Shown here: positions 1 to 53,084 of the stretch, piece by piece | Layout: every line of letters begins with the position of its first letter | Numbering within the stretch: position 1 is the first letter of the stretch | Assembly: GCA_030550775.1 (NCBI GenBank) | Contig: JAUQOS010000004.1 | Span: 1-53,084 of the forward strand | Length of the DNA stretch: 53,084 bases | Reading direction: 5' to 3' | Source: Armatimonadota bacterium | Lineage (GTDB): Bacteria > Armatimonadota > Fimbriimonadia > Fimbriimonadales > GBS-DC | The notes under the pieces: generated by a model | Databases searched by the model: none | Told to the model about the DNA's origin: nothing | What the model saw: only the letters and a program-made list of their open reading frames with translations | Position numbers and translations under genes: made by a program

Positions 1-780
1 GGCGCGTTCACCTCCGTAGTGGGCGATGGGGGCATCACGATTGCCAGGCACTTGGATATTGCTGTTACTACGGGCAACAGCTACACGGTTGCGACTGCCA
101 TAGAAGCAGCGGTGTTAGGCGCGCAGAAAATGGGGATTGATATCGCCGACACCACAGTCGCAGTGGTGGGCGCAACAGGTTCCATTGGGCGAACCTGTGC
201 CGAAGCATTAGCCCCTCAAGCCAGAGAAATGCTGCTTCTGGGGCGCGACGAGGCACGCTTGGCACCTGTTGCCGAGCAGTTGCGTTCTGTTGCGCGTGGC
301 ACGGTGCGAGTTTCCACCGACCTTTCACGCGATTTGCCCACTGCCGATGTGGTGATTACCGTCACCAGCGCGGTGGATGCGATTATCTATCCACGCGATC
401 TCAAATCGGGCGCGGTGGTGGTGGATGTGGCACGCCCGCGCGATGTGTCCGTGCGCGTTGCTCGCGAACGCGACGATGTGCTGGTGATTGAAGGCGGGTT
501 GGTAGAGGTGCCCGGCGAGGTGGATTTCGGTTTTGACTTCGGCTTTCCGCCTCGCATGGCTTACGCATGCATGTCGGAAACGATGATGCTGGCGCTGGAG
601 GGGCGCATAGAAAACTTCACATTGGGTAAGGATGTAAGCTTAGAACAAGTGCGAATCACCCAAGAGCTGGCGCGCAAGCATGGTTTCCGCTTAGCGGGCT
701 TCCGCAGCTTCGAACGCGCCATCACCGACGAGGAAATCGCGGCGATTCGAGCACGCGCCAAACGCGTGGTAACAGTGTAG
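1..780 (+). CDS. NAD(P)-binding dehydrogenase, COG5322-type / acyl-ACP-reductase-like (5' truncated by window)
   Basis: Frame is open from base 1 ([11 protein letters not shown]). TTGNSYT motif, Rossmann [16 protein letters not shown] and YACMSE Cys motif resemble the cyanobacterial acyl-ACP reductase family. Confidence 0.7.
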
Positions 781-839
781 GTATCCTCACTCCTAAAGAG
801 CCCGCGAACCACTGCCAAAATTCCGCGTGGAGGCGGAAC

Positions 840-3281
840 ATGCGCTGGTTTCATTCACTCGTTTTTCGACTATGCGTGTCTGTCGGACTGGCAGTGGCGC
901 TGGCGTTAGCCCTCAACAGCTGGCTGCTCTACACCGCTGCGCGCAACCAACTCATTGCCCATGCGCAGCAATCAGGACAACAAGCCACTCAACGCGCAGC
1001 GCAACAGATGGATTACTATCTCCTACAGTTTGGAAATGTGCCCGTCGTGATGACATCCCACCAACTCGCATATGGACGCGATCCCAACCCAAAAGTCGAA
1101 CAGTTCCTTGCGGACCTGCTCAGTGCCCTGCCGAAGGAGGTCATCGCCGTTTACTATGCCTACGAACATCGTCACCCACCCGACCCCCTGTGCTCACCAA
1201 CGGTCACACGCGACTCCTACCCCAAACTATCGCCTAGCGATGCCGATTATGACCACCACGATGCCCATCAAGAGTGGTATCACAAACCCAAAAATACGGG
1301 CAAACTAAGTATTACAGAACCGTATTATGACGAGGGCTCGGTCAACGCATCAATGGTGAGCATCACCTATCCGATGTACGATAAGCAAGGCAAGTTCTTC
1401 GGGGTAGCGGGCTTGGACATAACTTTGGATGGCTTAGTGAAGGCGACCGACCAAGCGCGGATTTTGGAACCACAGTACCAAAAACACGAGTTCGCGATGT
1501 TAGTCAGCGAGCAGGGGCTTTTGGTGGCACATCCGAACCAGGAGTTATTGCCCCGCAAGGGCTTTGCGGGCACTCGGTTTAGTGAGTTACCAGAAAGCGC
1601 AATTGTTGGAGACTCCGCGCGCGGAATGCGACGCGCCGTAATCCACGGTGTTCCTCGTTATCTGTTTTGGGATACGATTCCAGTTGCCAACTGGCGTCTG
1701 ATTATGTGTGTGGACGAGTCGGCGATCTTAGCGCCGCTGGCACCGCTGCGCACGCGCGCATTGGTGACGACGCTGATTGCCATCGGGCTAATGGCAGTGC
1801 TGGTCAGTAGCGTAACCTACCGTGCGCTCGCCCCGCTCCGACAGATGACCGCGTGGGCGAAACAAGCCAGCGAGGCGCGGGGTGACCTCACGCAACGGTT
1901 ACCAATCCAGCGCGCCGATGAGCTGGGTGAGTTCGCCACCTATTTTAATCGCTTTATGGAACGGCTTCAGCAAATGGTGTTGCAGTTGCGTGGGGCTGTC
2001 ACCAACGTTGTGAACATCGTGCACCAAACGCAGTTCACCAGCAATCAGGTAGCGGCTGCGGCAGGCGAAGTGCTCCAGTTAGCTGAACGCACTCAAAGCA
2101 CCAGCCAAGCGTTCCGTGCTGACTTGAGCCAGAAAGCCACCGTGTTGGAACAGCTGCAGCATGTGATGCTGGTAGTGGTGCGGCACGCTCGCGAGACGGC
2201 GAATTTAGTAGGGCAGAGTGCCCAAGTGCTTCAAGAAGTGCAGCGCGTGGTAGGAGAGGTCGCCCAAGGCGCAGAACAGACCGCGCACGCTGCGACGCAA
2301 GGAATGGCAGCCGTACAAGAAGTGGGGCAAAGCCTGCAGCAAGCCACCGCGCAGATGCAACTCGCCTCTGCGCAAACGGAACGGGTTGCGCAGGCAGCAA
2401 GCGAAGGAGTCCAAGCCCTGCATGAGTCGGCAGAAGCCGTGCGGCAGATCCAGCGCGATGTGCAACAGGTAGGACAAGAGTTGGAATCGCTGGCGGCGAT
2501 GTCGGCGTCAGTGGGCGAAATTGTGCGCACTATTGAGGAGATTGCCCGCCAAACGAACTTGTTGGCACTCAACGCCGCCATTGAGGCTGCGCGTGCAGGC
2601 GAGGCGGGACGCGGCTTTGCAGTGGTGGCGGAGGAAGTGCGACTCTTAGCCGCACGGAGTGCCCACGCCACACGCGATATCCAACAGATCATCCAGCAAG
2701 TTTTACAGCGGATCGAAGGGGCAAAACACGCCCTTCAGACAACCTTGCACTCGGTAGACGCAGGCGTGGCGCAAGCCCAAGCTGTGCAAGCACGCCTCGA
2801 ACAAGTGCTCAGTGCCGTGCAAGCGATTGATTACCAAGTGCGCGAACTTACGCAACTTATGCAGCAAGTTGCACGAAACAGCCACGCAACTACTGAACGA
2901 ATCGAGGGAATCGCCACGATTGCCGAACAAACCAGTGCAGCCATGCAAGAGATGAGCGCGGAGATCGGCACCGTCGGGCAGAGTATGGCGCAGGTTGCAG
3001 CCTTAGCAGAACAATCGCGCCAGCAAGCTGACGCTCTGGCACAGCAGGGACAGCAAGTCGCTCAAGCGATACGCCAAGCGGTAGATGCCAGTACCTTCAT
3101 CGTGCAGCAGGCAGTGGCTTCTGCACAGGCTGCCACAACGCAAACGCAGTTGCTGCAGCAAGTGCAACAACAGATGGAGCAGCTAAGCGAGGTTGCGCAC
3201 GAGTTGGCGCAGATTGTGCAGATGTTCACCCTGGAGGCTGCGGAAACTTCAGACAGGACAACCCTGCCACGCGCTGCATAG
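840..3281 (+). CDS. Methyl-accepting chemotaxis protein (dCache-like sensor, HAMP, long MA domain)
   Basis: Two TM segments; Cache motifs WY..PK, TEPYYD, GVAGLDI; HAMP GDLT..L...RADELG; signalling tip [34 protein letters not shown]. Confidence 0.95.
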
Positions 3282-3296
3282 GGCATAACACGCGTA

Positions 3297-3369
3297 AGGT
3301 TCCTCGCCTTCGGCTCGGAAGGATAGCACCTACCTAAATCCCCCATGCTCCGAGCGCAGCGAGGAATCT
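3297..3369. repeat. REP-like palindrome pair (GTCATTCCGAGCGCAGCGAGGAATCT family)
   Basis: AGGTTCCTCGCCTTCGGCTCGGAAGGATA and CTCCGAGCGCAGCGAGGAATCT in inverted orientation; the family recurs at ~12025, 13215, 18633 and 23692. Confidence 0.75.
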
Positions 3370-3399
3370 CCCGCTCAAAACCGATAGATTGCAACGAAG

Positions 3400-3431
3400 A
3401 ATGAAGGCGGGGGCTGCCCCCCGCCTTCGTT
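3400..3431. terminator. Hairpin between convergent genes, probable intrinsic terminator
   Basis: AATGAAGGCGGGGG-ctgc-CCCCCGCCTTCGTT inverted repeat. Confidence 0.65.
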
Positions 3432-3460
3432 GTTGCCTTCCGTAGCCCCTTGCACCGGCA

Positions 3461-4501
3461 TTAGCTTTGCAGATTGAGCACAGGGTTCCACCACGCTTGG
3501 AACTGCTGCAACATCGCCTGGGCTTGCGCCTCATCCACCGTGGTGGGATCTATGGCTGCCAGCGACGGGGGAATTTCGCCTGCAAACACCAGCACATCGC
3601 CCCCGCTGGCACTGGGCGCGATGACGGTGATGCTCAGCGTGGGCTGGCTGGGATACAGAGCGTAGAAGGCGCGCGCCAACGCCAGCGCCTCTTGCAGAAT
3701 GCGCCCTTTGCTCAGCACACCCGACTGGATACGGGTACGCGCCATCCATCGCCCCGTTGCGGGGTCATAAGCACACCACACGGGCGTGCCGTTGAGCCGC
3801 TGGCTGAGTTTTTGCGCCAGCTCTGCCTCCACCGCGCTCATTCCAGCAAACCCAACGATGGGTGGGGCAGGCGGCGCGGACGCGGCTGGCTCAGGCGTGG
3901 GCGACGGCGGTGGGATGCGCACTGGCTCTGCAGCGGGCGCAGCGGCAACAGCGGCTTTGGTGGCTTGGGCAGGTTGGGCAGCTTGCTCGCGAATTGCCTG
4001 CATACGTGCCCCGCCGATAAACGCCGCACCAATCACAATCATCGCTAACAGCCCATATAGCCCATACACCAGTGCTTTCGGCTTGGCAGCGGGCTTTGGC
4101 TCAGGCGCAGGCGGCGGCGGTGCGATTTGCGCGGCATGCATCGCCCGCAATTGATGTAGCTTGGCATTATACTGCACATTCGTCGGCGCTAACTCCACCA
4201 GCAACTCATACCACTGAATGGCGTCCTCTAGCTTGCCCTGATCAGCATAAATATCACCCAACAGCGCGTGCACCGTTTCATTACTGGGAAACCGCCCCAA
4301 AATGCGGCGGCACACTTCAATAGCTTCCTCATACTTGCCCTGAATGCGCAGCAGGTTCGCTCGCGCCAGTTCGGGGTAAATCTCGCGGTCAGAGCCCTCC
4401 GCGTACAGCGGGTCAACTGTATCGTCTTTCAGGCGCGAGCCGCATTCCAAGCAAAACACGCTATTATCAGGTATCTCGGCAAAACATTTCGTGCAAATCA
4501 T
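3461..4501 (-). CDS. Zinc-ribbon + TPR membrane-anchored protein
   Basis: Start reassigned to ATG 4501 (MICTKC..FCLECG zinc ribbon, GGAGG upstream); TPR-like helices, Pro-rich linker, one TM helix, C-terminal domain. Confidence 0.8.
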   Translation of the reverse strand: MICTKCFAEIPDNSVFCLECGSRLKDDTVDPLYAEGSDREIYPELARANLLRIQGKYEEAIEVCRRILGRFPSNETVHALLGDIYADQGKLEDAIQWYELLVELAPTNVQYNAKLHQLRAMHAAQIAPPPPAPEPKPAAKPKALVYGLYGLLAMIVIGAAFIGGARMQAIREQAAQPAQATKAAVAAAPAAEPVRIPPPSPTPEPAASAPPAPPIVGFAGMSAVEAELAQKLSQRLNGTPVWCAYDPATGRWMARTRIQSGVLSKGRILQEALALARAFYALYPSQPTLSITVIAPSASGGDVLVFAGEIPPSLAAIDPTTVDEAQAQAMLQQFQAWWNPVLNLQS

Positions 4502-4616
4502 CGTGCCCGAACTCGCCTCCCTCAGCATACACTCAATTGTCGGCACACTTGCTAACTTTTGTTCCCCAAACTGCCTCTTATGATACCTTTTCAGGTACAA
4601 TCGAGGGGGAATAGCC

Positions 4617-5939
4617 ATGCGACTCATCTGGGCGTTACTGTGGGGGTTATCAGTGTTAGCGGTCGGGGCGCAGACGCCTCGCCCGGTGTATTACATCCAG
4701 TTCAAGGAAATCGTGCATCGCGCGTCGGCGGATTACCTGATGCGGGCGCACGCAGATGCCGTCAAAGCCAACGCTGCCGCGTTTCTGGTGTTGCTGGATA
4801 CGCCCGGCGGCGAGTTGCAAGCCACGCGCGATATTACCACTACCTTGCTGAACAGTTCCATCCCGGTGATTGTATTTGTCTATCCATCAGGTGCGCGGGC
4901 GGGTTCGGCAGGTGTGTTCATTACGGTGTCGGCGAACATCGCGGCGATGGCGCCTGGCACCAACATCGGCGCGGCAACACCCGTCTCGGGCAGTGGCGAA
5001 GATATCCCACAAGACCTCAAACGTAAGGTGATGAACGACACTATCGCCTATGCGAAAACTATCGCCAAGCAGCGCGGGCGCAATGTGGATTGGGTCGTGA
5101 AAGCCGTAACAGAAGCAGCCTCTATTACGGAAACGGAGGCACTCGAAAAGCGTGTGATCGATGTGGTGGCGTTCAGCCCCCAGGAGTTGTTAGCGAAAGT
5201 CGACGGGCGTAAAGTGCAGGTGGCGGACGGGCAGACTGTGGTGCTGCGCGCGCGCAACGCGCCGCTGGTGGAGGTGCCCAAAACCTGGCGCGAGACGCTG
5301 CTGATGTTTTTGGCGCATCCGAATGTGTTTTACATCCTGATGCTGTTAGCAATCTACGGCTTGCTGGGCGAACTGCAAAACCCAGGCGCGACTTTTCCAG
5401 GCGTGATTGGCATTATTGCGTTGCTGTTGGCGCTTTATGCAGCGTCGGTACTGCCCGTGAATGTGTTGGGCATTGCGCTGATTCTGCTGGCGTTTGCGAT
5501 GTTTGTGGCTGAACTGTTCACCTCCTCGCATGGCATTCTCACGGCGGGCGCGTTGGTGTCGTTCACGATCGGCTCAATCATTCTGTTCCAGTCCGATTCG
5601 CCTGTGTTTCGCGTGAGTTTGTGGCTCATCGGTGCGATGACAGTACTTACAGGCGTGCTGTTTGTGTTTGTGGCATATTCTGGCATTCGGGCGCAGTTTC
5701 GTCGCAAGGTTAGCGGGCAGGAACGGCTGATTGGCATGACGGGGCGCGCCCGCACGCGCTTGGACCCTGAAGGCATGGTGTTTGTGGATGGCACGCTGTG
5801 GCGTGCCATCGCGCTAGATCCGCCGATTGAGGAGGGCGAGCTGGTGCAGGTGGATCGCGTGGATGGGCTGACGCTCTATGTGCGGTGGCAGCCCGCGCCT
5901 GCCATGCCTGAGAGTACCGAGCGACGCACTGCCGTCTAA
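4617..5939 (+). CDS. nfeD: NfeD family membrane-bound ClpP-class serine protease (long form)
   Basis: LDTPGG, RAGSAG and MAPGTNIGAATP motifs, TM domain, C-terminal OB fold (G.V.VDG.LWRA). Confidence 0.92.
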   Translation: MRLIWALLWGLSVLAVGAQTPRPVYYIQFKEIVHRASADYLMRAHADAVKANAAAFLVLLDTPGGELQATRDITTTLLNSSIPVIVFVYPSGARAGSAGVFITVSANIAAMAPGTNIGAATPVSGSGEDIPQDLKRKVMNDTIAYAKTIAKQRGRNVDWVVKAVTEAASITETEALEKRVIDVVAFSPQELLAKVDGRKVQVADGQTVVLRARNAPLVEVPKTWRETLLMFLAHPNVFYILMLLAIYGLLGELQNPGATFPGVIGIIALLLALYAASVLPVNVLGIALILLAFAMFVAELFTSSHGILTAGALVSFTIGSIILFQSDSPVFRVSLWLIGAMTVLTGVLFVFVAYSGIRAQFRRKVSGQERLIGMTGRARTRLDPEGMVFVDGTLWRAIALDPPIEEGELVQVDRVDGLTLYVRWQPAPAMPESTERRTAV

Positions 5940-5947
5940 CGCGCCGC

Positions 5948-6787
5948 ATGCTGCGTTTGCGTGTGTTGACCGCGCTGGTGGGCATCCCGCTGATGCTGCT
6001 GGCGATTTTCGCACCGCGAGGGGGACTGTTTGCGGTGGGTCTGAGCTTGCTAGCGTTGGTCGGCTCGTTGGAGTTTTTCCGCGCCTATAGCCACGCCGAT
6101 TGGTTTCCACAAGTGCGTCCAAGCCCGATTCTGCTGCTGGCAGGGGCGAGCCTGCCGATGGCAGCGTGGGCACTTGCCCAAGACGCGCTGGGCGTGGTGT
6201 TGCTCCCTGCGTTCGCAGTGGCGCTGCTATACGAGTTATGGCGGGCATGGCGTGGCAAGTCAGGCGCGCTCGCGCACAACCTCGGCTACGGCTTGCTTGG
6301 CATGCTTTACATCGGCTGGTTGTTCAGCTTTGGTGTACAGCTGCGAGGCGATTACACGCCGATGCCGCTGGGTGTATGGCAGATAGAGCGCGGCGCGTGG
6401 CAGACACTGTGGCTATTTGCAATGCTGTGGGCAGGCGACACAGGAGCATACTTCGTCGGCAGAGCGTTTGGCAAACACAAAATCGCCCCCACGCTCAGCC
6501 CCGCCAAAACGGTGGAAGGTGCCCTGGCGAACCTCGCCCTGTGTCTGGCGGTGGGAGTTTACGGGGGCGTAGCGTTGGGCTTCGCGCCTCTGTGGGCAAC
6601 CCTTGCGGGGCTGGGCGTGGGCATTCTAGGGCAGCTGGGCGATTTATTCGAGTCAGCGCTCAAGCGGTCCGTTGGCGTAAAAGATTTTGGAGGCATCTTG
6701 CCAGGGCACGGCGGCGTGTTGGATCGGTTCGACAGTTTTCTGCTGAGCGTACCGTGGGTGTGGTGGATTACGCAACAGGCAGGATAG
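5948..6787 (+). CDS. cdsA: Phosphatidate cytidylyltransferase
   Basis: DTGAYFVG, SPAKTVEG, GDLFESALKR..GVKDFG.ILPGHGGVLDRFDS. Confidence 0.96.
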   Translation: MLRLRVLTALVGIPLMLLAIFAPRGGLFAVGLSLLALVGSLEFFRAYSHADWFPQVRPSPILLLAGASLPMAAWALAQDALGVVLLPAFAVALLYELWRAWRGKSGALAHNLGYGLLGMLYIGWLFSFGVQLRGDYTPMPLGVWQIERGAWQTLWLFAMLWAGDTGAYFVGRAFGKHKIAPTLSPAKTVEGALANLALCLAVGVYGGVALGFAPLWATLAGLGVGILGQLGDLFESALKRSVGVKDFGGILPGHGGVLDRFDSFLLSVPWVWWITQQAG

Positions 6788-6808
6788 GCACGCCAACGCG
6801 GGGAACAC

Positions 6809-8269
6809 ATGCCTGCGATGAAGCGTTCGACAGTAGCCTACCTGCGCTGGGGCGCGCTTGTGGTGGGTCCGCTGCTTGGTTTGATGCCGTTTGTAATCGC
6901 GCCGCCCCCAGCGCTTAGCCCTGAAGCGTGGCGACTGGTGGGGCTAACGCTGTGGATGGCAGTGTGGTGGTTCTCCGAGTGCGTGCCCATTCCTGCCACG
7001 GCACTATTGCCGCTAGTGTGGATGCCGTTTGCGGGCATTGCCGAAGAAAAACAAGTGGCAGCGCGCTACGCCGACCCGGTGATTTTCTTGTTTTTGGGCG
7101 GTTTCATCATCGCGCAGGGGATGCAGCAGTCGGGCTTGCACGAGCGGATAGCGCTGCGCATCGTGCGCAGCTTGGGGCGCACCCCCGAAGGGATGGTGGC
7201 GGGCTTCATGGCTGCGACCGCGTTCACCTCGATGTGGATCAACAACACCTCCACCACGATGATGATGTTCGCGGTGGCGCTGTCAGTAGCCGAGTGGGTG
7301 CGGAACGCATCTGGAAAGGGCAACGCGCATAATTTCATCTTGGCGCTGATGCTAGGCGTGGCTTATGCAGCATCTATTGGCGGAGTGGGCACACTAATTG
7401 GCACCGCACCAAACGCCCTGCTGGCGGGCTTCCTGCGCGAAAACTACAACTTCAATCTTTCAATGCTCAACTGGCTGAGTGTGGGGCTGCCGTTTGTGGG
7501 GCTGATGCTGCCGTTTACCTGGTGGTGGCTCACGCGCGTGCAGTTCTCGTGCCGCAATCTCAACTTCGCGCCCCTGCTGGAGATGCTAGAAACCCAGACG
7601 AACCGCTCCTCACGGTGGAGTTTGGCAGAAAAGGGCATCGCATGGGTGTTTGGCTACGCGGTGCTCGGTTGGCTGTCGCGCGAATGGTTGGGGCGCGCCA
7701 CCGGGCTTGCGGTTTCCGACGCGTTCATCGCGATGAGCGCAGCGCTGATGCTGTTTGTGCTGCCTGCCAACACCAAGCCCTATAAGCCGATATTAGACTG
7801 GCGTGCCGTCGAAAGCCTGCCGTGGGGGGTGCTGATTTTGTTCGGCGGTGGGCTGGCGTTAGCCAGCGCGTTCGAAAGCACGGGGTTGGCGAAAGTGATA
7901 GGTAATGCAGTGAGCGCGTGGGGCAACCTGCCTGTGTGGGTCGTGGTGTTGGGCGTGGCGACACTGATTATCTTCCTCACCGAGCTGACATCTAACACCG
8001 CTACCACCGCCACCTTCTTACCAATTGTGAGTGCGGCTGCAGTGGGCATGGGCGTTGACCCGCGCCTGCTAGCAATTCCTGTGGCAGTGGGAGCGTCGGC
8101 GGCGTTTATGTTGCCCGTCGCGACGCCCCCCAACGCAATCGTGTTCGCCTCTGGCGAAATCAAAATCAGTGAGATGGCACGCGCAGGGCTTGCGCTCAAC
8201 CTCTACTGCATCATCACCGTAACGCTTCTCACGCTTACCACCGCACGCTGGGGCTTGGGCATTCCGTAG
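6809..8269 (+). CDS. DASS/SLC13 family sodium:dicarboxylate symporter
   Basis: SMWINNT and TELTSNT (SNT-like) motifs, GTLIGTAPN, AFMLPVATPPNAIVF. Confidence 0.93.
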   Translation: MPAMKRSTVAYLRWGALVVGPLLGLMPFVIAPPPALSPEAWRLVGLTLWMAVWWFSECVPIPATALLPLVWMPFAGIAEEKQVAARYADPVIFLFLGGFIIAQGMQQSGLHERIALRIVRSLGRTPEGMVAGFMAATAFTSMWINNTSTTMMMFAVALSVAEWVRNASGKGNAHNFILALMLGVAYAASIGGVGTLIGTAPNALLAGFLRENYNFNLSMLNWLSVGLPFVGLMLPFTWWWLTRVQFSCRNLNFAPLLEMLETQTNRSSRWSLAEKGIAWVFGYAVLGWLSREWLGRATGLAVSDAFIAMSAALMLFVLPANTKPYKPILDWRAVESLPWGVLILFGGGLALASAFESTGLAKVIGNAVSAWGNLPVWVVVLGVATLIIFLTELTSNTATTATFLPIVSAAAVGMGVDPRLLAIPVAVGASAAFMLPVATPPNAIVFASGEIKISEMARAGLALNLYCIITVTLLTLTTARWGLGIP

Positions 8270-8277
8270 CCGTTCGG

Positions 8278-8432
8278 AAAAAAAAACCAGCGACGCTGTC
8301 GAAAGGAGGATCAAAGCCCAGCGCCGCTGACATCTACCGAATTCGCCCTGTTGGTTCACCCTCGCAGGGTGTTCCACCCTAAACAGACTCCAAAACACCC
8401 GCAAACCGGACAGGACTCGCGGGAAAACGGCC
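8278..8432 (-). ncRNA. Candidate small RNA with anti-SD loop and intrinsic terminator
   Basis: No credible ORF. Minus strand has two hairpins, then an 11-bp stem (with a G-U pair) whose loop holds GAUCCUCCUUUC, then 9 U. 5' end uncertain. Confidence 0.5.
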
Positions 8433-8474
8433 ACTGACTTACAAATTGCGACGGATGCACGTCCGCTCGAAACC

Positions 8475-8509
8475 GAAACCGCCCCGTGGGGGACAGACGG
8501 GGCGGTTTC
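8475..8509. terminator. 13-bp hairpin downstream of the E2 gene
   Basis: GAAACCGCCCCGT-N9-ACGGGGCGGTTTC perfect inverted repeat. Confidence 0.7.
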
Positions 8510-8535
8510 TTCGGGGGACGGGTCGGAGAGAAGTC

Positions 8536-9918
8536 TTAGCGGAAGAACTCGAACTCCTCAATCGCGCGCTTGATGCGCTGCAGGAACCGCCCGGCGTACA
8601 TTCCGTCGATGAGCCGGTGGTCATAGCTCAAACACAGGTACATCATGGGGCGGATAGCGATCATGTCGTTAATTGCTACTGGCTGTTTGATGATGGCGTA
8701 GGTTCCCAAAATAGCGGTTTGCGGGTGGTTGATGATGGGTGTGCCGATCAGTGCGCCGTAGCTGCCAGGGTTTGTGAGGGTGAAGGTGGCGCCTTGCACA
8801 TCGGCAAGCCCGATGGTTTTGTTGCGGGCGCGGGTTGCGATATCTTCCAGCTCGCGAGCGATGTCGATGAGCGATTTCTTATGCGCGTCGCGGATAACGG
8901 GTACAATCAGCCCCTCTTCGCCCTTTGCGCCCAGGGCCACTGCCACGCCCATGTGCACATAGTGGCGCACAATAATCTGGTCGTCTTGGAGGGTGGCGTT
9001 CATCATCGGGAACTCCAGCAGTGCGTCGGTACACGCCTTCACGAAGAACGGTGTGTAGGTCAGACGCACCCCATATTGCTGCTGGAACGATTCTTTGTTG
9101 CGCTCGCGGAACTCCACCAGTTTGGACACATCCACTTGGATGACGGTGGTGACATGCACAGCGGTTTGATAGCTCTTGGTGAGGTGTTCCGCGATGGCTT
9201 TGCGCATGCCTACCAGCGGGATGATTTCCTCGCCCTCGCGAGGGGCAGCCGCGACGGGTTGTGGCGCAGGCGCGGCGACGGGTTGCGGTGCGGGCGCGGG
9301 AGGCGGTGTAGGCGGGGCTGCGGGCTGGGGTGCAGGTTTGGGTGCGGCCGCGCGTCGCGCTAAATATGCTTCTACATCCTTGCGGGTAATGCGCCCGCCC
9401 GTGCCTGTGCCTTGAATCGAGAGCAGCTCTTCCATACTCAGCCCGTGCTCTTGGGCGATTTTGCTCACCACGGGCGAGATAAAGGGGCGTCCTGTGCGGG
9501 TTTGTCCGTCGGTGCGCGGGGCGGGTGCAGGCGCAGGAGGGGGTTCTGGCGTAGGCGCGACGGACACTGGCTCGGTCTCAGCCCCATAGAAGCCCACCGC
9601 ACTAACGGGCGGCGGTGCTGATGGTTCAGCCACAGGTTGCGCAGAGGGCGGCTCTGCGGCAGGTTGTTCAGCTGCGCTGGGCTCGGTCTCAATAAACGCC
9701 AACTCTTGCCCCACCTGAACGGTAGCACCTGCGGCTGCCAACACGCGCTGCAACACGCCCGAGGCAGGCGCGGGCAACTCGGTGTTGACCTTGTCGGTCA
9801 TAATCTCCACAATCGGCTCGTCCTCTTGCACTGGCTCGCCCTCTTGCTTGAGCCAGCGCACAATCGTGCCTTCTACGATGCTCTCGCCCAGCTCGGGCAT
9901 AATCACCGCTACCTTCAT
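8536..9918 (-). CDS. 2-oxoacid dehydrogenase E2 (dihydrolipoamide acyltransferase)
   Basis: Lipoyl domain TDKVNTE, E3-binding [13 protein letters not shown], catalytic [14 protein letters not shown] 7 nt before ATG 9918. Confidence 0.95.
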
Positions 9919-9930
9919 TGCCACACTCCC

Positions 9931-10917
9931 TCAGTACGCTGCCAGCTCGCGGGCGGCAAACACAATCTCGTCCACACTCGGCAGCACGAATTTTTCTAAT
10001 GGCTCAGCAAAGGGCACAAAGGCATCTTTGGCTGCCACACGCATAATCGGCGCATCCAGCCACTCGAAGTAATGCTCGCTAATACGCGCTGAAATCTCCG
10101 CGCCGATTCCCCCCGTCTTGGGCGCTTCGTGCACAATTAATACCCGACTGGTTTTCTGGAGCGATTCGGCAATCGTATCCATATCCAGCGGTTTGAGTGT
10201 GCGCAGATCAATGACCTCCAGCGAGATACCCTCGCGCTCCAAGCGTTGCGCGGCCTCTAAGGCGAAGTGGACCATCGCACCGTAGGTGATTACGGTAATG
10301 TCGTCGCCGTAGCGGCGGATACGCGCTTCGCCCAGCTTCACGATATAATCCTCGTGGGCTTCGGGGATGGGACCCTTGATGCGCCGATAGAGATACTTGT
10401 GCTCGTAGAACACCACGGGGTTATTGTCGCGGATAGAGGCTTTCATCAAGCCGTAAGCATCGTCGGGGAAGGCAGGCTGCACTACTTTGACGCCGGGCGT
10501 GTGGAAAAACCACGCCTCAAACTGCTGGCTGTGATACAAGCTGCCGCCCACATAACCGCCCGACGGGCCTCGCACCACGATGGGGATTGGCACCTTGCCT
10601 CCCGAACGGTAGAGGTAGGTGCCTGCCACATTCACTACTTGGTCAAAGGCATACGAGATAAAGTCAATAAACTGCATCTCGGCGATGCCGCGTTTGCCCA
10701 CCGCTGCTGCGCCCACGCACACAGCAACAATGGCGGTTTCCGAGATGGGGGCGTCGACCACGCGGTCAGGACCAAAGCGTGCCAGAAAGCCTTCCGTCAC
10801 GCCGAACGCCCCGCCCATGCGCCCGATATCCTCGCCAATGATAAACACATTCGGGTCACGCTCCATCTCTTCCCAGATGGCGAGGCGGATGGCTTCCAAG
10901 AAGGTTACTTCACGCAT
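9931..10917 (-). CDS. 2-oxoacid dehydrogenase E1 beta (BCKDH/PDH type)
   Basis: GEDIG..GGAF.VT.G, DAPISE, EMQFIDF, HSQ, YEHKYLY. Confidence 0.95.
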   Translation of the reverse strand: MREVTFLEAIRLAIWEEMERDPNVFIIGEDIGRMGGAFGVTEGFLARFGPDRVVDAPISETAIVAVCVGAAAVGKRGIAEMQFIDFISYAFDQVVNVAGTYLYRSGGKVPIPIVVRGPSGGYVGGSLYHSQQFEAWFFHTPGVKVVQPAFPDDAYGLMKASIRDNNPVVFYEHKYLYRRIKGPIPEAHEDYIVKLGEARIRRYGDDITVITYGAMVHFALEAAQRLEREGISLEVIDLRTLKPLDMDTIAESLQKTSRVLIVHEAPKTGGIGAEISARISEHYFEWLDAPIMRVAAKDAFVPFAEPLEKFVLPSVDEIVFAARELAAY

Positions 10918-11960
10918 CGCGACACCCCCGCGCTTTCGTCGTAGATATCTTCCAAAGCCGTGTGTGGCTCAGGGTCAGGGCTGTTGATGGCGTACTCTAT
11001 CGCGCGTTGGATTTGCTCCACGAGGTCGCGTGGCGGTTCGGGCAACTCAGCCTCCGTGAACTGTCCTGTGTTGAGCAGGTAGTTGCGGAAGCGCGGAATC
11101 GGGTCGCGCTGCTCCCACAGTTCAATCTCCTCCACGGGGCGATATTGGCGCGCGCGGGTTTCGTCGTGGTCAGCATGCCCTTGCAGGCGATAAGTTACGC
11201 ACTCTATCAGCACAGGACCGTTGCCGGCGCGGGCATGTTCCAGCGCAGCGCACATCGTGTCATACACTTCTAACACATCATTGCCATCAATGCTGTAGCC
11301 AGGAATACCATAGCCCAGCGCCCGCTCGGCAACTGTTTTGGTGGGCACCTCCAGCTCCACGGGTGTGGAGTAGGCATATTGGTTGTTCTCCACCACCACA
11401 ATCAGGGGTAGCTTGTGCACTGCGGCGAAGTTCAAGCCCTCGTGAAACGGGCCCGTAGCGGTTGCGCCTTCGCCCGTGTAGGCAACCAGTACGCGGTCGC
11501 GTCTGCCGTCCAGCCGCTGCGCCCACAGCACGCCACACGCCACCGCAATCGTGGAACCCAGCATACTGGTGGAGTGGATGATGCCCTTGGAAATATCGCC
11601 CATGTGGCTCCACGAGTCTTTGCCGCGCGTAGGGGCTTCCGCTTTACCCCAGATCTGACACATTACTTCCTCTAAGCGCATCCCGCGAAACACAAACACA
11701 GGCATATCGCGGTGAATCGGGGATACGAAGTCATCTTCGTGCAGGGGGTAGGTGGTCCCCACCATAATCGCCTCTTGCCCACGCGAGCCATACACATTCC
11801 CGCGGCGCAAGCGCCCTTTTTTCTTGGCATCATAGAGCGCCTCATCAAATAGCCGTGCAAACCACAACCGCCGATAAATCTCCAGCAAATCTTGCTTTGT
11901 CAACTGCTCGTGATATGCCGAAACTTGTTGTCCATCCCTCAGCAGTGTCGTTGTACTCAA
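10905..11960 (-). CDS. 2-oxoacid dehydrogenase E1 alpha
   Basis: GQEA, TPP motif GEGAT...ENN, YRLQGH; AGGAGG precedes TTG at 11960. Confidence 0.93.
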   Translation of the reverse strand: MSTTTLLRDGQQVSAYHEQLTKQDLLEIYRRLWFARLFDEALYDAKKKGRLRRGNVYGSRGQEAIMVGTTYPLHEDDFVSPIHRDMPVFVFRGMRLEEVMCQIWGKAEAPTRGKDSWSHMGDISKGIIHSTSMLGSTIAVACGVLWAQRLDGRRDRVLVAYTGEGATATGPFHEGLNFAAVHKLPLIVVVENNQYAYSTPVELEVPTKTVAERALGYGIPGYSIDGNDVLEVYDTMCAALEHARAGNGPVLIECVTYRLQGHADHDETRARQYRPVEEIELWEQRDPIPRFRNYLLNTGQFTEAELPEPPRDLVEQIQRAIEYAINSPDPEPHTALEDIYDESAGVSRCVK

Positions 11961-12024
11961 GGTGCTGCCTCCTACCAATGGGGATTATACCCAAACTAAC
12001 CCGAATTGCGCCCTTTTTGCTAAC

Positions 12025-12091
12025 TCCTCGCCTTCAGCTCGGAATGACAAGCGCACTTCCGCGAAAATAGACGGGTCATTCTGAGCGCAGC
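12025..12091. repeat. REP-like palindrome pair (second unit truncated)
   Basis: TCCTCGCCTTCAGCTCGGAATGACA and GTCATTCTGAGCGCAGC. Confidence 0.7.
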
Positions 12092-12100
12092 ACAGACAGG

Positions 12101-12425
12101 TGCTCCCCTGACAAGGATACAGGGTAATGCCTCAACAGCCGAAGCTGCTACCTGCTTTTCTCCAAACCCCCTCCGTAAGGTTCCCCCTACGCAGTAGGGG
12201 GAACCTGATGTTTGTCACTTCGCACAAAAACACAATCTGTAGAGGCGTGGTGCCCCACTGACGCTCAAGATGTAGCGCAAATCGCGCAAAGCGACAAAGA
12301 TGAGGGCTCCCCATGCCAGTAGGGAGAACCGAGCATTTTTTCGGCTCCCCTCGCTTGTGAGGCGAACCTATAGGAGGGGGGCAGAAGTTGACATCCCTAA
12401 AAACTGCATAAGAGATGGGGGAGCA
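12101..12425. mobile_element. Degenerate composite MITE-like element containing a split hairpin cassette and a nested IR segment
   Basis: TGCTCCCC/GGGGAGCA ends; CCCCCTCCGTAAGGTTCCCCC cassette at 12166-12206 and 12306-12381; nested imperfect IR at 12208-12301. Confidence 0.5.
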
Positions 12426-12433
12426 GGCACACA

Positions 12434-12513
12434 GGCGAATAAATTCGCACCCATACGCTCGAAAACTCGCGAAGGCAGGGTTTTTCGATTGCGTAAGCGC
12501 GAATTTGTTCGCT
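12434..12513. repeat. GTAG-type REP-like inverted pair
   Basis: GGCGAATAAATTCGCACCCATAC and GTAAGCGCGAATTTGTTCGCT in inverted orientation. Confidence 0.6.
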
Positions 12514-12633
12514 CGCGTTTCAAACCGCTACTATGAAACACCTATCCCTGCACAGTCGTTTCGCAAACAGCCTCTTCCAGCGCAACAAAATACCCTATTT
12601 CCCTGCGATTACGAGACACCCCATATCCCCCAC

Positions 12634-12662
12634 TTGACACGCTATGCCACGCATGCTATAAT
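12634..12662 (+). promoter_or_regulatory. Sigma70 promoter of nrdR-nrdJ
   Basis: TTGACA (12634-12639), 17-bp spacer, TGcTATAAT extended -10 (TATAAT 12657-12662). Confidence 0.9.
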
Positions 12663-12669
12663 ATAACAG

Positions 12670-12717
12670 CCACAAGATGTAGGGTTGACGGCAGGCAACC
12701 TTGCACATATGTGGCAA
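12670..12717 (+). promoter_or_regulatory. Tandem NrdR boxes
   Basis: ccaCAAGATGTAGggt (12670-12685) and a weaker tgcACATATGTGGcaa 32 bp downstream, matching the NrdR box pattern and tandem spacing, directly before nrdR-nrdJ. Confidence 0.78.
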
Positions 12718-12730
12718 GTGAGGCGGAACG

Positions 12731-13210
12731 ATGCGGTGCCCATACTGCGGTGTGGATGAAGACCATGTGGTGGATTCGCGCCCCTCGCAAGGCGGGGCAG
12801 TCATCCGAAGGCGACGCGAATGCTTGCGCTGCGGCAAACGCTTTACCACCTTTGAACGCTACGAAGAGCGCCCCCTTATGGTGGTCAAAAAAGATGGACG
12901 ACGCGAGCCGTTTGACCGCAACAAGGTATTGCAAGGTATGGTGGTCGCCTGCCGCAAACGCCCCGTCAGCATGGATGTGCTGGAAAAAGCCGTCGACGAA
13001 ATCGAGCAAGAAATCCACAACCGCGATGAGAACGAAATCAGTAGCGTAGAGATCGGGCGCATGGTGATGGAGAAACTGCTCCAAATAGATCCCGTCGCCT
13101 ATGTGCGTTTCGCCTCCGTGTACGAGGAGTTCGAAGACCCACAGCAGTTCAGCCGCGTCGTGCAAATGCTCACCCGCCAGCAGAAACGCACCCGCGGCGA
13201 AAGTGGATGA
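12731..13210 (+). CDS. nrdR: Transcriptional repressor NrdR
   Basis: MRCPYCG..VVDSR..IRRRRECLRCGKRFTTFE zinc ribbon, ATP-cone, VAYVRFASVY. Confidence 0.98.
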   Translation: MRCPYCGVDEDHVVDSRPSQGGAVIRRRRECLRCGKRFTTFERYEERPLMVVKKDGRREPFDRNKVLQGMVVACRKRPVSMDVLEKAVDEIEQEIHNRDENEISSVEIGRMVMEKLLQIDPVAYVRFASVYEEFEDPQQFSRVVQMLTRQQKRTRGESG

Positions 13211-13214
13211 GGGA

Positions 13215-13291
13215 GGGTTCCTTGCTGCACTTGGCATGACAACGGCTTTTAGGGCAAAAAATCTATCATTCCGAGCGCAGCGCGGCATCCC
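13215..13291. repeat. Degenerate REP-like pair between nrdR and nrdJ
   Basis: GGTTCCTTGCTGCACTTGGCATGACA and TATCATTCCGAGCGCAGCGCGGCATCC. Confidence 0.6.
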
Positions 13292-13303
13292 GAGGAGGCA
13301 GCG

Positions 13304-16141
13304 ATGAACCCTAATGAGGGCACATTGGAGTTTGGAGCACGAACCGATGGCGCGGTCGTTGAAGTCCGAGAATCGATCCGCCCAAAGCCCAGCGGTACTG
13401 CCCTGCGTTACGGCTACATCCCCCGCGAGAAGTTTGATAACATCAACACGGGCAAGGGGCTAACCATTGAGCGACGCTTTACCAAACCGGGCATAGATCC
13501 CTTTGACGAGGTGGAGTGGGAGCGGCGCACCGCCGTGATTACCGACGAGCGCGGGCGAGTGGTGTTCGAGCAAGCCGATGTGGAGGTGCCCGCTTTCTGG
13601 AGCCAGCTCGCTACGAATGTGGTTGTCTCCAAATACTTCCGCGGGCAGCTGGGCACGCCTGAACGCGAGACCAGCGTCAAGCAGGTCATCGGGCGCGTGG
13701 TGAACACCCTCACCGAGTGGGGACGCCAACTCAACTACTTTGCCACCGAAGCGGACGCCGAAGCCTTCCGCGACGAACTCAAATATTTGCTGCTACATCA
13801 GTATGGCGCATTCAACAGCCCTGTCTGGTTCAATGTCGGAATCGAGCCCAGAAGTCAGTGCTCCGCATGTTTTATTGTATCAGTAGAGGATACGATGGAA
13901 TCGATTCTCGAGCTCGCCAAAACCGAGGGAATGATTTTCAAGTTTGGCTCGGGGTCGGGCACCAACCTCTCGCCGTTGCGCAGCTCGAAAGAGTATTTGT
14001 CGGGAGGCGGACGCGCTTCAGGACCCGTTTCGTTTATGCGCGGATTTGATGCCTTCGCGGGCGTTATCAAAAGTGGCGGCAAAACCCGACGCGCCGCCAA
14101 AATGGTGATCTTGAACGTTGACCACCCCGACATCGTGGAGTTCATTGAATCCAAGGCGAACGAAGAGAAAAAAGCATGGGCACTTATTGAAGCAGGCTAT
14201 GACCCCGGCTTCAATGTGCCCGGCGGTGCCTACGACTCGGTCTACTTCCAGAACGCGAACCACAGTGTGCGCGTCACGGATGAGTTTATGCGCGCGGTGG
14301 AAGAAGACCGCGAGTGGCACACCATCGCGCGCACCACCGGCGAAGTGTTGGGCACTTATCGCGCGCGCGAGCTATTTCGCAAAATCGCCGAAGCCACCTG
14401 GGTGTGCGGCGACCCCGGCTTGCAGTTCCACGACACCATCAACAAGTGGAACACGGTCAAAAATAGTGGTCCAATCGAGGCAAGCAACCCTTGTAGTGAG
14501 TTCGTCTTTCTCAACGACACATCCTGCAATCTTGCCAGTATAAACTTGATGAAATTTAGGTTGCCCAACGGCGATTTTGACATCGACGCCTTCCGCGCTG
14601 CCGTGCGCATCTTTATCACGGCGCAGGAGATTATCGTGGACGCCTCGGCGTATCCGACCGAGAAAATCGCCGATAACAGCCACAACTTCCGCCCGCTAGG
14701 GCTGGGCTATGCGAACTTGGGCGCGCTGCTAATGTCGCTCGGCTTGCCCTACGACAGCGATGCAGGGCGCGCCTACGCCGCCGCGATTACCGCGCTGATG
14801 CACGGCGAGGCGTATCGGCAGTCGGCAATTATCGCTCGCGATTGTGGCGGTCCGTTCCCCGCGTTTGAGTTGAACCGCGCCCCGATGCTGGAAGTGATGC
14901 GCATGCACGCCGACGCACTGAACAGCATTCAGGCAGAGTATGTGCCCCCTGCGCTGATGAACGCCGCCCGCGCCGTGTGGCAAGAGACTTTGCAACTGGG
15001 CGAGCAATACGGCTATCGGAACGCGCAGGTGACGGTATTAGCTCCTACAGGCACGATAGCGTTCCTTATGGACTGTGATACCACAGGAATTGAGCCTGAT
15101 ATCGCCTTAGTGAAATACAAAACGCTGGTCGGCGGCGGCGTGCTGAAAATCGTGAACACTACCGTGTCGCTTGCCCTCCAGCAACTGGGCTACACCGACG
15201 AAGAGATTGAGGCAATCACCCGCTACATTGACGAGAACGACACGATCGAGGGCGCGCCGTACCTCAAGCCCGAACATCTACCCGTGTTCGATTGCGCCTT
15301 CCGCCCTGCCAAAGGCACCCGTAGCCTTGCCCCACTGGCGCATGTGAAGATGATGGCGGCTGTGCAGCCGTTCCTGTCGGGGGCAATCTCTAAGACTGTG
15401 AATGTGCCTAACGACGCTACCCCAGAAGATATTGAGCAGATCTACATGCAAGCGTGGAAACTGGGGCTGAAGGCGATTGCAATCTACCGCGACGGCAGCA
15501 AGCGCACGCAGCCACTCTCCACCAAGAAGCCTGAAGCGGAGGCGCAGCTCGCCGAAGTCAGCCGCCCTGTGCGCCGACGCCTGCCCGACGAGCGCAAGAG
15601 CATCACCCACAAGTTCAGTGTGGCAGGGCATGAGGGCTACATTACCGTTGGTATGTACGAAGATGGCACGCCCGGCGAGATTTTCCTGACGATGGCGAAG
15701 GAAGGTTCGGTAATATCGGGACTGATGGACGCTTTCGCCACGGCGATCTCGCTTGCCCTACAGTACGGCGTGCCCTTGGAGAAGCTGGTGGAGAAGTTCT
15801 CTTACACGCGCTTCCAGCCCAGTGGCTTCACAAATAACCCACAGATTCCAATCGCTACTTCGATTGTGGACTACATTTTCCGCTGGCTGGCGTTGAAGTT
15901 TTTGCAAAGTCAGCCTGCTCCGCCCGAGGCGTTAGAGAGTGCAAGCAGTGCTGAGCTGCCTGAACCCGAAGGCGTACATGGGGGCTTGCCTCAGGGGCAG
16001 GGTGCGATGACCACGGACTGGTCGCAATTGGTGAGGTTGCAGCAGGACGCGCCGCCCTGCCCCAGCTGCGGCATGATTATGGTGCGCGCGGGTGCGTGCT
16101 ACCAGTGTTACAACTGCGGTAGCTCGTTTGGCTGCGGCTAA
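13304..16141 (+). CDS. nrdJ: Class II (adenosylcobalamin-dependent) ribonucleotide reductase
   Basis: FNSPVWFNVG, QCSACFI, IKSGGKTRRAAKM, SNPCSE, APTGTI, YRDGSK, TSCPD-like region, C-terminal CxxC/CxxC ribbon. Confidence 0.97.
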   Translation: MNPNEGTLEFGARTDGAVVEVRESIRPKPSGTALRYGYIPREKFDNINTGKGLTIERRFTKPGIDPFDEVEWERRTAVITDERGRVVFEQADVEVPAFWSQLATNVVVSKYFRGQLGTPERETSVKQVIGRVVNTLTEWGRQLNYFATEADAEAFRDELKYLLLHQYGAFNSPVWFNVGIEPRSQCSACFIVSVEDTMESILELAKTEGMIFKFGSGSGTNLSPLRSSKEYLSGGGRASGPVSFMRGFDAFAGVIKSGGKTRRAAKMVILNVDHPDIVEFIESKANEEKKAWALIEAGYDPGFNVPGGAYDSVYFQNANHSVRVTDEFMRAVEEDREWHTIARTTGEVLGTYRARELFRKIAEATWVCGDPGLQFHDTINKWNTVKNSGPIEASNPCSEFVFLNDTSCNLASINLMKFRLPNGDFDIDAFRAAVRIFITAQEIIVDASAYPTEKIADNSHNFRPLGLGYANLGALLMSLGLPYDSDAGRAYAAAITALMHGEAYRQSAIIARDCGGPFPAFELNRAPMLEVMRMHADALNSIQAEYVPPALMNAARAVWQETLQLGEQYGYRNAQVTVLAPTGTIAFLMDCDTTGIEPDIALVKYKTLVGGGVLKIVNTTVSLALQQLGYTDEEIEAITRYIDENDTIEGAPYLKPEHLPVFDCAFRPAKGTRSLAPLAHVKMMAAVQPFLSGAISKTVNVPNDATPEDIEQIYMQAWKLGLKAIAIYRDGSKRTQPLSTKKPEAEAQLAEVSRPVRRRLPDERKSITHKFSVAGHEGYITVGMYEDGTPGEIFLTMAKEGSVISGLMDAFATAISLALQYGVPLEKLVEKFSYTRFQPSGFTNNPQIPIATSIVDYIFRWLALKFLQSQPAPPEALESASSAELPEPEGVHGGLPQGQGAMTTDWSQLVRLQQDAPPCPSCGMIMVRAGACYQCYNCGSSFGCG

Positions 16142-16144
16142 GCG

Positions 16145-16402
16145 TTAGCTGGGCGTAGGATAGACGCTTACGCGGCGGCGATGGCGCGGACCTTCAAAGC
16201 GCACATAGCCGTCCACCAGTGCGAACAGCGTGTCGTCGCTGCCACGCCCCACATTGCGCCCAGGATGGAACTTCGTGCCCCGCTGGCGCACAATCACATG
16301 CCCGGCGCGCACGAACTCGCCCCCGTATGCCTTCACGCCCAAAAACTTCGGATTGCTGTCGCGTCCGTTTCGCGTGCTGCCAACACCCTTCTTGCTTGCC
16401 AT
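16145..16402 (-). CDS. rpmA: 50S ribosomal protein L27
   Basis: [41 protein letters not shown] before ATG 16402. Confidence 0.98.
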
Positions 16403-16534
16403 TGTTAGCCTCCTTAGTAATCCATCGGCACTGTGCCGACGGGCGCTACAATGTTTCGTCGGCGAGAACGCCGAATGTTGCAAAGGGGGTGCGGTTGCCG
16501 CACCCCACACCGTACAACGGCGTGTAAGTATACC

Positions 16535-16648
16535 CTATCCTTGAGCGCTCGTGTTCCCGCCAAAGAGAATGCGCCCGAAGCAGTAAACAAACAACCCGCC
16601 AACAAACAGCCACGCGCCTATCATAAAAATCCATCCGCTTGTGCTCAT
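16535..16648 (-). CDS. 37-aa single-TM peptide, probable NSS transporter small subunit (MetS-like)
   Basis: Below the ORF-track size range. ATG overlaps the transporter stop (ATGA). [37 protein letters not shown]. Confidence 0.75.
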
Positions 16649-18501
16649 ACAGCTGCCTCCTCCTTGAATTTACGCTTGAACGCCGTGCGCACCATCAACG
16701 CCAGCGCAACGAATAGCCCAATCAGATAGAGGCGCGTGACCCACACCGTCCAGCCCGCGCCTTGCCCTTCAACGCCCTTCTGCAGCACGGTGCCGTCCAA
16801 GATGGGCTGGATGATGTTGAGCCAGGTCCAAAAGCCCAACACAAACAGCAAGATAATCGGCGCGATGTACTTGGCGCTGTAGTAGAAGAAGCGCCACGGA
16901 CGGATTTGTGCGCCTTGCAGCAGCTCTGCCCAGATTTTCTCGCCGCCGAAAATCCACATCAGCAGGATAATCTCAAGCAAGGCAAACAGCGGTGGGAAGA
17001 AAGTGCCCGCCCAGAAATCCATCACATCCAGCGAGCCGCTCAGAAAGATGCATAGATGCGTGCTGGGAAACCACACGGCTGCCAGAATCGCCACCGCCTT
17101 GCCCCGCGAGAAGCCGAACTCGTCTTCCAGAAACGCCACAAACGGCTGCGCCAACGCCATCACGGAGGTAATCGCTGCGATAAACAGCAAGAAGAACCAC
17201 AGCGCGCCCAGAATCTGCCCCAGCGGCATAAACTCAAACACAGGGGGCAGCGAGGCAAAGCCCAAGTAGAAAGTGCCCTGCGAGGCGATAATCTGCGTGG
17301 CTCCAATGCCAAAGAAAGTCACTGCAGCAGGAATGGCGATGGAGCCGCCCAGCACTACCTCGGCGAACTCGTTAGCGGAGGTGGTAGAAAGCCCCGTGAG
17401 GGCAACATCGTCCTTCTCACGCAAGTAAGAGGCATAGCACTGAATAGCGCCCATGCCCAAACTCAGCGAGAAGAATATCTGCCCGACCGCTGCCAACCAC
17501 ACGCCCGGGTCTGCCAGCACAAACACTTGGCGCCCATCGCGCTCGATGTACCATTTCGGCTCCCACAAGAACGCCAAGCCGTTCAGCGGCCCCTGTGTTT
17601 CCGACACAGGATGCCCCAGCGTCAACACGCGAATCACCATAATCACAGCCAACACGAACAACAACGGCATGCCGATCTTTGCCAGCATCTCAATCCCGCC
17701 CGATACGCCGCGCGCCAGAATCCAAATGCTGAGCAAAAACACGCCTAAAAACACCACATAGGTAAAGGTCGGTACCTGCAGCACATCGCCTGCAGGTTGC
17801 CCGTCAGCAGTAATCCCGCCCGTATAGCGTTTACGCGCCTCATCAAACGGTTTCACGATTTTCTCTTGGACAATCGCTGCTTCTACTTTTTCGAGGCGCT
17901 GCTCGGGGGTCAGTTGAGGGATTTGTTCGGGTTTGACGCCGATTTTGCTAAGAAATTCCATCATCGCGGGGGTGGCAGTGCCTGCGGCGAGGAACTGGTC
18001 AACATCGGCGCGCTGGATGGGCAGCCCTGCAATCAGGTTCTCACGAATTTCGCCACGCGCCAGTGCCGCTAAATCATCGCGTGTGATGCCTTGCTCTTGC
18101 ACTTTCGGCAGCTGGTTGGTGATGGTATAGATGCTGTAGCCGATCGTCCAGCTGGCTAGGTAAGAGTAGTAAATCAAAATCACTAACGGAATGAAAATGC
18201 CTAGAGTGCCCAAGTATTTGCTAATGCGGTTATTCCACATCAGCTGGAACATGCCGGGCGTGGTACCGTGTCCACGCACGCCACCATAGCGTCCCTGCGC
18301 CCACTCCAGCCACATCAAAGGGATCGCCATAAAGATGAGGGCGATAAAGTACGGGATCATAAACGCCCCGCCGCCATTGGCAGCAGCTTGTCCGGGGAAG
18401 CGCAAAAAGTTGCCGATACCGATGGCGTTGCCTGCCATTGCCAGCACCAAACCTATTCGCGATCCCCAATGCTCGCGTCCGCCGTTGTTGTTTTTCGCCA
18501 T
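16645..18501 (-). CDS. NSS family Na+-dependent amino acid transporter (LeuT-like)
   Basis: REHWGSRIGLVLAMAGNAIGIGNFLRFP..AAANGGGAF, GQIFFSLSLGMG, NEFAEVVLGGSI. Confidence 0.95.
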   Translation of the reverse strand: MAKNNNGGREHWGSRIGLVLAMAGNAIGIGNFLRFPGQAAANGGGAFMIPYFIALIFMAIPLMWLEWAQGRYGGVRGHGTTPGMFQLMWNNRISKYLGTLGIFIPLVILIYYSYLASWTIGYSIYTITNQLPKVQEQGITRDDLAALARGEIRENLIAGLPIQRADVDQFLAAGTATPAMMEFLSKIGVKPEQIPQLTPEQRLEKVEAAIVQEKIVKPFDEARKRYTGGITADGQPAGDVLQVPTFTYVVFLGVFLLSIWILARGVSGGIEMLAKIGMPLLFVLAVIMVIRVLTLGHPVSETQGPLNGLAFLWEPKWYIERDGRQVFVLADPGVWLAAVGQIFFSLSLGMGAIQCYASYLREKDDVALTGLSTTSANEFAEVVLGGSIAIPAAVTFFGIGATQIIASQGTFYLGFASLPPVFEFMPLGQILGALWFFLLFIAAITSVMALAQPFVAFLEDEFGFSRGKAVAILAAVWFPSTHLCIFLSGSLDVMDFWAGTFFPPLFALLEIILLMWIFGGEKIWAELLQGAQIRPWRFFYYSAKYIAPIILLFVLGFWTWLNIIQPILDGTVLQKGVEGQGAGWTVWVTRLYLIGLFVALALMVRTAFKRKFKEEAAV

Positions 18502-18632
18502 AGCGTTGCTCCCTCCGTAGCCCTAAACGCGATAAGGGGTAGATTCGAAACGATGGGCAGGTTTCCTGCAGCAGTTATTCTTACTCTGACGCCCCTTGCT
18601 CCCTATCGGTCTGTTTTTGCCGTCAAAAGCTA

Positions 18633-18750
18633 TGTCATTCCGAACCGAGGGCGAGGAACCTCAAGCGAAACTCAGTCGAGACCCCTCGCGACGCTCGGGG
18701 TGACAAACGGTAGCTAACCCTGTCATCCTGAGCCGAAGGCGCGGAACCTC
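18633..18750. repeat. Three alternating REP-like units (BIME-like)
   Basis: TGTCATTCCGAACCGAGGGCGAGGAACCT / GAGACCCCTCGCGACGCTCGGGGTGACA / TGTCATCCTGAGCCGAAGGCGCGGAACCTC. Confidence 0.78.
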
Positions 18751-18800
18751 ATACCTGGTAATTGCTTGGGTTGTTTCACCTTGTTGAGTTAGGCGCGGGC

Positions 18801-19088
18801 TTAGCGACCGAGGCGCAGTGGCTCCTCGCCTTTGCGAATCCAACCGCGCTGGCGTGCCAGTGATTCGCGCCCCAAGTCGGTACGGGCGCGCTCCAATTCG
18901 GATTGCAAGTACTGCTCGTGTTGGCGCAGGCTTTGCAGTTCCAACTCGAGCTGATGGGTTTCGGCGCGCGTGTGGCGCCACTGGCTGAAAGTGCGAATTG
19001 TGCGCGGTGTGGTGTGGAAAGTCAGCCAGATGGCTACCAACCACAACACAACGCTCCAACCGCGATGTGACCTCCCTGTACGCGCCAT
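18801..19088 (-). CDS. FtsB/DivIC-like septum formation initiator
   Basis: Short basic N-terminus, TM helix, leucine-zipper coil, E.LAR..GWI..GE tail. Confidence 0.65.
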   Translation of the reverse strand: MARTGRSHRGWSVVLWLVAIWLTFHTTPRTIRTFSQWRHTRAETHQLELELQSLRQHEQYLQSELERARTDLGRESLARQRGWIRKGEEPLRLGR

Positions 19089-19244
19089 TTCTCCGCTCCG
19101 TTGGAAACGCAGTATACCACAGAGTGTGGTGAATTCCTGCTGATTTTACAACCAATAGGGTGGAAAATTTAGGGCAGTTGCGTCGGTCGGGGGCAACAAG
19201 TGGGCGTGGGTAACGCGTGTGCTGGTAGGTATAATCGCCACGCT

Positions 19245-19979
19245 ATGCGCACGCGCTACATTCCAGAGGTCTTGCGCTTGTTGCAAGCCATCTACGAGCG
19301 TCAGCACGAGCAACTGGAAATCGCTGCCACTTGGATTGCCAACGTGCTGCAAGCTGATGGGCTGCTGTATGTGTTCGGTGCATCGCACGCGGGCATCCTC
19401 ACAGAGGAGCTGACCTACCGTGCGGGTGGGCTGGTGCCTGTTAGCCCGATTTTCATTCCTGGGCTGACCTGTGATGTGCGCCCAATTACGTTGACTTCGG
19501 CGCTGGAGCGGTTAGATGGCTATGCTCTCACTGCAGTGAAGCACATCCCGATTAGCCCCAGCGATGTAGTGCTGGTGCACTCGGTGTCGGGGCGCAACGC
19601 AGCGCCTGTGGAAGTGGCGTTGTATGCCAAGCAGCAAGGTGCCAAAGTCATTGCGCTGACCTCGCTGGAGTATTCGCAATCGGTGGCGCCGCGCAGCAGC
19701 ACGGGCTATCGGTTGTTTGAGGTGGCAGATTTGGTGATTGATAACGGCGCGCCGCGCGGGGACGCGCTGGTGCAGTTGGAGGGCTTTCCGCAACCCGTCG
19801 CTCCTGTGTCAACCGTGTTGGGCGCGGCGTTAGTGAACGCAATCGTTGCCGAAGCATGCGCCATCTTGTTGGAGCGTGGCATCACGCCCCCTGTGTTCAT
19901 GTCGGCGAACCTAGAAGGGGGCGATGCGCATAACGCGCAGCTGATGGCACGCTATCAAGGCAGGGTGTTGTACCTGTAA
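19245..19979 (+). CDS. SIS domain (sugar isomerase) protein, UPF0309-like
   Basis: FGASHA, YRAGGL, SVSGRN, VIDNGAP.GDA, PVFMSAN; ATG 9 nt after GGTATAAT. Confidence 0.9.
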   Translation: MRTRYIPEVLRLLQAIYERQHEQLEIAATWIANVLQADGLLYVFGASHAGILTEELTYRAGGLVPVSPIFIPGLTCDVRPITLTSALERLDGYALTAVKHIPISPSDVVLVHSVSGRNAAPVEVALYAKQQGAKVIALTSLEYSQSVAPRSSTGYRLFEVADLVIDNGAPRGDALVQLEGFPQPVAPVSTVLGAALVNAIVAEACAILLERGITPPVFMSANLEGGDAHNAQLMARYQGRVLYL

Positions 19980-19985
19980 GGGTGC

Positions 19986-22235
19986 CTAATGGGATTCATA
20001 CTGGCGTAGCATCTGCTCGGCTTCGGCGCGAGTTACCAATACTTGGCGGGGCTTTGCGCCGTCCAGCGGTCCCACAATGCCCCGACGCTCCATCAAATCC
20101 AGCAAGCGCGCCGCACGCCCGTAGCCAATCTTGAACCGACGCTGCAGCATAGAAGTGGAGGCTTGCCCATGTGCCACCACCAAGCGCACTGCCGCAGGAA
20201 ACAGTTCGTCCTCTTCCTCGTCGTCATCGAAGTCGGCGCTGGAGGGCAGGTCAAACTCGGCAGGGTTGAGCAGGTAGACAGGCGACTCCTGGGCGCGCCA
20301 GAAGTCGGCAACCGCCTCAATCTCGGCTTCCGACACATAGCAGCCCTGAATGCGCGTGGGCTTGGAGGCATCAATCGGCAGGTAGAGCATATCGCCGCGC
20401 CCCAACAGTCGCTCCGCGCCCGCCATGTCCAGGATCGTGCGGCTATCTACTTGGCTGGAAACCGCAAACGCAATTCGGCTGGCGATGTTCGCCTTGATGG
20501 TGCCCGTGATGACATCCACCGACGGGCGCTGCGTGGCAATCACTAAGTGAATGCCTGTGGCGCGTGCCAGTTGTGCCAATCGCGCGATGGAGGTTTCCAC
20601 TTCCGACGCAGCTTGCATCATTAGGTCTGCCAACTCGTCGATAATGACCACCACATAGGGCAGGCGTTCGTCTTCGGCGACGCGCTCGTTGTAGCCCTGA
20701 ATGTTGCGCACGCCCGTGTTGGCAAACAAGTCGTAGCGACGATCCATCTCTTTGAGCACGGCGCGAAGCGCGCCCGCCGCGAGCTTTACATCGCGCACCA
20801 CAGGGCACATCAGGTGCGGAATGCCATCAAACAGCGTGAGTTCAACGCGCTTAGGGTCAATCATCACGAAGCGCAGTTGGCGCGGCGTGGCGCGGAACAG
20901 CAAGCTAGTAATCAGCGAGAGCAAGCACACGCTCTTGCCCGAGTTGGTCGCCCCGCCAATGAGCAGGTGGGGCATCCGTGTCAGGTCGGCGTATTTGGGG
21001 GTACCTGCCACATCTTTGCCGAGCGCGAAGGTAAGTAGGCTTGGTGCGTTCCAAAACTCGGGGTTTTCCATCACTTCGCGCAGGGTCACCATTTGCGGGT
21101 GGTCGTTGGGCACTTCCACACCGATGGCGTTCTTGCCCGGAATGGGAGCCTCTACGCGCACCGCGATTGCTGCCAGCGCCATTGCCAAGTTATCGGCAAG
21201 GTTCACCACACGGTTGACCTTGATGCCCGGCGCAAGCTGGATTTCGTAGCGCGTGACGGTCGGTCCGTGGGCGACCTCCACCACATTCGCGTCGATGCCG
21301 AAATCTTGTAGGGTCTCCTCCAGTTTGGCGATTTTCTCTTTGATTTCGGCTTGATTGCGTTTTGGCGGGGCAGGTGGCTCTTTCAGCAGCGACAGGGGCG
21401 GCAGGGTGTAGTTGCCTGAGGCGGTGGGGGTAGGCAACGGTTCGGGGCGCGTGTCGCGCGGGGTTTCGATGCGAGCGGCTACCTCTTGGTGGGCTTTCTC
21501 GGTGGGCTTTCGTTCTGTCGATTTGAGGGCTGTGGTAGGTGTGGCGGCTGCTGCGCGCGCTGCCAGCTCGCGTTGGTGAGTGCGCTGTTCCGCCTTGCGC
21601 TTGACGGCTTCAGCAGCTTTGCTTGCTGTGCTTGAAGCAACGGCAGCGACGGCTTTGGAAGCGGTAGCGGTGCCCCGCCAGCTCACCTGCAACGCCCGAA
21701 CAAGAGCGCGCGCCAACTGCGCCAGCGGTAGGTTCAGCATCATTAGCGCGCCCAGCAAGGCAAGCACGCCCAGCACAACAGCACGCCCCTGCCCTAGGGC
21801 GGTCGTAAGCAGGTAGCCAATCACCGCGCCCAAATAGCCCCCCGAGCTTTTCAAAGCGTTTGCCTCGAACCAGTTGCCCGCGGCATCAGGCTTAGCAATC
21901 CAGCCCAGCAGCGTCAGCAGCAGCAGCGCACCGCCCCCTATCACCTCTGGCAAGGCGATTTTGCCGTAGCCGAACACCAGCGCACCCGCTGCCAACCACA
22001 ACACCACAGGCAACAGAAACGCACCGTTACCAAACAGCAACTTCAGCCCATCGCGCAGCGTCGCCCCCACCACACCGCTGTTGGGCACCACGAGGCTCAC
22101 CAAAAGGGTGAGCCCTATCAACACTAATACCAACGCGATTCGGTCGTAGAACTGCTGTGAACGCTCCTTCGGCTTTTGCTCGATTCGGCGTGCGTTGGTT
22201 TTGCGTTTGTTGCCGTTGCGCTTCGCGCTTGCCAT
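19986..22235 (-). CDS. ftsK: DNA translocase FtsK/SpoIIIE
   Basis: N-terminal TM domain, PHLLIGGATNSGKS, IIDELADLMM, ATQRPSVDV, gamma domain LQRRFKIGYGRAARL. Start taken as MASAKR. Confidence 0.96.
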   Translation of the reverse strand: MASAKRNGNKRKTNARRIEQKPKERSQQFYDRIALVLVLIGLTLLVSLVVPNSGVVGATLRDGLKLLFGNGAFLLPVVLWLAAGALVFGYGKIALPEVIGGGALLLLTLLGWIAKPDAAGNWFEANALKSSGGYLGAVIGYLLTTALGQGRAVVLGVLALLGALMMLNLPLAQLARALVRALQVSWRGTATASKAVAAVASSTASKAAEAVKRKAEQRTHQRELAARAAAATPTTALKSTERKPTEKAHQEVAARIETPRDTRPEPLPTPTASGNYTLPPLSLLKEPPAPPKRNQAEIKEKIAKLEETLQDFGIDANVVEVAHGPTVTRYEIQLAPGIKVNRVVNLADNLAMALAAIAVRVEAPIPGKNAIGVEVPNDHPQMVTLREVMENPEFWNAPSLLTFALGKDVAGTPKYADLTRMPHLLIGGATNSGKSVCLLSLITSLLFRATPRQLRFVMIDPKRVELTLFDGIPHLMCPVVRDVKLAAGALRAVLKEMDRRYDLFANTGVRNIQGYNERVAEDERLPYVVVIIDELADLMMQAASEVETSIARLAQLARATGIHLVIATQRPSVDVITGTIKANIASRIAFAVSSQVDSRTILDMAGAERLLGRGDMLYLPIDASKPTRIQGCYVSEAEIEAVADFWRAQESPVYLLNPAEFDLPSSADFDDDEEEDELFPAAVRLVVAHGQASTSMLQRRFKIGYGRAARLLDLMERRGIVGPLDGAKPRQVLVTRAEAEQMLRQYESH

Positions 22236-22419
22236 GCTTTCACCCAGCCGTTGCGTAATGCAGCCAATTTGCCCCAACTGATTGTACCCCATGAGGGGTG
22301 TGCAAAGCAAGATTTAGTGATTGCACCGCGTAGACACGCTGAATCTGCCCGAGAACAGCTTCGGGTAAGCAAAACTACGCAGGAAAACCTTTGCCGCCTG
22401 CGAACCAAAGGAGTCGGCT

Positions 22420-23685
22420 ATGCGCATCCTTTTAGTTGGTGGCGGCGGACGCGAGCACGCCATCGCGTGGAAACTATGCCAGAGCCAGCACTGCGAGGCA
22501 CTCTACGCAGCGCCAGGCAACGCGGGCATCGCCCAGCTGGCAGAGTGCGTTCCGATTGCACCTACTGCTATCTCAGAACTGGTGGCGTTTGCCAAGCAAA
22601 ATGCGATTGACCTCGTGGTGGTTGGGCCCGAATCGCCCCTGATTGCGGGGCTGGCAGACGCCATGCGCGAGGCGGGCATTCGGTGCTTTGGTCCGTCGCG
22701 GGCAGCGGCACAGTTGGAGGGCAGCAAGGCGTTCGCCAAACAGCTAATGCAGCAGGTAGGCGCGCCCACTGCCCCCTTCGCGGTGTTCGACGACCCCGAA
22801 ACCGCCAAAGCCTATCTACGCAACCGCTACGCCGAGCATCCATGCGTAGTGAAAGCCGATGGCGAGGCGTTGGGCAAGGGCGCGTTCGTGTGCGACACGC
22901 TTAGCGATGCACTCGACGCAGTAGAGTTCCTGATGGTGGAGCGCGGCCTTGGCGAGGCGGGTGCGCGCGTGGTCATCGAAGACCGCCTCTACGGACGCGA
23001 AATGTCGCTGCTGTGCATCGTAGATGGACAGACCGCCCTACCAATGCCTCCTGTGCGCGACTATAAACGCGCCTTAGACAGCGACCGCGGACCGAACACG
23101 GGCGGTATGGGCTGCTACACGCCCCTGCCCGACGCACCCCCCGCCCTGATTGAGGCAGCCCTGCACCAGATTGTACACCCCGTGGTTGCAGCAATGGCAC
23201 AACGCGGCACGCCCTATCACGGCATCCTCTACGCAGGGCTAATGATTAGCAACGAGCAACCCTACACGCTGGAGTTCAACTGCCGCTTCGGTGACCCTGA
23301 AACCCAAGTGCTTATGCCTCTGCTGGAAAGCGACCTAGTAGAACTTGCGCTGGCATCCATCGAGGGCACATTGCACGCAACACCGATGCGGTTCAGTTCG
23401 CGTGCTGCAGTATGCGTGGTGCTGGCCTCAGGGGGGTACCCCGGCAGCTACCGCACAGGATTGCCGATTGAGGGGCTGTCGCAAGCCAGTCAACTGCCCG
23501 ATGTGCTGATTTTCCACGCGGGCACGCGCCAACAAGAGGGGCAAATCGTCACAGCGGGTGGGCGCGTGCTCAATGTAGTCGGAATCGGGGATACCCTTGC
23601 CGACGCCCGCGCCAACGCCTACCGCGCTGTGGAGTCAATCCACTTTGAAGGCATGCACTACCGCACCGACATCGCACTGACCTGA
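22420..23685 (+). CDS. purD: Phosphoribosylamine-glycine ligase
   Basis: GGGGREHA, LEGSK.FAK, GPNTGGMG, EFNCRFGDPE, HAGT, GGRVL. Confidence 0.98.
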   Translation: MRILLVGGGGREHAIAWKLCQSQHCEALYAAPGNAGIAQLAECVPIAPTAISELVAFAKQNAIDLVVVGPESPLIAGLADAMREAGIRCFGPSRAAAQLEGSKAFAKQLMQQVGAPTAPFAVFDDPETAKAYLRNRYAEHPCVVKADGEALGKGAFVCDTLSDALDAVEFLMVERGLGEAGARVVIEDRLYGREMSLLCIVDGQTALPMPPVRDYKRALDSDRGPNTGGMGCYTPLPDAPPALIEAALHQIVHPVVAAMAQRGTPYHGILYAGLMISNEQPYTLEFNCRFGDPETQVLMPLLESDLVELALASIEGTLHATPMRFSSRAAVCVVLASGGYPGSYRTGLPIEGLSQASQLPDVLIFHAGTRQQEGQIVTAGGRVLNVVGIGDTLADARANAYRAVESIHFEGMHYRTDIALT

Positions 23686-23691
23686 GCAGTT

Positions 23692-23816
23692 CGTCCCCCC
23701 GAGCGCCGCGCGGAGGCTTGCTCTGTCTTCCAGAGATCCCTCGCCTGCGGCTCAGAAGGACAGGAAAGGTCGGGGCATCAACGACACTGTCCTTCCGAGC
23801 CAAGCGGGGGATCCCG
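23692..23816. repeat. Three degenerate REP-like units
   Basis: CGTCCCCCCGAGCGCCGCGCGG / GAGATCCCTCGCCTGCGGCTCAGAAGGACA / TGTCCTTCCGAGCCAAGCGGGGGATCCC. Confidence 0.65.
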
Positions 23817-23818
23817 CC

Positions 23819-24081
23819 CTGGTAAGGGTACAACGCACAGGTTCAACTTAGCTGTACCAACAACCAACTTAACTCCCTCAACCCCCTTACCCCCTCCGTA
23901 AGGTTCCCCCCGCTCCGCAAGGGGAACCGAAAAACGCACTCGGTTTCCCCTATGCAGTAGGGGGGAACCTGAAGGAGGGGGTTCGCGAAAAATCCGTCTC
24001 TGCCTTCTGCTTGAGGCGCTGAAAATGGGGCAAATGCGCCAGCGGCGTCCGAATTCGGGGTGAACCGTGCACCCTTATCAG
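23819..24081. mobile_element. MITE family A copy 1 (263 bp)
   Basis: TIRs CTGGTAAGGGTACAACG / CGTGCACCCTTATCAG; exact 10-bp flanking duplication GGATCCCGCC (23809-23818, 24082-24091); internal hairpin cassette 23889-23982. Confidence 0.85.
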
Positions 24082-24181
24082 GGATCCCGCCCACCCCAGA
24101 CAAATAGGTAGCCACTCAGGCGATTGTGTTAACTTGACTCACGCATTCGGGGTATAATCCTATCTGTAGCGGGTGAGAGCG

Positions 24182-26236
24182 ATGTATACCCCATCGGTAG
24201 CAAGCAACGGAGCGGGGGCACCAATGGCTAAACGCCAACTGGTTGGGCGCGTGGTGGGCACCGAACGCCAACCCAACACGGCATATCAGTTCCACTTTTG
24301 GGCGACCCCCGAAGCCCCCATCGGCATTGGCACCCTGGTTGTGGTGGACACAGGCTATCGGCAAGTGTGGGGCATCGTTACGGAAGGGCAGGGCTACAAC
24401 GATGTCGCCAGCCCGATGTTTGATTATTTAGGCGCCGACGCCAAACCCGACGCACAGCCGCCCACCGAACGCCCTGAAATCCGCGTCTACACCGCCGCCG
24501 TGCTGCGCCACAACCCCGAACAGCCCGTACAACCCGTACCAATCGCTCCTGTCTACTTGGCAACCGAACACGATGTTCAACTGGCACTACGCATTGACGA
24601 AATTCCCGACCATCGCCGGATTCCTGTGGGCGTCTACGAGAGCGGCGCCAACATCGCCCCAATTTACTTGGATGCTGACTTTCTGCTGGGACCCGAAGCA
24701 GGGCACCTCAATGTCACGGGTGCCAGCGGTTTGGCTGCCAAAACCAGCGCAATTTTGTTCTTACTCACGGCGATTTTCCAAAAAACCAGTAAAAGCGTAG
24801 CGGCAGTCTGCTTCAATGTCAAAGGGGGCGACCTGCTGTTTCTTGACCTGCCGCCAGCCCATCAACTGGACAGTCGCGACCAACAGATTTACAAGGCATT
24901 GGGCGTGGATCCCAAGCCATTCCCGCGCGTGGAGTATTACGCTCCTTACAAGCCCGACCGCGTGAACTTGGCAACGCTACGCACCCACCCACAACTGCGC
25001 CACAATGTGCACCCGATGCTGTGGGGCATGCGCGAGGTGATGCGTTATGTGGAGGTGCTGCTGAACAAAGACGACGTGGACGCTAAGGCGGACGCCTTTT
25101 TGCAGTTTCTACGCCAGCGTGTGATTGAGCCAGGCGAGTTCGCCTTCGAGGAAGAGGAAGCCGACATCCTGAAAGCGCGCGGGCTGCCCGGCGTTTATCG
25201 CGTGAACAGTTTTGGCGACCTTGTGCACTGGTTTGAAGCGGTGCTCAAGCTGCTGGAGGCGAAAAACCAAAAGCAATGGCGCAGCTTCGCGGTGGAAACC
25301 ATTCGCAAAATCCAAAACCGTCTCGTGAACCTCACCACGCGCTTCGCGGGCTTGGTGGGCGAAGGCGACACCGCAATGGACTTGCCGTGGGGCAAGTTCC
25401 AAGACCGCACGGTGTATGTGATTGATGTGGCGAACCTCTCAGCAGAGGCGCAAGACTTGATTTTCACGCGCGTGGTAGCCGAACTGCGTGAGCGCATGGA
25501 ACAGCGCAGCTTGGGCGTGGACGCAGTCGTGGTAGTGGTGGATGAGCTGAACCAATATGCGCCCAACACCAACCGCGAAACCTATGTGATGCGCACCCTG
25601 CGCGACATCTGCGCACGCGGACGCTACTTAGGGCTGGTGCTGTTTGGAGCGCAGCAATTCCGTTCCCAAGTAGACCGCCAGGTGGTGGGCAACTGTTCCA
25701 CCTCGCTATACGGGCGTATTGAGATGGAGGAGATGGCACAGCCGGGCTACAATATCTTCGGCGCGGCGGTGAAAGAGAAGATGGGCGCGCTTTCGCCCGG
25801 CGAGATGTTAGTGCGCCACCCCTATTTCAACCAGCCAATTTTCATCCGCTTCCCGCGTCCTGCAATTATGCGTGGACAAGATGGCTTGCAGCTTTATAAG
25901 CCCGAGCCAGACAAGCCCCTGGAAGACGCCGTGTGGGAGAACCTGCGCCATCTAAACCCCAACCTGTCGCGCAACGCGGTGGTGGATATCTTAGTGCGGG
26001 CACGCAACGGCAACGGCGACCTCGACCGCGAGCGCATTATTGCGGCACTCCACAAAACCCTCACCACCCGCCCTGACCCTGACAAGGTGCTGGAGGTGTT
26101 CGAGCGCGAAATTCCCAAGCCTGTGGCTGCGCGCCGCGTCGAAAGCAGCAGCGACCTTATGCCCGACACCGCGATGCCCATTGACCCTCTCAACGGCGGG
26201 TTGTTTGAAGATGATGAAGATCCGTTCAACGACTGA
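24182..26236 (+). CDS. HerA-like ATPase (HAS barrel + HerA/FtsK-superfamily motor), Deinococcus/Thermus-type
   Basis: N-terminal VGRVVG HAS-barrel, atypical Walker A HLNVTGASGLAAKT, FNVKGGDL, Walker B VVVVDELN.YAP, RGRYLG..LFGAQQ. Alternative start 24224. Confidence 0.85.
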   Translation: MYTPSVASNGAGAPMAKRQLVGRVVGTERQPNTAYQFHFWATPEAPIGIGTLVVVDTGYRQVWGIVTEGQGYNDVASPMFDYLGADAKPDAQPPTERPEIRVYTAAVLRHNPEQPVQPVPIAPVYLATEHDVQLALRIDEIPDHRRIPVGVYESGANIAPIYLDADFLLGPEAGHLNVTGASGLAAKTSAILFLLTAIFQKTSKSVAAVCFNVKGGDLLFLDLPPAHQLDSRDQQIYKALGVDPKPFPRVEYYAPYKPDRVNLATLRTHPQLRHNVHPMLWGMREVMRYVEVLLNKDDVDAKADAFLQFLRQRVIEPGEFAFEEEEADILKARGLPGVYRVNSFGDLVHWFEAVLKLLEAKNQKQWRSFAVETIRKIQNRLVNLTTRFAGLVGEGDTAMDLPWGKFQDRTVYVIDVANLSAEAQDLIFTRVVAELRERMEQRSLGVDAVVVVVDELNQYAPNTNRETYVMRTLRDICARGRYLGLVLFGAQQFRSQVDRQVVGNCSTSLYGRIEMEEMAQPGYNIFGAAVKEKMGALSPGEMLVRHPYFNQPIFIRFPRPAIMRGQDGLQLYKPEPDKPLEDAVWENLRHLNPNLSRNAVVDILVRARNGNGDLDRERIIAALHKTLTTRPDPDKVLEVFEREIPKPVAARRVESSSDLMPDTAMPIDPLNGGLFEDDEDPFND

Positions 26237-26291
26237 ACAAGTAGCGTCGTAGCACTTCGCGCAGATTACGACAGGTATACTCCTTTGCGAT

Positions 26292-27452
26292 ATGGAGCTG
26301 CCCAACGACGCGCTCGTGCGATGGCGCCTCATTTTGGGCAGGCGTGCCGAGTCTGCCAACGCTGCCTTTCGGCTGGACGGCATAGACGAAGAATCGGCGT
26401 CGCTGGCACTGCCACTGCCCGAAGGAATGAACCTAACCCATGTTGACCAAATGCTGAGCTTCGTGTACGATCGCGGTGCGCGTGTGGGCGGCACAGGCGA
26501 CACTGCACCCTACATCCCCGAATGGCTGGCGCAGATGCGCGCGCTGTTCAACCAATCCACGCTTGCGATGGTACAGCGCGACGCCTTCGAGCGCACAGGC
26601 TTAGCCGAGCTACTGCTCCAACCCGAAGTACTGCCTCACCTACAGCCCGATGTGCGCCTCGTGGCAACCATCCTCAGCCTGAAAGACCAAATCCCCGACA
26701 CGGTGAAACAAACCGCCCGCGAACTGATACGCAACGTAGTGGAGCAACTGCGCCGCAAACTGGAAGTGCAGGCGCGCCAAGCGGTGTTTGGCGCGCTTCA
26801 GCGCAACCGCTACTCGCCTATCCGCTCCGCCCGCAATCTCGATTGGCGACGCACCCTCAAAAGCAACCTCAAACACTACCTGCCCGAGCGCAAAACCATC
26901 ATCCCCGAACGGCTCTACTTCTGGGCAAACGAACAGCGGTTCCATGACTGGCAAATCATTATCTTGGTAGACCAAAGCGGCAGCATGGCGAACTCCGCTG
27001 TCTACGCCTGCCTCATGGCAAGCATTTTTGCCTCGCTAAGCGTGCTGGAGACCCATCTCGTGGTGTTCGACACCAGTGTGGTAGACCTCACCCCCTATCT
27101 CAACAACGACCCCGTAGAGCTATTGTTCACTTTGCAGTTGGGCGGGGGCACCGACATCGCGCAAGCGGTTGCCTACGGGGCGCGCCTGGTCAAACGCCCC
27201 GAAAAATGTATCTTTGTGCTGATTACTGACCTTTACGAAGGAGGCAGCCAGCAGGCATTGCTGGAGCAACTGCGCGCCCTGCGTGAGAGCAAGGTGCAAG
27301 TGTTATGCCTGCTCGCGCTGGAGGACGGCAAGCCCGAGTACAACAAGCCTTTAGCGCGCCAAGTCGCGGCGCTGGATATTCCTACCTTTGCCGCCACACC
27401 CGACAAGCTGCTGGAAGTGATGGAACAGATTCTCAAGGGGGCACGCCGCTGA
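26292..27452 (+). CDS. VWA domain protein (YehP/CoxE-like)
   Basis: RWRLILG N-terminus, LDW.RT...NL, MIDAS DQSGSM, GGGTDI..A, ITDLYEG. Confidence 0.9.
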   Translation: MELPNDALVRWRLILGRRAESANAAFRLDGIDEESASLALPLPEGMNLTHVDQMLSFVYDRGARVGGTGDTAPYIPEWLAQMRALFNQSTLAMVQRDAFERTGLAELLLQPEVLPHLQPDVRLVATILSLKDQIPDTVKQTARELIRNVVEQLRRKLEVQARQAVFGALQRNRYSPIRSARNLDWRRTLKSNLKHYLPERKTIIPERLYFWANEQRFHDWQIIILVDQSGSMANSAVYACLMASIFASLSVLETHLVVFDTSVVDLTPYLNNDPVELLFTLQLGGGTDIAQAVAYGARLVKRPEKCIFVLITDLYEGGSQQALLEQLRALRESKVQVLCLLALEDGKPEYNKPLARQVAALDIPTFAATPDKLLEVMEQILKGARR

Positions 27453-28894
27453 TGCAACCGATGAGTTTGGACGAGGTACGCGCCTTATGCGACCACGCCA
27501 CCTATCGCAACGCCGAGCAGATTGTGGCGGGCAATCAGTTGTTGCACTTAGCACGCTCCGAGACGGTACTTTACGCGCAAGTGCAAGGTACCAAGCCCTA
27601 CACCGTGCGGATTGAGGCATCCGGGGGCACGCTCAACGCCAAGTGTACTTGCCCTGCCGCGCGGTTCAGCAAATTCTGCAAGCACGCGATTGCCGTGCTG
27701 ATTGCGTGGGCGCAGTCGCCCGAGCGGTTTGTTTACGGCGAACAGACCCAAGCCGAGTCGCCCGCCGCCCAGCCCGCGCGTCGGGGCAAGCGCGCCGCCA
27801 AAGCCACCGTCGAGCGCACCGACCTGCAATCACAGAGCATTGACCGGACACTCAAAGCCGTGCAAGAGCTGGCCGAGCGTGGGCTGACAGGGACTCAGCC
27901 CGCCTTTTTAGAACAGCTCAAAGCTTTGGCGCCCAACTTGGAAGCCCTCAAGGCGCGCCGGCTCAAGCAGGCGCTGGAACGGTTGGTGCAGTTGATTGAA
28001 CAGGCTCACACCAACCCTGTCAACGAGGAGCAGTACACGCGTGCCCTGCTGCGCCTGTGGCTCACTGCACGCGCCTTAGAGGAACATTTCCGCGAGCGGC
28101 GACCCCTGCCCGACGAGCAATTAGAAGAGATGTTGGGGCGCACTTGGCGCGATAAAGATTTGCAACCCCGTTACAACCTGCGTCTGCTGGAGCTTGGCTA
28201 CGAAAACATCCAGCTACCGTCAGGCTTTCGGCTGGACATTAGCCATTTGATGGAACTGGACACAGGCGAGTTGTTGCGCGAAATCAAGATCGCGCCGCTG
28301 CACGCGCCCAGCCGCGAGGCACAGGCGTTCAAACCGCGTCGTTCGGAGCCGCTGCTGGCAACACGCGCAGGCATTTACCCGGGCTATCCACCCAAGCGCG
28401 TGAAGTTGTATGAGACGCTGCCGCTTAGCGAGCCGCGTGCCGAGCTGATTGCCCAAGCCCTGCGTCACGCCTACACCGAGTGGCAGCCGCTGATTAGCCA
28501 CTACCTACAGCGGCTGCTTGACCCGTTTGCGCCGCGCGAGTTGCCGTGTTTGGTGCGCCCTCAACAAATCGTGTGGCAAGAGGGGCAGGCGTGGTTGGCA
28601 GATGTGCAGGGCACATTGTTGCCCCTGCAGGTGGAGACGACGCCAACCGCACTCGCGCGTTTGAACAAAGAGCCAGCGAGCGAAATGGAAGCACTGCGGT
28701 GGCTGCCTTTAGATACGCTGGGCATAGAGCGCTTGAATTTCGGCGTGCCGCGCGAGTTGGCGCTGCTGCGTCGTTCATGGCTGGCGTTGTTTGGCTATTT
28801 GGAGGGCGAGGACGAGGTTCGTTTCCGCCCGATTAGCGGGTTGCACGAGCAAGGTGCGTTGCCGATTGTGTGGGGGGTGCAGGTACGCAGCTGA
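27452..28894 (+). CDS. SWIM zinc-finger protein (YehQ-like)
   Basis: TGATG overlap with the VWA stop; VQGT.PY, CTCP......CKH SWIM motif. Confidence 0.85.
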   Translation: MQPMSLDEVRALCDHATYRNAEQIVAGNQLLHLARSETVLYAQVQGTKPYTVRIEASGGTLNAKCTCPAARFSKFCKHAIAVLIAWAQSPERFVYGEQTQAESPAAQPARRGKRAAKATVERTDLQSQSIDRTLKAVQELAERGLTGTQPAFLEQLKALAPNLEALKARRLKQALERLVQLIEQAHTNPVNEEQYTRALLRLWLTARALEEHFRERRPLPDEQLEEMLGRTWRDKDLQPRYNLRLLELGYENIQLPSGFRLDISHLMELDTGELLREIKIAPLHAPSREAQAFKPRRSEPLLATRAGIYPGYPPKRVKLYETLPLSEPRAELIAQALRHAYTEWQPLISHYLQRLLDPFAPRELPCLVRPQQIVWQEGQAWLADVQGTLLPLQVETTPTALARLNKEPASEMEALRWLPLDTLGIERLNFGVPRELALLRRSWLALFGYLEGEDEVRFRPISGLHEQGALPIVWGVQVRS

Positions 28895-28898
28895 ATCA

Positions 28899-28925
28899 AA
28901 GCCCCTGCCGCGCGGGCAGGGGCTT
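28899..28925. terminator. Hairpin between convergent SWIM gene and pnp
   Basis: AAGCCCCTGCC-gcgcg-GGCAGGGGCTT. Confidence 0.75.
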
Positions 28926-28930
28926 GTGAT

Positions 28931-31216
28931 TTAGCGTTTCGGGCGGAACTGCGGTTTGGGCATATCCTCGCCAGGCGGTTGTGGTTTCTCGGGGCGCGGT
29001 GGTTGTTGGGGGCGGTCAGTTCGAGGAGGCGCGGGGCGGCGTTCGGGTGGGCGTGGCGTGGGACCGCCCACAGGTTGCGCTATTGCGCTTACCGTGCCGA
29101 ACTCTTTGGGCTGCTCCAGCCCGCGTGTGGTGAGGTTGATGCGCCCCATATGGTCTATCTCTTTGACGCGCACGCGCAAGATATCGCCCACTTTCACCAC
29201 CTCTTCGGGGCGGCTCACGCGACGGTCGGTCAAGTCGCGCAAATCCACCAGCCCCTCCTTGCCGGGCAATACCTCCACGAACGCGCCGCGTGCCATCAGG
29301 CGCGTCACGCGCCCTGTGAACACCTCGCCCACCGCAATCTCTTTGGTCAGCGCTTCAATCATCTGGCGGGCGCGCTCGCCCGACTCGCCGTCAGGCGCCG
29401 CGATATACACCTTGCCCGTCTGCTCGATCTGGATTTGCGCCCCCGTCTCGGCGATGATTTTCTTGACCGTCTTGCCCGCAGGTCCGATTACATCGCCAAT
29501 CTTTTCGGGGTTGATTTCCATCACAAAGATGCGCGGGGCACGCGGCGAAATCTCGGGGCGTGGCGCGGGAATCACTTCCAGCATCTTTTCCAAAATAAAC
29601 AGCCGCGCCTGACGCGCCCGCTGCAGAGTTTCGGCAATCACGGGCATGGGCAAACCGGGAATCTTCAGGTCTAACTGGATGGCGGTGATGCCCTGCGCCG
29701 TACCTGCGACCTTGAAGTCCATGTCGCCGCAGGCGTCTTCCATGCCCTGAATGTCGGTCAGGAGCACATAGCGGTCTTCGCTTTCGTACACTAAGCCTGT
29801 CGCGATACCCGCCACAGGAGCTTTGATGGGCACGCCCGCGTCCATCAACGCTAGGGTGCTGCCGCACACGCTTGCCATCGATGTGGAGCCGTTAGACTCC
29901 AACACCTCCGAGTAGAGGAGGATAGCGTAGGGGAACTCCTCTTCGGGCGGGATCATGCGCACGAGGGCGCGTTCTGCGAGCATGCCGTGCCCGACCTCGC
30001 GTCGTCCGGGCCCGCGCAGCGGGCGCACCTCGCCCGTGCTGAACGGCGGGAAGTTGTAAAAGTGCATGTAGCGCTTGGTTTCCTCTTCTACCAAAGCGTC
30101 GAGGATTTGTGCCTCGTGCAGGGCACCGAGCGTGCAGGTGGTGAGCACCTGTGTTTGTCCGCGTTGGAACAGCCCGCTGCCGTGGGTGCGCGGTAGAAAG
30201 CCCACAGCGCAATAGATTTCGCGGATTTCCTCAGGCGCGCGCCCGTCGGGGCGTTTGCCCTCGTTCAGAATCAGCTCGCGAACGGTCTCTTTGATGACTT
30301 CATCCACCGCCATGCTCAGTTCCAGTTCGCGCCCTTCGTAGGGTGGAGGCGATTCGGGGTCAGGCGGGGTGTTCATCTGTACCACGATCTCCTCTTTGAG
30401 CTGGTCTAAGGCGGCTTCGCGCGCCAGTTTGTCGGGGTTTTGGATGGCTTGTTTGATTGATTCGCCGGCGAACGCTTTGACGGCTTGCTTGATTTCGGCA
30501 GGCACGAGGTACAAAGGCAGCGCGGCTTTCGGTTTGCCCGCTTTGGCGCGGAGCTCTTCAATCAAGGCAATTACTTTCTGGTTTTGGAGGTGTGCCAGCT
30601 CGATAGCTTGCATCATCACCTCTTCGGGCACTTGGTCGGCGTCGGCTTCAATCATCATCACATAGTCGGGGCGGCTGGCGACCACCAGCTCCATCGCCGA
30701 CAGTTCCGTAAGGTCACTGTTGGGGTTGACGATGAACTCGCCGTTCACGTAGCCGATGCGCACCGCCCCTAGCGGGCCGTTCCATGGAATGTCGGAGATG
30801 GTCAACGCAGCCGAGGCGCCGATTAGCCCCAGTACAGCAGGCGGGTGGTCAAAATCCACCGACAAGGGCAGCACAATCACCTGCACCTCGTTGCGCATGC
30901 CCTTCGGAAACAGCGGGCGAATGGCGCGGTCGACCAAGCGTCCTTGGACGATTGACTCGTCAGAGGGGCGTCCGCCGCGTTTGACGAAGCCCCCTGGAAT
31001 TTTGCCGACGGCGTATTTGCGCTCTTCGAAGTCCACAACCAGCGGGAAAAAGTCGATATCGGTGCGCGCTTTTGCGCTCATCGTGGCGGTCACTAAAACC
31101 ACGCTGTCGCCGTAGCGAACCACGACGGCGCTGTTGGCTTGGTTGGCGAACCTACCTGTCTCCAGCGACAGAATATCTCCGCCAATCTCGGCGGATACGA
31201 CGATGGGTTCTCGCAT
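28931..31216 (-). CDS. pnp: Polyribonucleotide nucleotidyltransferase (PNPase)
   Basis: FFPL.VDFEE, KIPGGF.KR, RREVGHG.LA, ESNGSTSMAS, GDMDFKVAG, KH and S1 domains. Confidence 0.98.
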   Translation of the reverse strand: MREPIVVSAEIGGDILSLETGRFANQANSAVVVRYGDSVVLVTATMSAKARTDIDFFPLVVDFEERKYAVGKIPGGFVKRGGRPSDESIVQGRLVDRAIRPLFPKGMRNEVQVIVLPLSVDFDHPPAVLGLIGASAALTISDIPWNGPLGAVRIGYVNGEFIVNPNSDLTELSAMELVVASRPDYVMMIEADADQVPEEVMMQAIELAHLQNQKVIALIEELRAKAGKPKAALPLYLVPAEIKQAVKAFAGESIKQAIQNPDKLAREAALDQLKEEIVVQMNTPPDPESPPPYEGRELELSMAVDEVIKETVRELILNEGKRPDGRAPEEIREIYCAVGFLPRTHGSGLFQRGQTQVLTTCTLGALHEAQILDALVEEETKRYMHFYNFPPFSTGEVRPLRGPGRREVGHGMLAERALVRMIPPEEEFPYAILLYSEVLESNGSTSMASVCGSTLALMDAGVPIKAPVAGIATGLVYESEDRYVLLTDIQGMEDACGDMDFKVAGTAQGITAIQLDLKIPGLPMPVIAETLQRARQARLFILEKMLEVIPAPRPEISPRAPRIFVMEINPEKIGDVIGPAGKTVKKIIAETGAQIQIEQTGKVYIAAPDGESGERARQMIEALTKEIAVGEVFTGRVTRLMARGAFVEVLPGKEGLVDLRDLTDRRVSRPEEVVKVGDILRVRVKEIDHMGRINLTTRGLEQPKEFGTVSAIAQPVGGPTPRPPERRPAPPRTDRPQQPPRPEKPQPPGEDMPKPQFRPKR

Positions 31217-31234
31217 GCGGCTCGTGCCTCCTCT

Positions 31235-31510
31235 TTAGCGTTGTCCGCGAAGCCCCAGTTTTTGCACCAGCTCGCGGTAGCGTTGAATGTCTTGGCTGGC
31301 AAGATAGTTCAGCAGCTGGCGGCGTTGCCCCACCAGCTTCACCAGCCCGTAGCGCGAGTGGTAATCTTTGCGATGGGTCTTCAAGTGTTCGGTCAGGTAG
31401 TTGATGCGCGCCGTTAGCAGTGCGATTTGCACCTCCGGCGAGCCGGTGTCTCCTTCATGGCGTTGGAATTCCTTGATGATTGCCTGTTTTTGTTCAGGTG
31501 TGAGCGCCAT
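31235..31510 (-). CDS. rpsO: 30S ribosomal protein S15
   Basis: [36 protein letters not shown] before ATG 31510. Confidence 0.98.
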
Positions 31511-31544
31511 CGTTTGTGTTGCTACCTCCTCTTTGCAAAGTCGT

Positions 31545-31620
31545 GCGTGGTGAGAGCGAAACACTGCTTCACCAAACCGCCTGAAGCCGCTTGGTGAAAC
31601 AGTCTCCGCTCCCATCACGC
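31545..31620 (-). promoter_or_regulatory. Long hairpin in rpsO 5' UTR, candidate S15 autoregulatory leader
   Basis: About 33-bp stem with several G-U pairs only on the rpsO strand; begins ~6 nt after GGTATAAT (31627-31634, minus). Confidence 0.6.
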
Positions 31621-31682
31621 GCAAGTATTATACCTGTTTTTGCCATAGAGCCTATGGTATAATCCCCACGAGGGCGGAAGCC

Positions 31683-33515
31683 ATGTGTGGTATTACGGGC
31701 TACATCGGACCGCGCCCCGCGCTGGAGGTCGCTTTGGATACGCTCAAACGCTTGGAATATCGCGGCTACGACTCGGCAGGCGTGGCGTACTGGGGCGGTG
31801 AGCACCTACATGTAACCAAGCGCGCGGGCAAAATCCACCAACTGAGCGAACTCCTCAACGGCGTGGAGGCGCACGGCTTGGCAGTGTCGCACACGCGCTG
31901 GGCAACCCACGGCATCCCAAACGATCCCAATGCCCATCCTCACACCGATGAACAGGGGCGCGTCGCCATAGTGCACAACGGCATTATAGAAAACTACCTC
32001 GAGCTCAAGCATGAACTGCTGACGCGCGGTCACCAGTTCCGCTCGGAGACTGACACCGAAGTGCTGGCACACCTGATTGAGGAGCAACTCCTGCAGGGCT
32101 ACGCGCCCGAAGAAGCGGTGCGCCGGGCGCTGCAGCCCGTGCGCGGCTCGTATGCCATTGCGGTATTGTTTAGCGACTATCCCGACCGTGTGGTGGTGGC
32201 ACGCCACGACTCGCCCTTGGTCATCGGCTTGGGCGAAGGCGAAAACTTTATCGCCTCCGATATTCCCGCGTTGCTGCCCTATACACGGCGCGTGATTTTG
32301 CTAGAAAACGGCGATGTAGGCTTGGTCACACGCGAGGCTGTGCACCTTATGCGTTTAGACGGTACCCCCGTCGAGCGCCCCCCTGTGGAGATTACTTGGA
32401 GTGCGGAGGCTGCCGAGAAGGGCGGCTACGAGCACTTCATGCTCAAGGAAATCTTTGAGCAGCCCGAAGCGGTGCGCGACACCCTGCGCGGGCGGCTCAA
32501 GCCCAATGGTGGCATCCAGTTCCCCGAGCTGAAACTGGAAATGGAAGACTGGCAGAAGTTCCGACGCATTATCATCGTGGCGTGTGGCACGGCATACCAC
32601 GCCGGGCTGGTGGGCAAGCACGCGCTGGAGCGCTGGCTCCGCCGCCCTGTAGAGGTGTATTACTCCTCCGAGTTCCGCTACGGCGACCCAATCCTGCAGC
32701 CTAACACCCTAGCAGTGTTCATCAGCCAATCGGGCGAAACGGCGGACACTTTGGCGGCGTTGCGTCTGTGCCGTGAGGCAGGCTACACCACGCTTGGCAT
32801 CGTGAATGTGGTGGGCAGTAGCATCGCCCGCGAGTGCGACCATGTCATCTACACACAGGCAGGTCCGGAAATCTCGGTAGCCTCTACCAAAGCCTACAGC
32901 ACGCAGATTGCGGTGTTGTATCTGCTGGGGCTTTATTTGTCGGCAATCAACGGCACGCTGCCGATGCAAACCTACACGGAGGGTGTCAAGGGGCTAATGC
33001 AAATGCCCTCGCTGATAGCCCGTGCTCTTGAAACCGAGCCACAAGTGCGCGCAATTGCCGAGCAACTTTACCAAACGCCACTGGCGTTCTACCTAGGGCG
33101 CGGCGTGGACGCCTATGTGGCAATGGAAGGCGCGCTCAAACTCAAAGAGATTGCTTATGTGCCCACCCAAGAGCCACCCGCAGGCGAGATGAAGCATGGC
33201 CCGCTGGCGTTGGTGGAGCCAGGCGTAATCGCAGTCTTCATTGCCACTCAGGAGCGTACGCGTGAGAAACTATTGGGCAACCTCAAGGAAATCAAGGCGC
33301 GGCAAGGCACGGTGTTCTTGGTGACCACTGAAGGCGATACCTTGCTGCCCCAAGAAGCCGATTACACCGTGTTTGTGCCGAAGCCCTCATTGGAGGAACT
33401 AACGCCGTTGACCACCATACCTGTGCTGCAGCTGTTTGCCTATCATGTGGCGCGCCTGCGCGGCTGCGAAATTGACCAACCGCGCAACTTGGCAAAAAGC
33501 GTAACGGTGGAATAA
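31683..33515 (+). CDS. glmS: Glutamine-fructose-6-phosphate aminotransferase
   Basis: MCGI, LEYRGYDSAG, HTRWATHG, SQSGETADT, PRNLAKSVTVE. Confidence 0.98.
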   Translation: MCGITGYIGPRPALEVALDTLKRLEYRGYDSAGVAYWGGEHLHVTKRAGKIHQLSELLNGVEAHGLAVSHTRWATHGIPNDPNAHPHTDEQGRVAIVHNGIIENYLELKHELLTRGHQFRSETDTEVLAHLIEEQLLQGYAPEEAVRRALQPVRGSYAIAVLFSDYPDRVVVARHDSPLVIGLGEGENFIASDIPALLPYTRRVILLENGDVGLVTREAVHLMRLDGTPVERPPVEITWSAEAAEKGGYEHFMLKEIFEQPEAVRDTLRGRLKPNGGIQFPELKLEMEDWQKFRRIIIVACGTAYHAGLVGKHALERWLRRPVEVYYSSEFRYGDPILQPNTLAVFISQSGETADTLAALRLCREAGYTTLGIVNVVGSSIARECDHVIYTQAGPEISVASTKAYSTQIAVLYLLGLYLSAINGTLPMQTYTEGVKGLMQMPSLIARALETEPQVRAIAEQLYQTPLAFYLGRGVDAYVAMEGALKLKEIAYVPTQEPPAGEMKHGPLALVEPGVIAVFIATQERTREKLLGNLKEIKARQGTVFLVTTEGDTLLPQEADYTVFVPKPSLEELTPLTTIPVLQLFAYHVARLRGCEIDQPRNLAKSVTVE

Positions 33516-33520
33516 CCCAC

Positions 33521-33865
33521 TCACTCTATCAGCTGTTGGGCGCGTAGCCACCTGAGCGCTGCTGCAGCATAGCGACGCGAGCTGCCCGTGAGGTCGCGCA
33601 CTTGCGCTACCTTTACGGGCGCAGGCAGCGGTCGGAGCTGCTCCGCCAGTTGGAGCAGTGTTTCCGTCGCGAAGTAGATACCTTCCCCTGCATCAGCAAT
33701 TTCGCCTCGCTGAATACCGATTGCAAGCATCGCGCGCACGGCATCGGGAGGCGCGCCAACAAAGTGCGCGGCCATCCGCACGGAGGGGGGCGTCATGCCC
33801 GCCTCGCGGTAAAGGCTCACCACCCGCTGATACAAAGCTTCCTGTCTGGGCGTAAGGGGTTTCAT
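33521..33865 (-). CDS. Stand-alone SelB C-terminal winged-helix (WH3-WH4-like) protein
   Basis: PPS helix start, G.YF, and VAQVRDLTGSSRRYA...L.WL resembling the SelB SECIS-binding ..RD.LG.SRKY motif; no GTPase domain. Confidence 0.7.
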   Translation of the reverse strand: MKPLTPRQEALYQRVVSLYREAGMTPPSVRMAAHFVGAPPDAVRAMLAIGIQRGEIADAGEGIYFATETLLQLAEQLRPLPAPVKVAQVRDLTGSSRRYAAAALRWLRAQQLIE

Positions 33866-33868
33866 TAG

Positions 33869-34018
33869 TGCTTCATCAAGGCTAATTGTTTGGGTTCCGT
33901 GCCCCCCCTCCTTCAGGTTCCCCCCGCTTCGCGAGGGGAACCAAAATCTGCTCGGTTCCCCCTACGCCATAGGGGGAACCTACGGAGGGGGTTCCAAAGA
34001 TTGAGGGTTGACGAAGCA
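33869..34018. mobile_element. MITE family B (150 bp)
   Basis: TIRs TGCTTCATCAA / TTGACGAAGCA, TTAG duplication (33865-33868, 34019-34022), same internal hairpin cassette (33902-33992). Confidence 0.8.
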
Positions 34019-34930
34019 TTAGTTTGCTTGCAGCAACTGGCGCAAGGCAGCCTCTAAATTCGGATACTGAAACTTGTAGCCCGCTTCCAACAGGCGTTTC
34101 GGCAGCACGCGCGAGCCTTGCAACAAGAATTCTGCCATTTCGCCCAACAGCAAGCGCAGCGCGAACGCGGGCGCGCGCACCACCGCAGGGCGCAACAACA
34201 CCCTGCCCAAGGTGCGCGCGAACTCGTGCATCGTCACAGGCTCAGGGGCAGTGAAGTTGAACGCCCCTGCTAAGTCGTCGCGCTCCAGCAAAAACGCTGC
34301 CGCGCCCACCACATCGTCTATGTGAATCCACGACAACCACTGCCTGCCCGACCCCAGCGGACCGCCCACCCCCAGTTTGAACGGCGTCAGCATCCGCTCC
34401 AATGCGCCTCCTCCCGCCCCTAACACTACCCCGATGCGCATACAGCACAAACGCACCCCATGCTCATGCACCAGTTGCGCTGCTGCCTCCCACGCCTTGC
34501 CCAACTCCGCCAAAAAGCCTGTACCATACGGACCGTTCTCGTCGGCGGTAGTTTCGGGGCTTTGGTCGTAGATACCAATCGCGGAGGCTTGGAGCAGCAA
34601 GCGCGGGCGTGGCGACGCCTGGGCGATCGCTTGGGCGATCAGTGCGGTGGTTTTCACGCGGCTGTCCCATAGCCGCTGCTTGACGGCAGGCGTCCAGCGT
34701 TGGGCAATCGGCTCGCCCGCGAGATTGATTACCACCTCGGAGTGGGCTAAGTGCGAAACCCACTCGCCAAGAGTTGCGCCGTCCCAGCCCACAGCCTGAA
34801 CACCTGCTGGGAGGCTCGCCTGAGCGCGCTGAGGATTGCGCGTCAACACCGCCACACTATGCTCGCGGGCAAGACGCGCTACCATCGCCTTACCGATAAA
34901 ACCTGTGCCACCCGCAATCAAAATCCGCAT
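34019..34930 (-). CDS. TIGR01777/YfcH family NAD-dependent epimerase-like protein
   Basis: GGTGFIG, INLAGE, ASAIGIY, WE, RIGVVL, GG.LGSG.QWLSWIHIDD. Confidence 0.93.
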   Translation of the reverse strand: MRILIAGGTGFIGKAMVARLAREHSVAVLTRNPQRAQASLPAGVQAVGWDGATLGEWVSHLAHSEVVINLAGEPIAQRWTPAVKQRLWDSRVKTTALIAQAIAQASPRPRLLLQASAIGIYDQSPETTADENGPYGTGFLAELGKAWEAAAQLVHEHGVRLCCMRIGVVLGAGGGALERMLTPFKLGVGGPLGSGRQWLSWIHIDDVVGAAAFLLERDDLAGAFNFTAPEPVTMHEFARTLGRVLLRPAVVRAPAFALRLLLGEMAEFLLQGSRVLPKRLLEAGYKFQYPNLEAALRQLLQAN

Positions 34931-34997
34931 CGTGTTCCTGCAAAGTATACCGAGTAGGTATCATAAGGGCGCATTCCTATACCTCAAGGAGGAGCCG

Positions 34998-36899
34998 ATG
35001 CGAGCAGGAGTGCTATTGTTGGTAGCGACGACTTTAGTGGCGCTGGCGTGGACGCAGTTCCGTGATGTGCCGCGTCAGCACTGGGCGTATCGCGCCATTC
35101 GCGAGTTGGCGGAGTTAGGCATTCTGGAAGGGTTTCCTGACCGCACCTTCCAGCCTGAGCGCACGATGACCCGCGCCGAGTTTGCGCAAGCCGTCGCGCG
35201 TGCCTACCGCGTGGTAGAGGAGCGTATCCGCGCGTTGGAGACGCGCCTTGCCGAGCGTACTGATGAAACTACGCAGCCTACCCCCGAAGAGCGTCAGCTG
35301 CAGGAGCTGCGTCAAGCCCTGCAAGAGTTGCTGCAACTTCGTACCGCGATTGAAAACCTCCAACGCTTAGCGCAGGAGTTCGAACCCGAGTTGCGTGCGC
35401 AAGGCGAAAACCTGCGCGACCTGCGCCGCGACCTTGCCGCGTTGGAGACCCGCCTGCGCCGCGAGGAACGACGCCGTCAGCCGCTGCGCACCGACTTGAC
35501 CCTCGCTGTTTTCGGCACCCATAGCTACGACAAGCGCAGCGCGTACACCCTCAGCGGGCGCGAAATCAACCCCTCGGGCAAGTTTCTGCAAAGCGTCAGC
35601 GTGTTGCACGAGTTGGGGCTGTCGCTGGATGTGCCTGTGAACGACCAAGTGGATGCCAAAGCAACCCTTATCTTCGGCAACTACTTGCCTTACACTCCTG
35701 ACGCCACGCGCCTTGCCGACATCGTGCGCAGCGACAAGACCACACAGCGCGTGGGGCAAACCGACTTCACTGTGTGGGAAGCCTACGTTAGTACTCCGCT
35801 TGAGCTGTTCGGCTTGCCTGTGCAAGCGCAGATTGGGCGCGTGCCTCTCAAACTCACACCCTACACCCTGCAACGGATTGAACCCGACCACTACTTGGAG
35901 TTTGAGCGCTACCGCGACCGAGCCCACCGCGCCGATGGTGCGCTGCTGAACTTTGGGCAGGGCGCGTTCACAGGACAGCTATTCTTAGTCAGTAGCGTAG
36001 GCGTGCGCGGTAATGTGGGGCGGTTCTTACCCATCTATTTTGCCAACCACAACGCCTCTGTGAGCGCGCCCGCAGACCAAATGGCAGGCATCCGCTTAGC
36101 ATATCAGTTTGACCTAACGGGCTACCCCGTGCAGGTAGGCGCGACGTACTTTGCAGCGGGGGTGGGGCGCAACCGCGATTTTCGCCACCTGAACAACACC
36201 CCGCGCAACGGAATTGACCGCGTGGATGTGCTGGGCTTTGATCTCCAAAGCACAATCAGCGAAGTAGAAGTGCGCTTCGAGTATGCTGTTAGCAACTTGC
36301 TGCGCGGCGACAGCCGCGTGGTGGGCAGCAAGAATAAGGCATACGACCTCTATGCCCGCTATCGCTTCAACGAGCGGCTGGATGGGCAGGTGGGCTACCG
36401 CGAGATTGACCCTTATTTCGTGGCACCCGGCAACTGGGGGCGCATCGGTTACTTATACAACCCTTCCGATATCAAGGGCACCTACCTCGCGGTCAACTAC
36501 CAAGCCACCGATGCGCTGAATCTGCGCCTCGTAGCGGATATCTACACAGGGGCAGCCCGCTTGCCGCTTGCGCAGGGCTATCAGAGCCGTGACCGCCTGC
36601 GCCGCTTCCAACTGGAAGCAAACTACCGATATGCGCCGCGCTTGCAAGTGGGCGCCATCTACGAGAATGTCGGCTGGGACATCGCCCGCACGGGTGCGTT
36701 CGACTTTCGGCGGGGCAAGCCCGAATGGAACTACCTTACCCTGCGCGCCACCTATGACCTAAGCGAAAACTCTCAAGTGCACCTACTCTATCAATACATT
36801 AGCACCGATGGCAAGGGCATTGCGTTGCTGAGTGGCGGCCCTAGCTCCACAGGCAACCGTGCTGGCGTATTCGCCACGAGCCTGAGCTATCGGTTCTAA
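34998..36899 (+). CDS. SLH domain + coiled coil + beta-barrel outer-membrane protein (SlpA/OmpM-like)
   Basis: AAGGAGGAG SD; signal peptide; FRDVP..HWAY.AI..L...GI..GFPD.TF.P....TRAEFA SLH motif; heptad coil; beta-rich body ending ..YRF. Confidence 0.85.
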   Translation: MRAGVLLLVATTLVALAWTQFRDVPRQHWAYRAIRELAELGILEGFPDRTFQPERTMTRAEFAQAVARAYRVVEERIRALETRLAERTDETTQPTPEERQLQELRQALQELLQLRTAIENLQRLAQEFEPELRAQGENLRDLRRDLAALETRLRREERRRQPLRTDLTLAVFGTHSYDKRSAYTLSGREINPSGKFLQSVSVLHELGLSLDVPVNDQVDAKATLIFGNYLPYTPDATRLADIVRSDKTTQRVGQTDFTVWEAYVSTPLELFGLPVQAQIGRVPLKLTPYTLQRIEPDHYLEFERYRDRAHRADGALLNFGQGAFTGQLFLVSSVGVRGNVGRFLPIYFANHNASVSAPADQMAGIRLAYQFDLTGYPVQVGATYFAAGVGRNRDFRHLNNTPRNGIDRVDVLGFDLQSTISEVEVRFEYAVSNLLRGDSRVVGSKNKAYDLYARYRFNERLDGQVGYREIDPYFVAPGNWGRIGYLYNPSDIKGTYLAVNYQATDALNLRLVADIYTGAARLPLAQGYQSRDRLRRFQLEANYRYAPRLQVGAIYENVGWDIARTGAFDFRRGKPEWNYLTLRATYDLSENSQVHLLYQYISTDGKGIALLSGGPSSTGNRAGVFATSLSYRF

Positions 36900-36904
36900 G
36901 TGCG

Positions 36905-37020
36905 ACGCGTCGGCAAACATGCCGACGCGATGACTACGCTGCGCAGGCGGGCACTGCGCACTTGGGAACGGCTTTAGCCGTCTGTGCCCTGCTGTGAGGG
37001 CTTACGGCTCGAGCCGTTCC
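36905..37020. repeat. Cluster of short REP-like palindromes
   Basis: CGCGTCGGCAaacaTGCCGACGCG..CTAC and inverted pair GGAACGGCTTTAGCCGT / ACGGCTCGAGCCGTTCC. Confidence 0.5.
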
Positions 37021-37052
37021 TGTGCAAACAAACCCAATCTTACAGCACGACC

Positions 37053-38489
37053 ATGCGCACACCAGTGGCATATCTGGCAGAACGGCTGGGCGAGCTGCCC
37101 CAAGCGAGCGCGCTCGAGCAGTACCAAGCGTGGTGGCAAACCATAGGTAGCGCGCTTTCAGAAACCGTTGACCGCGCAGGCACGCCCTGGCTGCGCCAGC
37201 ACGACCGATTCGGCAACCGCGTCGACGAACTCCTGCTGCCTGCAGGCTACACCGCCCTCGTGCAAGAGGGCTACAAACACGGCGTGATTTGGCGCGTCAT
37301 TGAACACAGCGACTGGGCAACCAGCTTTGCGCTGGGCTATATCACCTCCTACTACGACCCGGGCGTGTATTGCCCGCACACGGTAAGCCTTTCCACAGCG
37401 GTGCCACTCCAAAAATACGGCACGCCTGCGCTTAGGGAACGGTACCTGTCGCCAATGCTGCGCCGCGACGGCACAGCGTGGCAAGGCGCCACTTGGATGA
37501 CCGAAATCGGGGGCGGTTCCGACCTGGGTGCGAATGTGCATACCCGTGCCGTACCCAACGGCGAGTCTTACCGACTCACGGGCGAAAAATATTTTTGCAG
37601 CAACCTGAACGCCGAACTGGCAGTGGTGGCAGCGCGCCCAGAGGGCGCGCCTGCAGGTGTGCGCGGGCTTGCGCTGTTCCTTGTGCCCCGCGTTCGCCCC
37701 GACGGAAGCCTCAACTACTTCATTCGGCGCGTGAAAGACAAAATCGGCACGCGCGCGGTCATCACGGGCGAGGTGGAATTGCGCGAGAGCATCGGCTACC
37801 TGCTTGGAAGCGCGGAAGTGGGCATTTATCTTATTTTGGAGGTGCTCAACATCTCGCGTGTGGCAAACAGCGTCGGCAGTGTCGCGTTGCTACAGCGCGC
37901 GATTGACGAGGCGCGCGCCTTCGCCCAGCAGCGGGTGGCGTTCGGCAAGCCGTTGGCAGAGCAACCGCTGATGCGCGCCCAGTTTGAACGCTGGGAGCGG
38001 ACGCTTCGTGTGGCTTTCGCGCTGGCGTGGGAAACAATGCGCCTGCTGAGCGAAGTGTGGGCGCAAACCCCACCCTACAGCGCGCGCTACCACCTGTTTC
38101 GCCTACTCACCCACTTGGCAAAGTATTGGACAGCCGAGCAAGCGGTGCAAGCCACCAAGTGGTGTATGGAGGTGCACGGCGGCGCGGGCGTGCTGGCAGA
38201 ATATGGCATAGAACGGTTGCTGCGCGAGGCGATGGTGTTGCCGATTTGGGAAGGCGGGAGCCATCGGCAGATGCTGGACGCGTTAGAGGTCATCCAACGC
38301 CGCAACGCCCATCTACTGCTGTTGGAACACCTGCAGCCGTTCGCAGAGCCTGCCGCCATTCAGGCGTGGCGCGAGCGCATTGACGCCTATCTCCAACAGC
38401 CTTTAGAGGTGCAAGAAGCAGACTTAGAGAGCCTAATACCGCCGCTGGCAGAGTGGGTGGGTACCGTGCTTCAAGCGGCATACCAATAG
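37053..38489 (+). CDS. Acyl-CoA dehydrogenase (AidB-like)
   Basis: CP, WMTE.GGGSD, GEKYFCS, KDKIGT, R.AFGK.L, HGG.G, IWEG. Confidence 0.9.
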   Translation: MRTPVAYLAERLGELPQASALEQYQAWWQTIGSALSETVDRAGTPWLRQHDRFGNRVDELLLPAGYTALVQEGYKHGVIWRVIEHSDWATSFALGYITSYYDPGVYCPHTVSLSTAVPLQKYGTPALRERYLSPMLRRDGTAWQGATWMTEIGGGSDLGANVHTRAVPNGESYRLTGEKYFCSNLNAELAVVAARPEGAPAGVRGLALFLVPRVRPDGSLNYFIRRVKDKIGTRAVITGEVELRESIGYLLGSAEVGIYLILEVLNISRVANSVGSVALLQRAIDEARAFAQQRVAFGKPLAEQPLMRAQFERWERTLRVAFALAWETMRLLSEVWAQTPPYSARYHLFRLLTHLAKYWTAEQAVQATKWCMEVHGGAGVLAEYGIERLLREAMVLPIWEGGSHRQMLDALEVIQRRNAHLLLLEHLQPFAEPAAIQAWRERIDAYLQQPLEVQEADLESLIPPLAEWVGTVLQAAYQ

Positions 38490-38505
38490 GTATACTCCAG
38501 CGCGT

Positions 38506-39537
38506 ATGGCGGCAGCGGTGATCGGCGTGGATTTGGGCGGAACGAATGTGCGCGCGGCGGCGGTGAGCCGCGCAGGCGAGTTACTAAGCGCGCCCGTGCA
38601 GCACCCTTCGCGCGCGCAAGATGGCTTCCAAGCAACCCTCCAGCAGATTGTGCAGACCATCCGCGAGGCGATAGACGCATCGGGCACCCCCCCCGCTGCG
38701 ATTGGCATGGCGGTGCCGGGGCATATTGATGCAGCACGGGGCGTTGTGCGCTGGGCGCCGAACTTCGGTGAGTACAAGGGCGAGATTTTTGAAGTGTGGC
38801 GCGAGGTACCCCTTGCAGATGCCGTACAGCAAGCGCTAAACTTGCCTGTGGTAATGGGCAACGACGCGAATTTAGCCGCGCTGGGCGAATATTACTACGG
38901 CGTGGGGCGCGGGCAGGCACGGGGGCTGATTATGCTCACGCTGGGCACCGGCATCGGCGGGGGCGTGGTGCTCACGCGCGCTCAGGTGCAAGGCAACGCG
39001 CACTGGGACGGCGGCGTGCTGCTGGTAGGGCTGGGTGGCGGCGCAGGCGAACTGGGGCACACGATTATCAACTTCGCCGGACCGCGTTGCGGCTGCGGCG
39101 CACGCGGCTGCATCGAAGCCTACGCCAAACGCGACGCCATCACCGAGCTTGCCCGCGAAGCTATGCGACGCAACCCTGATAGCGTGATGAGCCAACTCGC
39201 AGCTGGCGACCCCGCCCAAATTAGCCCCGCGTTGGTGAGCCAAGCCGCCGAACAAGGCGACCCGATCGCGCTCGCCATCTGGCACGAAATCGGCACTTAC
39301 TTGGGCGTGGCAATCGCGAGCTTTATCAACATCTTCAACCCCGAGGTGATAGCTATCGGCGGGCAAATCGCCAAAGCAGGCGCGCCCCTCTTTGAAGCAA
39401 TCCACGCCACCGTGCGCGACTACGCCCTACCCACGCTGTTGGAAGAGTGCCGCATCGTACCTGCCGAGCGCATCGAGGACGCTGGTATCTTGGGCGGCGC
39501 GGCACTGGCGTGGCAACATGTCAACGCCCAGCCATGA
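38506..39537 (+). CDS. ROK family sugar kinase (glucokinase-like)
   Basis: GVDLGGT, NDAN.AALGE, LGTGIGGG, GELGH, CGCG..GCIE. Confidence 0.95.
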   Translation: MAAAVIGVDLGGTNVRAAAVSRAGELLSAPVQHPSRAQDGFQATLQQIVQTIREAIDASGTPPAAIGMAVPGHIDAARGVVRWAPNFGEYKGEIFEVWREVPLADAVQQALNLPVVMGNDANLAALGEYYYGVGRGQARGLIMLTLGTGIGGGVVLTRAQVQGNAHWDGGVLLVGLGGGAGELGHTIINFAGPRCGCGARGCIEAYAKRDAITELAREAMRRNPDSVMSQLAAGDPAQISPALVSQAAEQGDPIALAIWHEIGTYLGVAIASFINIFNPEVIAIGGQIAKAGAPLFEAIHATVRDYALPTLLEECRIVPAERIEDAGILGGAALAWQHVNAQP

Positions 39538-39716
39538 AATGGCGCATGCACAAACGCACCGAGACCAAGCCCGACGGGCGCAAAATCTACTACTACACTT
39601 TTGAACCGTTGCCCGTCGACACCGCTGATAACCCACCTCCCGCCCCGCCCGAACCGACAGAAGCTATCAGCGCGCCGCCCGAAGGGTGCATACCAGCAAC
39701 CGAACGGGCGCGATAA
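39534..39716 (+). CDS. Small hypothetical protein with KPDGRKIYYYTF motif
   Basis: ATGA overlap with the ROK stop (alternative ATG 39546); compact aromatic motif followed by a Pro-rich tail. Confidence 0.5.
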   Translation: MKWRMHKRTETKPDGRKIYYYTFEPLPVDTADNPPPAPPEPTEAISAPPEGCIPATERAR

Positions 39717-39762
39717 CGGCGATGTCACCGCCGATGCTATTCCACGCGCTCGTGGGGCGTTC

Positions 39763-40143
39763 TCAGCCCTGCTCGCCTTCTGCTGCGGCACGCTGCGCCT
39801 GCTCCTCAAACAGCGCATCCATCACTTCATAAGCATAGCGCAGGTGCGGAATCACTATCGAGCCACCGATGATGAGCGCGATGTTCATCGCCTCGTGCAG
39901 CTCCTCGCGCGTGGCACCTTCCTGCACACAGCGGTCTAAGTGATAGAAAATGCAATCATTACAGCGCAGCACCATCGAACCGACCAGCCCCATCATCTCC
40001 TTGTACTTGACGGGGATGGCACCTTCCGTGTACGCGCTGGCGTCGAGCGCGAAGAAGCGTTGGAACGGCTTGAAACCGCTGCCCAGAATCCGCGCGTTCA
40101 TCTCTTGCCGGTACAGGCGTGTCTCGTGTGGCTTGCGTCGCAT
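39763..40143 (-). CDS. Carboxymuconolactone decarboxylase / AhpD-like protein
   Basis: GAIP.KYKEM, RCNDCI.YH CxxC motif, GAT.EEL.E; ATG 7 nt after GGTACACT. Confidence 0.9.
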   Translation of the reverse strand: MRRKPHETRLYRQEMNARILGSGFKPFQRFFALDASAYTEGAIPVKYKEMMGLVGSMVLRCNDCIFYHLDRCVQEGATREELHEAMNIALIIGGSIVIPHLRYAYEVMDALFEEQAQRAAAEGEQG

Positions 40144-40161
40144 CGGCAAGAGTGTACCTGC

Positions 40162-41565
40162 TCAGTACGCTTCGGTGTATTCGCGCTCCAAAGTGACAAA
40201 CCGTGAGAAGTCGGGCTGGAACGCGAGCTTGATTTTGCCAGTAGGTCCGTTGCGTTGCTTGGCGACAATGATTTCCACTTCTTCTTGGCGTACATAGCCC
40301 GGGGGTGGATCCAAAGGCACCTGCTCTTTGTCGCCGTAGTACTCCTCGCGATGGATGAACAGCACCACATCGGCTTCAGCTTCAATTGAACCGCTGTCGC
40401 GCAGGTCAGAGAGCATCGGGCGTTTATTTTCGCGTCGTTCAATCGAGCGCGACAGCTGCGAGAGCACCAGCACGGGCACATGGAACTCGCGGGCGATTTG
40501 CTTGAGCGCGCGCGCGATTTCGCCAATCTCTTGGTTGCGGTTTTCCACACGGCGGTTGGAGGAGCGCATCAGCTGCAGGTAGTCCACGACGATGAGCCCC
40601 AGCTCGCGCCCTGCCAAGCGTGCTTTGAGGCGACGGCACTTGGCACGCATCTCCATCGGCGAGAGGCTACTGGTGTCGTCGATGTAGATGGGGGCATCAA
40701 ACAGCCGTTCTGCTGCCTGCTGGAGGCGTATCCATTCATCCTCGTTCAGCTGCAGACGGCGTAAGCGCTGTGCGCTCACCGCTGCCTGCGAACAGAGCAT
40801 GCGCTGAATCAACTGCTCTGCTGCCATCTCCAAGCTGAAGATCGCCACCGCTTTGCGCTCGCGCAACGCCACATGCTCAGCGATATTAATCGCCAGCGAG
40901 GTTTTGCCCACGCTGGGGCGCGCCGCCAGAATAATCAGCTCCGCCGGTTGCAACCCCGACAAAATGCGGTTCAAATCGCGATAGCCCGTCGAAATGCCTA
41001 GCAGAAACTCGCCTCCTGGGTGCTCCTGCATCATGATTTGACGCTCTTCAAACTGCCCCAGCACCTCCAATACCAGTTGGTTTACGCTGCTAAAATCTTT
41101 GCCGATTTGTCGCTCCGCGACTTGATAAACGGCTTGCTCGGCTTGGTCTAAAATCTGCTGGAGTTCCAGCTCTGGCTCGTCCACAAGGCGAATGATCTCG
41201 TGGGCGGCACGCAACAGGCGACGCAGGATGGCTTTTTCTTGCACAATTTGGGCATAGTACTCTGCGTTTGCGGCAGTGGGCACACTTTCAATAATGTTGA
41301 CCAGCGCGGGCAACCCGCCCACCTCGTCCAGCTGCCCCCGACGACGCAACTCTTCCTGCACCGTGAGAATGTCTACCGCGATGTTGCGTTCATACAGCGA
41401 GCTCATCACCTCAAACAGAATGCGGTGCGCCGGGTGATAAAAATCTTCGGGTTGCAATCGCTCGACCACACGCTCCAGCGCCTCCGAGTCGAGCATCATC
41501 GAGCCAAGCACGCTCATCTCGGCTTCGGTGCTGTGTGGCTGCACAATCGCTGCGTGTTGGTTCAT
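40162..41565 (-). CDS. dnaB: Replicative DNA helicase
   Basis: PHS.EAE.SVLG, AARPSVGKT, FSLEM, VDYLQLM, SQLSR, DLRDSGSIE, KQRNGP; no intein. Start moved to 41565. Confidence 0.98.
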   Translation of the reverse strand: MNQHAAIVQPHSTEAEMSVLGSMMLDSEALERVVERLQPEDFYHPAHRILFEVMSSLYERNIAVDILTVQEELRRRGQLDEVGGLPALVNIIESVPTAANAEYYAQIVQEKAILRRLLRAAHEIIRLVDEPELELQQILDQAEQAVYQVAERQIGKDFSSVNQLVLEVLGQFEERQIMMQEHPGGEFLLGISTGYRDLNRILSGLQPAELIILAARPSVGKTSLAINIAEHVALRERKAVAIFSLEMAAEQLIQRMLCSQAAVSAQRLRRLQLNEDEWIRLQQAAERLFDAPIYIDDTSSLSPMEMRAKCRRLKARLAGRELGLIVVDYLQLMRSSNRRVENRNQEIGEIARALKQIAREFHVPVLVLSQLSRSIERRENKRPMLSDLRDSGSIEAEADVVLFIHREEYYGDKEQVPLDPPPGYVRQEEVEIIVAKQRNGPTGKIKLAFQPDFSRFVTLEREYTEAY

Positions 41566-41622
41566 ACAACGCCCCCAGGCGAAGTAATTGTACCTGCGCC
41601 AAGCGCAAGGTATAATCCGCCC

Positions 41623-42360
41623 GTGCTGCGCATTGATGTGATTACGCTGTTTCCTGAGGTGATTGAGGCGGGCACCAGTTATAGCATTGTGGGGCGTGCG
41701 CGCGAGTGGGGCTTGGTGCACATACGCGCAATCCAGCTGCGCGATTTTGCAGAAGGCAAACACAAAAAGACCGACGATGAACCCTACGGGGGCGGCGCAG
41801 GGCTGGTGATGAAGCCCGAACCGATTGCCCGCGCCGTGGAGTTTTGCCAACCCACGCCCAACACGCGAATTGTGTTGCTTGAACCGCAGGGCAGGCTCTA
41901 CACCCAAGCCTATGCACGCGAGCTGGCGGCACAAAGCCACCTCGTCTTGATTTGCGGGCACTATGAGGGCGTGGATGCCCGCATCCGCGAGCACTTGGCA
42001 ACCGATGTGATTAGTATCGGCGATTATGTACTTACTGGAGGCGAGCTGCCCGCACTTATTGTGATTGACTCTGTGGTGCGGCTGATCCCCGGCGCCATCC
42101 ACTCGCCGGAGTCGCTAGAACAAGACTCGTTTGCGGATGGGCTGTTGGGCTATCCTCAGTACACACGCCCTGAGGTCTTTCGAGGTTGGCGCGTGCCCAG
42201 CGTCTTGCTGTCGGGCAATCATGGGGCGATTGCCCGCTGGCGACGCAAGGAACAGTTGCGCCTCACGCGCCTGCTGCGCCCCGATTTGTTCGCCACAGCA
42301 TGCCTCACTGCTGAGGATGTAGAGCTACTGCGAGAACTGCACGCAGAGGGTCAACTGTAA
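41623..42360 (+). CDS. trmD: tRNA (guanine37-N1)-methyltransferase
   Basis: ITLFPE, DDEPYGGG.G, CGHYEGVD.R, SIGDYVL.GGE, PQYTRP, LLSGNH; GTG start 6 nt after GGTATAAT. Confidence 0.98.
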   Translation: MLRIDVITLFPEVIEAGTSYSIVGRAREWGLVHIRAIQLRDFAEGKHKKTDDEPYGGGAGLVMKPEPIARAVEFCQPTPNTRIVLLEPQGRLYTQAYARELAAQSHLVLICGHYEGVDARIREHLATDVISIGDYVLTGGELPALIVIDSVVRLIPGAIHSPESLEQDSFADGLLGYPQYTRPEVFRGWRVPSVLLSGNHGAIARWRRKEQLRLTRLLRPDLFATACLTAEDVELLRELHAEGQL

Positions 42361-42486
42361 CCCAAACGCTGGAGCAAGTTGTCACCCCCTATACCTTGGG
42401 GGCAGAGAACCCCTCCCAGCACTCTTGACGAATGTTGTACCCTTTCAGGTTTGTGCAGCCGCTGTTATGACAGGTACACTTCTCCT

Positions 42487-43497
42487 ATGCAACAGCGCAA
42501 GTCGCTACCAGAGCCGAGCGCGTACAAGTTGCCACGCTGGCGCGGGTTCAACCTGCTCAACAAGTTCTTTCTCGAATGGAGCAACACGCCCTTTGACGAG
42601 AAAGACTTTGAGTGGATTGCCGAGCTGGGGTTCAACTTCGTGCGCCTGCCGATGGATTATCGGATTTGGACAGACAACACGAATCCTTATCGCCTCCGCG
42701 AGGAGGAACTGCGCGAAATAGACCGCGCAGTACGCTTCGGCGAGAAGTATGGCATCCATGTGATGCTTAACTTCCATCGTGCGCCAGGCTACACCGTTGC
42801 CTCGCCACCAGAGCGAATGAATCTGTGGAAAGAGGAAGAGGCGCAAAAGCTTTGTGCGCACCACTGGGCGCAGTTTGCCAAGCGCTATCAGGGCATTACG
42901 AATCGGCAGTTGAGCTTCAACCTGTTCAACGAGCCTGCGGGTGTAGACGCAGAAGCACACCGCCGCGTGGTGGAGCGCGTGGTGGAAGCGATTCGCAAAG
43001 AGGACTCGCAGCGGTTGATTGTGTGCGATGGGCGCGATTGGGGGATGACGCCTGCGGAGGAGCTATTGCCCTTGGGCGTGGCGCAATCCACGCGAGGCTA
43101 CCAGCCGTTTCGTCTGACGCACTATCGCGCCGAGTGGGTGCAAGGGGCAGACCAGTGGGAAGCGCCCAAGGAATATCCCCTGCGCGAGGGTAGCCAAGTG
43201 TGGGATAAGCAGCGGCTATGGGATACCTACTACGCCCGCTGGCAAGCATTGGAACGCAAAGGCGTCGGCGTGATAGTCGGCGAGTTCGGCGCGTATCGCT
43301 ACACACCGCATGCGGTAGTGCTGGCATGGATGCGCGACCTGCTGGACCTGTGGAAGCAAGCGGGCTGGGGCTGGGCACTGTGGAACTTCCGCGGCCCGTT
43401 CGGGGTGCTTGACAGCGAGCGCGCTGATGTAGAGTATGAATCGTGGCGGGGGCACAAGCTCGACCGCCAGATGCTGCGTCTGCTGCAGGCGTTTTGA
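42487..43497 (+). CDS. Glycoside hydrolase family 5 (cellulase family), no signal peptide
   Basis: RGFNL, GFNFVRLP, H.APG, catalytic NEP and GEFG, WALW. Confidence 0.92.
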   Translation: MQQRKSLPEPSAYKLPRWRGFNLLNKFFLEWSNTPFDEKDFEWIAELGFNFVRLPMDYRIWTDNTNPYRLREEELREIDRAVRFGEKYGIHVMLNFHRAPGYTVASPPERMNLWKEEEAQKLCAHHWAQFAKRYQGITNRQLSFNLFNEPAGVDAEAHRRVVERVVEAIRKEDSQRLIVCDGRDWGMTPAEELLPLGVAQSTRGYQPFRLTHYRAEWVQGADQWEAPKEYPLREGSQVWDKQRLWDTYYARWQALERKGVGVIVGEFGAYRYTPHAVVLAWMRDLLDLWKQAGWGWALWNFRGPFGVLDSERADVEYESWRGHKLDRQMLRLLQAF

Positions 43498-43517
43498 AAG
43501 GCGCGCCTATGCGCGGG

Positions 43518-45164
43518 CTATCCTCGCCCGTTGCGCAGGCTGGGCAGCAACGAGGGCAGTTGATGCGGTGCCAGCGGTACCTCGCCCACCACGCCGTCGG
43601 GTGTGCCCAAGCCCCGTCGCACCACCTCCCACCAATCCCATTGCACTATGTGCGAGGCGTCGAAAATCATCACGCCGTGCGAGTTGAGGCGGGCTGCGCG
43701 AATAGCACGCTCAAAGCCCGCCGGGTCGCCCCGATAGTCTAATGCATACACACCAGAGTAAACAAACAAATCGCCGTTCGTCCACTCCATCACGCGACGG
43801 GTCATGCCCTCCACGGTGCGCATCTCGTCACCGTCGTAAAGCGGCGCTTCGCTCATAAACGGAATGTTGAAGTAAACCCCAGGCATAAGGTAATCCATAT
43901 CCAGCAGATAGGAGGTGAAACGATAGTTGGGGCTGACAAAGGGGTATGGGCGTGCTAAGGCATTGCTGCCCCAGTTCACACCCAGCTCGTAGTAGATCGG
44001 GTACCAGCTGCCTACATACGCCCCGATGGGCATCGGGCGTACCGACTCGATTACGCGGCGGATATCGCGCAGCAGGTCACGAATCACGCGCGCACGGAAC
44101 TCCGCCCACTGCCCGAAGCGCGGACCGCGCTCGTAGCTGTCGCGGGGCAGTGCTGGTGGGCGAATGATATCATCAGGCCAGTTTGCCACGCGTCCATACT
44201 CTGCTTCGAACGCCGCGCGCGTACGCTCCGAAAAATCGGTGTACACATTTGCCCAGCGCATCCGGTCTAACACGAAGCCATCTATTGGGTAGTTCTGGCA
44301 GATTTCGCGAATAATCTCAAGCAAGCGGTTGCGCACCTCAGGGTGCAACGGGTTCACAAACACTGCGATGCCTTCGGTATCCGACTCGGCAAGTGGTTGG
44401 AGCACGGGCTGCGTTTGGAGGCTCAATCCAATGCCCAACGCGCTGAGCCGCTCCAAGTTCTGTGCCGCTTGCCCGTCGGCAACCAGAATCCAGCCGTTCT
44501 CAGGGGGGGCAAGCGGGCGGTTGACAAAGACCCCATCAATCACTGCCTGCACCCGCAGGTCATCGGTGAGGATAGCATACGCCCAAAAGCGCCCCGCAGG
44601 GGGCACAGGGGCCGCCGCGCGCCGATAAGCAGCGATACCGTCGGGCGGTGGCGGGATGTCAAAGCGGTTCAACTCATAGCGCGAGCCGTCGGGCAGTACC
44701 AGCGTGCGCCGCCGCGAGTATGCCACCATCTGCCAATCGGGGTTCTCGTAAGCTGGTCCTGTGTGGAACATTTTGTGCCCCTCGGAAAGCACATTGATGT
44801 TGGCGTGCACCTCCATGCCGACAGCATGGGCTTCCTCCAAAAACATCTGGAGGATGTCAAGGTCGGGGGGCACTCGGACGCCGCGCCATTCGGTGAGCTT
44901 GGGCGCAATTTTGCTGTTATAGAGCACGTGCCCACTGATGGGCTTGACATCCAACACGATGCAGTTGATGCCGACCTCTTTGCAGCGGCGCACAAACTGT
45001 CGCACTTGGGCGCGGTCAACCAACCAGTTGAGGTTTGCGGTGGCGTCTACCCACATCACACGCCCTTCCAGCCCCATCCGACGCACCAACGCCACCGACG
45101 GCGGCAGCGACTGCGCAAACGCCACGCCCACGCTGAGCCACCAAACCAACCATACGCGGTACAT
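43518..45164 (-). CDS. Secreted GHL10/DUF187-family glycoside hydrolase-like protein with inserted domain
   Basis: Signal peptide, DVKP..G..LY.S, EEAH..GMEVHA, FVNP.HPEV, Y.IDG..LD..R; start 45164 favoured by upstream GGTATCCT. Confidence 0.8.
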   Translation of the reverse strand: MYRVWLVWWLSVGVAFAQSLPPSVALVRRMGLEGRVMWVDATANLNWLVDRAQVRQFVRRCKEVGINCIVLDVKPISGHVLYNSKIAPKLTEWRGVRVPPDLDILQMFLEEAHAVGMEVHANINVLSEGHKMFHTGPAYENPDWQMVAYSRRRTLVLPDGSRYELNRFDIPPPPDGIAAYRRAAAPVPPAGRFWAYAILTDDLRVQAVIDGVFVNRPLAPPENGWILVADGQAAQNLERLSALGIGLSLQTQPVLQPLAESDTEGIAVFVNPLHPEVRNRLLEIIREICQNYPIDGFVLDRMRWANVYTDFSERTRAAFEAEYGRVANWPDDIIRPPALPRDSYERGPRFGQWAEFRARVIRDLLRDIRRVIESVRPMPIGAYVGSWYPIYYELGVNWGSNALARPYPFVSPNYRFTSYLLDMDYLMPGVYFNIPFMSEAPLYDGDEMRTVEGMTRRVMEWTNGDLFVYSGVYALDYRGDPAGFERAIRAARLNSHGVMIFDASHIVQWDWWEVVRRGLGTPDGVVGEVPLAPHQLPSLLPSLRNGRG

Positions 45165-45194
45165 CGGGGGCATAGGATACCTAAAACGCGCACA

Positions 45195-45221
45195 GGGCTA
45201 AGGCAGTTGCCTTAGCCCCAC
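45195..45221. repeat. Single REP-like palindrome
   Basis: GGGCTAAGGCA-gt-TGCCTTAGCCC in the divergent intergenic region. Confidence 0.45.
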
Positions 45222-45346
45222 GCTGTCACCTCATAGGCTAGGGTCGCTACCTCCTTATGAGGGCAGGCTTTGCTCTCCATCCAATGGGCGATAGCAGCAA
45301 CTTTTGTGCCAAACCGCACTGCAGCGACACAGGTATCCTATCAGAT

Positions 45347-46387
45347 ATGAGCAAAACGGTACTTATCACAGGCGGCGCGGGCTTTATCGGCAGCCACTTC
45401 ACTGAGTATCTGCTGCGTCATTACCCTGACTATCGCGTGCGGGTGCTGGACGCGCTTACCTACGCGGGCAGACGCGAAAACCTCGCGGCCGTAGAGGGCG
45501 ACCCACGCTTCGAGTTCATCCACGGCGATGTGCGCGACAAAACCACTGTGCGCACGGCGCTGGAGGGCGTGCAATATGTGGTGCACTTCGCCGCAGAAAC
45601 CCATGTGGATCGCTCCATTTTAGACCCCGATGCCTTCATCACCACCGATGTGTATGGCACTTTCGTCATGCTAGAGACGGCGCGAGCCATCGGCGTTGAA
45701 CGATTCGTGCATGTGAGCACTGATGAGGTGTATGGCTCAGCGGAACAGGGCGCGTTCGACGAGGGCGCGCCGCTGCGCCCCAGCAGTCCCTACGCCGCCA
45801 GCAAAGCTGGAGCAGACCTGCTGGCACAAGCCTACTATCGTACGTATGGACTGCCCGTGCTTATTGTGCGCCCCAGCAACACCTTCGGTCCGCGCCAGTA
45901 CCCCGAAAAGCTCATTCCGTTTTTCACAGTGCGCGCCCTACACGACCAACCCCTCCCCCTCTACGGCGATGGGCAGCAGCGGCGTGATTGGCTCTACGTA
46001 GACGACCATGTGCGCGCGATTGATGTAGTGCTTCATCAGGGACAGGTGGGTGAGGCGTATAACATCGCAGGGGGCAACGAGCGCGTCAATCTCGAGGTAG
46101 CACGGTTGATTGTGCAAACTTTGGGCAAACCTGAAAGCCTGATTCAGTTCGTGCACGACCGCCCTGGACACGACCGCCGTTATGCCTTAGACGACCGCAA
46201 ACTGCGCGCGCTCGGTTGGCAGCCCCAGGCGCACTTCGAAACCGCCCTACGCGACACAGTGCTATGGTACGCCCAGCACCCCGAATGGTGGCAGCCGATT
46301 CTACAGCAGCAAGCCGACTATCGCCAGTTTGTGGAGCGTTGGTATGCTGAGCGCAGCTTGCCTAAAACGCCCAAAAGCGCGGAATGA
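45347..46387 (+). CDS. rfbB: dTDP-glucose 4,6-dehydratase
   Basis: TGGAGFIGS, D.LTYAG, HFAAETHVDRSI, STDEVYG, PY.ASKA, PEKLIP, DRPGHDRRYA. Confidence 0.96.
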   Translation: MSKTVLITGGAGFIGSHFTEYLLRHYPDYRVRVLDALTYAGRRENLAAVEGDPRFEFIHGDVRDKTTVRTALEGVQYVVHFAAETHVDRSILDPDAFITTDVYGTFVMLETARAIGVERFVHVSTDEVYGSAEQGAFDEGAPLRPSSPYAASKAGADLLAQAYYRTYGLPVLIVRPSNTFGPRQYPEKLIPFFTVRALHDQPLPLYGDGQQRRDWLYVDDHVRAIDVVLHQGQVGEAYNIAGGNERVNLEVARLIVQTLGKPESLIQFVHDRPGHDRRYALDDRKLRALGWQPQAHFETALRDTVLWYAQHPEWWQPILQQQADYRQFVERWYAERSLPKTPKSAE

Positions 46388-48128
46388 GCACAGTCGCCAC
46401 AATCCACAACAGGAAGTTGAGAGGCGCCCCTACGCGCACAAAGTCGCCAAACTGATACTGCCCCACGCCAAACACCATCGTGTTGGTTTGGTAACCGATG
46501 GGCGTCATAAAGCTAGCGGAGGCAGCATAAGCAACGGCAAACAGGAACGGGCGGGCATCCACCCCCAACGCAGCGGCGACTTCAATCGCTAGTGCAGCCA
46601 TCAGTGCAGCGGTGGCGTTGTTCGACATAACCTCCGTAAGCACGGAAGTTAGCAAATAAAACCCTGCCAGCAACACCACAGGTCCCCACGAGCCAAGCGT
46701 ATGCACCAGCTGGAGCGTGAGCCAGCGCGCAGCGCCTGTGCTCTCCAGTGCGCTGCCCAGCCCCAGCATTGCCCCCAGCATTATCAGCAGTCGCCATTCA
46801 ATCGCTTGAACCGCATCTTCGGGCTTGAGGCAGCCGGTGAGCACCATCAGCAGCGCGCCCACCAACGCCGCCACCGCCGTCGGATACCACCCCACCGAGG
46901 CTATCAGCACCACGCCCGCCATAATCGCCAGCGCGGTGAGGGCTCTCACGGGGCGTACTTGCGCCCATTCCACCTGCGACACCAAGATAAAGTCGGGCAG
47001 GCGCAACAACTCGTTCAGTCGCTCGCGCTCCACCTGCACCAGCAGTGCGTCGCCCGCTTGCAACGGAATGTCGGCAAACTGCTCCAGCGCCAATTGATGG
47101 TGGTGGCGCAACGCCAGCACGGTCGCCCCAAATCGGTTGCGGAATCGGCTGTTGCGCAGTGTCTTGCCCACCAGCGAGGAAGTGGGCGTAAGCACCAACT
47201 CCACCAGCAGCGGCGGCTCTGAGGAGAGATGCTCGTGAGCGGAGGCAACAGGTTTGAGACCGTAAGCGCGCCACAGCTGCTGCAACCGCCCCAGCGCACC
47301 ACGCACACGCAACAAATCACCTGCTTGCAGGATACGGTCAGGTAGGGGCAGCAAGCGCACGCCGTTGCGCCAGATATCTAACACCTCCACGCCCAATTCT
47401 TTCACGAAGTCGGCATCCATTAGTTTGCGCCCGACCGCGCGCGCTTGTGGCGTGAGTTCCACCTCCGTGAGGTACTCGCTGAGGCGATAAGCATCGGCAG
47501 GATTGGCGCTGGCGCGTCGTTCGGGCAGCCAGCGCATCCCCAGCGTCAGCAAGTAGGCTAGCCCCAGCCCTGCAAACACCACCCCCAGCGGCGTGAACTC
47601 AAACATCCCTAATGGCACAAGCCCGCGCTCTATCGCCACGCCGTTCACCACTAAGTTTGTAGAAGTGCCAATTAGCGTACACACACCCCCCAACATTGAG
47701 GCATACGACAGCGGCAACAACACGCGCGAGGGGCTAATCCGCGCCGACTCGGAGAGGCTCAGTGCCAGCGGAATAAACAGTGCCACCACCGCCGTGTTGT
47801 TCACAAACGCCGACAACACCGCCGTGAGGAGCAACAGCACTAAAATCGCCAGTTTTGGGGCACGGCGGGCAATCCGTTCCAACCCTTGCGCTGCCAAACC
47901 AATTACCCCTGTGCGGCGTAGACCTTCACTCAGCACAAACATCGCTGCGATGGTAATCACCGCCTCGTTGCTGAACCCCCGCAGCCCCCGCTCCACCGGC
48001 AGCAGCCCACTCACTAGCAGCGTTGCCAGCAAAATCAGCGCCACCACTTCTGGAGGCAGGCGATTACTAATAAACAACGCGACGGCAGCCACCAGTAGCC
48101 CTAGTGTCAGCCCGATTTCTAAAGTCAT
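46362..48128 (-). CDS. SLC13 permease with two TrkA-C (RCK_C) domains (YfbS-like)
   Basis: SAFVNNT, GG.CTLIGTSTNL, two RCK_C repeats, MSNNATA, SFMTPIGYQTN. Confidence 0.93.
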   Translation of the reverse strand: MTLEIGLTLGLLVAAVALFISNRLPPEVVALILLATLLVSGLLPVERGLRGFSNEAVITIAAMFVLSEGLRRTGVIGLAAQGLERIARRAPKLAILVLLLLTAVLSAFVNNTAVVALFIPLALSLSESARISPSRVLLPLSYASMLGGVCTLIGTSTNLVVNGVAIERGLVPLGMFEFTPLGVVFAGLGLAYLLTLGMRWLPERRASANPADAYRLSEYLTEVELTPQARAVGRKLMDADFVKELGVEVLDIWRNGVRLLPLPDRILQAGDLLRVRGALGRLQQLWRAYGLKPVASAHEHLSSEPPLLVELVLTPTSSLVGKTLRNSRFRNRFGATVLALRHHHQLALEQFADIPLQAGDALLVQVERERLNELLRLPDFILVSQVEWAQVRPVRALTALAIMAGVVLIASVGWYPTAVAALVGALLMVLTGCLKPEDAVQAIEWRLLIMLGAMLGLGSALESTGAARWLTLQLVHTLGSWGPVVLLAGFYLLTSVLTEVMSNNATAALMAALAIEVAAALGVDARPFLFAVAYAASASFMTPIGYQTNTMVFGVGQYQFGDFVRVGAPLNFLLWIVATVLIPRFWAF

Positions 48129-48196
48129 CGCGGTTTGCCCCTTTGAAGTCGGCGCGTGGCTCGGTAAGTATACCTGCGCGAGGTACAATCCCCCGC

Positions 48197-50350
48197 GTGC
48201 GGGCGGTTGGGTTGCTGATGGCGTTGCTAATGCTGGCTGCGCTTGCTCAGCAAGATGAGCCAGTACAGTTCGAAACTGCCAAGTCGCTCCGCTATGATAG
48301 CGCTGCCGACCGTGCGGAAGGCGAGCAAGTGGTTCTGCGCTGGCGTAGCTATGTGTTGGAAGGCACACGGCTGTTGGGCAGCCCACGCACAGGCGAGTTC
48401 CGATTTTTCGGGGGCGTGCGCTTGCAAGGCGAGGGCGTGCTGGCGACGGGCGACGAGCTGCTGCTTTTTCCGCGCGAGCGACGCTGGCTGCTGCGCAACG
48501 GCACCAGCACCTTGGAACCCAGCTTTATAGGAAATCGCCTGCTGCAAAGCCTTCACCTCACGGGCGCGCTGCTGGAGGGCGTGCAAAACCGCGTTCACGC
48601 TGAACGGTGTACCGCCACGACCTGCGACTTAGACCACCCCCACTTCCACTGGAGCGCGGCTACTTTGGATGCGACGGCGGGCGACCGCGCCATTTTGCGC
48701 GATGTGCGCCTGCAGATTCTGGGGCGCACGGTGTTGCGCCTGCCGTATGTGGCAGTGCCTCTGCGCGAGGGCGACGACTCGCCCCTGCCTGATGTGGGCT
48801 ACACCGAAGAGGAGGGCTTCTACATCCGCTATGCGATGGCGTATCTGTTGGCGCAGGGCGCGCTGGGCAGTGCGCGCTTTGATCTGATGCAACGACGCGG
48901 CTTAGGCATCAATCTACTCCAAAACTACGCACGCGGCAGCCTCAATCTGTATCTGCTACGCGACAACGCTCAGCGCAGCGACTCGCTCACGGGGCGATGG
49001 CAACACGGGCAAAACTTCGGCGCGGTGCAAACCCGTTGGAGCGCCGAGTTCCGTCGCAACAGTTACCTGCTGTTTCGCGACAACACCGCGTGGAACTGGC
49101 GCACCGACTGGACGCTGCCCACCCCCACAGGGCTATTGCGCCTGAGCCTTGCCGAAACCCGTAACCGCACAGGCAGCTTCGAGAACCTCCAGCGCACATT
49201 CGCCCTCCAAGACACGCGCACCCTCGGACGCCTGCAAACCGACCTCTCGGGCGAGTACTTGGAGCAGGAGAATCGGTTTTTCGATGGGCGTCGCGGCGAT
49301 CGGCAGTGGAATCTGCGCGGCAACCTACGCTATCTGCTGGAGCGCGAGGTCAGTCTGCAACTGGATTTTGAGCGGTTCTTACCAGTGGGGCAGTCGCAAG
49401 TGTTTGGCGGGCTGGAACGCTTACCAGAGTTGAGCCTTGTGGCGTCGGCGCGTGGCTTGGGACTACCCGTGCCCGATTCGCAACTGCGCCTAAGCGTCGG
49501 GCGCTACACGGAGGGCTTTCGGACCCGCCTCACGCGTGAGCGATACGCCTTGGAATGGCAAGGTCGGCTGGGAACCCACCGCGAACGCACCCCACGCCCA
49601 ACCACTTTTTGGAGCTATCGCTTCCGTCAAACCTTTTACAGCGACGACACCGCCCAATACGTGCTGCAGTCAGTGTTGGAGCAGACACTATCGGTAGGCG
49701 CACGCTCACAAGTTAACCTGCGCTGGAACTATTTGCGCCCCTACGGCTACAGCCCGCTTGGCTTAGACCGCACGGGCACCTACAACCTGCTCAGTGGCGA
49801 ACTGCAATTGGTATTCGGCGGGGGCTGGACACTGGGGGCACAGACCAGCTACGATCTGCTGGCTACCGACAGACAGCGCGACCCCTGGAGCGTGCTGAAC
49901 TTGAACCTGGAGTATCAGCCTGCCGATTGGCTGCGCTGGCGCACACAACTTAGTTATGACCCCAACCGCGAACGCTGGCGCAGCCTCCAAACCGACTTGC
50001 GCTGGCAATTTGGCGATTCGCGCTTAGCGTTCGCCGCTCGCTACGATCCTGAGCGCGCCAAGTGGGGTAGCGCGTTCTTGCGCGTAGACGCGCTCAAGTG
50101 GGGTCGCTCGCGGATTTCGTTCCTTACGCAATACAACGGCTACCTAAACCGTTTCGAGTCGCGCCAAGCCTTGTGGGTCTACGACTTGCACTGCGCCGAG
50201 CTGGAGGTGCGCTACATTGACAACCCCTACGGTTTTCGGCGCGATACGGGGCTGCAGATTTTCATTCGCTTGAAGGCGTTGCCGAGCTTCTCGCGCTTTG
50301 GCTACGGGCAGCTGGGGCAACCTGTGGGCAGCTTGGGGGCGGACTTCTAA
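48197..50350 (+). CDS. LptD/OstA-like outer-membrane protein
   Basis: Signal peptide, jellyroll-like N-domain with ATTC...HPHF, LP..GY...EG.Y, long amphipathic beta region, terminal Phe. Confidence 0.7.
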   Translation: MRAVGLLMALLMLAALAQQDEPVQFETAKSLRYDSAADRAEGEQVVLRWRSYVLEGTRLLGSPRTGEFRFFGGVRLQGEGVLATGDELLLFPRERRWLLRNGTSTLEPSFIGNRLLQSLHLTGALLEGVQNRVHAERCTATTCDLDHPHFHWSAATLDATAGDRAILRDVRLQILGRTVLRLPYVAVPLREGDDSPLPDVGYTEEEGFYIRYAMAYLLAQGALGSARFDLMQRRGLGINLLQNYARGSLNLYLLRDNAQRSDSLTGRWQHGQNFGAVQTRWSAEFRRNSYLLFRDNTAWNWRTDWTLPTPTGLLRLSLAETRNRTGSFENLQRTFALQDTRTLGRLQTDLSGEYLEQENRFFDGRRGDRQWNLRGNLRYLLEREVSLQLDFERFLPVGQSQVFGGLERLPELSLVASARGLGLPVPDSQLRLSVGRYTEGFRTRLTRERYALEWQGRLGTHRERTPRPTTFWSYRFRQTFYSDDTAQYVLQSVLEQTLSVGARSQVNLRWNYLRPYGYSPLGLDRTGTYNLLSGELQLVFGGGWTLGAQTSYDLLATDRQRDPWSVLNLNLEYQPADWLRWRTQLSYDPNRERWRSLQTDLRWQFGDSRLAFAARYDPERAKWGSAFLRVDALKWGRSRISFLTQYNGYLNRFESRQALWVYDLHCAELEVRYIDNPYGFRRDTGLQIFIRLKALPSFSRFGYGQLGQPVGSLGADF

Positions 50351-50408
50351 GCCTCAAATGATGCCAAGTGCCTCTCCCACTCGGGAGGGGCACTGCGCAG
50401 AGGATTGA

Positions 50409-51100
50409 TCAGGCGGCTTCGATGTTGAAGTGGCTCAGCACATTCCGCACCTGGGTGTGGAACTCAGCTGATAAGGGTACAACGCTCTCCCACGACCTGA
50501 GCGTAGTAGCCCTGTTTTCTATGAACCCCCTCCTTCAGGTTCCCCCTACGTAGTAGGGGGAACCGAGCGAGCTTTTCGGTTTCCCTCGCAAAGCGGGGGG
50601 AAACCTTACGGAGGGGGTAAGGCGGTCGGTGGAGCTAAATCGGTCGCTGGGACAGCCGCGTTGAATCCAAGCGTTGCACCCTTATCAGGTGGAACTCGGA
50701 CGGCGAGGGGTTATTCCAGATGATGTAGCCCGGGCACCTGTCTCACGCTGCCACTGGGATGCTTGTGAGGCGAACTGATGGGCACAATCAGGAAGAACGG
50801 GGTCTGTGGGGAAGTGTTGCCCACTTGGCTGACAAACACTCGCGCGTTGAAGTTGTCCGCTTGCCCCGACAGGGAAGCCCAGAACACGAACACGGCGCTC
50901 CAGTTGCCACTTTGGAACTCGTTTAGCGTGCTGGTTGTGTTCGAAGTGGTGCTCACATACCAGCTAGACGGCGTCGTGGCATCAAAAGAGCGGGTTAGCT
51001 CCTGCTCTGCCAGTTGCGAAAAGCACGCGCTGTATCCTGCGACCTCCTTCACCAGTTTGGTTGCGCGCAAGCCTGCAAAAATTGTCGGCGTGATGGTCAG
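50409..51100 (-). pseudogene. Disrupted gene fragment (frameshift + MITE insertion), possibly pseudo-receiver domain
   Basis: ORF 50711-51070 lacks a good start. After a 1-nt shift near 50730 and MITE removal the frame reads GYIIWNNPSPSEFHTQVRNVLSHFNIEAA to TGA at 50409. Confidence 0.5.
50468..50688. mobile_element. MITE family A copy 2 (221 bp, opposite orientation)
   Basis: TIRs CTGATAAGGGTACAACGC / GCGTTGCACCCTTATCAG (17/18); flanks GTGGAACTCAG / GTGGAACTCGG; hairpin cassette 50524-50618. Confidence 0.88.
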
Positions 51101-51164
51101 TTTTCCTCAGGGGTCTGCGGGGAGAATAAAGGGAATTTGAGTTTTGCGGGGAACCTTAGCCCCG

Positions 51165-52064
51165 ATGCAAGTGTTGTTTGCGGCAACTTGGTGGTTTGGG
51201 CGCATCGCGGTGGAGGCAGCGGTGCGCCAGTGGCGAGAGTCGCAGGTGGATGACTCGGCGTTGCGCCTACTGGAGGCGGTGGTGGAAGGCGCGGCAGCGG
51301 TAGAGCGCGATCCCAGTGTGCTGTCGGTGGGCTACGGCGGGCTACCGAATCGCGACGGCGAGGTAGAGTTGGATGCTGCCCTTATGGAAGGGGCACAGTT
51401 GCGTGCGGGGGCGGTGGCGAGCCTACGCGGTTTCCTGCCTGCGATTTACCTTGCCCGCGCTGTGATGGAACAAACACCCCACCTGATGCTGGTAGGCGAA
51501 GGCGCTGCGCGGTTCGCTCTCCAACAGGGCTACGAACCGCAACAGTTGCTCACCCCCGAATCGCTGCGCCGCTGGCAAGAGTGGCGTCAGCAGCGCAGTG
51601 CACCCAAAGAAGTTTCCGCTGAACGCGCTGTATCACACGACACAGTGGGCGTGTTGGGTTGGCACGCGGGGCATCTGGTAGTCGCTTGCACCACCAGCGG
51701 GCTGGCGTGGAAAATGCCCGGCAGAGTGGGCGACTCGCCGATTGTGGGTGCGGGCTTATACGCCGACAACGAGGCGGGCGCAGCCGTGTGCACAGGCATC
51801 GGTGAGTACATCTGGCGGTTCGCGTTAGCCAGCCGCGTCGTGGAGGCGATGCGCGCGGGCTACACCGCCCAACAGGCGTGCCAACGCAGCGTTGAGTTCA
51901 TGCTACGCCGCCTGCCCGAAGTCGCCGAGCGCCAGTGCGCCGTAATCGCCATCCGCGCCGACGGCGACTTCGGACTGGCAGCCACTCAGCCCGAGCGATT
52001 CGAAGCGTACATCGCACGCGACAGCGAGATTGAACGAATCACGATTCACACACCCGGCAGCTAA
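51165..52064 (+). CDS. Ntn-hydrolase asparaginase type 2 (glycosylasparaginase / isoaspartyl peptidase)
   Basis: SVGYGGLPNRDGEVELDA, autocleavage HD|TVG, TSG..K.PGRVGDSP..GAG.YAD, TG.GE. Confidence 0.93.
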   Translation: MQVLFAATWWFGRIAVEAAVRQWRESQVDDSALRLLEAVVEGAAAVERDPSVLSVGYGGLPNRDGEVELDAALMEGAQLRAGAVASLRGFLPAIYLARAVMEQTPHLMLVGEGAARFALQQGYEPQQLLTPESLRRWQEWRQQRSAPKEVSAERAVSHDTVGVLGWHAGHLVVACTTSGLAWKMPGRVGDSPIVGAGLYADNEAGAAVCTGIGEYIWRFALASRVVEAMRAGYTAQQACQRSVEFMLRRLPEVAERQCAVIAIRADGDFGLAATQPERFEAYIARDSEIERITIHTPGS

Positions 52065-53084
52065 GCAACAACTCGCGGTTGAACTCCTGAGCGGCGTTGA
52101 TGCTGTACTGGTAGTAAAGCGACTTCAGCCCCAGCTCAGCTGCCTGCAACACCAACAGGTTAATGTCGCGCACAGGCGTTTCGGGGTGAATCATTAGGTT
52201 CAGCGACTGGCCCTGATCGATATAGCGCTGCCGCTGGGAGGCTTGCTGCACCAGCGTCATCTGTGAGATTTCACTGAAGGTCTTAAACACATCGCGCTCC
52301 TCGTCGCTCAAGAAATCCAAGTGCTGTACCGAGCCATCATGCGCTGCGATGCTCTGCCAAATCTCGTCGGTATCCTTACCCCGCTCGCGCAACACCTGCT
52401 GCAGGTACGGATTCTTGAAGGTGGTCTTCACCTTCGCGAGGTCCTTCACGTGGTAGTTGCTCATATACGGCTCGATGGAGGGCGAGACTTGCCCCAAGAT
52501 GAAGGAGGACGATTTTGTGGGCGCAATCGCCAGTAAAGTGGTGTTGCGCCGCCCGTAGCCCGAAAGGTACTCTGGCTCGCCAAACCGACGTGCCAGATCC
52601 ATTGAGGCATCGTACGCGCGTTCGTAAATCGTACGGAAAATCTCGGCGTTCAAGCGATAAGCATCCATGCTCTCTATCGGAATACGCTTGGATTGTAAAT
52701 ACGAATGCCATCCAAGCACACCCATGCCAAGCGCACGATGACGCACCGCAAAATTATACGCCCGCTGCATAAACGGAATATCCTTTACACGACGAATGAA
52801 ATCCTCCATCACCGCATCCAAGAAGAACACCAGCGTCTCCACCGCATCGGTGTCCTTCCATTCGTCGTAGTGCAACAGGTTCAGCGAAGACAAACAGCAG
52901 ACAAAGCTCTCGTCCTCACTGGAGGGAAGCATGATTTCTGTGCAGTTGGAGGTGATAATCCCATCACAGACCCACACATGCTCGTCCGTGTAAACCGTGC
53001 AGCAGTAAACATCTTCCTTGCCAGCATACTCTACCGAAACCACTTCGTCCCAGGCGCGATGCTGAGCCAAACCCTGCAAGTCGC
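52039..53084 (-). CDS. nrdA: Class Ia ribonucleotide reductase alpha subunit, 3' part (5' outside window), intein-containing
   Basis: CTEI, FVCCLSSLNL, LGMGVLGWHSYLQ, AIAPTKSSS, IDQGQSLN, KSLYY, terminal CRVCES. Confidence 0.93.
   Translation of the reverse strand, partial: DLQGLAQHRAWDEVVSVEYAGKEDVYCCTVYTDEHVWVCDGIITSNCTEIMLPSSEDESFVCCLSSLNLLHYDEWKDTDAVETLVFFLDAVMEDFIRRVKDIPFMQRAYNFAVRHRALGMGVLGWHSYLQSKRIPIESMDAYRLNAEIFRTIYERAYDASMDLARRFGEPEYLSGYGRRNTTLLAIAPTKSSSFILGQVSPSIEPYMSNYHVKDLAKVKTTFKNPYLQQVLRERGKDTDEIWQSIAAHDGSVQHLDFLSDEERDVFKTFSEISQMTLVQQASQRQRYIDQGQSLNLMIHPETPVRDINLLVLQAAELGLKSLYYQYSINAAQEFNRELLLSCRVCES
52945..53084 (-). mobile_element. C-terminal end of an intein in NrdA
   Basis: VVSVEYAGKEDVYCCTV...HVWVCDGIITSN|C: block F/G pattern, with Asn followed by the catalytic Cys of NLCxE as +1 residue. 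Confidence 0.9.

Follow-up and report, generated by a model that had tools for sequence, protein, structure and literature searches.

A conserved two-copy gene of an Armatimonadota bacterium for a predicted small RNA, probably under ECF sigma control, that would repress a class of surface-protein mRNAs by Shine-Dalgarno pairing

Pairing of a small RNA (sRNA) across a Shine-Dalgarno (SD) sequence is repressive, and RoxS is known alongside RsaE as an anti-SD sRNA with a UCCC motif. PEP-CTERM/exosortase proteins are widespread and have been linked to flocs and biofilms. Among the described systems, sRNAs dependent on sigma-E or another extracytoplasmic-function (ECF) sigma factor include MicA and RybB of E. 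coli, VrrA/MicV of Vibrio and FoxI/FoxJ of Fusobacterium (PMC11005410), while LhrC, under the control of the two-component system LisRK, carries three redundant UCCC sites spread over two loops and the linker (PMC4132741), and the cuckoo RNAs consist of 2-4 adjacent hairpins, each with CCUCCUCCC (PMC4615179). PEP-CTERM genes of Proteobacteria are controlled by PrsK/PrsR and a sigma-54 box, and more regulators and motifs were expected outside this group (PMC1569441).

The locus considered here lies in a 53,084-nucleotide stretch of DNA (the window), between the convergent genes for a DASS-family symporter and for E2 (dihydrolipoamide acyltransferase), and it probably represents a conserved two-copy sRNA gene, likely transcribed by an ECF sigma factor, whose product, by predicted SD pairing, would repress the translation of one specific class of surface-protein mRNAs. 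Features that mark ECF-dependent sRNAs are found in its sequence, namely a shared ECF-type promoter, a short terminated unit devoid of a conserved ORF, and predicted complementarity to the initiation regions of envelope mRNAs. As far as MicA, RybB, VrrA, FoxI and FoxJ are portrayed in PMC11005410, it resembles them in its ECF-type promoter, in being present as more than one RNA and in the predicted repression of abundant envelope-protein mRNAs. It differs from the sigma-E sRNAs covered there in its unrelated sequence (no Rfam match), in its predicted targets, which are PEP-CTERM- or dockerin-anchored proteins and not porins, in its seed, a terminator loop reading an extended SD, and in a sigma gene that is not flanked by an anti-sigma gene. 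With LhrC1-5 of Listeria, in the account of PMC4132741, it shares multiple copies of ~100-110 nt, a CU-rich terminator loop, here predicted to be directed at the SD of surface-protein mRNAs, and putative control by an envelope-stress regulator, but it combines a single CCUCC loop with a G-rich linker, lies behind an ECF-type promoter and contains no UCCC anywhere. As described for the cuckoo RNAs, RsaE and RNAIII (PMC4615179, PMC4132741), the anti-SD motif is kept in a hairpin loop while the stems are free to vary; unlike the cuckoo RNAs of that description, the sRNA has a single loop with CUUUG-N-CUCCUUUC and occurs in Armatimonadota. The PrsK/PrsR system, as presented in PMC1569441, likewise has a regulatory DNA motif common to PEP-CTERM genes, though here this motif takes the form of an ECF-type promoter, and an RNA belongs to the regulon. 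Neither a description of this sRNA nor any PEP-CTERM-linked sRNA was found in the literature searched, most subscription papers and preprint supplements lying outside that search.

Table 1. Features of the predicted sRNA gene and its surroundings (window coordinates).
Feature	Position	Strand	Remarks
Predicted ~100-nt sRNA	8278..8378	-	Presumed to start ~7 nt past the -10 hexamer and to end with the U run
-35 hexamer TGTCCG, ECF-type promoter	8407..8412	-	T,G,C,C,G invariant in 29/29 aligned copies; putative promoter role
-10 hexamer GAGTCT, ECF-type promoter	8385..8390	-	G,A,T,C,T invariant in 29/29; putative promoter role
5' hairpin GGAA..CCCU-loop-AGGG..CC	about 8352..8376	-	Arms 8352-8362 / 8366-8376; sequence varies, structure kept
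Conserved single-stranded linker AGGGCGAA	8342..8349	-	AGGGC invariant in 29/29; predicted second pairing site
Intrinsic terminator stem	8288..8329	-	Arms 8329-8319 CAGCGGCGCUG / 8298-8288 CAGCGUCGCUG; encloses the 20-nt loop
20-nt loop GGCUUUGAUCCUCCUUUCGA	8299..8318	-	Carries GAUCCUCCUUUC; predicted seed AUCCUCCUUUC at 8311-8301
Nine-U run	8278..8286	-	Terminator tail; likely Hfq-binding end (Hfq use presumed)
E2 (dihydrolipoamide acyltransferase) gene-end hairpin	8475..8509	-	Context, outside the RNA
DASS-family symporter gene, convergent neighbour	6809..8269	+	TIGR00785, 294.5 bits vs cut-off 198.6

Several parts of the element had been pointed out in an earlier note on this DNA, and the terminator stem CAGCGGCGCUG/CAGCGUCGCUG with its minus-strand G-U pair, the 20-nt loop with GAUCCUCCUUUC, the nine U residues and the inner hairpin CACCCUgcgAGGGUG are all present as it claimed (Table 1). 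The hairpin CCCGCGAG..UUUGCGGG (8423-8398) and the outer CUGUU..AACAG stem, which it also took for parts of the RNA, overlap the TGTCCG and GAGTCT hexamers and have unconserved arms, and thus correspond to promoter DNA. Similarly, a 6S-like long hairpin or closing-stem riboswitch starting at 8438, suggested by one fold, was discarded, its 5' arm lying upstream of the promoter and being unconserved. Within the RNA, both sides have changed in 6 of the 12 pairs of the 5' hairpin (87.9% paired cells) and in 3 of the 10 pairs of the terminator stem (96.7% paired cells), while the loop segment CCUCCUUU stays ~90% unpaired in the folding ensemble and the seed AUCCUCCUUUC is the complement of the extended SD GAAAGGAGGAU. 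Taken as a whole, the stretch folds with an energy no better than that of shuffles (z = -0.83), so that support for a structured RNA comes from covariation. On these sequence features the element between the DASS and E2 genes is read as a real sRNA gene that is not in Rfam: at the gathering score, Rfam 15 gave 0 matches in the window and in 6 related loci (MicA, RybB, LhrC, RsaE, cuckoo members and 6S included), and down to E 10 it gave sub-threshold matches only, none of them spanning the element.

Searching with the DNA of 8413-8279 returned matches elsewhere in the same genome and in relatives. Two of the matches in this genome lie on C92 and C111, contigs that share a 127-nt overlap, and therefore represent one locus, so that the genome has two copies. 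A covariance model matched strongly in 23 of 28 family genomes, with 1-3 copies each, the five genomes lacking a strong match being 65, 84, 85, 91 and 100% complete. Across 24 copies, and with the structure set by hand, 91.9% of the cells pair, 9 of 22 pairs have changed on both sides and 46 cells show double changes; the covariation score was reached by 0 of 500 shuffles, and slid controls pair at 36-54%. An unchanged 20-nt loop is seen in 40 of 44 rows, corresponding to 39 of 43 loci. As regards expression, three raw-read RNA runs contained 0, 0 and 1 read over the sRNA, 20 RNA runs contained a small share of the words, and RNA-library contigs over the copies of relatives mostly extend into the flanks, carry neither strand nor ends and have depths that do not rank the parts of the element; none of these observations is taken as a sign of expression or of habitat.

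The absence of transcript ends from these contigs would suit a silent DNA repeat, a miniature mobile element or a stand-alone terminator, as would the location of several copies at contig ends and the fact that flanking genes differ among genera, the DASS/E2 site being occupied only in this genome among the loci compared, where DASS is not the nearest downstream gene of any other copy. Nonetheless, the copy number is steady at 1-3, not high and variable as expected of a MITE, the sites are syntenic inside genera, 4 copies scanned share neither terminal inverted repeats nor a flanking duplication, and viral contigs gave 0 matches to the sRNA. The conserved promoter, the covarying stems and the invariant loop rather argue for selection on an RNA, making a mere repeat highly improbable. 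A ~1.6-kb insertion does occur inside the 5' hairpin of one copy in G012 (L031:3200-4950), with a similar split in G010; it shows 17-bp terminal repeats and a 24-bp duplication corresponding to the hairpin, parts one copy from its promoter, and contains a 477-aa ORF with no Pfam match. Descent of the sRNA from this element as a MITE was considered and rejected, the element being a separate insertion with terminal repeats of its own. In the G020 copy (L048), unrelated DNA stands where the promoter would be.

Since the sRNA sits directly behind E2 on the same strand, it might also be a product of the 3' UTR of the E2 operon, an origin that the earlier note had contemplated, or else go back to the plus strand, as the remnant of a gene start or as a small ORF: in the A-run flank on that strand, many copies have an ATG from which a short ORF begins. 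E2, however, has its own hairpin, as had been noted, and this is seen in the E2 3' flanks of 8/8 displayed relatives (12 loci given), flanks from which the element is absent in all 8. The position of the sRNA behind E2 only in this genome, together with its own promoter, speaks against derivation from the E2 transcript. Regarding the plus strand, the ATG is missing from 5 of 14 copies shown, that of the window included, and, among 14 copies, 13 indeed lack a start codon 4-14 nt past the SD-like word GAAAGGAGG, the other having a GTG. The gap, described earlier as devoid of a credible ORF, is crossed by a single one (8069-8434, minus strand, 121 aa), which runs antisense into DASS; the 5' part of this ORF lies in DNA that is unconserved in other copies. 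Both the E2-derived and the gene-start origin are accordingly hard to believe.

The two promoter hexamers are separated by 16 nt of variable sequence. The pair TGTCCG/GAGTCT occurs at 14 sites genome-wide vs 0.13 expected, 13 of them with the 16-nt spacer, and these sites precede the 2 sRNA copies, 1 ECF sigma gene, 7 PEP-CTERM genes, 1 non-coding unit and 3 units cut by contig ends, in 2 of which a signal-peptide start is seen. Moreover, it is found upstream of 21/21 family orthologues of the ECF gene for which upstream DNA exists, and before none of 3 weaker matches to this gene outside the family. Of 38 sites in three relatives and one distant genome, the 30 read comprise 17 PEP-CTERM genes, 2 ECF genes and 11 others behind which the rule used found no SD-led ORF; among SD-led genes behind the motif in the three relatives, 17/19 are PEP-CTERM genes and 2/19 the ECF gene. 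The genome G018, 100% complete, is the one case in which the ECF orthologue, the motif and this sRNA type are missing together. A second joint loss, of the sigma factor and the sRNA promoter in G020, was dismissed because G020 keeps 5 promoter sites.

There are 12 sigma region-4 matches over the cut-off in the genome, and by its autoregulatory position the ECF sigma factor encoded on contig C11 is the putative reader of the TGTCCG/GAGTCT motif. No anti-sigma gene lies beside it, its neighbours being an HD-domain response regulator and LemA, and among the groups listed in the ECF classification PMC7826278 none for this phylum shows TGTCCG/GAGTC. At G000:C100:17136-17280 (+) (L073), an ECF-type promoter leads into a non-coding unit of ~115 nt that contains ACCUCCU as well as a terminator-like hairpin and is possibly a further ECF-driven RNA.

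The loop had been described in the earlier note as nearly the 16S rRNA 3' tail, and this stands for the shared CCUCC core but not for the two core ends, at which the sequences differ. The tail reads GAUCACCUCCUUUA in this genome (the 16S rRNA 3' end assembled at G000:C85:25665 (-) reads GATCACCTCCTTTA), so that the sRNA complement GAAAGGAGGAU departs from the 16S complement on both sides. Judged from the predicted pairings, it is these differences on both sides of CCUCC that carry target specificity. In a set of 2091 genes obtained with our own rough gene caller, with anchors recognized by regular expressions, 16 genes have the SD GAAAGGAG, whose G pairs with the sRNA and not with the 16S tail; a signal peptide is encoded by 14 of the 16, and a tail of PEP-CTERM or dockerin-like type likewise by 14, such tails being present in 2/22 genes with another base before AAAGGAG. 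By Pfam, the dockerin assignment exceeded the cut-off in 2 of 6 proteins tested and fell just under it in 1. Among 2033 start regions, of which 65 belong to anchored (PEP-CTERM or dockerin) genes, contiguous Watson-Crick matches to the loop of at least 9 nt lie before anchored genes in 11/14 cases and those of at least 10 nt in 8/9, the 16S-tail control giving 7/38 and 1/12, respectively. On average, the 16S tail also fits anchored genes better than other SD genes (p 2e-7), indicating that part of the target signal reflects strong SDs. The longest loop match (12 bp), which spans GAUC and the UUUG part, precedes a non-anchored gene, G000:C82:47700-47963 (-), whose product looks like a candidate ATP synthase subunit c.

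The same preference is seen in relatives. In G017, where 30 of 53 sites were read, ORFs of at least 100 aa behind GAAAGGAG encode a signal peptide in 12/15 cases, vs 2/6 for other bases. The word GAAAGGAGGAU precedes an ATG in 26 of 28 family genomes and in 9 of 31 others (G054 left out). The 58 distinct family sites read, drawn from 86 matches that include overlapping starts, comprise 44 PEP-CTERM and 4 dockerin genes, 4 further genes with a signal peptide and 6 of other kinds; they are not independent, 47 PEP-CTERM targets falling into 12 protein clusters. The SD GAAAGGAG is absent from all 17 PEP-CTERM genes that lie behind the ECF-type promoter in three relatives. In this genome, predicted seed energies of the ECF class lie between -7.1 and -11.8 kcal/mol and those of the target class between -14.7 and -18.7, a contrast that is partly circular because the target class was picked by motif. 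Sigma-70-type -10 boxes precede the three best targets, and a sigma-54-type motif precedes a fourth; of 7 other PEP-CTERM genes inspected, 3 have sigma-54-type motifs.

These distributions bear on another proposal of the earlier note, according to which the RNA would act on SD-led mRNAs in general, as a mimic of the 16S tail that damps all of them and spares leaderless ones. Loop matches of at least 7 nt are indeed found in 203/785 SD-led genes, and leaderless-type starts are common (243/2091 by a strict rule). Nevertheless, the loop and the 16S tail differ on either side of CCUCC, the long matches concentrate in anchored proteins, and the ECF-promoter genes and the ECF gene itself are SD-led, yet their predicted pairing is the weak one just given. 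Long complementarity is confined to a small surface-protein class with the extended SD GAAAGGAGG(AU), and general damping of SD-led mRNAs thus appears very unlikely. What the note said of an independent trans-acting translational repressor is retained as the predicted role, on account of the own promoter, the covarying stems, the invariant loop, the specific predicted targets and Hfq, which is encoded in the genome (PF17209, E 4.6e-28). An exosortase is encoded as well.

Where the related loop reads CUCUCCUUUC, the site GAAAGGAGA predominates over GAAAGGAGGAU (143 vs 11 in 31 genomes), the corresponding counts in this family being 57 vs 86. This GGAU/A shift is a single phylogenetic step and may reflect SD strength in thermophiles. 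Where the loop reads CUCUCCUUUC, AAAGGAG is followed by A in 6 of the 7 PEP-CTERM genes read, and in two distant genomes the rule of a preceding G fails (1/7). Other observations concern particular loci. One two-hairpin leader with GAAAGGAGGAU fronts unrelated PEP-CTERM coding sequences (L362, L364, L375, L378, L382, L386), which suggests leader reuse or coding-region exchange. At G000:C28:923-933 (+), the 3' UTR of a PEP-CTERM gene contains the seed AUCCUCCUUUC immediately past the stop codon and ahead of a terminator, possibly as a 3'-UTR-derived RNA. Finally, the flank 3' of an ECF-promoter PEP-CTERM gene (G000:C7, 15752-16438 (-)) includes a stretch complementary to the 3' stem of the sRNA and the end of its loop. 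A 12-nt core of this stretch is found at 4 places in the genome, of which 3 are sRNA rows; the stretch may reflect a sponge, a relic or chance.

The target leaders also suggest a second contact. A UUCGCC, UUUGCC, UUGCCC or UUCGCU hairpin loop is present in 30/44 PEP-CTERM target leaders vs 35/741 control leaders, and the variants retain pairing with the linker AGGGCGAA through G-U. We infer from this a two-site pairing in which the loop would contact the SD and the linker the leader loop. Linker-complement loops occur in 6 of the 12 protein clusters and in about 3 leader types, which leaves few independent cases; they are found in none of 10 dockerin targets of this genome, nor in the one GAAAGGAGGAU target read in G018, the genome without this sRNA type. 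As a stand-alone seed the linker was rejected (genome-wide contiguous match, p = 0.46) and is kept as a second site only.

The loop extends well beyond this sRNA. The covariance model returned 37 weaker matches, and all of the 25 read show a CUUUG-N2-CUCCUUU loop, a different stem and then U residues. The exact loop pattern occurs in at least 119 stretches across GTDB; among the matches listed, 80 are titled, and a hairpin is formed around it in 65/65 from Armatimonadota lineages (including two titled 'Bacterium HR', which we take to belong there), in 4/4 without a taxon in the title and in 4/11 from other taxa. On this distribution the organism would be placed in Armatimonadota, probably in Fimbriimonadales. 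Related loops of other families are closed by entirely different stems. By eye, most of the more distant members show a sigma-70-like -10 box, and no ECF or sigma-54 promoter pattern was found before 108 hairpin-forming ones among the matches listed. In G031, which belongs to another family, three copies of a related RNA (L116, L119, L120) lie behind a different ECF-like motif, GTGTCCG..AAAGCG.

A paralogous RNA of ~75 nt is located in the same genome at G000:C84:~35925-35997 (+) (L323), with a sigma-70-like -10 box, the tail GAGUUCACCUUCCUUCCU and the loop GCUUUGCUCUCCUUUCA. Its tail has a unique 15-nt match to the ribosome-binding site (RBS) of the ECF gene, the next best match being of 10, and from this pairing it is possible that the RNA stands in for an anti-sigma factor. 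It is also present in other classes of the phylum; an exact 12-mer of the tail was not found before an ECF gene in 5 genomes searched outside the family. In addition, a tiny unit behind an ECF-type promoter at G000:C21:~49745-49640 (-), also seen in G012 (L515) and G020 (L523), consists of GGAGAGUACCUUCCUUCCU plus a terminator, and GGAGAGUACCUUCCUUCCU is complementary to the ECF RBS, so that a negative-feedback RNA is probable by sequence. Upstream of the ECF promoter, at G000:C11:~5340-5420 (-), a TATAAT-led stretch holds a near-complete complement of the tiny RNA, GGAAGGTACTCTCC; its core occurs upstream of 19/21 ECF orthologues, and the stretch could be a long leader or a sponge.

This wider family raises the alternative of a real ECF-driven RNA whose loop serves as a structural or protein-binding module common to a phylum-wide RNA family, with GAAAGGAGGAU read by a protein or by a paralogous RNA and the sRNA itself serving as a sponge or stabiliser. 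Such a role would fit the loop core CUUUG-N2-3-CUCCUUU being common to RNAs with unrelated 5' parts and promoters, and the 5' half GCUUUG being kept phylum-wide while having no partner in most targets. It would also fit the retention of one GAAAGGAGGAU site in G018, which lacks this sRNA type, and the paralogue, whose loop also fits GAAAGGAG but whose obvious pairing strand is the 5' tail with its match to the ECF RBS. On the other hand, the family-specific AUC of the loop is exactly what GAAAGGAG-GAU requires, the best matches of the paralogue loop are no longer than 8-10 nt and show hardly any enrichment beyond 8 (2/6 at 9 or more), and the target leaders additionally bear the linker complement with its G-U-tolerant variants. 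The module is consequently considered unlikely, and direct pairing of the sRNA with its targets remains the preferred reading.

Under direct pairing, the ECF sigma factor of contig C11, once active, would transcribe its own gene, PEP-CTERM genes with ordinary SDs, and the sRNA. The loop seed AUCCUCCUUUC, probably with Hfq, would then pair with GAAAGGAGG(AU) on another set of surface-protein mRNAs, made from sigma-70- or sigma-54-type promoters, and in many PEP-CTERM targets the linker AGGGCGAA would probably pair in addition with the UUCGCC(C) loop of a 5' hairpin. Loading of the 30S subunit would thereby be blocked, and one surface-protein set would be swapped for another, or the export/exosortase pathway relieved. 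Since the coding arm of the ECF regulon belongs to the same protein class as the sRNA targets, a swap among paralogues is suggested. A broader picture, which is tentative and falls somewhat short of being probable, is that of a surface-coat switch written in an SD sub-code: an ECF-on set with plain SDs would be opposed to an RNA-off set marked by GAAAGGAGGAU plus UUCGCC and recognized at two sites, the sRNA would belong to a phylum-wide RNA family that keeps one loop while swapping 5' modules and promoters, and the ~75-nt paralogue and the tiny ECF-driven RNA would pair with the RBS of the sigma gene in place of a protein anti-sigma factor.

For a little-studied phylum, the analysis yields an ECF-type promoter consensus, a candidate sigma factor, an RNA and a list of named predicted targets. 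Regarding the specificity of anti-SD RNAs, one or two bases beyond the 16S-pairing core would mark the regulated class.
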